Origin: Octopus vulgaris
Taxonomy: Eukaryota
Direction: 5' to 3'
NCBI GenBank assembly: GCA_951406725.2
Contig: OX597820.1
Location: 33,356,001-33,420,000 of the forward strand
Length of the DNA stretch: 64,000 nt
Position numbers and translations under genes: made by a program. The notes under the pieces were generated by a model, which worked only from the letters and a program-made list of their open reading frames with translations, did no database searches and had not been told where the DNA came from. Of this stretch, positions 1 to 64,000 are shown one piece after another (within the stretch, counting starts at the first letter, position 1; each line of letters starts with the position of its first letter).

Positions 1-410
1 GTCTTATGAAGAAAGGCTGAAGACGCTCGACCTTTATTCTCTAGAAAAACGACGACGCCGTGGTGATCTCATTCTTGCTCACAACATCATAAGCGGTAAG
101 TGTAACCTCTCGAAAGAGCTGTTCTTCACTCCTGCTCCAGAACGTCAGCTGCGGGGTCACTCCGAAAAGCTCCATCTGCGACGATTTCATCTCAATCGAA
201 GGAGAGGGGCTTTCTCCGTCCGTTTTGCGGATCCGTGGAAAAGCTGCTGGACGAGATAGTCAAGATGCCGACGACCGCTCGGTTCAAAGTCTCCCTTGAC
301 CACAAATGGCCTGAACTCTTTGCATGAACACCACCCGGTACATAACTCCATGTCTCCCTACATGGCCTTCCTTTTTGCTTTTTGAGCCAAAAAATTAACT
401 TAACTTTATT
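1..410 (+). mobile_element. CR1/L2-group LINE 3' end (ORF2 C-terminus and tail), runs off window start
   Basis: Frame from nt 2 reads SYEERLKTLDLYSLEKRRRRGDLI...RGHSEKL...RRGAFSVRFADPW, typical of the CR1-group ORF2 C-terminus. Short TAACT-like tail near 395-405. Confidence 0.8.
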
Positions 411-777
411 TAATATTAGTATTGACTTTTATGACAATATTATAATTAGAATCAAAAGAGTGAATCCTGGTATGTAACACCTATTACTACATGGATGAAT
501 TTGTAAAGTCCCCTCACTGATACGCTCTAATTTATATTTTTTAAACACTCGATAAACAATTAACGATGTTTTCTATTGTTAGTCTCGTTGTCTCGTCGTA
601 TCGTAACGATTCAAAACATATTCTAGCTCGGTTTTAGCTTCCTTTTCAGGTACGTAGCGGCAATTTGGGTTGTTGTAATGCTAGGCTGTGTTCCGGCCGT
701 ATCATTTTCTGCGTTCACAGCGCCATGTTGAGTACCTGCACGCGTGCGCTGTGTGTGTATATATAGAGGCATGTCAT

Positions 778-912
778 AGGTGAAGGTGCGGCTGTGAGCT
801 AAGAAGCTTGCTTCCCAACCACTTGGTATCTTGGGTGTCTTCTACTATAGCCGTGCACCGACCAAAGCCATGCGAGTGAATTTGGTACACGGAAACTGAA
901 AGAAGCCCGTCG

Positions 913-972
<60 letters not shown>

Positions 973-1178
973 CGTGTTTGTGTCCGCGTTTGTCGCCCAC
1001 CACCGCTTGACAACCGTGTTGATGTGTTTACGTCTCCGTAATCTAGCGGTTCGGCATAAGAGATCGATATAATATGTACCAGCCTAAAAAAAGGGGGTTA
1101 GTTTGTTCGGCTAATACCACTTAAAGCATACGACAGCATGGCCGCAGTCAAATGACTGAAAGAAGTAAAAATAAAAGA
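778..1178 (+). mobile_element. tRNA-derived CORE-type SINE, family A (diverged copy)
   Basis: Matches copies at 15902, 20795, 36354 and 61533: ...CCGACCAAAGCC...GGAAACTGAAAGAAGCCCGTCG-(TA/TG)n...CAGCATGGCCGCAGTCAAATGACTGAAA. Confidence 0.8.
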
Positions 1179-1204
1179 AAAATGTTATACATAGATTATG
1201 TACA

Positions 1205-1237
<33 letters not shown>

Positions 1238-1870
1238 TGTATACACACACATGCTGGTCGTTACTTCTTGTCAGAAGAATGTCATCTCTCCAATTGCACG
1301 ATCATGTGCACGCGAATGGTTTTTCAGCCCAGTTTTCGTTCTGTGAGAACCTTCGCCGATGTCACATTTAGTTTTCTTTCTAGAGCAAATGTACCGCGGT
1401 ACACTTGGCCGTAGGACCAACTCACAAGCAACTCGATTATGTAACTATAAATAGCAAACAAAGTATGCTCTTGAGAGAACAGATCATCCGCAAACTTTGC
1501 ATCTCAGTTTTTGCTGGGGGCGGGGTCCTACGAGCACTAATGTGAGGCTTTCTGCCAATGTCTCTACGATAGCCATATTTTAATCTCCAACGTTTTACGG
1601 GTGCCCTTTATTACGCCATTGAATCGTAGCGAGCTGGCAGATTTGATGTAATTGACTTGTCCCCTTGCCCGAACTTGCTGGCTTTGTGCGAAAATTTGAA
1701 ACCGATATTTAATCCGGTTCTTTACTTTCTTAACCCAAATCCCGCAGGTGGACTTTGCCTCCCATCGCTTAGGGACCGATTAAATTGATATAACACTCAA
1801 GTAATCGACTAACCCCTCACCTCAAAATTTCTGGCCTAGTGCCAAAATTTGAAAAACTATTATTACTAAA

Positions 1871-2120
1871 ACGGTGAGCTGGCAGAAACGTTAGTACGCC
1901 GGGCGAAATGCTTAGCGGTATTTCGGCTGCCGTTACGTTCTAAGTTCAAATTCCGCCGAGGTCGACTTTGCCTTTCATCCTTTCGGGGTCGATTAAATAA
2001 GTACCAGTTACGCACCGGGGTCGAAATAATCGACTTAATCCGTTTGTCTGTCCTTGTTTGTCTTTACTGTGTTTAGCCCCTTGTGGGTAGTAAAGAAATA
2101 GATATTTCGTCTGTCTTTAG
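1871..2120 (+). mobile_element. tRNA-derived SINE with Deu/Nin-like central domain, family B
   Basis: Head GAGCTGGCAGAAACGTTAG..GTTCAAATTCC followed by GCCTTTCATCCTTTCGGGGTCGAT..AAGTACCAG, which resembles the Deu/Nin domain. Many copies in the window. Confidence 0.85.
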
Positions 2121-2440
2121 GCTCGTAGCTTAGTGGTTAGGGTATTCGGCTCGCGATCGTAGGGTTGCGATTTCGATTCCCGGCGGCGTATTGTATCTTT
2201 GAGCAAGATACTTTATTTCACGGTGCTCCAGTCCACTCAGCTGGCAAAAATGAGTAGTACCTGTATTTCAAAGGGCCAGCCTTGTCACACTCTTTGTCAC
2301 GCTGCATCTCCATGCGAAATATGTAAAGGCGTACGCGTGTCTGTGGAGTGCTCGGCCACTTGCACGTTAATCTCACGAGCAAGCTGTTCCGTTGATCGTA
2401 TCAGCTGAGACCCTCGTCGTCGTAACCGACGGAGTGCTCC
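2121..2440 (+). mobile_element. tRNA-derived SINE nested in the family B copy
   Basis: A-box-like TAGCTTAGTGG and B-box-like TTCGATTCC, then CORE-like TTGAGCAAGATACTTTATTTCAC. Family B sequence resumes at about 2445. Confidence 0.7.
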
Positions 2441-2899
2441 TATAGGTTCTAAGTTCAAATTATACCGAGGTCGACTTTGTCTTTCATCCTTTTGTTACTA
2501 GATAAAATAAGTACCAGTTGAGTACTAAGGTCGATGTAATCGACTTAACTACTCCTAAATAAGAGTATAAAAACTGCACCCCTCTGCCAAGCCATGTCCA
2601 GCCAGTGTCCTAGCGGATGCTCATCAAACAAGCATCATCTCAACAGGGTTGGCCCTGGGGTTGCTGGCGCCCCGGGCAAGCTGAACTTCGGCGTGTACAA
2701 GCTGACAGTCGTGGAAACTTCCTTGTCTTTGTCACGCCCTTCTTGACGCCCCCTAGCACATGGCACCCCAGGCGACTGCCCGAGTTTCCTAGTACCTTGA
2801 GCCGGCCCTCCACATCAGACCGTGGCTGGTGGAGAGAACAGTGAACTGAACACAGGTAGTCGAGTTCAATCTAAAACCGCTCCCTAGGTTTATGATGAG

Positions 2900-3120
2900 A
2901 GCTTTTCTTTCTGTTTAGCTCCCCTTAAGATATCTGTTTGGACAGCCTTCCGTCTGCCATTCTGAGAGCATGGCCAGGTCAACGCATCTTGTTCAAAATT
3001 TTCCGTTTCTCAATGATGTTGCTGCTGCTTTCTCAAGTGCAACAATGCTAGGTGTGTGAGAGGACCACTTTATGTTCAAGATGCGCCGGATGCAATGCTA
3101 ATGGAATCTTTCCAACTGCT
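2900..3120 (-). mobile_element. RTE-clade LINE fragment (post-RT region), decayed
   Basis: Minus strand reads QLERFH*HCIRRILNIKW...RMADGRLSKQI, similar to the RTE ORF2 C-terminal region. Confidence 0.6.
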
Positions 3121-4652
3121 TGTGTATGTGTGTGTGCGTGTGTGCGTGTGTGTACGTATGTGTGTGTGTGCGCGCGCATCTAAGTGTATGGAGACGTGTA
3201 GACGTCGATGTGACGTGTAGGAAGTCACGTATTTTGGATCTCTACAAATGAAAAATTTTGAATGGAAAAAAACAGCAAGTGATATTTTTGTTTATTTCAT
3301 TTGTTTATTTGTTCGTTCGTTTGTTTGTTTGTTTTTATTATTTTACTTCTTTCATTCATCGGACTGCGACCAACTGGGGTCTCCACCGTGAAAGGGGGTT
3401 TTTTTTAGCCAAAGAAATTGATCCCTGTACTTTATTTTTTAAAAATGGCTGGTAGTTATGTTATTTCTATCGGCACTCTTTTGCTGAACCACTAAGTTAC
3501 TTGATATCCAACACTGGATATCAAGATGTGGGGAATACAAACGCAAAGACACTCACTCACATAGTCTCTCTCTCTCTCTCCCTCCCTCTCTCGTTCTCTC
3601 TCTCTCACTCACACACACACACACTCACGATCATCATCCACATGGCTTCCATCTACCAAATTCACTCACAAGGCATTGGTCGGCCCAGAGGCTTACAGCA
3701 GAAGACACCTGCCCAATGTGCTGCGCAGTGGGGCTGAACCTGGAACCACGTGGTTACAAAGCCTGTTTCTCAACCATATAGCCACGCCTGCGCCTATTTA
3801 TTTATTTATTTACCTTTTTTCACCTGAGTAAGTAAACGCAAATTTGCAAAAGAAAACTAAATAAATTATTAATAAAAAAAAACAAAATACCGGAATATAT
3901 TAGCATGTATTTGCATAAATTTATTCAGTGTTGTAGCAAATAGACAATCTATCTCTTGTATTCAGCGATTTCATTAATGCAAAACAATATAATCGAAACG
4001 GTATCCGTTAAGTTTCTTACGAAACCCAATGTCCGGCGATTAATATGTGAGAAACAGGGAGTCGAAGTAGGAGGAGGAAGGAGAGAGATAGAGTGAGAGA
4101 GACGTAGGGAGGAAGCATGCGTGAGACAAAAGGAAAAGGAAATGATTAAGATGTATGGAAAGGGATAGAAATGTTTAGAGGAAGTGTGTGTTGTAGGGGG
4201 GGGGAGTAAAAGACTAAGATGTAGAGAAGAACAAAGAGAGGGAGAGAAACAGAGAGAGAGAGAGAGAGAAACAGACAGACAGACAGAAGGGACGAGCGGG
4301 AGTGAAGAACAAAGACGTTTGGAAAGAGAATGAGATAGAGTCAGGGAGACTCAGAGGTGTAGAGAGGAAGTGTGTACGTGATAGGGGTGGGGGATGAAAA
4401 GAGTAAGACGTATGGAAAGAGAAAGAAAGAGACAGAGAGGGGGTAGCGGTGAGAGGAAATGTGAATAATAGGGGATAGGAGAGCAAAAACATTTAAGGAG
4501 TAAGATTAGAAAGGAAAAGGGTCTATAAAATTCAGAATGTGAAAATGCATCTATGTATATATATATGTGTGTGTGTGTAAGTGTGTGTGTGTGTGTGCGT
4601 AAACTATATTTGTGTGTGTCTGTGCTTACGTGTGTGTGTGTGTGTGTGTATA

Positions 4653-5222
<570 letters not shown>

Positions 5223-5325
5223 GCGCGCAAACGCATTTGTACTCGCATATATATAAATATGTATAAGAATGTATGCATGTATAGATTATATATATATGCA
5301 GACACTTGTGTATATATACGCGCTA

Positions 5326-5376
<51 letters not shown>

Positions 5377-5451
5377 AGTAAACATATTTGTATGCAAGTC
5401 AGTATTAGCTACAAAAGAGGAATAAAAAGAAGGCGAAGGTAATGATGACGA

Positions 5452-5485
<34 letters not shown>

Positions 5486-6059
5486 GGTGGTGGTGGTGGT
5501 GGTGGTGATGAGGAAGAGGAGGAGAGTGATGACGACGACGATACAAGGTTGATGATTGTAATGGTGATGACGACGACGATTCATTACCATCATCACACTG
5601 AAGGAGATGAAGAAGAAGAAGGGGGAGAAGGAGGAGGAGAAGAACGACGACAACAACAATAACACAAAAGATGTGAAGCAAATGCCGCAGAGGAAAAAAT
5701 TTATATTAGCAAGAAAGATTTAAAGATAACAAAACAAAAGAAAACATACAAAACAAATTCGTGTTAAAAAAAACGAAAATAAAAAGCGCAAAGAAATTCG
5801 TGTTAAAAAAATAACATAAAAGAAGTGTTAAAAAAATAACATAAAAGAAGCGTAAAAACCTATTTTGACAAAAATATTTCTGTGTCGTTGACCGGGTGAC
5901 CGAACTTTGACAGTTACTGGTCGGCCAGATTTGATTGGCAAATAAGTGTGCATGACGTCACAGCTTGATCTTTTCTTTATGCAATTAGAAACTGAAATGA
6001 TAATTGTAATGTGAGATAAACTGTATATTTGAACATATGTATATCTATATACATTTATG

Positions 6060-6931
<872 letters not shown>

Positions 6932-6938
6932 TATACAA

Positions 6939-7023
<85 letters not shown>

Positions 7024-7242
7024 TGTCTGTGTTTGTCCACCACCGGTGTTGACGTGTTTACATCCCTGTAACCTTGCGGTTCGACAAAAGGAACTGATGG
7101 AACAAGTATCACGCTTTAAAAAAAAACGTTTATCCTTTAAGTATATATGAGCATGTCTAGACAAACAATCATGTGCGTGAGAATACATACACATACATAA
7201 AACAGAACATACAAATCTGCACACATACATACATATGTAGAT

Positions 7243-7287
<45 letters not shown>

Positions 7288-8000
7288 GGGTGGATGGATG
7301 GATGGATGGATGGATGGATGGACGGACGGACGGACGGACGGACGGACGGACGGATGGTTGGATTAATGGATGGATGGATGTGTATATATGAATCAACCCA
7401 AGTACTTATTTTCTTCCTTTTAAGCCTGGTACTTTTTCCAAACGGAGACGTAAACATACCAGCATCGGTTGTCAACCGGTGATTTAGTACAAATACAATC
7501 ACAAAGACACACACGCACGCACTCACGCACACACACACACATACACACATAACACACACATATATGTGACGGACTTCTTTCATTTTCCACCTACCAAATC
7601 CAGTCACAAAGCTTTGGTCGGCACGTCACTATAGAAGTCACTTACCCAAGGTGCCACGCCGTAGGACTGAACCCGGAACTTTGTGGTTTGGAAGCAAGCT
7701 TCTTACCACACAGCCAAGCCTGCTTCTGTGTCTGTGTGTGTTTGTATATGTATATCAATTGTATATATTCATTCATATATATATATATACATATATACAC
7801 ACACACATACAATTTATATGGTAATGTTATAATATAATATATACATGTATACATACACATACGCACACATACACACACGCGTGCACATATTTATAAAGCT
7901 TCAAAGTCACTCACGTAAAAATTATAAAGTAATATTTCAGCTTATTGTTAATTTTTTTTCATATATTTAACTTGACATAGAAATTACATTAAAATATATA

Positions 8001-9187
8001 CAGGTACCCTTTGTGGGTCATTGCTGCATTTTTTACTAACTCTGTATAATCTTAGTTTCAGAAAATAATATTAGCACACCCTCAGCTTACTCAAGGAGTG
8101 AAGAGGTATGCTGTTATTGTGGTTATAAAGGCTGAGCATAGTGATTTAGAAATATCTCGATTTTTAAAAGTTGCCAGATCTTTCGTCTACAAAGTTTGTA
8201 AGGAGTTATAGGCTCAAGATGGAAACATATCACCAGTATCAAAGCATAAAAAGCATTCTAAACGCTCTGAAATCATCAGAACATTTGAATTTATCCAGCA
8301 AGTTCAACAGACCATTGATTACAATCCCAGAAAGTCCATGAGGTTAATTGCAAAAGATCTCCATGTGTGAGAAGGAACTGTCAGAAATGTTGTCCACGAA
8401 GGCATTAGATATGATGAGGAAAGGTCAGATCTAAAAGGCTCTTAAACAAACTGAAAAATCCAGCGGAAGATTTGATTTGGTTTTTCCCAAACAAGAAAAA
8501 CTTCGACCAAGATCAAAAAGTTAACAGAAGAAATGATAGATGGTTATGTGCAGACCGTTTTGAAGTTCCAAATGTTACGCATACAAATTTTCCTGCAACC
8601 GTCATGGTTTTAGGGACTGTCAGCAATGAAGGGCATGTGATGTCTCCTCACTTCTTCCACAAGGCCTTAGAGTTAACTCTGTCGCCTACATGGAGGTCCT
8701 GGAAATAATTGTCAAGCCCTGGATAGACAGTAAATGCGATAGAAGGTCATCTGTGTTTCAGTAAGACTGCGCTATCACACATTGCTCTAGTAATACAGGA
8801 ATGGATAGCTGAAAATTTTCATGATCACATAACCCCTAATATTTGGCCTCCTAATTCCCCAGATCTCAATCTATTGGACTATTACATGAGGGGCGTTGTT
8901 GAGAGAGAAGTCAATGAACACGCCCATAACACCAAAGATTCTTTGAAAGCTGCCATAGTCAGAATAGTGTACAAAATGAACCAGGACGTCTTGATTCGAG
9001 CATGTAGATGATCTCATGTAGAAGCAGTTGTTGAAGCTGAAGGTGGCTTTATTGAATAACATTATAGAAAAGAAGATTTATTTTTATCCTCATAGCATTT
9101 TTTGATAAATAAAGTTAGTATCTGTTATTATATATCTGGGTTTTTTTTTATAAACATAATCTGTCCTCAAATATCTTACGCACCCTG
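8001..9187 (+). mobile_element. Tc1/mariner-superfamily transposon relic, DD37D (maT-like) transposase pseudogene ending at 9059
   Basis: Reads ...KNFDQDQKVNRRNDRW...VMVLGTVSNEG...FQ*D...WPPNSPDLNLLDY...EAEGGFIE*. Spacing between the 2nd and 3rd Asp is 37 residues after repairing one frameshift. Right end is ...CACCCTG|TA; left TIR not identified. Confidence 0.85.
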
Positions 9188-9441
9188 TATATACACACAC
9201 ATATACAACTGCATGTATGTACCATATATATATATATCTTTATCTTTATCTTTAGTTTCAGCTCACGAGCTGTGGCCATGCTGGGGCACCGCCATTTATA
9301 TATATATATATATATATATATACACCCACCTCATATATATGTATATTACTAGATATTTAATCTATATATATATATGCCCACACCCACACACACATATGTA
9401 TATATAAATATATATGTATGTAAATATACATACAAACGAAC

Positions 9442-9505
<64 letters not shown>

Positions 9506-10078
9506 TATGTACTATATATAAATCATAGCCGCCTTTGTCGGTATGTTAATTCGTCTGTTTTTGTTTTGCGAAACATTTAGTACATCTATAAAATGTTGTA
9601 AACATTATTTCATCATCCATTTCTACATTTACAACCTGGTCACTGACACAGTTTCATTACATCTTTTGAGAAACAGTTGGTGTTTTGTTCTACTACACCG
9701 TGGTTGAGATTTGCAAGTCTTTTTTTCTTTCTTTGTTCTATTTTTTTCTCTTAAATTTCCGCCCACGTTTTTCTCAGACCAGGCCAACAACTGACTGGTT
9801 TCAATCAAGTTAAATGCAATGAAATAATCTCAGCAAAATTATTAGACACCTTATGTTTTATGGAACAATGCTATTAATATCTTCAGACAATAAGACAGCA
9901 CTCCGGGCAAACTTTTTGACGGCATTTTGTCCGTTTTACGTTCTGAGTTCAAATCCTGCCTTTCATACTTTGGGGATCAATAAAATAAATACCAGCTGAG
10001 AGCTGAGGTCGATGTAAACGACTTACCCCTTCCCCCAAAATTGCTGGCTTTATGCCAAAATTTGAAACCATTATCAAA

Positions 10079-10690
10079 AGGCGGCGTGCTGGCAGAAACG
10101 TTAGTACGCCGGGCGAAATGTGTAGCCGTATTTCGTCTGCCGTTACATTCTGAGTTCAAAATTCCGCCGAGGTCGACTTTGCCTTTCATCCTTTCGGGGT
10201 CAATAAATTAAGTACCAGTTACGCACTGGGGTCTATGTAATCGACTTAATCCCTTTGTCTATCCTTGTTTGTCCCCTCTGTGTTTAGCCCCTCGTGGGTA
10301 GTAAAGAAATAGGTATTTCGTCTGTCTTCATGTTCTGAGTTCAAATTCCGCCGAGGTCGATTTTGCCTTTCACCCTTTCGGGGTCAATAAATTAAGTACC
10401 AGTTACGCACTGGAGTCGATGTAATCAACTTAATCCGTTTGTCTGTCTTTGTTTGTCCCATCTGTGTTTAGCCCCCTGTGGCAATAAAGAAATAAGAATC
10501 GTTAGCACGCTGAGTGAAATACTTAACGGCATGTCGTCTGATTTCACGCTATCTGTTCAAATTCTGCCAGGATCGACTTTGCGTTTCATCCTTTTCGAAG
10601 TCGATAAAAAGTACCAATGAAACACTGGGGTCAATGCAATCGACTAGTCCCCTCCCCAAAAATTTCAGGTCTTATGCTTTTAATAGAAAG
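10079..10690 (+). mobile_element. Family B SINE cluster with a tandemly repeated internal module
   Basis: One head followed by two ~180-bp Nin-plus-tail modules, then a third diverged copy. Confidence 0.8.
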
Positions 10691-10719
10691 TATTATTGCT
10701 ATTACTATTTTTATTCCTT

Positions 10720-11798
10720 CGTAACACAGGGCAGGTAAAAATGCACCGGAGTTTTTGGTCATCTATCAAGTCACAACAAGAATCTCAGACAAATAATACT
10801 TTCCTTAAGATGTGTACGGTGCCCATTAAGGCTGCTTTTTGCAAGACATCAATCTTGCATGGGATTTCCAGTTGCCTTACGAAGTCTTGAAATTCCAATG
10901 GGATTGAGCCCAGCGCTCTGATCACCACTGGTATCACTTCTACATTAACCTCTCGCATTCCTTACAGTCTTGCCATTTCCACTTTCAATTCGGAGAACTT
11001 GATGATTTTTTCAACCTCTTTTCTCACAACATTCATGTCATTTGGTATGGCTACATCAATCATCTGAGGGTATTTGTCTCTCTTAAGGCGGCGAGCTGGC
11101 AGAAACGTTAGCACGCCGGGCGAAATGCCTAGCCGTATTTCGTCTGCCGTTGCATTCTGAGTTCAAATTCCGCCGAGGTCGACTTTGCCTTTCATCCTTT
11201 CGGGGTCGATAAATTAAGTACCAGTTATGCTCTGGGGTAGATATAATCGACTTAATCCGTTTGTCTGTCCTTGCTTGTCCCTTCTGTGTTTAGCCCCTTG
11301 TGGGTAGTAAAGAAATAGGTATTTGTCCCCCTTATTCAATATGACAATATCCGGTTGATAGTGTACGATTACACGATCCCTTTGAAAATCATAATTTCAG
11401 AGTATTGTTACTTTTCCATCCTCCTGCATAACTTTACTTGGTACATGCTCATACCAGTTCTCTGTTACTTCATATTGGTATTTACGACATAAGAGCCAAT
11501 GAAGATACACACACGCTTTATCGTGACGGCGTTGGTATTCTTTTTGTGCAAGGCTCACTCATTCACTTACCAAGTGGGTCACATTGTCCACGCTCTTTCC
11601 ACAGAGTCTACATTTCTCGGTGTCAGAAGTTTTATAGATGTTATACTTCACTGAATTGGTAGCGAGGGCCTGGTCTTGTGCAGCAATGATCAGGCTTTCG
11701 GTGGTACGCTTCAAATAACCTCGCTCAAGCCATGCCCACAATGCTGAATTATCCTTAACGTCTTGTCTATTCCTTTCAAACTGTCCATGCATTTTCAT
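10720..11798 (-). mobile_element. R4/Dong-clade non-LTR retrotransposon 3' fragment (CCHC motif and REL endonuclease), interrupted by a SINE
   Basis: Reads MHGQF...WLERGYLKRTTESLIIAAQDQAL...CRLCGKSVDNVTHL, then PDIV, IDVAIP, KEVEK-like, VIPVVI and LQKAALMGTVHILRKVL. Confidence 0.85.
11086..11317 (+). mobile_element. Family B SINE with ~17-bp TSD inserted in the R4/Dong relic
   Basis: Flanks are GGTATTTGTCTCTCTTA (11069-11085) and GGTATTTGTCCCCCTTA (11318-11334). Confidence 0.85.
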
Positions 11799-12174
11799 TA
11801 CTATTATTATTATTATTATTATTAAGGGGGTGAGCTGGTAGAAGCGTTAGCATACGCTTTTTATGCTTTCGGGGTCGATGAAGTAAGTACCAGTTGAACA
11901 TTGGGGTCCATGTAATCGACTCTACTGCTCCTCCAAAAATTCGGGTCTTGTGCCTATAACAGAAAGGACTATTATTTCTGTTGTTGTTGTTATCAAAGCT
12001 GCGAACTAACAGAATCTTTAGTGCGTCGAACAAAATACTCAGCAGCATTTCTTCGAGACTCTATACGTTCTTGGTTAGTTGGTTAGTTTGTCCTGTTCTT
12101 ACATCATATAGAAAATTTGGGGTCCAGTCGATAAGTCGACCCAAATACGCAATTTATCCCCCTCGAAAAGCAAA

Positions 12175-12456
12175 GCCGACCTTGACGGAATTTGAACTCA
12201 GAACGTGACGGCAGACGAAATACCTATTTCTTTACTACCCACAAGGGGCTAAACACAGAGGGAACAAACAAGGACAGACAAACGGATTAAGTCGATTTTA
12301 TCGACCGCAGTGCGTAACTGGTACTTAATTTATCGACCCCGAAAGAATGAAAGGCGAAGTTGACTTCGGTGGAATTTGAACTCAGAACGTAGCAGCAGAC
12401 GAAATACCGCTAGGCATTTCGCCCGGCGTGCTAACGTTTCTGCCAGCTCGCCGCCT
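12175..12456 (-). mobile_element. Family B SINE
   Basis: Reverse complement of the 11086 copy. Confidence 0.85.
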
Positions 12457-12942
12457 TGAATTTAACCAATAAAAAAACATCGAATATGCCAAACAACACT
12501 TCAGACACAGTCTCTATGCGTTGCAGAATAACAATGAACCGTACGTGAAGACACAATTTTTTAGGATTAAAACACGCATAAAGAGAAAACTAAAAGATAT
12601 ATATATATAAGGTGAAATTTCAGGTTCTGGGGGGTAAACAAACCAAACACTGGTTGTCAAGCAGCAGGGTAGGGTGGAGGACACAAAAAAAAGGCACAAA
12701 CACACGCATACACGCGCATATGTATATTTATATTTACGATGGCTTCTGCAGTTTCCGTCTACCAAATTCTCTCACAAGGGGTGAAGAAAGGACTTGGAGG
12801 GTGAGGAGAAAAGAGAGTGGAGTAGGGAAGTGGAGATTGGGAGAAGGAAGAGGATACTGGGGAGTGGATGGCAGGGAAGGAGGCGGAGAAGGAAGAGAAG
12901 AAAGAAAAAAAGAAAGGAAGAACGAAAGAAAGGAAGAGAGAT

Positions 12943-12989
<47 letters not shown>

Positions 12990-13033
12990 ATGGAGGAACA
13001 AGAAACAAAGAAAGGCATGAAAAGAAGAAAAAA

Positions 13034-13543
<510 letters not shown>

Positions 13544-13903
13544 AATCGCTAATTCGGTAAGGTCATCATAGATGTCTTTCGATGTTGTAAACAGTTTCAC
13601 ACCTGTTGAAGCAGTCACCAGTCAGTCCAGGTGAAAGTTAATTAGTAACTGCCGATTTATTTATTTTCATGGCAGTTTTGAAGTTTGCTGCTGCTGCTGC
13701 TGCTACTGCTGCTGTTGCTACCGCTGCTGTTGTTATTGTTGCTATTGTTGCTGTAGAGTTTGCTAACCAAATGTCAGCTGTTTCTCCTCAGTGGGGTAGA
13801 TGGAGTGGTTTGGTAATGGATGTGAGGTAGGGGCGGTGTTGTATCAGAGAGTGGACTGTAGTGGCGGCCATGTGGAGAGGAGGTGCTGAATGGCCAAAAC
13901 GAG

Positions 13904-13952
<49 letters not shown>

Positions 13953-15049
13953 AATTGTTTAGCCACGAGTCAGTCCTGATCCAGGTAACATGTCATCCAA
14001 AACAAGTTGTTATTGTCGTTGTTATTAATGCAAGCACGCCGGACAAAATACCTCGGAGCATTTCGTTCGACTTTACGTTCTGAGTTCAAATTCCACCGAG
14101 GTCGATCATGCCTTTCGTCTGTTCAGGGTCGATAAAACAAATACCAGTTTGAACACTGGGGTTCGACGTAATCGACAAGCCTTCTGCCTATAGTAGAAAG
14201 AGTCGTAGTTGTTGTTATTATTATTGTTGTGGTTCTTCTTATTGTTGTAGTTGTCGTCATCGTCGTCGTCATTGTTGCTGTTGTTGTTCTTGTTGTTTAG
14301 CTTTAAACCAGTCCTGATTCAGTAGACATGTAATCCAAAGTTCTCCATTCGTAATTATTCTGTTCCTTTGATGTATGTGTGAATGTGGTGTGTGTGTATG
14401 TGTGGAAAGAGAGAGAGAGAGAGAGAGAAGGGGGAGAGAGAGAAGGGGAGAAAGAGAGAGAAGGAGAGACAGACAGACAGACAGACAAATATATACACAG
14501 ATAAACAGACAAATCTTTAGACAGGAAAGTGTTAAAAATATACGTTCGTGGTACTATCAATATCTGAAAGAAACTTGGGGTGAAAGCCAGTGTAGAGTGT
14601 GAAATTTTAATGATATTCTTTTCTTCTGTAGGCACAAGGCCCGAAAATTTGGGGGAAGGGGCTAGCCGAATTAGATCGACCCAGTACGCAAATGGTACTT
14701 AATTTATTGACCCCGAAAGGATGAAAGGCAAAGTCGACCTCAGCGGAATTTGAACTCAGAACGTAGCAACGGGAGAAATATTATATAATATAATATGTAT
14801 AAGCGTGTGTGCTTGAGAGTGAGTGACTGAGAGGAGGGGGATAGAGTGCCATGTGGCAGGAATTAATTTATAATTATTCATATTCTTGGGAATATCTGGT
14901 CAATAACATCGAGCTGAAGTGTGATAGACAACACAGAAAAGTCTACCTACTGATGCTTAAGTGGCTACGAAATTATCTACGTTCCGCATGCGATATGTTG
15001 GAAGATGACAACTAAGCTAACAATAATAATCTAAATATCGAATCTAAAT

Positions 15050-15475
15050 TTTGGCACAAGGCCAATAAATTCGAGTGGTTGGGTAAGTCGATTACATCGA
15101 CCCCCAATTTTTAACTGGTAACTTATGTAATCGACTCTGAAAGGTTGAGAGGCAAAGTTGACCTCGGCGGAATTTGAACTCAGAACGTGAAGGCATGCGA
15201 AATGCTGCTGAGCATTTTCCCCAGCGTTGCTAATGATTCTTATTTCTTTATTGCCCCACAAGGGGCTAAACATAGAGGGGGGACAAACAAGGACAGACAA
15301 ACAGATTAAGTCGATTACATCGACCCCAGTGCGTAACTGGTACTTAATCTATCGACCCCGAAAGGATGAAAGGCAAAGTCGACCTTGGTGGAATTTGAAC
15401 TCAGAACGTAACGGCAGACGAAATGCTGCTGAGAATGTCGCCAGGCGCGCTAACGATTCTAACAGCTCGCCGCCC
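15050..15475 (-). mobile_element. Two adjacent family B SINEs
   Basis: Reverse-complement matches to the family B pattern. Confidence 0.8.
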
Positions 15476-15901
15476 TAATAACAGTCTAAATATCACCAAC
15501 ACTGCCAACACAACCATCATTATCCCCATCACTATCATAGAAACCCAAATAATATAGTTATATTTATATTAAGGGGAGAGCAAGCGATCTTCAGGGTAAT
15601 CTGTGTAAATGAGATGCATACCGATATACGATACGAGTCCCGTGGATAGGCCTGGATCTGCTATTATGCTGAATTGGTAGTTGTATCATATCATCGGTGT
15701 AAGGCGTTGAGCTGGACAAATGATTAATGGAATTTCTTCCGGCTCTTTACATCCTATATATATGTGTGTGTGTGTGTGCTTGTGTGTCTGTGTTTGTCCC
15801 ACCAGCATCGCTTGACAACCGATGCTGGTGTGTTTTCGTCCCCGTAACTTAGCGAGGTACACAGAGAGTTAACATAAGCATATAATCATTAAATATGCAA
15901 T

Positions 15902-16290
15902 AGGAGTGGCTGTGTGGTAAGTAGCTTGCTTACCAACCACATGGTTCCGGGTTCAGTCCCACTGTGTGGCACCTTGGACAATGTGTCTTCTACTATAGCC
16001 TCGGGCCGACCAAAGCCTTGTGAGTGGATTTGGTAGACGGAAACTGAAAGTCGTATATGTGTATATATGTGTGTTTGTGCTTGTGTGTCTGTGTTTGTCC
16101 CACAAACATCGCTTGACAACCGATGCTGGTGTGTTTACGTCCCCGTAACTTAGCGGTTCGGCAAAAGAGACCGACAGAATAAGTACTAGACTTACAAAGA
16201 ATAAGTCCTGGGATCGATTTGCTCGACTAGAGGCGGTGCTCCAGCATGGCCACAGTCAAATGACTGAAACAAGTAAGAGAGAGAGAGTAA
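15902..16290 (+). mobile_element. Family A CORE-type SINE, near full length
   Basis: tRNA-like head GGCTGTGTGGTAAG..GGTTCAGTCCC, CORE-like GCACCTTGG, tail AAATGACTGAAACAAGTAA. Confidence 0.9.
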
Positions 16291-16685
16291 AGAGTATACT
16301 TTTTTATATTTAGATGAGATATTGTTTTCTTTTTCTTTTATGCAAAATGTCAAATTTAGCGCGAACACCCTGTATTTATGCGCGCATGCGTATATATATA
16401 AGTGTGTGTGTGCGTGTGCGCGCGCGTGTGTGTGTGTGTACTACAAACCACTCAACCCCATTACACGCCACTACTAGAGGTACCGTCAAAATGACAACAA
16501 CCACTACTATTACTGCTACCACCACCATTGCTACCACCGCCAACGCCATAGTTGTTATTACCATCAGCACCACTTACCATCAACGCTACCACCACCACCA
16601 CACTACCATACTACCACAACTACTACCACTATCATTAAAAACACCACTGCCAGAGCTCCTGTTGCCACCATCAACAACACCAGTG

Positions 16686-16828
16686 AGGAGAAGAAGAAGA
16701 AGAAGAATAAGAAGAAGAAGAAGAACAACAACAACAACAAAAACAACAAGCAGAAGAAGGAGAAGAAGGAGGAGGAGGAGGAGGAGAAGAAGAAGAAGAA
16801 GAAGAAGAAGAAGAAGAAGAAGAAGAAG

Positions 16829-16866
<38 letters not shown>

Positions 16867-17125
16867 AGACAACAAGCAGAAGAAGGAGAAGGAGGAGGAG
16901 GAGGAGAAGAAGAAGAAGAAGAAGAAGAAGAAGAAGAAGAAGAAGAAGGACAACAACAACAACAAAAACAACAAGCAGAAGAAGGAGAAGAAGGATTAGG
17001 AGGAGGAGGAGGAGGAGGAGGAGAAGAAGAAGAAGAAGAAGAAGAAGAAGAAGAAGAAGAAGAAGAAGAAGAAGAAGAAGAAGAAGAAGAGCAACAACAA
17101 CAACAACAACAACAGCAACAACATC
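16686..17125. repeat. Compound trinucleotide repeat (GAA/GGA/ACA) with a three-fold higher-order structure
   Basis: The block (ACA)n-AGCAGAAGAAGGAGAAG-(GGA)n-(GAA)n recurs three times. Confidence 0.9.
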
Positions 17126-17253
17126 AACATACGTAGTATCCAGAACAGATGTGTGGATATTTTTACAGTTTGCTTTTTATCTTCAGTTTAATTCCGTTTG
17201 TCTTGATGGAACATAAAACTTAGCAGCTACTTGACAATTGAATAACAAAAACT

Positions 17254-17295
<42 letters not shown>

Positions 17296-17868
17296 ATTCC
17301 CTCTCTCCTCTCTGTCCCTTTATGTATGTATGTATGTATGTATGTATGTATGTATGTATGTATGTATGTATGTATGTATGAATGTATGGATGGATGGATG
17401 GATGGATGGATGGATGGATGTTTGTATGTAATGTGCGCAGATAGATATACATATTACGTATATACAGATAAATACTCATATATGTATATGTGCATGTATC
17501 GTGCGTGCGTGTGTGTACGTATGTGTGTGTGCATGTGAGTGTGTATGTGTGTGTATATATATAAATTCACACTAGTATGCATAGATAGATAGATAGATAT
17601 ACATATGCACACAAATATATATATATATATATTTGCATGTGTGCGTATGAGGGTATATATATACATATGAATACATGTTTATACACACACACATATATAT
17701 ATATACACACACACATATAGATATACAGGCACACATACCCCACACACACATATACACACATGCATGCATACATATATATACATTACTTCCACTTTCGTCA
17801 TTTTGTCGCCGCATGTGTATCGTTGGCGATTTTCTTTCTCCGTCTTCCCTTCTCTGGACTTTTTCTAT

Positions 17869-17904
17869 ATTTCTGACGAAGAGATTCCGGTCGAAACGTA
17901 AAAT
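17869..17904 (+). ncRNA. Minimal type I hammerhead ribozyme-like motif
   Basis: ATTT-CTGACGA-AGAGATTCCGGTC-GAAA-CGTA-AAAT: canonical CUGANGA and GAAA cores, stem I ATTT/AAAT, weak stem II, palindromic ACGT in place of stem III. Confidence 0.5.
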
Positions 17905-18511
17905 CTTCTGTCTTTTCTTTCCTTTCCTGAGCGTCCAATAATACTGTACTTATTCCATCTCCTCGCCTTGTTGTTTTTCGTTGTTTTTTCTTGCTTGTTC
18001 ATGTTTGGATTAATCATACATTCAGACATACATTCATACATACATACATACATACATACATACATACATACATACATACATACATACATACATACATACA
18101 TAAGTACTTACGTACGTACGTACATGCATACATAAATATATACATACATAAATATATACATATGAATACATGTTTATGTGTATGTGTGTATGCGTGTGCA
18201 TGTGTGTTTATGCATGTGTCTGCGTTTGCACTCGCGCTTTATCTGGAGATTGTATAGGAACCATCATCTAGAATCAAACAACATCGAAGAGCATAAAGTC
18301 AGAATCTACAGGGCGGGCATTGTTAGAGAGCTAATGACGAAATTGTTAGTGAAAGTTCTTTATGAGACCTTATACAAAGAAGAGCTAGCAGTGGACGACA
18401 AGCCAAGATTTGTATCAAGCAGATTTGTGATGACATAAACTGAAATCCCACTGACCTTCCGAACACGCTATGTTTAAGATAGCGTATTTTACCTTGTGTC
18501 ATATATTTGTG

Positions 18512-18564
<53 letters not shown>

Positions 18565-19096
18565 GAATGTAGTAATTAAGAATGAGCAGAAAAGTCTTTG
18601 CAACTGCTATGGAGTAGCTGAAATATTTGCAGAGTTTCATTGCTGCCTCTTTGTATCTATGGCAAACTACACTATTAATAGTCCTCATATCTTCAAATGA
18701 TGTAGGTCCGGGAATATGATTTAGTAAAGCTCTCAGATAGAATTGCTCTTGCTTCTTTAGTGAAAGTAGATACCCCCAATTGAGTGTGTATTATTTTTTC
18801 TGAGTTGCCACATTTTCTCACAAAGTGTAAAATTCAGGGAAATTGAGTTATCTGGTGATTCCCGGTTAACTCGCATTCATTCAGTGAGAGTGGACCTGTC
18901 ATGTGTGTGGATAACATGTTCAATATCATCATCGTCATTAAAGTAAATGTATTGTTAGGATAAATGAACTGTAAACTGTTTGACTGCAGGATATGGACCA
19001 TGTAATTTTAACCCTAAAATCCTTCAGACTGCCTCTGGTGAGGATACATAGCGGCCATTGATATAATTTTCAATTTTATCTTTGTGAGTTTGTCGT

Positions 19097-19325
19097 GCGA
19101 GCTGGCAGAAACGTTAACACGCCGGGCGAAATGCTTTGTGGTATTTCGTTCGCCGCTGCGTTCTGAGTTCAAATTCCGCCGAGGTCGACTTTGCCTTTCA
19201 TCCTTTCGGGGTCGATTAAATAAGTACCAGTTACGCACTGGGGTCGATATTATCGACTTAATCCGTTTGTCCGTCCTTGTTTGTCCTCTCTGTGTTTAGC
19301 CCCTTGTGGGTAGTAAAGAAATAGG
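19097..19325 (+). mobile_element. Family B SINE
   Basis: Very similar to the 11086 copy. Confidence 0.85.
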
Positions 19326-19565
19326 TTTGTCCACTAGTATTGACTATCACCCGATCATGACCTTTATAAATGTATTTGCTGATATAATTAACTGTTATTA
19401 TTGATGCACATATCTCTACATTACAATGACCTCCATATTTGACTAAAAAGAAGGGGTAATATGGTACGATTATCTGAACGATTATCTAATTCAACATTAG
19501 ACTTTGTAAATGTAAAAACCATTATTTCGACGTCGGTAAAGTGGATAGTCATTATAACTGTAATG

Positions 19566-19808
19566 TAAGGGGTTTAGAATTACGGCGTATCCTTAGACCC
19601 CAAACGTTGCTGACCTAAGACCTCTTCAAAATATGGAGGGAGAAATGCCTCCCAATAAAAGTAAACACTAAGTGATTATCTCCCTTCGCCATTGGTTATC
19701 AAGTTTCGGCCGCTTTTATAGAGAGGCATTTCCCACTTCATATTTTGAAGAGGTCTTAGGTTAGCAGTGTTTGGGGTCTGAGGATACGCCGTAAGTCTAA
19801 GCCCCTTA
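19566..19808. mobile_element. Foldback MITE with ~95-bp imperfect terminal inverted repeats
   Basis: TAAGGGGTTTAGAATTACGGCGTATCCTTAGACCCCAAAC...CTCTTCAAAATATG pairs with CATATTTTGAAGAG...GTTTGGGGTCTGAGGATACGCCGTAAGTCTAAGCCCCTTA. Confidence 0.8.
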
Positions 19809-19968
19809 TGAACGAGAAACCCAGGGTAACCCTATAAACCGGTCCCCATTACGATATTAACTGCTCTACATCTTAGAGTTTACTTCTCCCCCGAATTTAT
19901 ATATTTCTACAAACGATATATGTATATATATGTGTGCGTGTGTGTGTATGTGTGTGTGTATGTGTGTG

Positions 19969-20008
<40 letters not shown>

Positions 20009-20038
20009 AATAAGATATATATATGCATATATACACAC

Positions 20039-20071
<33 letters not shown>

Positions 20072-20549
20072 TATATACACGCGCACATGCACACACACAT
20101 ACACACACACACCTACTTACATCACAGGAAACACGTGTGGCTCTAGAGTGTTTCAGATGTTGGTCAGTTACTGTAAATACCATGAAGTGCTATATAAGAG
20201 TTATAACAATATGATCTACAGCGACAACTACACAAGCACACACACACACACACACTAACACATATACATACTACAACACTCACACACACTACAACACACA
20301 CAACACACTATCACACCCATCCACCCACCCACACACACACACACACATACACACACAAACAACAAAAACAGCAGCAGCTGCCGCCGACCCAACCAAAGTG
20401 CCTCAACGTGGTCACTCGACTGCCTAGAAATAACAGCGTTAATGCACTCTCGACAACCACACAAACGCCCTCACACACACACGCACACACACACACACGC
20501 ACGCACACACACACGCACGCACAAACACACACGCCCTCACACACACACG

Positions 20550-20586
<37 letters not shown>

Positions 20587-20794
20587 ACACATGCAAGTGT
20601 GTGTTTATGTGTGTCTGTGCTTGTCCCTAACCGCCGCTTGACAACCGATGTTGGTGTATTTACGTCTCCGTAATCAGCGGTTAGAATAAGCAACAGGCTT
20701 GAAAGAACCTAAGTACTGGTGCCAAGAGAAATTCTCCAAGGAGATGCCCCAGCATGGCTGCAGTCTAATTTAATCAAAAATGTTAAAGATAAAT

Positions 20795-21195
20795 AGGCGT
20801 AGGAGTGGCTGTGTGGTAAGTAGCTCGCTTACCGACCACATGGTTCCGGGTTCAGTCCCACTGCGTGGCACCTCGGACAATGTGTCTTCTACTATAACCT
20901 CGGGCCAACCAAACCCTTGTGAGTGGATTCGGTAGACGGAAACTGAAAGCCCGTCGTATATATGTATATACATATGTATATGTGCGTGTGTATATGTTTG
21001 TGTGTCTCTGTTTGTCCCCCCCCCCCCCAAACATCGCTTGACAACCGATGCTGGTGTGTTTACGTCCCCGTAACTTAGCGGTTTGGCAAAAGACCGATAC
21101 AATAAGTACTAGGCTTACAAAGATTAAGTCCTGGGGTCGATTTGCTCGACTAAGGCCACAGTCACATGACAAACAAGTAAAATAATAAAAGAATA
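20795..21195 (+). mobile_element. Family A CORE-type SINE
   Basis: Matches the 15902 copy. Confidence 0.9.
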
Positions 21196-21317
21196 AAAGA
21201 ATAAATGATATATACGTGTGTGGTGGGGTGTATTATCTATATTTCTCACCCTTCCTCTGCCTCTCTTTCTCTCTCTCTTTCTCTTTCTCTCCCTCTCTCT
21301 CTCTCTCTCTTTCTCTT

Positions 21318-21385
<68 letters not shown>

Positions 21386-21429
21386 CATCGTGACTTGCAA
21401 ATATAAATTCCCAAAACAAACAGACTGGC

Positions 21430-21800
21430 CCTGGCTTGAGGTGTATCACGAAAAGCCTGGTTGGAGGCCCAACCTTTCAAGTTCTTTTACAAAGCTTAGA
21501 AAACCTGAAGGACCGCTGCAATGTATGAAGTTGAGAGGGGAATACGTTGAATGAAATCGTGATCTTCCTGTATTTTCTTTTTCTTTTATTTAAAGTCAGG
21601 ACCTTTTCAGCACCCCTTTGTACATAGCTCAGCTCTAGGAGAATCGTTAGAAACCCGGTTTTAAAAAATTACTTTAGAAAAACTGAAGTACCGCTGCAAT
21701 AAAATTATGAATCTGAGAGGCGAATATGTCAAATAAAATCATAATTAATTGATCCTCCTGTATTTTCTTTTACTCAAAGCCAGGAACTTTTCAACACTGC
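21430..21800 (+). mobile_element. Two partial mariner-derived MITE copies
   Basis: They share CCTGTATTTTCTTTT...CAGGAC/ACTTTTCA with the complete copy at 29317-29497. Confidence 0.65.
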
Positions 21801-22119
21801 TTCAGGAAATTAACGTGAAAGTGGCTGAGCACCCCACAGTCACAAGTATCTGGGAGATTCAGAGTGACACAATGTAATAAGGCTAGCCCTTTGAATTGCA
21901 GGTACAACTCATTATTGCCAGCTGTGTGGAGTAGAGCAACGTGAAATAAAGTGTTTCACTCAAGTGACACAACGCACTTCTTTACTACACTATACAACAG
22001 GCTTTTGTCTGTTTCCGTCTACCAAATTCACTCACAAGGCTTTGGTTGGCTCGGGCTAGAGTAGAAGACACTTGTTCAAAGTAGGACTGACCCTGAGCCA
22101 TGTGGATGTGAAGCAAACT

Positions 22120-22540
22120 TCCTATTTCATTATTGCCCACAAGGGGCTAAACATAGAGGGGACAAACAAGGACAGACAAACGGATTAAGTCAATTATATC
22201 GACCCCAGTACACAACTGGTACTTAATTTATCGACTCCGAAAGGATGAAAGGTAAAGTCGACCACGGCGGAATTTGAACTCAGAACGTAGCGGCAGACGA
22301 AATACCTATTTCTTTATTACCCACAAGGGGCTAAACATAGAGGGGGCAAACAAGGACAGACATAGGTATTAAGTCGATTACATCGACCCCAGTGCGTAAC
22401 TGGTACTTAATTTATCGACCCCGAAAGGATGAAAGGCAAAGTCGACCTCGGCGGAATTTGAACTCACAACGTAACGGCAGACGAAATACTGCAAAGCATT
22501 TCGCCCAGCGTGTTAACGTTTCTGCCAGCTCGCCACCTTT
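22120..22540 (-). mobile_element. Family B SINE with duplicated internal module
   Basis: Two tandem Nin-plus-tail modules and one head on the minus strand. Confidence 0.85.
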
Positions 22541-22559
22541 CGAAAGAGTCAGCAGAAGT

Positions 22560-22700
22560 TTGCCATTACCTTTTGTCGGAGCCGCGTGGAGCTTAGGTGT
22601 TTCGCTCATAAACACACACATCGCCCGGTCTGAGATTTGAACCCGCGATCCTTCGACCGCGTGTCCACTGCTCTAACCATTAGGCCATGTGCCTCCAACA
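22560..22700 (-). mobile_element. Family C tRNA-derived SINE 5' part
   Basis: Reverse complement of GAGGC..ATGGCCTA.TGGTTAG...GAGCGAAACACCTAAGCTCCACG, as at 26330. Confidence 0.75.
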
Positions 22701-23128
22701 TCGAAGTAAAGTTCTTACCCCACAGCTACGCCTGCGGCTATAAATAGATAAATATATTTTTTTTAAAAGTAAGAATAGTAGAGGAGCTTTCAATTCTTGA
22801 GCATCCTACATTAAATTGCCCATTAACAAAGCAGAAATTTTCAAACTGCTGTCCAATAATTTTCAAGGCTTGCCCTTAGAATTCATTGACTGGCGTGAAA
22901 ATAGGTATTCTGGAAGCTGAAGTCTCTTAAATTGAAATTATACATAAATTGACAAGAGTGAAATTTTTAATGTAACTGCATCGCCTCCTTTGGCGCACCA
23001 GGTCAGAACTGTAGTGTCGATAACATGTATAGCACTGGCTTCTTAATTCTTAATCTGGTGTCATTGTATAATCGCAGCTGATCTATATTCCGGAGCTGCA
23101 TTGTTGGATATTCTAATTTTTTATCAAT

Positions 23129-23167
<39 letters not shown>

Positions 23168-23539
23168 TTGCTGAAGACTGTATGGCAGATTTGTAGGTAA
23201 GGCATAATCTGTAGGTACGATAAATTTATTAACACAACTACGTTTATTGAATGGTAACTATGACTATTTCCTGGAAGAGTCCAGAACAGCTACCATTTGA
23301 TGTTGTAGAGCCAAACATTGATTAGCACACTATCAGTTGTGCGTTATTTAATGATGTTACAGATTGAAGAACATTGTCCATATCCATTAATCTGTTGTCT
23401 TCAATACAGCGTTTATAGAGCTGGACTTACAGTTCCATCACGGCCTTCTCCAAACTGTGACAAAACTGTTGACAAAATGGCCATATTAGTTCACTCACTA
23501 AAAGCTGACTCTCAACGTAGGCTGATTAACGCAACAATA

Positions 23540-23920
23540 AATTCGCTTTTAGTTGCATTAATCATCTTTCATTTAAAGTCAGCTTAGAAATTAGATTCTT
23601 TAAAGTAATCGGAGATGGATGGTTAGGAGCTTATTATATAATTCTATCATCTGTCTTAAGGACCGAAGCAAATTGCTTTGCTTCTTTGTTAATACGGTTA
23701 TATATGCTACGATTAACTATTTTATAAAGTCGTTGTGCTAGCACTAGAAAGGGGTTGTTTAAAAATTTGAAGAAGTTTTTCTCAACCACTTAAATTACTT
23801 TTTATTTTATCGGAAGAAACATGCAATTTTCTAGAATTACGAAATGCGTTAAGTTATTCATTAAAGATATTAGACTAATTTTTTAAACTTTACCTTCTTT
23901 ATCATATTCAGTAGACCGAA
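23540..23920 (-). mobile_element. Highly decayed Penelope-like element ORF fragment (region N-terminal to RT)
   Basis: Minus-strand pieces LLNMIKKVKFK, RNSRKLHVSSDK, YNRINKEAKQFASVLKTDDRI, ITLK and INATKSE occur in the order I recall from marine-invertebrate PLE proteins. Many stops and frameshifts. Confidence 0.5.
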
Positions 23921-24379
23921 TTAAGTAGAATGAACAATGCCGTATTTTAATGAAATTAATGATGAAATATACAATTTATTAACCTTCCTCTCTCAGAAAG
24001 AAGTTCTTCACTAAGAGATTGGCTGACAATTTATAAGACAAACTTGATTGTAAATTCGCATTATTTGACATCATTGAATTTTAATACCCTTCTAAGAAAA
24101 GCTTCAAATTTTAGCCATAGATATGCCATCGCCATGCCAGAATAATCTTTTTAATTTTTCGCTGTTTCTTTCTGAATAAGGCGTAATGGTTCGGAGTTTT
24201 TGATGTTCTTATCGGTTGCTTTGATGTAAGCTAAAGCTTGCAGTCGTATAGGAGTCTTGTTTTAGAGAGCCTCCTATTTGAATTTGAGTTTATAGAATTC
24301 AGATTATACGGGAACGGTCGTCTAATATAAACTCATAACAAAAATGGCCACTAATTTCACACACACACGTGTGTATATT

Positions 24380-24715
24380 TGATGGATTCTCTCGTCGTGA
24401 ACGACAAATGAGGGACCACTAAAATAAAGCGGTAATCATGTTCTCTGGACACGCTTGTGTCTCCTGAGGCCTACTGGTGCCTTGCAAACCTTTTGGCAAA
24501 TGGAACAAATTGGGGACTCAGTTTGCTCGAGTACTTGTGGATCATTTACTAAGTGTTTTCTTGTGTGGACGGCAAGGCCTGCTTTGCTCTGTGCCACAAA
24601 ACCACAATGACAAGTAAAGTGTTCATTTAGAGGAGCGGTGTTTTGCCAGCATGATTTCATGCTTGCACGAAGTTGGTCGCGATGTTGGATTCAACTTTGC
24701 TCAAATCTTTGAACT
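24380..24715 (-). mobile_element. RTE-type LINE 3' end with two C-terminal zinc-finger-like motifs
   Basis: Reads FTCHCGFVAQSKAGLAVHTRKH and PICSICQKVCKAPVGLRRHKRV, then a short 3' UTR running into a microsatellite. Confidence 0.55.
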
Positions 24716-25215
24716 GAGATGGGCTTCTTTTCAGCTTCCGTCTACAAATCACTCAAAAAGTTTTGGTGGCCCCGAGGGTAACGTAGAAGGCACCCGCCCA
24801 AAGTGTCTCACGGTGGAACTGAACCCAAGACCGTATGACTGGGAAGCAAGCTTCTTACACTCACAGCCACGCCTGCATCTATGTCATACTTGCGTCTACT
24901 CGATAGTAATCCTCTGCATAGTGAATTCAAATTTGAAACACATGTCACTCCAATTTTGAACAAACGGTTCTTTCAATGAATGGGATCAGAAGAATAACCT
25001 GTTAGTTGACAAGACTGATGCTGTGGCATTAATGCTTCTGATGGTAATCAGAGAAAAAATCTCCCACGTTAAGCACGCGTCTGTTCACGCCGAATGATGG
25101 AGGAACGTGTATGTGCATGTGAAGCTGTTTATGTATGACTCTTTGCGTGCATGTATGCACATATGTGTGAATGTATGTATGTGTATATATACACACACAT
25201 ATACATACATACCTC

Positions 25216-25275
<60 letters not shown>

Positions 25276-25772
25276 TCGTTTTGTTTGTTCTGGTGTTATT
25301 TTAAAAATTTCTCACCAATAGAGAACGAGCCGGTTTTGCATCCAGACCGATATACATAAATATGAGATTCTCACTTGCCCTATATACAGTCTAGCAAAAC
25401 CATAGCCAAAATTAAATAGTGGGTCTATTGATAGAGACGTTGTTGCGTTTGCTTGTACTTTTCCCTGGGTATTCTACTTATATAATCAGGTAAGAACTTG
25501 TGTCCCGGCCAAAATTTTCATCCATGTATCCTTTGAGATAACTAGATCAAGGCTCTTTCTCAAGAAGTTCGTTGTTTTGCAAATATTTTCATACTCAACA
25601 GGGTCTTCTCTTTACTGTGATTCGGCGAAGCCTGTTCCCTTGAATGTGGTTTCGTTGGATGGTAAAAAAAGGGACTGTGGGAATGTACGTATGTATGTGT
25701 GTGTATGTATGTATGTATGTATGTATGTATGTATGTATGTATGTATGTATGTATGTATGTATGTATGTATGT

Positions 25773-25833
<61 letters not shown>

Positions 25834-26329
25834 CCACCGGACACTTAGTACACCATTAATATCTGGTTTGCGTCCGCTTGACTTAGAATTATTGTAACGT
25901 TGGTTATCACCTTTGTGTTTCCTTTTTGCCTTCTTCACAAGCGACTTTTGTTTAAAAACGTTATTGGCTCAAAATACAATTGACAGTCTAGCTTTCAGCT
26001 TGACAAAAGACGGAATAAGTTATTATTTCGACCAGGAAACCATGGGTAGCTGTAATTAAACGATTTGTGGTTTTTAATATATATTTTACTCTTACTCTTT
26101 TAGCTCAGTGCTCCGTAACCATTTTCTCACTTGCGGTACTCTTATATTCTTCTCAAAATTCCACGACACACCTGAACTAAAAATATAACAGGGAAAAATT
26201 TATATTCAGATTACACTGCGGCACACCTAGCATCGCCTCGTGGCACACCAGTGAGCGGCGGCATACCTGTCTTCTCTGATCAAGCGCTTTTCTACTTGTT
26301 AAAGTATTACCACATAATATTTACAATAT

Positions 26330-26575
26330 GAGGCGCAATGGCCTAGTGGTTAGGACAGCGGACTCGCGGTCGTAGGATCGCGGTTTCGATTCCCAGACCG
26401 GGCGTTGTGAGTGTTTATTGAGCGAAAACACCTAAAAGCTCCACGAGGCTCCGGCAGGGGGTGGTGATCCCTGCTGTACTCTTTCACCACTCTTTCTTCT
26501 GTTGGCCTGCTCGCGAACGCATTGTGACCAGCGATGTGTAACTACATCTGATGGACTGGTCGGTCACGTGATGAT
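26330..26575 (+). mobile_element. Family C tRNA-derived SINE (internally deleted)
   Basis: A-box TGGCCTAGTGG, B-box TTCGATTCC; homologous to 39971-40275. Confidence 0.8.
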
Positions 26576-26914
26576 GGTGATGGTGATTTATAATATAATA
26601 TATATTGTTATACGTAACGCAAAAACACTACAGAATGCGAATGTCAATAAAATAGAAATAAGATTTTACAATTAATTTTTTTTCTATGCGTTCCGGTACT
26701 GAATGATCCACGGTCCGGTACTGGTTTGCGGCCCAGATTTGGGGGACCCCCGTGAGAGACAGCTGATTCGACCCTTACAGCACATTCTTTCTATATTGCT
26801 GTTCCAGGTTTTTATACTTGGTCTATTACGTTTACGTTTCACAAGAACATTGCATCAACAGTCTTCTACGCACGTATGTATGTATGTATGTATGTATGTA
26901 TGTATGTATGTATG

Positions 26915-26945
<31 letters not shown>

Positions 26946-27041
26946 CGGGAAGGTTTACGAAAATAAACAAAAGACGAAGGCAGGTGGAGTACAAACAAAC
27001 AAATGTATTAGTATGGCGCTCAGGAATAGAAATAGAACAAG

Positions 27042-27079
27042 TCTTTTACGTTTCGAGCCTACGCTCTTCGACAGAAAGA
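27042..27079 (-). ncRNA. Minimal type I hammerhead ribozyme-like motif (core variant CUGUCGA)
   Basis: Minus strand TCTTT-CTGTCGA-A-GAGC-GTAG-GCTC-GAAA-CGTA-AAAGA: 5-bp stem I and perfect 4-bp stem II, with U in place of the conserved A6. Confidence 0.5.
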
Positions 27080-27180
27080 TAACACAGAAAAAAAAAACAA
27101 GGAGAGAAACAAGGAGAGAAAAAAATGCGTGTAGGAGCTAACGATGTATGTATGTATGAATGCATGTATGCATGTGTGTA

Positions 27181-27226
<46 letters not shown>

Positions 27227-27973
27227 AAAGAGAGAGAGAGAGAGATGTGTTGGAGATCGTTTTCCTGGCTACGTGGTTGAAATTCGAAACCAAATCCTCA
27301 TTTCGGTTGCTTGTCAGACGAATGCCTGGTCCTTTGTTTCTTCTCTCTGTGCTGAGAAATTAATGAGAATAATATGACTTATGTATGTATGTATGTATGT
27401 ATGTATGTATGTATGTATGTATGTATGTATGTATGTATGTATGTATGTATGTATGTATGTATGTATGTATGTATGTATGTATGTCATGTGATGTGACATA
27501 CATAATGCTGGTCCTACTGGTAACATATAACCCAACTAGACCCGTTGTAATGTCGGACCATCGGCGACTAAGCAAGCAGCCTGACCAGGCCTGCTTGGTA
27601 AGAACGGTGGTTTTCGTTGGACACCCAGCAGGACGAAAAGCCGAACTTGTCAAAGGATGGACGAATCTACTGCCAACGGGCCATCCGATACCAGGGAGTA
27701 AGAGACCCCACTAGTCTTTGTTTAGACATCTGTCGAAGAGAAGGAAATTCCAAATTAACACCCGCTTCACAGCGAAGCCGGAGATTTTCTTCTACTTTGA
27801 CTCCGTTGGTGAGAGTCTTATCGGTATTGTGCAAACTGTTATTGACTTTACGTTGCAGCACGGGCTTTGCTGGCGGCCGTTGTCATTCATACTTTTAAGG
27901 TGCAAATGACATTTTCAAGGAGATCTGTCAGCGATGGGCATAATCGTCTGCAAGTTGACACCTGCCATATATG

Positions 27974-28007
<34 letters not shown>

Positions 28008-28577
28008 TGTATGTATGTATGTGTGTGTGGATGGATGGATGGATGGATGGATGGATGGACTGATGGATGGATGAATTTATTCATGAATGTATGTGTATAT
28101 ATGTATGCATGTATGTATGTATGCATGCGTGTATGCATGTACGTATGCATACGTGTATGTATGTATGTGTGCATATATGTATTCATGCATGTATGTATGT
28201 GTTCGTGCATGTATGCATGTACGCATGTATGCATGTACGCATGTATGCATGTACGCATGTATGCATGTACGCATGTATGCATGCATTTTTGTATGTATTC
28301 ATGTATGCATGCATGTTTCTATGTATGTACATATGTACAAATTTACGTATGTACATATGTACGCAAGTATGCATGTGTGTATGAATGCATGCATTTATGT
28401 ATGTATGTATGCATGTATGTATGTATGTGTTTATGTATACATACATATTCTATATATTGTGTATATACAGCTTGTGTATGTATACATGTGTGTACGAATG
28501 TGTGTGTGTGTGTGTGGGTGTGGATGAGTGTTTGTATGAAGAATAAACTCTCTCTCTCTCTCTCGCCCTCTCTCCCT

Positions 28578-28622
<45 letters not shown>

Positions 28623-28874
28623 CCAAGTGGAAAACAATGAAGTATTTCGGATCGGGCAGAAGCCCAGTGTTTATCCAAGATAAGGAAACAACACTGAACA
28701 ACAACAACAACAACAACAACAGCAACAGCAACAACAACAGCAGCAGCAGCAATGGTTGTTAATCTCAATGTAACTGCACTGTGTTGTTCCCAAGTACTTG
28801 TAATGTGTCAAAGGTGACTCTGTTTGATTATTTCGGACGGAACAAACTCATCGAGGGTTTCGGAAATGAAGGAG

Positions 28875-28912
<38 letters not shown>

Positions 28913-29316
28913 CCATACAAACAGAAAGCGGAATAAGGTAAACAACAGCAAGTATCCTGATAGATAACGATGAATTCAAAATCGTTTTTCCTTGTGTTTG
29001 TTATTGTTCTTGATATTTTTGGTTTTACCCCCCCCCCCACCACCACCACCACCACCATCCCCATATCAGTTTTGATTGAGCAAACCTATGATCAAAAGCA
29101 TTCCTGTCGTGACAGCCCCGTCAACCCCTTTGAGATGTGCGGCTATTTAAAACTGCATCATCGAATGCATCCCTATTTTTTTTTTCTTCCTAGGACGTTA
29201 TGGTTATGATTTGGGGAGAAATGTCGCTGCTGTTTCTAACCTATCTAACCCAACCATACACGAACTTGGGAATTTAAATAAAAATGGTCCAACCGCTGAG
29301 TTACGTTTGGAGTTTA

Positions 29317-29497
29317 CGAGGGGATGCTGAAAAGTTCCTGACTTTAAGGGTATCACAGAAGGCCTGGGTGGAAGCCCGACCTTCCGATTCCCTTTACAGG
29401 AACAAGTGTGCGAATCTGAAGAGGAATATGCTGAATAAAATAATGGTTTTCCTGTATTTTCTTTTATATAAAGCCAGGACCTTTTCAGCATCCCTCG
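29317..29497. mobile_element. Mariner-derived MITE with TA target sites
   Basis: TA|CGAGGGGATGCTGAAAAGTTCCTG ... CCAGGACCTTTTCAGCATCCCTCG|TA. Confidence 0.85.
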
Positions 29498-29979
29498 TAA
29501 ATCCTCGAGTATAGTCCGCAGGGGATTTGTAGGGGGCTGTACCTCTGAAAAACCTAAACCTTGTGTATAATACGCACCCCTTCTCTAACCTGAGTCAAGG
29601 AGGTCTATATAACGTCCTTTGTTTGTAAAATTGTTTACGGTAACATCCTTTATTATTATTGTATATATAACATAATGCAAATATGTAGCTTTTTGTGCAT
29701 TTTGTTTGCAGAAAATAAAGAAATAACAGTAATAACGTTTAATAAATGTTGCTTACTGCAAGTTATGGATGATTCTTTTATGACTTCATTGCTTTCAGGC
29801 TTAGCTCAAGGTATTTTCGCGCCCGACACCACAAAATGCGTCTGAATGAACATTGCCGGACAGCAAAGAGAGACTCGGACATTGCTTAGAAAATAATTTT
29901 CATTTTTAACCTCATATATATAGGGATTTTGACCTTTAAATTTTAGAGAAAAATGCGGATTATACTCGAGGATTTACGG
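29496..29979. mobile_element. Pogo/Tigger-like non-autonomous DNA transposon
   Basis: TIRs CGTAAATCCTCGAGTATAGTCCGCA and TGCGGATTATACTCGAGGATTTACGG|TA. Confidence 0.75.
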
Positions 29980-30942
29980 TATCTCAGATCTAACAGAAAA
30001 ATTAGAAACTCGGTAAAAAAAAAATTATTTTGTTATTTCTTCTGGCTCTTTTACGTTCTGTGTTCAAATCCCGCCGAGGTTAACTTTTCCTTTCATACTC
30101 CTAACGTCGATAAAGTAAAGAATTAGTCAAATACTAATTCTTGGTTTTATGCCTAAACTAGAAACCGTTAAAGGTCACTAAATGTGAGCTGGTAAAATCG
30201 TTTAAAAAGCTTCAAACTTGGCGGTATTTTTTTCCGGCCCTTTACATTCTGGGTTCAAACCCCGCTGTTAAGGACCTTGAAACAACCCAGCGAACTACAC
30301 ATAGAAGATCGTCTCATTGCACCTCTAGGATTTACTTAATTGTCCATTGTACCGCCTCTAAAAGACAAAGATAAAAAGTAGAAGCTCATTTACAGATACT
30401 TCAAGGAAATCATAATACTCTTTTATTCACGTTGCGAAGACTTGAAGAAAATACACAGACTTAACTGGATTATTACACCGTTTGATTTGGGAATAGCGAA
30501 TACCGACATTGAATCATACGTACATCGTAAGCTCATTATATGTGAGCATCTGAAAAACCAAGTCACTGGTTACATGTATAACTATCTGTGACCGTTGGAA
30601 CAATTTGAAGAAAAGAATTAGACACAAAACCAGTAATTTTGAAAGGAGGTAGTTAGTCGATACCATCGTCTCCAGTACTTGATTAGTATTGTATTTTGTC
30701 TTCCTCGGTAATATGAAAAGGATTTGAACTCAGGACGTAAAGAGCCAATAGAAATAATGCGAAGCATTTTGTCCAACGCTCTAACGATTCTGTTAATCTG
30801 CCGCCTCTCCTGATTTAGAGAGAAGGACATCAGTCAAGTACATCGGTGCCAGTACTTGACCGGTATAGTGTTTTATTGACATCAGAGAGGTGAAAGGCAA
30901 AGATGATCTCGGCAGTGTTTGAACCCAGAACATAAAGGGCCT

Positions 30943-32390
30943 TGTATATGCAGGCTGTAGTGCATTCGTCAGTTGATCGTGCAGTGCTTGAAATTTTCCA
31001 GCATTAAACTGCATGTTGTTTATTTCGGTCCACTTAAATATCGAATTCAGGTCCTGTTGTAAGCTTGCGACATCAACTTGGTTTTTTATTGTCTATGATA
31101 ATTTTATATCATCTGCATAGCAAGTGACAATGGCTGTCTAAGTGACCGTGAGCATGTCTAAGAAGTAATAGCCTCAGATCAGTTCCCTGGGGGACATCAC
31201 TTGGGATTTGAGTTTCCTTAAAAAGGGCACCATTGACTGCAACTACCTGACTTCTGTCTTTAAGGAAGTCATGCAGCCATTCTCCCAGTTTACCGCAATG
31301 CCAAGGTCTCACAGCTTATGACTTATCATGCCATGATCTACCTTATCAAAGCCTTTGCAAAGTCAAGGTATATCACACTGACATCTGAATGGTCAAGCAG
31401 CTGTTTCAAAACCCACTCATAGTGCTATAGGAGTTGTGAGGCAGCTTCTTCCTGGGTGTAATCCATGCTGTGTATTGTTCAGTAGGTCATTTTCTTCTGG
31501 GAACATTATCAATGTCTTTCTAATGATTCGCTCCATGACTTTACTGATGTGTGAGGTCAGAGAGATTGACATGTAGTTTTGGGTCTCTACTCTGCTTCAG
31601 CCTTTGTGGATAGGGCATATAATGCCTTCTTTCGGCTTTTTTAGGAAGTTTACCACTTGTAAGGAAGCTTTGGAAAAGTATCCGAAGTGGTTTCGCTAAA
31701 GCCTGTTTACATGCCTACAGGAGAATAACTGGGAAGCCATCAGGACCAGTTGCAGAGCATTATCTCATTTCATCTAAGGCCGCTGTTACATCTGTCTCCT
31801 CAATGTTGATGTAATCAATGGCTGGCGCCTCCTTTTTTAGAGCTGCAATATTAAAGAATTCAGCCGGATTTTTTTATCTGCATGTGTCCAAGGGGGGAAA
31901 TGAAAACACTTTTAAATTGTTCACTGATTATCTCATTTATTCTTCCTGGGTCCGCTATTAGTGAGTCATTCCCATGGAACAATGGTCTTATTTTATATTG
32001 TATTGTGGCTGTTTCCTTTGTGAATTTATAGAAAGCTATGGAATTTGTTTTTATGCTTTCCATAGCTCTCTTCTATCCCTGTGCTCTTTCCCTTTCATAG
32101 GAGAGTTTGATCTTGTTTTCGATTTCTAGGAGTTCTAGGATAGACTTCTACCTATCCTTCAGTTGCTTATTCATCCCCTTTGAGACCTTTGACATGCATC
32201 GCATAAGGATTTTTCTCTCCCTGCGAATCTTGTTTGTCAGTATGCTGGCCTTTCTTTCTGGGGTATATGTAATGCATATAGCTTGCACTGTTGACATAAA
32301 CTGGCTGAGTTTCAAGTCAATGTCTTGCATACATAGAATGTTGGACCAGTTTTATTTGTGGATCTCTTTGTGGATTGATTCCCATTTACA
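30943..32390 (-). mobile_element. CR1/L2-group LINE ORF2 (reverse transcriptase) pseudogene
   Basis: Minus-strand motifs in order: SATGPDGFP, NYMSISLTSHISKVMERII, FDKVDHG-like, VPQGT, YADDIK, MQFNAGKFQAL. Many frameshifts. Confidence 0.85.
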
Positions 32391-32393
32391 TAT

Positions 32394-32434
<41 letters not shown>

Positions 32435-32449
32435 TACATACATACATAT

Positions 32450-32485
<36 letters not shown>

Positions 32486-32934
32486 GCGAACCAGCCACAA
32501 TACAATATAAAATAGAACCATTGTTCCACAGGAATGACTCACTAACTGCGGACCCGGGAAGGATAAGTGAGATAATCAGTGAACAATTTAAAAGTGTCTT
32601 CATTTCCCCTCTTGGACACATATATAATGAGCTACGACGTCACAGGTGCCAAGCTGTATCGGCCTTTGCCTTTCCCTTGGATAACACTGGTGGCGTGGAG
32701 ATGGGAGGCTGATATGCATGGGTGACTGCTGGTCTTCCATAAACAACCTTACCCGGACTTGTGCCTTTCCAGGCAAGTTTGTTTACGGAAGACCAGCGGT
32801 CAGCCATGCATACCGGCCTCCCCTCTCCACGCCACCAGTGTTATCCAAGGGAAAGGCAAGGGCCGATACAGCTTGGCACCAGTGACGTCGCAACTCATTT
32901 CTACAGCTGAGTAAACTGGAGCAACGTGAAATAA

Positions 32935-33270
32935 CTGTGGTGGTCTATCGGTGTCTTCAGTGAGGGTGACGTCATGCCGCCCCACATCTGTTTAACAGGG
33001 TTTTAAGCGCAATTCAGACGGTTATATGAAGCTGGAGACTGTGGTCAAACCTTGACTGGAGAGGGTTGCTGTTGGAAGGCCATATATGTGACTGCAGGAT
33101 TCAGCTTCTTGCCATACCACCGGAATGAGTCAGAAGGTGTCGGAGAATTTCTACGACTTCAGCTGCCCCAAATTCTAGTCACCTAATTCCCACTGATTGT
33201 AATTCCGTAGAATAATGTGTGGGATGCGGCTAAGAAAGACACCAACATCTCTGCCTGCAACACCAAGGCA
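32935..33270 (+). mobile_element. Second maT-like Tc1/mariner transposase fragment
   Basis: Reads VFSEGDVMPPH, ETVVKP*LERVAVGRPY, QDSASCHT, ENFYDF, KKDTN.SACNTK. A matching-type right end (...GAACATCCTG|TA) lies at about 34150-34216, and another at about 16320-16374. Confidence 0.7.
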
Positions 33271-33439
33271 TTTTGCCTATAATTTGAAATAAAAAATATT
33301 ATCAGGCTAACTTTTTTTCTAATTTGCTGTTCGTTGTTTCCGTTAAAGACACCGTTTATTTGGGTAAATGAGATAGATAATTATTTCTAGTTAACTACCT
33401 ACGGCTAGTAAGCTACGAAATTCTTACATTCTCTCGGTT

Positions 33440-34110
33440 TCTCGTAAGTCAGACCGCTACATAGTCCCAACAAACAAAATAGAAAAAGCGTTGTCCCAGA
33501 AGATGGCGAGAGAAATGCGCTGGAAAAATCGCTCTGGCTCATGGGTTCGCTCAAGTAGATAACTATCTCCACCCCAAAGGTGGTGAGAAGGGATATGATA
33601 CGGCCATAAACCTGTCGGAGAGCGACCGATACTTTGACAGTTTGCTCTTCTCAGCTTGACGAACAATGGAGCCTGGGATGGAGGTGTCACCCCGATGATA
33701 GGCCTACCGCCACGGCATGGGAAAATTGTCATACCATCAGGCTTTTTACCGTTCCCTTGGTCTAGCCTCGATGGCTCAAACTAGGAAGGGTAGCCTGCAG
33801 CGTCTAGACCACTCTTTATGATGCCTTTAAGGGTGGTATGGTGTGGGGGACGGTCAACACTATAGGGGCATAACAATGGGTGGAGGCCTAAATAAGGTAG
33901 CGTTTCTCAGTTGAAGGTAGACCTCTTCTGAGGATTGAGGAGGACAAATTTCCACGTTTAATAAGATTAAGATGGCTAGTGGCCAAGATCAAGGAGGTAT
34001 TCGGAGATCTTCCTAGAGACACAGTGAGGAAAGCATGCACCAGGATCCAGAGCCATCTTGGTGGAGACTGGGGGTGTCTACTTTGAGTAAACTGTTACCT
34101 CCCTGACATA
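33440..34110 (-). mobile_element. CRE-clade-like non-LTR retrotransposon 3' fragment (REL endonuclease)
   Basis: Reads HTTLKGIIKSGLDAAGYPS, FEPSRLDQGNGKKPDGMTIFP and FFQRISLAIFWDNAFSIL, matching the RH..LNDII / EP.GL...DGKRPDG / FQR.S.AIQRGNA pattern. Confidence 0.7.
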
Positions 34111-34366
34111 ATCTAGTTGATATTCTTTGACTTTCTAAAATACTTTAATTTTTGGATTAAATATTGTTTTCTTTCCCTTTAACGCAAACTGTCAAAATTA
34201 GCTCGAACATCCTGTACACACGCACGCGCGCGCTTCTTTCAGTTACGGTTTAACTGATCCACTTACAAAGCTTTGATCGGCCTGAGGCTGTAGTAGAAGA
34301 CACTTCCCGAAGGTGCCACCCAGTGGGACTGAACCTGGAACCATGTGGTTGGGAATCAAACTTCTT

Positions 34367-36279
34367 TATTTCATTACATTTGCCATAAAGGCATAATACA
34401 GATGGAAGCCTTGCAGGCTGGACACAGACACAATGATGATGATGGAATGAAAACAGAGATGGTTGGTGGGGGAAGCAGCCAACGACCGCCGATTGTCACT
34501 TCCCGATAACATTGTTCTTATTTTTTTTAAAAAAACACAAATGAGGCATTGCACCTCTTACAACAGTTACAAATTGAGGCGCTGAGCCGCTTACCAATCA
34601 AAATAAGTTCAGCAAATATATTCAACTTCAGGCGCTAAGCCTCTTACCAAAATCACCAAATTAAAATCGAGGCACTAAGACTTCTTACACTGCCTCCCCG
34701 ATTAAGTCTCTTGCCGCCTGCAGTCGCAAGCCGGGGCTCCATTAGAGATAATTATATTCGTCCTTGGTAAAGGAATCCATCACTCTGTAGAAATAATTTT
34801 CCACAATGACCTCCGCAGCTACCTGCAGAAGCCAATCCGGGCTTTCAAGGCAGTTCAGGACATCCTGTTCCTGACCTTCCAGATTCCTCACAAAGTTCTC
34901 TACGGCCCCTCCCTTAAGAAAAACCACAATTCCTCATTTATTATACTGGGAGGGGCTACAGTTTCCTCCGTCGGTGGCACAATTTCTACTGACGAGGTTT
35001 CGGGACATACCGGCAGTGTCCCATTCTATTCTTTTTTTTTGTCTTAGGGGGTGGTTCCTCTGCTTTAATCGGAGGATCATCGCTCCCTCCCGCAGCTTTA
35101 TGATCCTTCGGTGAGCAACCAGTTGCCCACCTTCCTTTTTTTCGGCGAGATTTCTCCCTCCGGAGGAGGCTCATCCACAACCAACTGTACCAGGACCCTA
35201 CTCTGGTCCTGGGAACAGTTCTTTTTTATATGGCCCGGTTCCAGGCATAGGTGACACTGGGGGGGGGGGGGGCAGGACGCGTCCCTTAAGAATCACCAGG
35301 TATCTGCAACCGGCCATTTTCAAAAAATCTGGAAAAACTAGATTCTTGGTTGATTGGGTCCATAGGGTCAAAACAGCTTTTAACCCAACCCTATCAGCCG
35401 CCGGCAAAATTTTAACATTAGGCAGCTTGGATCCGCTGCCAGCCAGACCCCGGGGGATAGTGTCTTCTATCCACACGCGTTCTATCCCGGGTGGCAACCC
35501 GCAGACCCAAGCTCTTGTCAACTTCTTCCCACCATACATGGAAAGAAACAAAATCTCTTTGCCCTCTAAGGGCTGGCACGCAAATTTGCGAGCCTCAAAT
35601 AGCAACCACACCGTTGCATACTTGATACCCCTGGAGATGAATTTAATAGTTGGCAAATACTCTGCCAACTCTTTTTCAGTTTGTGTCTTTTGAAAGAGGG
35701 CGATGATTTCGAGCGACTTCCAGTAAGTCCTTAATACCCCCGTCCTCTCTTCAAAGTTTTTCATCTACTGTTTGAGTGGGACAATCTCCCACTCTAACGC
35801 AGTGTTACCTTTTTTGCCATGTTTTTTTGGGGAAAAAAGTTCACAGAGTTAAAAAAAAACAAATGCAGGAAGACAAAAAAACAGTTCAAAAACACAGCAA
35901 ACTAATTTTCTGGCTATCTTGGTACTCCTGACCAATTAGGTAATCCACTTGGTAATCCAGAGCATAAAACAGTCACACAATTTCCCCAAAAATTGGTAAA
36001 AATTAGCACAATTATAGGAGGAGGGATACGCCCCCCCCCCCCCAAACAAAAAACACTTCTCACCGCTAAGTGAGACTTTAAACACAACTACAAGCAGACA
36101 ATTTGCCAGGAACTCAGTGGAGATTTCTCGTTCGACAAAATATATAAACACGAGCAACAAACCCCCAAAAAACGAATATTTTACCTTGTAGTTGTGCTTC
36201 ACTTGTTCAATAATTCACGACGGTGTACAGCGTTGTGACTCCTAGCAGTGCAAAGAAAACACTGACCAACGCATGCGCA
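34367..36279 (-). mobile_element. ORF1-only (HAL1-like) non-LTR retroelement with 16-bp TSD, inserted in a family A SINE
   Basis: TSD copies GGGAATCAAACTTCTT (34351-34366) and GGGAAGCAAACTTCTT (36280-36295). The host SINE rejoins across the insertion. AATAAA at the 3' end. Gag-like ORF with CX2CX4HX4C and no RT. Confidence 0.75.
34742..35820 (-). pseudogene. Disrupted gag/ORF1-like protein with CCHC zinc knuckle
   Basis: The 188-aa ORF 35764-35198 continues after a poly-C frameshift as QCHLCLEPGHIKKNC, then a Lys/Pro-rich linker and a C-terminal segment ending at 34742. Upstream ATG at 35820. Confidence 0.65.
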
Positions 36280-36353
36280 GGGAAGCAAACTTCTTACCAC
36301 ACAACTACGCTTGTGCCTATTTTAAACCAGATGTAAAAGGCAATAAAAAAAAA

Positions 36354-36735
36354 GGCGTACCTGTGTGGTATGAAACTTGCTTCCCAACCACATGGTTCCG
36401 GGTTCAGTCCCACTACGTGGCACCTTGGGCAAGTGTATTCTACTGCAGCCTTGGGTCGACCAAAGCGTTGTGAGCGGATTTGGTAGATGGAAACTGAAAG
36501 AAGCTCGTCGTATATATATACATATATATATTTGTGTGGCTTTGTGTCTGTCCCCCACCATCGTTTGACAACCGATGTCCGTGTTTACGTCCCCGTAACT
36601 TAGCGGATCGGCAAAAGAGGACGTTAGAATAAGTACCAGGTTTACAAAGAAATCTTGGGGCTGACTTCTTTAAAAATCCCTTTAAGGCGGTGCTCCAGCA
36701 TGGCTGCAGTCAAATGAGTGAAACAAATAAAAGAA
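36354..36735 (+). mobile_element. Family A CORE-type SINE
   Basis: Matches the 15902 copy. Confidence 0.85.
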
Positions 36736-38357
36736 TATATATTGCTCTCCATTCTCTTTTCCTGCCATGAGAATAAATAAATACAAAGATACAGTAGTAG
36801 CCAGAAGCAAAATGCTTTATTTACCAAAAGAAGAAAAAAATATATATATATTTGTTTTAGAATATATATATGCTTGGAATTATATCTCACATACATTTGT
36901 GAAAGCCTGAAGTTAGCAACAGACGTTGAGAAACCATAGCTGGAATTTACAAAATAGGATTTGGAATGGCAGGGAGACAGCAGACAGAACAAGAATTATG
37001 TTGTGGACAATGGCATTTTGGAAGTGGTCACACGGTGGGGGTCAAATCGAAGCAGTAGCCAGTCAATGTGGGAGGAGTGGCCAATCAGGCAGGTAGTGGG
37101 AGTGGCCGGACAACGTCGAGGTGGTGGCTGGTCAGAGCAGGGAGAGTAGCTGGTCAGCCAGGGAGGTGGGGATGGAGTGGCCAATAAGGGATTAGCGGTG
37201 GGAAGGAGGAGACAGGAATATATAAATATATATATTTTTACTTTAAAAAAAAAATGCAATTCTGGCAAGGGAGGCAACTTGAGGTAAGAAAATCTGGTGA
37301 TAGAATTAAACGATCAGGGAGGGTATCGTATTTATCCAACCTTTGTTCCACTTCCAAAGAAATAAGGTGGCTTGATGGGTGTGGTTGGGGTATGTCATTG
37401 TAAGAATCTCGCAGTGGCAATATCATCCCCAGATACCACAATCACAAAACTAGCCCTTATTTTTCTCTTTCATACACATTTTATTCCTAATACTGACAAT
37501 ACCAAACGTTTTGGAAGATGGGCACAGTGGATGAAATCGACCTTAGTATTTTGTTGGTACTTTATTTTATAGACCGAGAAAAGATGAAATGCAAAGTTGA
37601 ACATGGCAGGATTTGAGTGTAAAACATTTAGTTCAACTCTCTGCCAACGCTAACATTCCACCAATTGTAATCATGGAAAAAGTTAATTAGGAATAAGGGT
37701 AATTATTGAAGAAGAGAAAAAGCAATTATCTTTTTATTTAATGAACCACTCTCAATCTACCATCACCACACCATAAACACTTATTTTATCAAGTCCCAGA
37801 GGAATGAAAGGTAAAGTTGACCTTGGCAGGATTTGAACTTAGAATCAAGAATGATGACTGGAGGGGGTTTCAAATACTATACTGTACTTTTAAGTCCAAT
37901 ATTAAACTGCTTCAGCCATTTAAAATATCTTTGTGTAGTAGTATCTGTGGTGATAGAAATATGACTAATAATAATAATAGTGTCTGATTGAGGCACAAGG
38001 CCAGCAATTTTGCGGAGAGGGAATTAGTTGATACCAACCTCAGTAGACATCTGGTATTTATCAACTCTGAAAGGATAAAGCCAAAGTTGCCCTTGGCAAG
38101 ATTTGAACTTTGAACACAATAATAATAGGAACAAAGCTAAAAATTTAGGGAGAGTACACAGTTGGTTCAATCACCACTTCCATACCCACTATACTAGATA
38201 GTACCCTGGTTATACTTTAATCCTAGAAGGATGAAATCAAACTGAACTCAATGTTAAAGGATGTAATTATATACCATTGGACATTATGTCTTAATAAATG
38301 CATAAGGAGAACAGGGAATCATAGATGTAATGACTAGTGTATCCTGGATCCTTTCTA

Positions 38358-39092
38358 AGCAGACAGACAGACCAGCCAACCCATGACTCTCCAACATCGG
38401 ACTAGACAGAGAGACTGACCAATCCTCGGCTCTCCATCCTCCTAACTAGACAGAAACAAATAGACCAATCCATGACTCTCTGATCTGATTAGACAGAAAG
38501 ACAGATCAATCCTTGACTCTCTGATCACCTGATTAGACAGAAAGACAAACCAATCCTTGACTCTCTGATCGCCTAATTAGACAGAAAGACCAATCCTTGA
38601 CTCTCCACTCTAGCCAGACTAATCCTTAGCTCTCCACTTTCTTCCCAAAATAGACAGACAGCAAGACCAGCCCATGACTCTCCAACATCCTGACTAGCAA
38701 GACAGACCAATCCATGACTCTCCAACATCATAACTAGACAGAGAGACAGACCACTCTGTCTCTCCACTCACCTAATTAGACAGACAGACAGATCAATCTT
38801 TGATGCTCCACTCACCTAATTAGACAGACAGACCAATCTTTAACTATCCACTCTAATTCGACAGCCAGACAAATCCTTGACTCTCCACACTTCAAAATAG
38901 ACAGACAGCAAGTCCAACCCATAACTTTCCACTCTCCTATCTAGACAGGCAGACCAACATGTTGCTCTCCAACATCCTTTCTAGTAAGACAGACCAGCCT
39001 GTGACTCACCACCCTCCTTTCTGGATAGGCAGACTGACAGGCCGGCCAACCAATCCTTGACCCTCTCCTTTGAAGATAGCTAGACAGACAGA
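38358..39092. repeat. Degenerate minisatellite with a ~40-50-bp unit (TAGACAGACAGACCAATCC[A/T]TGACTCTCCA...)
   Basis: Roughly 15 diverged units are visible. Confidence 0.85.
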
Positions 39093-39662
39093 TCTGACAT
39101 TAAGTTACATGCAAACAAGCCAAATAAACTAATAAATTATTGCACCATAGCAACCATAGCTGCTGCAATTATATATATGTATGTATATGTGCAGATTGTG
39201 CAATGCATGTGTATGTATACATATGCATGCATGTATACATACACACATTGCCACAACAATACTTTTTGTGTGTTCATATATATATATATATACACACACA
39301 TACACACACATATATATACATGGACACAGACACACATATATATTGCCACAACGATACTTTTTAGCCAGTCACTATCTTCGTTAAACGTTTAACAGCTGCG
39401 TGTTTAACCCTTGCCTCAGTGCTGGGTACCACTGCTGCATGGTGACTGATGATGAAAGTGCCCTTAATTTGATATATCCATGAGGAGATTTTCATCGATG
39501 CAGACAGTGGTGAGTTCACAGGACAATTGCCACAACAATTTTTGTGTGTTCATATATATATATATATACACACACATACACACACATATATATACATGGA
39601 CTGCCAGAAAAAAGAGAAAAAAAAATATGGATTGTTCTGTACTGAGCTGTACTTGAGGGATT

Positions 39663-39746
39663 TCAATCCTCAGCAAGAGCCATCACGCTGAAGTCCATTT
39701 CCTCGGGGTCCCTAGCCATAAACTTCTTCACCATAGCTGCAGCAGA
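39663..39746 (-). CDS. UCHL3: Ubiquitin C-terminal hydrolase (peptidase C12, UCH-L3/L1-like), last coding exon
   Basis: ttttcag-like acceptor ctctttcag|TCT; reads SAAAMVKKFMARDPEEMDFSVMALAED*; 84 nt. Confidence 0.92.
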   Translation of the reverse strand, partial: SAAAMVKKFMARDPEEMDFSVMALAED

Positions 39747-39970
39747 CTGAAAGAGAACAGCATAGAGTTTAATTAAAAACACCAATTAAGGAGGAGCTGG
39801 GTGAAGAATAGAAAGTAGTGGTTTATAAATGATGCATGTGTGTATGTATACATGTGCATTTAAATATATATACACATACATATACCTATATTATATATTA
39901 TAATAAGAGATACATACACATATATACACACACACACACATACACACCGATCTATCTATGTGTGTGTGTG

Positions 39971-40275
39971 GAGGTGCAATGGCCCAGTGGTTAGGGCAGC
40001 GGACTCACAGTCAGAAGGTCGCGGTTTTGATTCCCAGACCGGGTGTTGTGTATGTTTATTGAGCGAAAACACCTAAAGCTCCACGAAGCTCTGGCAGAGG
40101 GTGGTGGCGACCCCTGTTGTACTCTTTCGCCCCAAATTTCTCTCATTCTTTCTTCCTGTTTCTTGAGTAATGCTGTGATGGACTGGCATCCTGTCAGGCT
40201 GGGGGGGGGGTAACACATATGCCATAGAAACCAGGCCCATGAGCCTGGCTAGGCTTGAAAAGGGCACATAAATAA
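39971..40275 (+). mobile_element. Family C tRNA-derived SINE (intronic)
   Basis: Homologous to the 26330 copy, with an A-rich tail. Confidence 0.8.
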
Positions 40276-40281
40276 ATAATA

Positions 40282-40470
40282 TCTCTCTCTATATAAACGG
40301 CAGTTTGTCTGTGCGTGTTTCTGTGTGTCTGTTTTCTCGTACCCTCACTCTGACCACAGCTTTCAACCGATTCTGATGAAACTTGACACACACATAGCCC
40401 AATGTCATAATTCAAAACTAACGCAGCGAAAATTTTTACAAACCTGAGCAACGCCGGGCGATACTGCTAG
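40282..40470 (+). mobile_element. Short non-autonomous Helitron
   Basis: A|TC 5' end and CTAG|T 3' end, with subterminal hairpin CCTGAGCAACGCCGGG. Confidence 0.75.
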
Positions 40471-40976
40471 TATATATATATATATATATTTTTTTTCCGT
40501 TTTTTGCGTATGTGAATCGCAGGGTTCGTCGTATTTGGAAAATGCTACTCCGTTTTTTGCGTATGTGAATCGCAGGGTTCGTCGTATTTGGAAAATCCAC
40601 TTATAGAAAATGGAAAAAACAGTCTTTGACTGCCATTTCTAATTCCTTCGGTATGCGGCGAGGCAGCCTGCTGCCCGCCCTTTAATTATTTTCACTATAT
40701 ATATATATATATATATATATCAGTGGCGACTCCAGCACTTGAGTTGCTTGGGCCTTAGCCGGAGTATAAACTTAGTAAAGTGAATGTGTATTTGCAAGCT
40801 GATTTAATTTCAGCCAACACTAACTTCAAGTATGTAATTGCAACCAATAACTCGGGTTCCTTTTATTGAGCCTGATCACAGTTCATTTATTTGCATTCAG
40901 TGTCTGGCGGTCATCTTAGAGGTGTCAAAAGAGTTAAGAAAAAACCCACAAGAAAGAGAGAGAGAGAAAGACTTAC

Positions 40977-41035
40977 CTCTAAAAATGACTCCTTGTTGAT
41001 TTCTCCATGGCAAACTGGTCCCTCTTTCCTACCAT
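40977..41035 (-). CDS. UCHL3: UCH-L3-like exon completing the catalytic Asp codon
   Basis: tttgtag|ATGGTAGG...TTAGAG|gtaagt; 59 nt; reads (D)GRKEGPVCHGEINKESFLE. Confidence 0.92.
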
Positions 41036-43000
41036 CTACAAATAAAGAAAGATAAAATGTTAAATGATACATTATATGTACATCTTTTTGCACCAGTCTG
41101 CTTGACTGACAATAGTTTCAATTCTTACTTCAAAGTCAAGTTCCCAACATATGCCACCCAGTTAAATGGAGTTTTATTCACAGGAGTGTGGCACATTGTC
41201 TAGTTCCTTTAGGGGTCGATAAAATAAATACCAGCTGAGAACTGAGTTGATGTAATCAACTTAACCCTGTCTCCAAAAGTACTGGCCTTGTGGCAAAATC
41301 TGAAACCAATATTACACATCATCAGAGAAAGAAGAATAAGATTTGCTGGACATTGCCAAAGAGCAAAGGATGAGATCACCAGTGACATTCTTCCTTGGGG
41401 TGTGAAGTATGAGTACACAAATGTTGACAGACCACATTGAACCTACAGAAGGCAACTGTGTGAGGACTCTGAGGAGACCTGCCACATGTAATAGCACACT
41501 GAACTGGAGGCAACGTGTCAAGGTGATCTGTGCAATGACTGGATGATGATCATCTTTTACCGGTTTCAGTCATTGGACTGCGGCCATGCTGGGGAATGGC
41601 TTTGAAGGGTTTAGTCAAACAAATCAGCTCCAGTACTTATTCTTTTTTAAAGACTGGTACTTATGCTACTGGCCTCTTTTTACCAAACCACTAAGTTATG
41701 TGGGACACAAACAAACCAACACTGGATGTCAATGGTGTCAGGAGACAAACACATATACATATATCTGGCTTCTTTCAATTTCAGCCTACCAAATCCATAA
41801 GGTTTTAGTTAGCCCAGGGCTATAGTAGAGGACGCTTGCTCAAGGTGCCATGCAGAGGGATTGAACTTGGAACCATGTGGTTGAGAAGCTAACTTCTTAC
41901 CACACAGCCACACCTCTGCACCTATATACAAATATACTACATTTCCAACAGTAGTTATTTGAACTAGATAAGAGAGCTTAGACAAAAAAATGTGAATGTC
42001 AAAACAACACTGTAACACTGACAACACCCTAACATTGATTGCACTAACTGATGTATCAACAAACAAACTTTTACATAGATACTCAACCAGCTAGACATAG
42101 TAGCCAAATCTTTCTCAAATCACATCCTGCAATTTTAACTCTTTTCATGCCCATCTACGATTGCCCCTGATCTGTGATACAAAAGGGTTGTTTTAAAGTG
42201 ATATGAATTTTCATCCAAATTTCATGTTACCTCATATTCTAAATACTAATGTAATAATCCTTTCTGTTATAGGCACAAGGCCTAAAATTTGGTGTTTATG
42301 TCCCTGTTACTTAGCGATTTGGCAAAAGAGACCGATAGAATAAGTACTAGGCTTACAAAGAATAAGTCCCGGGGTAGATTTGCTCAACTAAAGGCGGTGC
42401 TCCAGCATGGCCGCAGTCAAATGACTGAAACAAGTAAAAGAGTAATGATCGAGTTATTTTACAAAATTCTTCATTGTTTCAAAAAATTTATTTAAACCAA
42501 GACTGCGTCACAACAGGAGTATGGTGGCAAAGGAGTTAAATAAGTACAGGAGCTAGATAATGTGATCAAACATGGCTCTTAAAATATGAGATATTCACGA
42601 CCGGAATGACTTTGATCATAGTCTCACATGATTAAGATTGAATTAGCACTAAATAGTGACAACTACAGCCAGCTTAGGGCATAAACTGAACAAGCTACAA
42701 GTATGAGCCTCAGTCAGAACCATTCATTAGTTTAACCCAATTAACTTAACATATTAGACCTAATTATTAGCAAGATTATTATTTACACAAGAATGTAAGG
42801 TTTCATAATTTTATAATTATGCTTAAATATCCCACCTACATGCAGATAGGTTACACATCTTGGAAGCATTTTTGCAAGTTCAACAGTAACAATTACCAAA
42901 CAGAGCCCCCACAGGTTCCCAGAGCTCAGGGCCTCACCAGCTCTAAATTAGGTTTTATGATCTCTACGCCTTCTCTTTAGTGTAGGATGAATCTGTTTAA

Positions 43001-43471
43001 CCCTTTCATTAATGTATTTATGTTGAAATACACGTCTTTTCATCATCATTACTATCATATAATATCCATGTTCTTTGCTACCATGGGTTAGAACAGTCTG
43101 ATAGGATCCAAAGAACCAGAGGGCTCACCATGCTCCAATATCTGCTTTGGCATGGTTTCTACATTTGACGGTCTAATGCAAACCACTTTACAGCATGTAC
43201 TGGGTGCCTTTTTTTTTTTGTTCCACCAGCACTAGTGAGGGCACCATGCAGCTTGAAAAACTACAAACCCTGAGGCTTTATGCTAGATGAGGGGTGAACG
43301 CAGAACAGGTTTCTTGTTGTAGAGGAGATACAGGATTAATAATGAAAATAATTACAGATTAACATGGAATTCTGCTGGAAGGTTTTAATTCACATCACTT
43401 TAAAACAGGGAATTTGTAACAAAGAACTAGGGTGAGGGGAGTCTCAGGGGGGAAATTTGGTATCTAAAGGG
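43001..43471. mobile_element. piggyBac-like MITE interrupted by a SINE
   Basis: TTAA|CCCTTT ... AAAGGG|TTAA; internal similarity to 59172-59392. Confidence 0.55.
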
Positions 43472-44199
43472 TTAATTGGTACAAAGTGATACAAAGATAA
43501 CAGAGCATGGTTTTTAGAGCAGAACACATCAGCATACTGACATTCACGCCACTTCAGAGAAAGTTAACTACCAATGGAAAATAAATATTATTCTGAACAA
43601 GGAAGCAAGCAAGATTAGTTATCAGACCGGATTTAGTAGAAGTAGGATCTCAGAAACACAGGGTAACTTTCAAGGTCTTTTCTTCTTTTTAATAATAAAG
43701 AGATAGGATTCAGTTTAAATTTGGCTGCTATTTTAAAAAAAGTTGATTGACTAAGTAGAAGCTGATAGTTCAAGTAGAGGTGTCACTGAACCATCAAATG
43801 CACTGAAAATATAGAGTACCATAGCTTATTAAACAATCCCATACTTACCACTAACAAAGGGTGTGTAGGGGGTGGAGAGAAAGGGGAGGTGTGTGTGTGT
43901 GTGTAAAAATTGCCAAAAACATATTTGTATATGTATTAAACACCTACATATACACACACCATTTTTCTAATAACAGAATAATAACTTGCTTCCAAACAAC
44001 GAACTTAATGGTGTGCAAATAGCAACAACTACAGGAAGATTCCTTTTGTACTCTGTACACAGGAGCACTGCAAACCCATGGGGGGGGTGAGAAAAGAGGA
44101 GAGAATATTTGAAAAGTAAGCAGAAAGTGGCTAGAGATAAGTTAAATTTCACCACAACCACCACCGATATTAACAATAATTATCTTTTCTATTATAAAC

Positions 44200-45107
44200 A
44201 CAAGGAAGGCCTCGAATTTTGGTGAGGAAAAGTAGTTGATCACATCGACCCTAGCATTTAACTGGTACTTATTTCATTTATACTCAAAGGATGAAAGACA
44301 AAGTTGACCTCAGCAAAATTTGAACCGAGAATGTAAAGACAGACAAAATGCCACTAAGCATTTTGTAGGGCATGGTAACAATTTTGCCAGCAATTTCAAA
44401 GGGGAGTGGAGTAAGTTAGTTATTTTAACCCCAATGCTTGACTGGTACTTTATCAATCTCCAGAAGGATAAAAGGTAAACCCCAGAAGGATAAAAGGTAA
44501 AGTTGTCCCCAAGATGATTTTAACCCCAAATACAGAGCCAGAACAAATAATGAAAATAATGTTTTCTGACCGAGACACAGGGCCTGCAATGTTGAGTAAA
44601 AAATGGATCAAATCAACCCTGAAAGGATGAAAAACAGCACTGCTCTTGGCAAGATTTGAACACTTAATGTAAAGAACCAGAACAAATATTAAATAACAAT
44701 GATCCAATAACAACAAAAAACAAAAATAATGGTTTCAAAGAGGTTAATTAATACCCACACACATCTTCAGTACATGACTGGTACTATATTTTATCAACCT
44801 TGAAGAGATGAAAGACAAAGCTGACCTCAGTGGGATTCAAAATCTTTTGTAAAGAGCCAGAACAAATACTAAATAATAATAATAATAATAATACTTTCTA
44901 CTAAAGGCACAAGGCCTGAAATTTGGTGGGAGGGAACTAGTTGATTAAATCGATCTCAGAGTTTCATTGGTACTTAATTTATCAACCCCAAAAGGGTGAG
45001 AGACAAAGTCGATCTCAGCGGAATTTGAACTCAACACATAGCAACAGGCGAAATACTGCTAAGCATTTCATCCAGCGTGCTAACGATTCTGCCAGATCAC
45101 CACCTTG

Positions 45108-45154
<47 letters not shown>

Positions 45155-45610
45155 CCTTTCGACTAGAGGCATAAAGCTTAAATTTTTTTTTGGAGTGGAG
45201 TGTTAGTTGATTACGTTGACCTCAATACTCAACTGGTACTTATTTCACCAATCCTGAAATAATGAAAAGCCAAGTTAAGTGTAGCTGAATTTGAACTCAG
45301 ATTGTAAAGGCAGACAAAATGCTGCTATGTATTTCGTCCAATGTGCTAATGACTGTGCCAGTCGGTTGCCTTTATAATAATTCTAATATCAATTATCATT
45401 TCTCATATTGGAACAAGGCCAGCAATTTTGAAGGGAGAGCATTAGCTGATTACACTGACCCCATTGTTCAACTGGTAGTTAATTTTTCAACCCTGGAAAG
45501 GATGAAAAGCAAAGTCAACCTTAGTGGAATTTGAACTCAGAATGTAAAACCAGAAATTCCACAAAGCATTCTATCCAGCTTGCTAACAATTCTACCAGCT
45601 CACCACCTTA
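44200..45610 (-). mobile_element. Cluster of CpG-decayed family B SINEs
   Basis: Several tandem copies of ACTGGTACTT...GGATGAAAG.CAAAGT..ACCT...ATTTGAAC. Confidence 0.8.
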
Positions 45611-46663
45611 ATAATAATAAAAAAGTTAGATATATTTATCCAGGTAATATAAGTAAAGATAAAAACCATTAAAAAAAATGTATAAAGAAAATGAACTGGC
45701 ATTTAATTTTTTTTATTTATTTCATTTTAACATCAAAGAGAAATACGGAGTTTTGTTAGATTAACACTAAGACTACTACTACTACTACTACTACTACTAA
45801 TGTCTGCTAATATAAGGACGACGACCACCACCACCGTTACTGCTGTGCAAGACATTTAAGATCAGTTGCTAGGAAATTAACTTGGTTATTTACACAAATA
45901 TAATAAAAAGTGTCGGTAGGTGGTGGCCACCCTGACAAACAGGAGTTTATAGGAAAAAAAATCTTTTTTGAATAAAACAAAAACCAAAAAAAAAAAAGAT
46001 CAAGATTCCTTAACTTAAAGCTGATTTATTTTATTATTTTTATTATGATCATTATTATTATTATTGCTATCAAAGAGTTTTTGAAGCTTCTTTTCTTCCC
46101 CGCAATCTAAATACAAAACTTGGTGCATGCAGAAAAAGCATTTCAAAATGTCATCAGATTTCACAATAGAAAGCTAAGTTAGGAGCAAAATGGGTGAGAG
46201 AGATGAAGGTGAAAACCTGGGGGGGGGGGTTAGAGTCAACACCTACGTCTCTCACCTATGAAACTACCATAATAGTACCCAGTATACAGTATGCTACTCA
46301 AACAGGGTACTTTTCCCTTGGCCATGTTGCTTTATATTCGCAATCAGTGATTATTACATTCAGCCTATTTCTCTCTAAAGGTGCAAGTAAAGCATGGCTG
46401 TGTGGTTAAGAGAGTTCGCTCTGCAATCTCATGATGATTTTGGGTTCAGTTTTACTGCACAGTAACTGGGCTGGCCAACACTTTGTGAATGAATTTGGTA
46501 GAGGAAAACCATAGGAAACCCATTGCATATGTATGTATGTGTATGTGTGTGTATGTGTGTATATGTGCACTTATTTGTGTGTGTGTGTATGTGCACGTGC
46601 GCCTGTGTGTGTGTGCGCGCACCTCTGTGAGTGTGCATGTGTATGCCTATGTGTGCGCATGTG

Positions 46664-46702
<39 letters not shown>

Positions 46703-46972
46703 GTATTTGCCACTAAGTGTTGTGCCTGGGCACACGTTTTCCTATGCTTGTGCTTGCCTGAGTTTCTGTGTCTGCTTACGCAATGTATGGCCACCCTTCC
46801 AGCTGTCTCAGAGTCAGGACACAAACTTTTACAAAACACAAATTAATTTCTCAAGTGCCACAAAGATTACTAACAATTTGCAACCTGTCATTTGACTCCC
46901 ACATCAGACATTCAGTATATCAAACAAACTGACACCCACCCTCACCAACACACACACTTCATCAACATTTAA

Positions 46973-47157
46973 CCCTTTAGCATATAAATCGGCCATATCT
47001 GGCCAAGATATTCTATTTGTTTTATTGCTCAAACATCACCCTAAAAATAATGATCTCATCATCAGAATCTCAAAGCTATGAGCTATAATGCATGATTAAT
47101 TCAAAACAACCTGATTAAATAAGCATAATATTTCAGAGTAATTTGACTGCTAAAGGG
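46973..47157. mobile_element. piggyBac-like MITE
   Basis: TTAA|CCCTTTAGCA ... TGCTAAAGGG|TTAA. Confidence 0.7.
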
Positions 47158-47613
47158 TTAACATCCACTTTTCCATGTTTGCATGGGTTAGATGGAGTTT
47201 ACTGAAGCAGACTTTCTACAGCTAGATGCCCTCCTGTCATCCAGCCTCACCCATTTCCAAGCAAGTAATATTTTCCCATGGCCAGACAGATTCTTCTTCT
47301 AAACAACCCAAACTTGTTTCCAAGTAAGGTAATAATCTTGACAAACAGCCCAAAATGGCCCTCATGGTGGACTGCAAGCAAAAGACACATTAACATTGTT
47401 TGTACTTTTAAAAATTCAGCCCCAAATTAAATTTTATTTTTTTTTGTTTCATAGATAGTCAATTGAATTTATTATTACAGAAATTTCATACAAAATATTC
47501 AAATATGCTGACCAGTCTACAATACATATATGTATATGAGACACACCCATACCCAGACATATACATATATAAATATATAACATATACAAGTATATAAAAA
47601 TGTATATACTAAC

Positions 47614-47689
47614 CAAGTTCATAAAGTTTGTTATTGCGTGAAATCAATGTAATAAAGTGACGGACCACTGCTTGGTCACGTGGAGGGGC
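47614..47689 (-). CDS. UCHL3: UCH-L3-like exon containing the catalytic His
   Basis: ttcttcag|GCC...CTTG|gttagt; 76 nt; reads APPRDQAVVRHFITLISRNNKLYEL(D). Confidence 0.92.
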
Positions 47690-47749
47690 CTGAAGAATGG
47701 AAGAAAATATTTTAAAATATATACATATTTATTGAGGCAAGTGAAAATG

Positions 47750-48220
47750 AAAAAATGAAAATCAAAATCGATCAACATCAATGGAAATTGTAGCTGTGAT
47801 ACCAGTGCCGATGGCACGTAAGAGAACCATCCGAACGTGGCCGTTGCCAGCGCCACCCCGACTGGCCTCCGGGCTGGTGGCATGTAAAATGCACCATCCG
47901 ATTGTGGCCAGTGGCACGTAAAATGCACCATCCGATTGTGGCCGTTGCCAGCCTCATCTGGCCCCCGTGCCGGTGGCACGTAAAAAGCACCATCTGATCG
48001 TGGCTGTTTGCCAACCTCGTCTGGCACCTGTGCAGGTGGCACATAAAAAGCACCCACTACACTCACGGAGTGGTTGGCGTTAGGAAGGGCATCCAGCCAT
48101 AGAAACACTGCCAGATCAGACTGGGCCTGGCGCAGCCTTCAGGCTTCCCAGACCCCAGTTGAACTGTCCAACCCATGCTAGAATGGAAAACGGATGTTAA
48201 ACAATGATGATGATGATGAT
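47750..48220 (+). mobile_element. Family D retroposon with internal tandem subrepeats and a (TGA)n tail
   Basis: Repeats of GGCACGTAAAA.GCACCATCCGAT.GTGGCC, then GGAGTGGTTGGCGTTAGGAAGGGCATCCAGC. Related minus-strand copies at about 50197-50560 and 57565-57890. Confidence 0.75.
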
Positions 48221-50718
48221 TTATATAGCAGAAAAACTGATAAACACAAGGTAACTTAATGCATATATTTACATGGCTTACAAAATACAGAGAAAGGAAA
48301 ACAGAAATATATCAAACAAAAGGAATTATGTAATGGTCTTATCTTGACAGCTCTTTCAGGAGCACCAAGGTTTATGCCATAGTCACATTCAGAAAGACTC
48401 ATGGTATCAAAGATGTAGCTAATTTTTGATGCCAGAGGCCTTCAACGAAGGAATTGGAATTTAAGTTCTCAATTGTCTGAACACTACTCTGTGGCCATAT
48501 CTACCACACTTCTATCAAGTTCTATCACTTACAAACACCAACCCACCTGAGATTGCCTGGTAGACTCAAGTATACGTAGATTAACCTTTTGTAACCATAT
48601 TTCTGCTGAAATACACAGTCTTTGTTTCAAATAATTTTGAAAATAGTGAAGAATTTATCAAAATAAATTTGTCAAACTGGTGTTTGGAACACAAATTCAC
48701 TTAAGATTTTGATAGGTTTAAATTTCAATCAATTAAAAACAAAAACTTTGTATTACAGAACCAGGAGTTCCCCAGGCAGGTCAGTATCACTAGGATTAAA
48801 TTGAAACCTTTGTAATAATCTTGTTACAAGATAAATTATATTGTGAGGTTTCCAATGTATCGGCACCAACAGATACATAAAACTACAAATATTTTATTAA
48901 AGGTTCCCCAAAATCTTGATAAGTAGTCGACATATAGGAAATAGCATCAGGAAAGGACTAAAACATAAAACCGTTTCCAATGTTCATAGCTTATGGTGTA
49001 AGAGTACATATCTCAGCACCAGTGGGTATTGGGCTTGGCATCAAACCTCAGATCAAGGAACTGACTGAGTTCTTCAGCTAGGTCTTCATTTCATGTTGCT
49101 ACAGCATGGCAACAGTTAAGGGGTTACCCCTGCATTGAACAGGCAACAATGTTGTTTCAGATGATTAAAACTACAGAAATTGGTTTAACCTCTGGCTTAA
49201 ATAGGCTTCGTGTCTCAAGACAAATTAACTTAATCCTTTGCCTAGCCAAAGCATTTTCATAAGTTTGTCCTACATGTCCCATGCTTGTTTTCAGATTTTT
49301 AGTTAGCCCTTCATTCATATATTTTGAGGAAATTAAAGATTTCCTTTCAAAAGTCGCCAGTTACATTGGTGGGTGAAAAACATTGGGGATGTGTATCATA
49401 TATGATACATGAATAGCATGGAAATATGACCTGTGCTTCATGTGATACACAGGACAAACAAAGAGCTGATGAGACAGCCTTAGAGCAAAAAACTTCACTC
49501 TTTTTCACACACACACATTTCATTATGATTATCTCTTCTGGATACCCAACAGACAAATTATATAATTCAGTTACTTGGATAACAATCACAGTAAATGACC
49601 AAAGAATTTCCTCAGCTTCTAAGTGAAGAATTTTCTTTGTGTGTTTTAATTGGTAAAAGAACAGCAGCACTTACACTCTTTCCTGGTCTTTGAGACATGA
49701 GAGAGAAAAAATAACTTGTGGATTATTGCTACAATAGGGGGCAGTTTATCAGCATATTGAATAATCTATCCCTCAAACTTGGATCAAATCCTTGCAAGAG
49801 ACTGAACCCCACTGAAGACCTCCACCTACCACAAGAGGTCAAGTGGTGGTGCTAAACCACATAACAGTTTACACTACAACTCATGAACCAGCATAATCCA
49901 GACAAGCTTTTTACATGAAACAAAACACTTGTTCTCTCTCTGACCCAATTACCCAGCATTGTTCAAGGCTGTCTTCAATTTCACCGGATCATTTTCAAGA
50001 GGACATTTTTTTCAGAGCACTTCTGAGTACTTACCATTCTTGTAACCAGAGACACACCTCTTTGAGATAGGGACATGTCATGTAAATACAGAAAGCTTAA
50101 CTAGGTCATTTAGTGACATACCAACACAACCACTCTTACTGAATCAACTCAGAAGCAAAAGAATTCAAAACACTCTCATTCATTATGCACATACACATCA
50201 TCGTTTAACGTTTGCTTTCCATGCTAGCATGGGTTGGATGATTTGACTGAGGATTGGCAAACCAGATGGCTGCATCAGATTCCAATCTGATCTGGCAGAG
50301 TTTCTACAGCTGGATGCCCTTCCTACTGCCAACCACTCAGAGAGTGTAGTGGGTACTTTTATGTACCACCAGCACAAGGGCCAGTCAGGCAGTACTGGCA
50401 ATGGCCATGCTCAAATGGTGTTTTTTATGTACCACCTGCACAGGAGCCAGTCCAGCGGCATTGGCAACGATCTTGCTCGAATGCTTCTTCACGTGCCACC
50501 AGCACAAGTGCCAGTGAGGCGACACTGGTAATGATCATGCTCGAATGGAGCTTTTTACATGCCACATATGTGTATATATATTTTTTACTTTTTTTATTTC
50601 ATCTAGTTTCAGCTCACAAGCTGTAGCCAAGCTGGGGCACCGCCATGCGCATAAACACTCAATTAGTTTTAGTGCTTACAACATTCAGCTATAAAAAAGT
50701 CTTCAAATTATTACATAC

Positions 50719-50766
50719 CTGAGTTTGCCCTTCCTGAGCACAATCTTCATGGACTACGCCCATTTC
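50719..50766 (-). CDS. UCHL3: UCH-L3-like exon (start of crossover-loop region)
   Basis: ctcctag|GAA...ACTCAG|gtatgt; 48 nt; reads EMGVVHEDCAQEGQTQ with the conserved H...A.EGQT motif. Confidence 0.92.
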
Positions 50767-51754
50767 CTAGGAGAGAATAAATTAGCATAAATTAAAACAA
50801 TGCAAGACATATACTGCAATCAACCATCATGTGAATTATGCTGAATAGAACAAATATCCAAGAATGTCACAGGGAAGAGTTACAAGAAAGATTCTCGAGG
50901 CGAAACCAACCGAGGGGACCGAGGGGAAGACCAAGAACAAGTTAGTTGAATAATATCCATAGTCTCAGTTGGTCATACTTAGGAATCCAGCTGAAGAGTC
51001 CAATAATGGTTGCTTTTGCTAGGACCCTACAGAGGAGGTGTTTTATGACTATTCCCATGACACTTCCAAGAACAGCTGGTTAAGAAGATGAATGGATGTA
51101 ATCGTTAAGATGTGTTTGTTTTGAATAATGTTTTTTCAAACTAACACTTTTTTTCATATTATATTTACTGAATTTGCAGAAAAGGACAGTGCCCATAGCA
51201 TTCAGTGGCCCTTGTTAATGCTCCTACTGACCCTTTCACCTGCATTAGCTGAAGCCTAAATTTTAATATTGATTTCAAAGTTTGGCACGAGGCCAGCAAT
51301 ATCAGGGTGGGGCTAAGTTGATTATATCAACCCCAGTGTTCAACTGGTACATATTTTATCAACCCCAAAAGGATGAAAGGCAGAGCTGACCTCATCAGAA
51401 TTTGAACTAAGAATGTAAAGACAGACACAATGATGCTTGGTATTTTACTCATCATGGGTAATGATTCTGCCAGCTTGTCACCTTAACCTAAACTCTAATA
51501 TTAAATATCTTCTGTAATCATCATCATTGTCATTTTTGAATCTGCTTTTCAATGCAAGCATGGGTTATATGGAATTTACAAAGGCAGATGATTTTTCATG
51601 GCCAGATGCTCTTCCTGTAACAAACCCTCATTTGTTTTCAAACAAGGTAAATATTTCCCTATGACAAGGCATGTCTTTGAAGATTGGACACGAGGGACAC
51701 TGCTTGTATGATGGTGACAACTACCACGTGATGTCAAGACAAGGAGACAAACAT

Positions 51755-51810
<56 letters not shown>

Positions 51811-52461
51811 TATGAGTTAGAGGTTATGCAACCATCTAAGGGATAAATGTATCCATAGGCACTACTGGTGTATTACCTAACTATGTATAGAACAAAAAAT
51901 AAACCTCTTAATCCTTTACTTGAAAACAGATAATAGTCCCAGAATCTTGTCTTAAATAACTGCATTTCCCAAGCCTAAGCTAGCATGGACAAATTGATGT
52001 TAAAAGAACAAACAAATTAAATAACTTCTAATTTCAATGATCCAATGCCAACAACTGAGATGCAGGCGAGCCACAATTATGGTCACTGTTAAAAATAATG
52101 GCTAGATTTCCTTCAAGTCACACACATCTTAGAAAAGAAGGGTTTATTGGATAATGCAGGCCTAGGTGCACTGTCCATGGCCAAAGATAGAGATCAGTTG
52201 GCCTGTATGGTCAATCAAGGTGAACCTGGAGTTCAACAATAGTGACATCCATTCTTTTTTCTCTCCTGAGAATAATAAAGTTTTAAGAGAAAACAAAATT
52301 TAGGTGCGGGCTATGTGGTAAGAAGTTGACTTCCCAGCCACATGGTTCCAGTTCAGTCCCACTGTGTGGCACTTTAGGCAAGTGTATTCTACTATAACCC
52401 AAAGTCAACCAAAGGCTTGTAAGTGGATTTCTTAGATGGAAACAGAAAGAAGTCCATGCAT

Positions 52462-52496
<35 letters not shown>

Positions 52497-53188
52497 CCCA
52501 TCACCACTTGACAACCAGTGTTGGTTTGTTTATGTCCCCATAACTTAGAGGTTCAGCATAAGAGTCTGACAGAATAAATACCAGGATCACTTCAGTTAGA
52601 TGAGTATTTTATGGGTATGCAGGTATTCTGAATGACAACCGTGCCGTGAATAGTTATGGATCCCCTTGGCAAAGCATAGCACCCATTCAGCCACCCTGCC
52701 AGCATGGTGGAGTGTGAAGAGGTAGCAGAAGAACTGCGAGCTGGCAGAAACGTTAAGTACCAGTTACGCACTGGTGTCGATGTAATCGACTTAATCCCTT
52801 TGCCTGTCCTTGTTTGTCTCCTCTATGTTTAGCCCCATGTGGGCAATAAAGAAATAAAAAGAAATAAGAGCTCAGCTGAAACGACAGTGCTTCTTACATA
52901 GATGTTGAGCCAAGAAATCCTAGAAAATCAACAGTCAGGATAACGAAGGACTACCAAGAGAGTAATTGCACCACATCCATATGGGTGGCATCCAAGATTG
53001 TGTAACCAGCTAATGAAAGATTCACCATGACTCAAGCTCCCAATTCAAATTCATAATAGAAAGATGGGAATCTGTGAAAGCAGCAGCCAAAAACAGAAAG
53101 GAAGAAAGAAAAAAACACTGTCGAGGCTGTGCCTCAGCATAGCTGCAATCCAATGAACGAAACAAGTAAAAAATAAGAGATATATTAC

Positions 53189-53271
53189 CCGATTGAATTC
53201 AAGATATGAAGCTTTTTCTTCTGGGGTCATTGACTTGGTTTCTGCTATGAATTTCTTCATATAACCATCAT
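53189..53271 (-). CDS. UCHL3: UCH-L3-like exon (most 5' exon found in the window)
   Basis: ttatacag|ATGATGG...AATCGG|gtaata; 83 nt, phase 1 to 0; reads DGYMKKFIAETKSMTPEEKASYLEFNR. Confidence 0.9.
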
Positions 53272-53304
53272 CTGTATAACAGAAAGACAAAAATAATTAT
53301 ATAT

Positions 53305-53715
53305 TTCTTTATTGCCCACAAGGGGCTAAACTTAGAGGGGACAAACAAGGACAGACAAAGGAAATAAGTCGATTACATCGACCCCCCAGTGCGTAACTGG
53401 TACTTTATCGACCCCGAAAGGATGAAAGGCAAAGTCGACCTCAGCGGAATTTAAACTCAGAATGTAACAGCAGACGAAATACCTATTTCTTTACTACCCA
53501 CAAGGGGCGAAACACAGAGGACACAAACAAGGACTAACAGATGGATTAAGTCGATTATATCGACCCCAGTGAGTAACTGGTACTTAATTTATCGACCCCG
53601 AAAGGATGAAATGCAAAGTCGACCTCAGCAGAATTTAAACAAAGAATATAACGGCGGACAAAATACTGCTAAGCATTTCGCCCAGCACGCTAATGTTTCT
53701 GCCAGCTCGCCACCT
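53305..53715 (-). mobile_element. Family B SINE with duplicated module, ending just upstream of the exon acceptor
   Basis: Two tandem Nin-plus-tail modules and a head. Confidence 0.85.
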
Positions 53716-54092
53716 AATAATTATATTTTAATGTCTGCTTACTATGTTTGCATGGATCAGAGGAAATTTATAGGAGCAGGTTTACTATGGCTAGACAGCC
53801 TTCCTGTTACTCCACCTAGTCCTTTGAATATGAACTGCACAATGGGCAAATGTGTTTGCATGGAAAAATTGAATGCAAACAAACAATATCACTTGTCCCA
53901 CAGCGACATTTGTTTACAAATAGCATGTGATGTCAAGACATGAACACATATACGCACACGTTTATACACCCACACGATAGACTTCCTTCAATTTCCATCT
54001 ACCAAATCCACTAGCAAGATTTTGGTCAAACAATGAGCTTGAAAAGTGAACTTTTTAAAACCAAAACAATACATACATACATATACACAAAC

Positions 54093-54137
<45 letters not shown>

Positions 54138-54622
54138 CACATAAATATATATATACATATGTACACACACACATATACACATACATACACACGCACACAT
54201 ATACACATACATACACACATATACACATGTGTACACACTCACAGACACATGTACCCAACACACATATATACACACATGTACACATGGTTTTGGGTTTAAA
54301 AAGTTCACACACCTATCACTACATATTTCTTTTCACTACTTTTTGTGTATATTTATCCCCTCCCTGAAAGATGAACAATTAACTCACCCCCATTCCCAAA
54401 ATAATGATCACCAATTACCTCCCTTTAAATTTTTCTACTTGTTGAATTGTTCATAAACTTTTCTACACACAATATGGACTAAAATCTTAAGAAAATACGA
54501 AATTACAATAATTTCAATGTCATGATTAGCAAAAGTGAAACCAGTTGACAAACACAATATAAAATATATTTTAAAAAAATATATTAAAACTATATAAAGT
54601 GTGTGCATTTTCCTTCTTTTAG

Positions 54623-54668
<46 letters not shown>

Positions 54669-55020
54669 TACTCACATACACACACATACATCATCATCAT
54701 CATCATTCAACATTTATTTTCCATACTATCATGGGTTGAACGGTTTGACAGAATTTGATGGGTCAAAACACAGCATCATGCTCCAATGTCAACATTGACA
54801 GTTTCTACAGTTGGATACCTTTTCTAATGACAGCCACTTCACTTGGTGCTTTTTACATAGCACCCACACTAATGAGGTCAGAATGCAGCCTGCAAGACTA
54901 AGATTCCCGGGAATGAGTAGAGCTGCAGTAGAGAGGGAAGAAGGCAGCTTTATGCTATGGAACAAGGAACCAAAGTGAGACAAAGATCCAGAATAATATA
55001 TATATAATATATATATATAT

Positions 55021-55669
55021 ATTTGATAGTCTTGATCTAGCAATCATGAAGATTACACTTCCATGAAGAACTCAATACATTTTAAACAGAATGTATATAT
55101 AAATAAATAAATGGCAGAGAGCTTGCTTCCCAACCACATGGCACCGGGTTCAGTCCCACTGTATGGCACTTTGGGCAAGTGTTTTCTACAATAGCCGTGG
55201 GCTGATCAAAGCCTTTTGAGTGGTTTTGGTAGACGGAAACAGAAAGAAGCCCGTCGTGTGTATATATATTTGTGTCGTTGTTTATCTCCTCCATTGCTTG
55301 ACAGCCAATGTTGGTGCATTTACATCCCCGTAACTTGGCAGTTCAGCAAAGGGGATTGTTACAATAAGTACTAGTCTTACAAGGAATAAGTCCTGGAGCC
55401 AGTCTGTTCAACTACAGGCAGTGCTCCAGCATGGCCACACTCAAATGACTGAAATGCTGGCCTTGTGTGCCAAAGAGAGTATATCTGATAGTCTTGAACT
55501 CAGATGATGACACTTCTTTGAAGAACAATACATTTTAAACAGTGTGTGTGTGTGTGTGTATACACACACACACACACATATTTGATAGTCTTGATCTAAC
55601 AGTTAAGATGACACTTCCTAGAAGTTCACAATACATTTTAAACAGAATGCCTGTATAAATAAATAAATG
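55021..55669. repeat. Three ~60-90-bp direct repeats separated by a family A SINE and a microsatellite
   Basis: TGATAGTCTTGA...ACACTTC...GAAG..C.AATACATTTTAAACAG at about 55021, 55481 and 55579. Confidence 0.8.
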
Positions 55670-56668
55670 TTTATATTCAAACTTAACAGCTGGCACATGG
55701 TTTCTCTTATTACCATAGCATCTTCAGAAATCAAACTATTCAAATCAGATTTAGCTATGATTACAAATAAACACTGAAGGAATCAATAATAATAATTCAA
55801 TAAAGGAAACAACATAGATTGGAAGAAACTGTATCTGTCATATGGATCAAAGTTTGGCAATGATACATTGATTTCTAAAAGTGATGTTTAAACATCGGTG
55901 TTAGAATTATCAAGTAACAGCATTAGTAACAATCATTTAACATATCCCTGCATCTGAAATTGCTGGCCTTGTGCCAAAATTTGAATTCAATATTTGGATG
56001 CTGAGTTCAAGTCCTACAAAGGTCAATTTTGCCTTTCCCTCTTCTGAGTTCAGTACACTATATTTTCCAGCATACAAGTGGACATAGCATATAGTGTAAA
56101 CATTCAAACATCCTCACTATCTTTCTGAAGTCCTGCTACATTTCACACATTTTAGGGGTAAGAGGTGTTGGTCAACTATATTGACTTCCCTGTATTAGAT
56201 TGGTACTATATCTCACTGACCCTCAAAAGGATGCAAAATAAAGTAAACCAGAGCAGGATTTGAACACAAATGAAAAGAGCAAAAAGAAATATTGCAAGGC
56301 ATTTTCTTCCCCAATGCTCTGCTAATTTCTACCAACCTTATACAAGGTTAGTAATAAGGAGAGTCAATATGACACTTAACTAGTCTAATAGTTAAAATAC
56401 AAAATAAAATCTTAATTATTTACAGAATAATATTTGAAAATGATTTTAGGTGCAGGCATGGTTGTACGGTTCAGAAGCTCACTTTGCAGCTACAAGATTC
56501 CATGTTGAGTACCAATAAGCAGCACCTTGAGTAAGTAAGTGTCTTCTATTATAGCCCTGGGCTGCCCAATGCCTTGTGTGGCATCTTGGGCAAGTGTCTT
56601 TTGCTATAGCCTCAGGCCAACCAAAGCCTTGTGAGTGGATTTGGTAGATGGAAACTGAAAGAAGCTCG

Positions 56669-56708
<40 letters not shown>

Positions 56709-57059
56709 ATGTATGTATATATACATGTGTGTGTGTGTTTATGCGTCTGTGCTTGTCCCCCCCACCACCACCACCACATCGCTTGACAACCGATGCTGGT
56801 GCGTTTACGTCCCCGTAACGTAGCAGTTCAGCAAAAGAAACCGATAGCATAATTACTAGGCTTTACAAAGAATAAACCCTGGAGTTGATTTGCTTGACTT
56901 AGGCAGTGCCCCAGCATGTCTTGTGGATTTTCAGATTTATAGGGCAGAAGTGTCACAAAAATGCTTCACACTTTTCAATTTTCAGATAGCCATCATCCGA
57001 AGAAGTGCTTCACGAAGTATATACCTGGAATATATTTCCCAATTCACTCTCTTTCATAC

Positions 57060-57110
<51 letters not shown>

Positions 57111-57321
57111 GAGAGAGAGAGAGAGAGATTTAAGAACTACAATTTCATAGTGTTGTTTTTATAAACAAATGTACATGTGTGTTATATGCGATGACTTATT
57201 GGTAAGCGGTGTTGATTTGGCAATTCAGTAAATAATATTTTATAAGCTTAAAGCTTATACGTTATCACCATGCACTAACTAAGGTAACTAGTCTAAGGTA
57301 AATAGTCTAATATTGGAGCGA

Positions 57322-57564
57322 ATAAGCCCTCGACGTAAAAAAAGTAGGGTTGTCTATATACATGGGACTTATATTTTTGTAACAAGTGTGCTACCATTAC
57401 ACCAACGTACCCCTCGCTTCTTTCCATCATATTTAAGAATTATGATTTCATAGTGTTGTTTTGATAAACATACATATATGTCTAACGACTTGCCATGAAA
57501 ACAGAGGTGTTGGTTTGAATCCCATGCATTTGGACAACCCTACTTTTTGTCTGTTGAGGGCTTA
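57322..57564. mobile_element. MITE-like element with ~30-bp TIRs
   Basis: TAAGCCCTCGACGTAAAAAAAGTAGGGTTGTC and GACAACCCTACTTTTTGTCTGTTGAGGGCTTA. Confidence 0.6.
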
Positions 57565-58458
57565 TCATCATCATCATTTAACATCTGCTTTCCATGCTAG
57601 CATGGGTTGGACGATTTGACTGAGGTCTGGCGAACCAGACTCCAATCTGATCTGGCAGAGTTTCTACAGCTGGATGCTCTTCCTAATGCCAACCACTCTG
57701 AGGGCCAGTCAGGCGGTACTGGCAACGGCCACACTCAAACGGTGCTTTTTATGTGCCACCTGCACAGGAGCCAGCCCAGCAGCACTGGCAATGACCTCGC
57801 TCGAATGTTTTTTCACATGCCACCAGCACAAGTGCTAGTAAGGCAACGCAAATAACAATCACGCTCGAATGGTGTTTTTAACGTACCATTGGCTCAGAGG
57901 TCAGATTGTTGCTCGCCTCCGAGCTGAAAGAATCTAATTTTTCTTATATGCCCCAAAATTAGATTCTTTGCTTTAGTCAAAGCACGGTGATCACTTGTTA
58001 GCCTTGAGCTTATAAAATAGTAATCATATATATGTACACACACCCACATAATTAACAATACAATATTATTTAGTGTGATTGCTTAGTCATGAAATGGTTG
58101 ACAAGCAATAAGTGGCTGAAATTAGAGTTAAGGTTTCAAGAAGAGATATGTGAGATATATTTGTATAATTCATATTGAATTACACATAGATTGTAAAGCA
58201 TATTTCAAAATAGAATATAGATTTCAATTGATTTAGATAAAGTATAATAAAAACAACAAAATATAAAGAGTGGTTGTTATTGTATGAAGTTTAGTTAACT
58301 TAATTGTTTAATAAGGCTTTGTGTTTAAGAATCTAAAAGTAGTGATAAAGAAATCAAGGAATAAGATAATTTACTTCAATGAAAATATATATAAGAAAAT
58401 ATGCAGTTAGATATAACCACTTCCAAATATTACGTGATGGATATAGGTTTAATGATTA

Positions 58459-58853
58459 CTAGCAGTATCGCCCGGTGTTGCTCGGATTTGTTTTGACTCT
58501 TTAGAATTGGAATTTTTGAAAAATAAAAATTTTGCATTATGTAGCTTGTTATTCTCTTTAAGTGAACATTTTTCTGGTTGACATACATTGAAAAATGGTG
58601 ACACAGCAGACAAAAATTCATAAAAAATAGGGATTTTCATAGAAAAAAAACCCACTTTTTTTAATGTAAATAATGCTTGGTGCTAACATGGTCCGATTTG
58701 AATTTTTTCTTCTATGGAAGGAAGAGCAAGCCTTCTTCTATCATACTCTCAATTTTGGTCAACTTGCGTCACAGGGTCTCAGAAGAGATAGTGTTAGTTG
58801 AAGGCTACCAAACCTGCCATACACAGACAACTTCAGCTTTATATATAGAGAGA
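58459..58853 (-). mobile_element. Non-autonomous Helitron
   Basis: Minus strand A|TCTCTCTATATATAAAG ... CCGAGCAACACCGGGCGATACTGCTAG|T. Confidence 0.75.
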
Positions 58854-59171
58854 TTAAGATGTCACCAAAATATATAAAAAGTCTTTAACAGCTAAGATAT
58901 AAAATGAGCTGAAAGTATATGTGTAATAAATTTAGTGACTGCAAGATGTAAACCTCTGAGACAACTTGTTCAGAAGGAGATTTTTAATGAAAAGAAGTTT
59001 TTCTCAATCTAGAGTTTGTAGTCTTGCAAGCTGCATGGCACCCTGCACATGCTGCAAAGTGGTTGTCATAGAAATCATGCAAAATAGATGTTAGAGCAAG
59101 ATGCAGTCCTTGGGTTCCAACAGATCTTCTCAAATTCTCTAACCCATGACAACATGGAACAAGAACATTAA

Positions 59172-59392
59172 CCCTTTTGTTGCTATATGTTTGTTGAGGT
59201 GCTCTGTGTTTCTTTCAATAAATTTTAAATATAAAAGAATTTAATAATATAACTTTAGTTATCATTAAGCTAGTGTTAGGAACATAAATTGTGACTAAGA
59301 TTTGGTGGAAGATTTTAATTCAGAACTTTTGAAAGCAAGACATTTGTACTAAAGAGCAAGAGGTGGTTTCAACCGGGTTGGTATCAAAAGGG
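59172..59392. mobile_element. piggyBac-like MITE
   Basis: TTAA|CCCTTTTG ... CAAAAGGG|TTAA. Confidence 0.7.
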
Positions 59393-61532
59393 TTAAACGA
59401 TAATGATGATGAAGACAGTAGGAACCAATTACAACTATCAAGTTAACTGTGATAATATTAGCATCCAGAGTAATAAACCCTTTTTTAAAGAGGACCTTCA
59501 ACCCTTCTAAGTTAAAAAAAAAGGTTGAAAATCTTTCCAAATTCTACTCATTGTCCATCAACAAAATAGTAAAATTTGAGATCCACAATAGTCCCTGAAA
59601 AAAGTTTTGCTTTAGGTTTCTATAAAACTAATTTTTAAACATCAAATGGTGAAGGGGGTCCACCAGGATAAAATAGTAATCAAAGGAGTCCATTGATTGA
59701 AAAAAGGTTGAGAACCCCTAATTTAATAAGCCATCATCTCTGTGTTATCCACTGTGAATAATTAGAAACAGCTCCTTGAATATAAATAACAATTTGATCT
59801 CTTACTTCAGCCAAATCACTACTATCACACACACACACACCAAAAGGAACTCAAAGATGTTTAACATAGAAGCTAGTCACAATTTATTATAATTTGTATT
59901 GTTTGCCAAAATTGTTAGTATTGGGTTCTTCAATGTTAGTAATAGGCTTAACAAAGTCAATTGCCTTAACTTGTAGGGGGAGAGTTATTGAAGAATAGTG
60001 ATCTATAATATTAGGTTTAAAATTTTGGTAAAAGGCCAGCAAGTTTGGGGGAGATGGTAAGTTGATTACATCAACCCCAGTGCTCAACTGGTATTCATTT
60101 TATTGACCTCAAACGGATGAAAGGTGAGGTCACCATTGGTGGATTTCAAACTCAATGTATAAATGGATGAAATGCTGGAAGGCTTAAAACTGCCAGCTCA
60201 CCATCTTCATACAGATCTATGATATTAGGTGGCAGAAACCCAAGTGATTTTCCATAATATTAACTGAGCTTGGTCCTTAATTTTGGATATAACCTCATCA
60301 AGAAGTCATTTACTAATTGCAATTTTGTGAGATAAATTAATTCAATTGATGAATATCTAAACAATACTATCTTAAATTTGGCATGTTTACAGCAGTCTTT
60401 TATAACCTCATCTCAATTCTACTTTTGCTGATGAGAACAGAATAACACCAAAACTGGTCCCATGCTTGCCAGAAAAAATGAGTACTTATGTTTTTCTTTT
60501 TCTCTTCCTTAATAGTTATTTCATATTAACCTCTCATTATTAAGCGTATAGCAACAAAACCTTCCCTATTTTACATGGGCATTGGTATGGCACTAGTGAA
60601 GTTAAACAGGTGATAATATTATTTTCATATAGCTAATGTTTTACAGTTTTGTTTTCTTTTTTTTTCTTTTTTCAGTTACCACCATGATTTGAACCAATGC
60701 ACCCTGTGTATGGAGAGGAAATGTTTATCAAGAATGGTGAATGCTTGAAATTTTTTTTATCTTTTTTTGCATTCTCAACTATTATTTTCCATGTAGTTGA
60801 ACTTTAAATGACTTAATTTCCAAACATTTCTACATCCCTAAATAAAATAATGTACAATCCCATACATTTACTCAATGATGAATAGATTACTATTTTATTC
60901 CCTACTGTACTAATGCAGTCAAAATAAGACCAAAACTTTCTTTCAGTTGTCTCCCAACTTCACAGTTATTCAAATAAAAATCTAAAAAAAAAAATCTAGG
61001 TTACTAATATTTTTTCACCTTGATGTTTTTCAGTTAAATTTTAATACTGCCCAGCAAAATATTTTTACAGCCCAAAACTCTTTAATGGTTTTTCAAATAA
61101 GGGATCTCTTATTTCACCTGTTTTGAAGGTGCAAAGAAAGTGCATGATTATTGACAGAGGAAATGACATTGTGCATAGCTGTGTGTGTGTGTGTGAAAAA
61201 TAAGGATAAACAAGTTATATTTAAAGTTCCTACACATACTTCATCATTGTGGCTGTTTGCCCTGTATCAAATTATCTGTAACTTGATTATTGTGGTTATG
61301 CATCTGTATGCATTTGGAACATCTATTGTAGGGCTCCATACAACCATAGTGAAATGCATGTAGGAACTTTGATATAAACTTACATTTGTCCTTAATTTTC
61401 CCACATTTGCTCCTTAGCTCATAACTGATAATACTGCTCAGTATAGAAGTTAATTGACTAGATTATGAAGATTTACAGAGCTCTAAACCTAACTGTAGCA
61501 GTTAAACATCTACTTGTACACATAATATCTAC

Positions 61533-61920
61533 TAGGCGCAGGAGTGGTTGTGTGGTAAGTAGCTTGCTTACCAACCACATGGTTCTGGGTTCAGTCCCAC
61601 TACGTAGCACCTTGGGCAAGTGTCTTCTACTATAGCCCCAGGCCGACCAAAGCCTTGTAAGAGGATTTGGTAGACAGAAACTAAAAGAAGCTTGTCGTAT
61701 ATATATGTGGGGGGGAATCTGTGTTTGTCCTCCCAACATCGCTTGACAACCGATGTTGGTGTGTTTACATCCCTGTAACTTAGCAGTTCGGCAAAAGAGA
61801 CCGATAGAATAAGTACTAGGCTTACAAAGAATAAGTCCTGGGGTTGATTTGCTCGACTAAAGGCAGTGGTCCAGCATGGCCGCAGTCAAATGACTGAAAC
61901 AAGTAAAAGAAAAAAAAGAG
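61533..61920 (+). mobile_element. Family A CORE-type SINE, full length
   Basis: Matches the 15902 copy from head to tail. Confidence 0.9.
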
Positions 61921-63825
61921 AGTATACATATATACATACAATATGAGAGGCTGCTTCTAGTTTGCCCTCTGCAGAATCCACTCACAAGGATTTGGTTAAC
62001 CCAGGGTAATAGAAGACACATGCCCACAGAATGAAGCCAAAACTGTGCTTGTGTCTATATACATTAATACTAAATTATTACTTTTTCCCCCTCAACATGC
62101 TTATTTGTACTTAAGATAGTGAGCATTGCAAAACAAATACTAATTTATGTGGTATATTATACATCCTTTACTGAGAAAATATCTAAATTCTCCCCTTACC
62201 TTTGTGTATGAAAAATATATATCAGCAACTAAGGCAGTAGTAATAGCGAGAGGTAATATTTATCCCCACTTGAACATGGATGTTCAGTTAGGACAAACTT
62301 TATAGCAGTAGTTACCATGAGAGAGACTCTTATATTGGCTTTCTGGTGCAAAATGCACTTGTGTTTATGTAATTAGCAAGGAGATAAATCCTTGCTACCT
62401 CCAGTGCTGAGATCATGTGATTTCAAACATCTTTGGTCTTGTTAATGATGCGCTTGTGTCATGACAACCATCACTTAGGACTTGCCAATTAGGATTTGTT
62501 GCTGTTTAACCCCAGTTAAACAGCAGCAAGTCCCATGCTTGCCAGTGAAGTGGTTGATCAACCACTTCACTCGCATGTGACAAACCAATGAAATGGTCAC
62601 TGTGATCATTCAATTCAATAGAGAAGTAAAAACCAAATATCACTGCTGTCCTAAGTAATGGTTACAAACTTATTTAGGTCTCACATGAGCCCTAAGACAC
62701 ACCAGGCTGGAGCTTAATCCTGTTTCCATGGCATGTAAATGACTGAGATTACAACACTCACTGCCACCTGAACAGGATGTTGGTCCCTCACAGGCTTAAC
62801 TTATGAGCTATTGCTGGAACTCATTTGCAGCCGAGTGGACTGGGGCAGTATTTTGCTCAAGAATACAACATACTGCCTAGTCTTGGAATCAAAATCACAA
62901 TTTCATGATTGAGTGCAATACCCAAACCACAAGGCCACTTTGATGATATAGTCCAAGGTACTCTATGCCAGGTGGAAAAAAAGGACAAAAGTTTATAAAG
63001 GTAAACAACCGATTAAAACATTTTGTTATGAAATATCAAGTTGATATCAATGCTATAATTGCAGGTGTTTTTGACGACCTTCATGCTTTGCCAGGCGAAA
63101 CGGCTGTTTGTTCACTTGCCCTGTGAGTCATGTTTTGTTTTCTATACAAAATACCCTGTATTAGACTGTTGACATTAAAAACTATTGACAGAAATAATAG
63201 TTATAGCAATGAGTTACACACGAATATGATTGTTACTCTTCAACTTTTTTTATATTCAGCTTAAATACAGGAATGATAACAAAAATTGAATGAAATAAAA
63301 TGCAGAAAAAAAATTTTTTATCTAAAAGAAAAAAAAAAAAAGTTAACTTCTTTCAATACAAAATAAATTATGTTGCCATACAAAAAATTTGCAAAGACCA
63401 AGGCACACTGACAGCTATAATCCAATGAGCTTGAAGTCACAAGCTTTTTGTCTAAAGCTTTGCAATCATCTGCTTCAAGAAATAGGTATTTAATAAACTT
63501 CTTAAATATTTAGGGGGGAAAAAAAGGAGGAGGAGGGTATGAAGATAGCAGGCATTTGGTTTTGAATCTTAAAAAGTCATTGACCAATCAGTATAGGTCA
63601 ATGACTTGTGAACCAACCAAGTTGTCAGAGATTCAGTCACTCAGGCTCGAATATTGCATCTTTAAACAATTCACTGGATTTGTGTTTGATCTTAACATGA
63701 TTTTATTAAACTCTCACTACTTCCTAACATTGAAACTTCTATATTTTTCATTTAAAGTGTGTATGTGTGAGTATTGAGATGAACACCACAAATTGACAAA
63801 TAAAATAACATTTTGGTAAGTAGCT

Positions 63826-63995
63826 TGGTGGTGTGTTTACGTCCCCGTAACTTAGCGGTTCAGCAAAAGAGACCAATAGAATAAGTACTAGGCTTACAAA
63901 GAATAAGTCCTGGGGTCAATTTGCTCGACTAAAAGGTGGTGCTCCAGCATGGCCACAGTCAAATGACTGAAACAAGTAAAAGAGTAAAAGAGAGT
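63826..63995 (+). mobile_element. Family A SINE 3' part (internally deleted)
   Basis: GTGTTTACGTCCCCGTAACTTAGCGG...AAATGACTGAAACAAGTAAAAGAG. Confidence 0.85.
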
Positions 63996-64000
63996 TACTA

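Follow-up and report, generated by a model that had tools for sequence, protein, structure and literature searches.

Why would a SINE in an octopus genome be split by an element that encodes an ORF1-like zinc-knuckle protein and no enzyme to copy it? We studied this question in a 64-kb stretch of Octopus vulgaris DNA (the window, by which we mean the whole stretch that was analyzed). A preliminary description of this DNA had suggested either that the element is non-autonomous, with an ORF1 of its own and a borrowed ORF2, or that it is a retrocopy of a domesticated gag-like gene. We favor the first idea, which is supported by dispersed copies with the same ends, by intact ORFs in young copies, by purifying selection, and by the existence of a matching LINE. 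Specifically, with a probability of roughly 87%, the insert belongs to a multi-lineage ORF1-only family that inserts at a fixed base of a SINE and would depend for its copying on a 5.45-kb L1/Tx1-type LINE, which shares its site and its kind of tail and would supply the endonuclease and reverse transcriptase in trans.

The insert and its boundaries

The insert is 1,913 bp long and lies on the minus strand at 34367–36279 of the window, with 16-bp direct repeats on each side that differ by one mismatch. If the insert is excised in silico, then the restored SINE aligns through the junction with other SINEs in the window (74–83% identity over 100–160 nt by BLAST), so the two halves are one SINE. 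This is how the preliminary description had read them, and its worry that the repeats might match by coincidence between two separate SINEs can be dropped. The features are:

34367..36279, minus strand: ORF1-only retroelement of lineage A, full-length but decayed; its ends are common to about 10 other full-length copies of 1.9–2.07 kb
36280..36295, minus strand: 5' copy of the 16-bp target site duplication (TSD), from direct-repeat comparison
34351..34366, minus strand: 3' copy of the TSD, from direct-repeat comparison; its first two bases finish AATAAA
36296..36318, minus strand: 5' half of the host SINE head, with an A-box-like motif at its end, from SINE comparison
34229..34350, minus strand: downstream host SINE sequence, with a B-box-like motif and the body, from BLAST of the empty site against other SINEs in the window
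35821..36279, minus strand: 5' leader, 459 nt, variable between lineages, from alignment of copies
34742..35820, minus strand: ORF1, disrupted, with its ATG at 35820 and its stop at 34742–34744; intact relatives have 395–420 amino acids
34742..35820, minus strand: parts of ORF1, namely two predicted RRM-like domains, the CCHC knuckle, a basic disordered linker, and a helical C-terminal part
35215..35256, minus strand: zinc knuckle CX2CX4HX4C (Pfam zf-CCHC, E = 0.0025, below the cut-off)
34367..34741, minus strand: 3' UTR, about 375 nt
34405..34414, minus strand: anti-target motif, an approximate reverse complement of the landing site, in lineage-A tails only
34381..34393, minus strand: predicted hairpin with a 4-bp stem and a 5-nt loop, about 14 nt from the 3' end, common to the autonomous LINE

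This layout agrees with the earlier estimates of a leader of about 460 nt, a disrupted ORF at 35820–34742 with the CX2CX4HX4C knuckle, and a 3' UTR of about 370 nt. The insert was also said to lack an endonuclease and a reverse transcriptase, and tblastn for ORF2 finds no match anywhere in the 64-kb window. ORF1 is broken by a frameshift directly past the ATG, by a stop near 35765, by a frameshift in a run of C's near 35270, and by more shifts at about 35100–34930. The AATAAA that had been placed at the terminus is present, but the element itself stops at GAAATA and the TSD supplies the last two A's (in L065, the boundary reads AATA/GAG). There is no poly(A) tail in any copy examined.

The leader probably contains an internal Pol II promoter. 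About 95 nt into it (36181–36186, minus strand) is a motif resembling a splice donor, AG/GTAAG, which is kept in most of 12 aligned copies and reads GTAAAA in the window copy; no spliced joint was listed for the leader despite this GTAAG. We also note some neighboring features. A second, uninterrupted SINE of the same family (36358–36740, plus strand) lies back-to-back with the split SINE, about 40 bp away. There is a 380-nt inverted repeat at 6024–6403 and 6481–6860 (96% complementary, 77 nt apart) with SINE sequence and microsatellites. Finally, 33800–34100 contains what we take to be a resemblance to the end of a Tc1/mariner transposase; Pfam has no match to the 61-aa frame at 33901–34086.

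An ORF1-only family and its probable partner LINE

In a genome of 227 contigs totaling 2.8 Gb, a search with the insert yielded 2,751 candidates, of which 40 were scored, giving 54 matches. The matches scored include about 10 full-length relatives with both ends conserved and 75–88% pairwise identity. The 3' end was visible in 19 of the copies from this search, and each time it falls on the same base of the SINE head, directly past the A-box-like motif; one of these copies is inverted. A protein search identified a young lineage of 2.25 kb with an intact 414-aa ORF that ends about 290 nt before the same SINE junction, as well as more lineages that differ in leader and C-terminus. The check that had been proposed beforehand was for copies with the same two ends, distinct TSDs, and no ORF2. 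There are many copies with the same ends and without ORF2, but their TSDs hardly differ, since the whole family is specific for a single base of the SINE head.

Among 180 places that encode a lineage-A ORF1, 151 end at the target without ORF2, 24 have neither an identifiable end nor ORF2, 3 are at loci that are too short, and 2 have ORF2. As a control, 27 of 32 places with the partner's type of ORF1 continue into ORF2. (Places were deduplicated by sequence.) A second ORF1-only group, B/C, is 1.4–1.7 kb long and uses the same site (i.e., L186, L190, L194, L184, and L195); 9 of 11 of its ORF1 places end at the target. The ORF1 of B/C is about 39% identical to the partner's and is closer to it than lineage A is; this group is possibly of separate origin. 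One lineage-A element (L044/L185) sits at the target without the usual tail or hairpin at its 3' end, yet ends in AAATA at the exact base.

Sampling that began from the junctions found ORF2 sequence at the same SINE site. Full-length copies of this partner are 5.45 kb and encode a CCHC ORF1 and an intact 1,133-aa ORF2 with APE, RT, and zf-RVT domains (Pfam Exo_endo_phos, 4.9e-12; RVT_1, 1e-27; zf-RVT, 1.1e-8). The same SINE site is occupied by 29 of 30 partner ORF2 loci (28 in the first survey, plus L125). The closest solved structure to the partner's ORF2 is L1 ORF2p. The partner is probably of L1/Tx1 type, with Tx1 suggested by its target preference and its domain content. Intact young copies of the partner exist, and they have the same TSD as the ORF1-only elements. 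The partner and the ORF1-only elements are alike in nucleotide sequence only across about 28–37 nt at the 3' end (BLAST E = 0.03). This shared tail, the shared site, and overlapping ages suggest that the partner mobilizes the ORF1-only elements in trans.

The passengers are several-fold more numerous than the helper in a sample of 73 junctions (43 of the 158 with one SINE variant and 30 of the 623 with the other). ORF2 was present at 8, ORF1 alone at 44, and no ORF matched at 21; 20 of the last 21 have tails that are nearest to ORF1-only elements.

The partner itself occurs with many different 5' ends and with ORF1 variants that are 49–58% identical (L159–L178), and its ORF2 is more conserved than its ORF1 (mostly 75–90%). 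It is probably not what mobilizes this SINE, as the 3' ends of the SINE and the partner do not match. There is a 27-nt TG-rich match (85%) between the second half of the SINE body (L128, 9380–9400) and the partner's 3' UTR (5374–5400), which may be low-complexity chance.

Could the ORF1-only copies instead be recurrent, recent products of deletion or early termination of an autonomous LINE with the same ORF1? The preliminary description had noted that copies running on into ORF2 would point this way, and such copies turned up at just 2 of 180 loci. Internally deleted copies of the partner do exist (L167 and L168). Also, because our genome searches scored the best 150 of about 10,000–19,000 candidates, they could have missed an autonomous element that carries a lineage-A ORF1. 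However, both of the junctions look recombinant. In L137 (the same locus as L062), the switch (sense 4850–4900) comes partway through the 3' UTR, beyond the stop of ORF1, and leads to the last part of the partner's ORF1; L026 jumps at about 2890 from the middle of ORF1 to residue 665 of ORF2. These are likely to be template switches or deletions between tandem units. Furthermore, the lineage-A ORF1 is only about 25% identical to the partner's, it forms its own branch (SH-aLRT 100 in a quick tree of 83 rows, kept from 138 matches once near-duplicates were removed), and it has diversified to dS above 1 without ORF2. We consider the deletion scenario to be quite unlikely. Together with L329–L330, L137 and L026 are chimeras between an ORF1-only element and the autonomous LINE or between lineages.

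It is slightly less likely still that the elements are mobilized in trans by a different L1/Tx1-type enzyme. The sequence in common with the partner is short, and octopus annotation has 80 L1-Tx1 consensus families, according to the accessible part of the PMC13282606 supplement. But all nine of the ORF2-type insertions among the 73 junctions (eight by ORF2 match and one by its tail) were detected with the ORF2 or tail of this partner, which has intact young copies and the same TSD.

The target site and a proposed copying reaction

The site TTCTT/A had been viewed as just a T-rich position of the sort that L1/Tx1 endonucleases nick, but the whole family uses one fixed base of the SINE. Genome-wide, 304 of 326 exact tails adjoin AAGWAG, versus a random expectation of about 0.05%. 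We checked 8 of the 22 off-pattern tails: 5 are in variant SINE heads and 3 begin with AAG and then depart from the SINE. Across two SINE variants, there are 158 and 623 exact occupied junctions, or 781 in total, as compared to at least 76,647 exact empty sites, so occupied junctions are about 1% as numerous as empty ones. Reversed-pattern controls for these junction counts gave zero.

The insertions are independent of each other. Identity among 13 core young copies is 99.6%, but among the SINE halves that flank them it is 92.8%, close to the 93.6% among 15 empty SINEs. Private variants are present in both copies of the TSD (L001, L065, L071, L074, and L089), 5'-truncated copies have their own TSDs of 8–16 nt (L033, L035–37, L041, L048, L193, L226, and L227), and there is an inverted insertion, in a near-palindromic site (L009/L239). 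Nearly all copies have the same flanks, as would be expected if a single insertion into a SINE master copy were followed by amplification of the composite SINE, but flank diversity already refutes this scenario; the private TSD variants, the truncated copies with TSDs, the inverted insertion, the use of two SINE subfamilies, and the many unrelated 5' ends also speak against it, and we give it almost no credence.

The SINE head aligns loosely with genomic tRNAs, with A- and B-box-like motifs in place. No parent was apparent among the 30 tRNA loci of six types that we compared (Arg, Ala, Thr, Cys, Lys, and Glu only), and Rfam gave no tRNA match in the SINE at E values up to 5 and no other meaningful match. 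OR2 is named as an octopus CORE SINE in the portion of PMC4758252 that was accessible. With the insertion, the A-box-like and B-box-like motifs are separated, and this copy of the SINE would likely be silenced. The site is likely to be a safe harbor for the element.

Some single SINEs hold 9, 8, 7, or 4 units head-to-tail, with one 16-nt site between units:

8-unit array: L320–L322, G000:C1:223.69–223.71 Mb
9-unit array: L325–L326, C10
7-unit array: L323–L324, C5
4-unit array: L327–L328, C1

The 9-unit array contains units of four lineages, and the last unit of the 8-unit array is an intact-type partner. Repeated units are 97.7–100% alike. One lineage makes most of the repeats in an array, usually upstream of another element. 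Such arrays may have grown through sequential insertion and also through template jumping and local duplication.

We propose the following cycle. Transcription would start at about the 5' TSD, which would give an RNA with a short target-derived tag at its beginning. The element's own ORF1 protein would coat this RNA in cis. The partner's ORF2 would recognize the 3' hairpin and the GAAATA end, not poly(A); its APE would nick the bottom strand at TT/ACC, past the A-box-like motif, and reverse transcription would be primed there. The top strand would be cut up to 16 nt downstream, where annealing of the RNA tag would produce a precise 5' junction. Every insertion would remake the site, so later insertions or template jumps could build arrays.

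The predicted hairpin is common to all of the element classes, and 125 of 148 junctions keep every one of its 4 pairs. Its outer pair covaries, being Watson–Crick in 39 of 50 distinct 13-mers (20.9 if shuffled), although the counting started from the core motif, and the figure is inflated by related copies, which are not independent. Among 20 young copies, the 3' TSD deviates from the common form in 8. The 5' TSD carries the 3' variant in L089, part of it in L071, and all of it in L074, where an extra donor-type copy comes next; in L066, L077, L081, L083, and L087, its distal end is donor-type. This pattern suggests that the element's RNA begins with a target-derived tag. As for transcripts, a 2,083-nt contig from a run that we presume to be RNA covers 827–2887 of L069, and contigs of one presumed RNA run cover the partner in pieces; the contigs do not show start, end, strand, or poly(A), and we give them no weight as evidence.

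Does the RNA itself contribute to the choice of target? Of 141 lineage-A junctions, 81 of the 84 with GCTAC or GCTAAC tails are at AAGTAG sites and all 30 with GCTTC tails are at AAGAAG; the other 27 have other forms of the motif. Three copies are exceptions to this association, which is also confounded by lineage and age. Complementarity between tail and target exceeds that of shuffled sequences in lineage A (7.3 vs. 4.8), but not in the partner's tails (4.2 vs. 4.7) or in the B/C tails. Also, pairing with a read-through TSD explains the association as well as pairing with DNA does. It is conceivable, though we would bet against it, that the ORF1-only RNA helps to steer the borrowed enzyme, with the anti-target motif pairing, as insertion proceeds, either to the target DNA or to the read-through TSD. 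If true, this would be a coding passenger with its own RNA-based targeting aid that is several-fold commoner than its helper.

The ORF1 protein and known systems

For ORF1 we used natural intact copies, which made a consensus ORF needless. In P0001, P0004, and the partner's ORF1, Pfam found only zf-CCHC: there was no match to L1 ORF1 and nothing for the C-terminal part. The RRM-plus-CCHC architecture that had been suggested as a check is what AlphaFold2 predicts (from 20 natural sequences), although mean pLDDT is only 55. The model has two beta-alpha-beta-beta-alpha-beta domains (about residues 27–98 and 104–181, with block pLDDT of 76–90 and 55–83, respectively), followed by the knuckle and a low-confidence tail. 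Foldseek's best matches are tandem-RRM proteins (E from 3.5e-5, with low TM-scores). VIA-align matches the La RRM (Z = 8.0, rmsd 2.6 over 79 residues), but the top Z-scores, 7–8, are near background. L1 ORF1p is not among the fold matches listed, which excludes nothing. In the Atlas, CCHC clusters score 0.91–0.92 and a ZCCHC3-like cluster scores 0.90.

A dN/dS comparison, also suggested beforehand, gave a median of 0.18 between lineages (0.11–0.28; Nei–Gojobori, residues 17–203, 136 of 153 pairs with finite dS above 0.3, in a set chosen for long open frames). By this measure, ORF1 is under purifying selection between lineages. The C-terminal part is far less constrained (0.17–0.79). Between the window copy and its close relatives, dN/dS is 0.49–0.58, and a higher value is expected after insertion.

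Are these retrocopies of a domesticated gag-like host gene? LOC115225585, which is 75% identical, is annotated as a gene in Octopus sinensis, and there is the ZCCHC3-like cluster. But there are many lineages, with different leaders and C-termini, that all use one site and have a LINE-type tail without poly(A), and no parent outside of a SINE was among the loci seen, so this too is highly improbable.

The octopus system works like HAL1 or HeT-A but belongs to neither. (Our statements about published systems refer to the accessible portions of the cited papers.) The family does have what defines an ORF1-present non-autonomous LINE, one ORF1-like protein and a LINE 3' end. HAL1 elements have an L1-type ORF1p and a poly(A) tail, whereas 304 of 326 octopus tails directly adjoin the target. 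HAL1 (half-L1) of mammals is a non-autonomous LINE derivative with ORF1p only (PMC5753468, PMC5786205), and the octopus family resembles it in being ORF1-only, non-autonomous, and multi-copy with TSDs, with several ORF1-only lineages per genome. So the HAL1-like label that had been given to the insert fits its lifestyle but not its clade: HAL1 comes from the L1 clade, while the ORF1 from the octopus combines a CCHC knuckle with two predicted RRM-like domains and has no Pfam match to L1 ORF1, and the octopus family is site-specific, lacks poly(A), and lives in a mollusc. The ORF1-only LINEs named in the accessible text of PMC5786205 are HeT-A, HAL1, and Ag-Sponge, which belong to the Jockey, L1, and CR1 clades, respectively; no Tx1 element is among them. 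Ag-Sponge, which is CR1-derived and for which no site specificity is mentioned there, is from an invertebrate, so the ORF1-only habit is not limited to vertebrates (PMC5786205).

HeT-A of Drosophila, like the octopus family, is ORF1/Gag-only beside RT-bearing partners (TART and TAHRE) and forms mixed head-to-tail arrays with them at a single type of site, but it is Jockey-derived, adds to chromosome ends, and maintains telomeres (PMC5537684). In contrast, the octopus element is internal, has 16-bp TSDs, is in dispersed SINE sites on many contigs, and has no known host role, and among solved structures the partner's ORF2 is nearest to L1 ORF2p.

Target-specific Tx1-clade LINEs include Tx1 in Tx1D, Keno in U2, Kibi/Koshi, and Tx1-Mar with SINEU (PMC4494074). 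As in the octopus, an APE-RT LINE prefers a site in another repeat and non-autonomous passengers use the same site. However, the targets named in the accessible text are DNA transposons, LTR elements, snRNA and 5S genes, satellites, and microsatellites, with no SINE head among them, and the SINEU passengers are non-coding, while the octopus passengers encode an ORF1 under selection (PMC4494074). PMC13282606 counts L1-Tx1 families in O. vulgaris, with no mention of targeting in its accessible part. A literature search, which covered sources other than subscription papers and Repbase, found no published description of a SINE-targeted ORF1-only system. The families may already be deposited in Repbase or Dfam without their biology being described.

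As far as the accessible literature goes, then, what is new is the joining of the ORF1-only LINE habit to Tx1-type site specificity, each of which was known separately, and the class of target, a SINE head. The result is a three-level dependency of SINE, LINE, and ORF1-only passengers. With both helper and passenger intact and young, it should be possible to test directly why non-autonomous elements keep their own ORF1, by what means a LINE recognizes its RNA in the absence of poly(A), and whether the RNA has a part in choosing the target.

Octopus sinensis, O. bimaculoides, O. vulgaris, and Argonauta hians have named homologues of ORF1 or ORF2, so the genome searched is likely that of an octopus. 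Of these homologues, a single one, P0003 of O. sinensis (LOC115225585), at 75% identity, is in the same ORF1 lineage; the others are 25–61% identical. Such ORFs are being annotated as octopus genes: ORF1 relatives appear as host genes in octopus proteomes (P0003, P0185, P0187, and P0189), and one has the unrelated name EPM2A-interacting 1-like. More distant ORF1 relatives (P0190 and P0331–P0333) are on Logan contigs of 1.85–1.93 kb, which is the size of an ORF1-only element.
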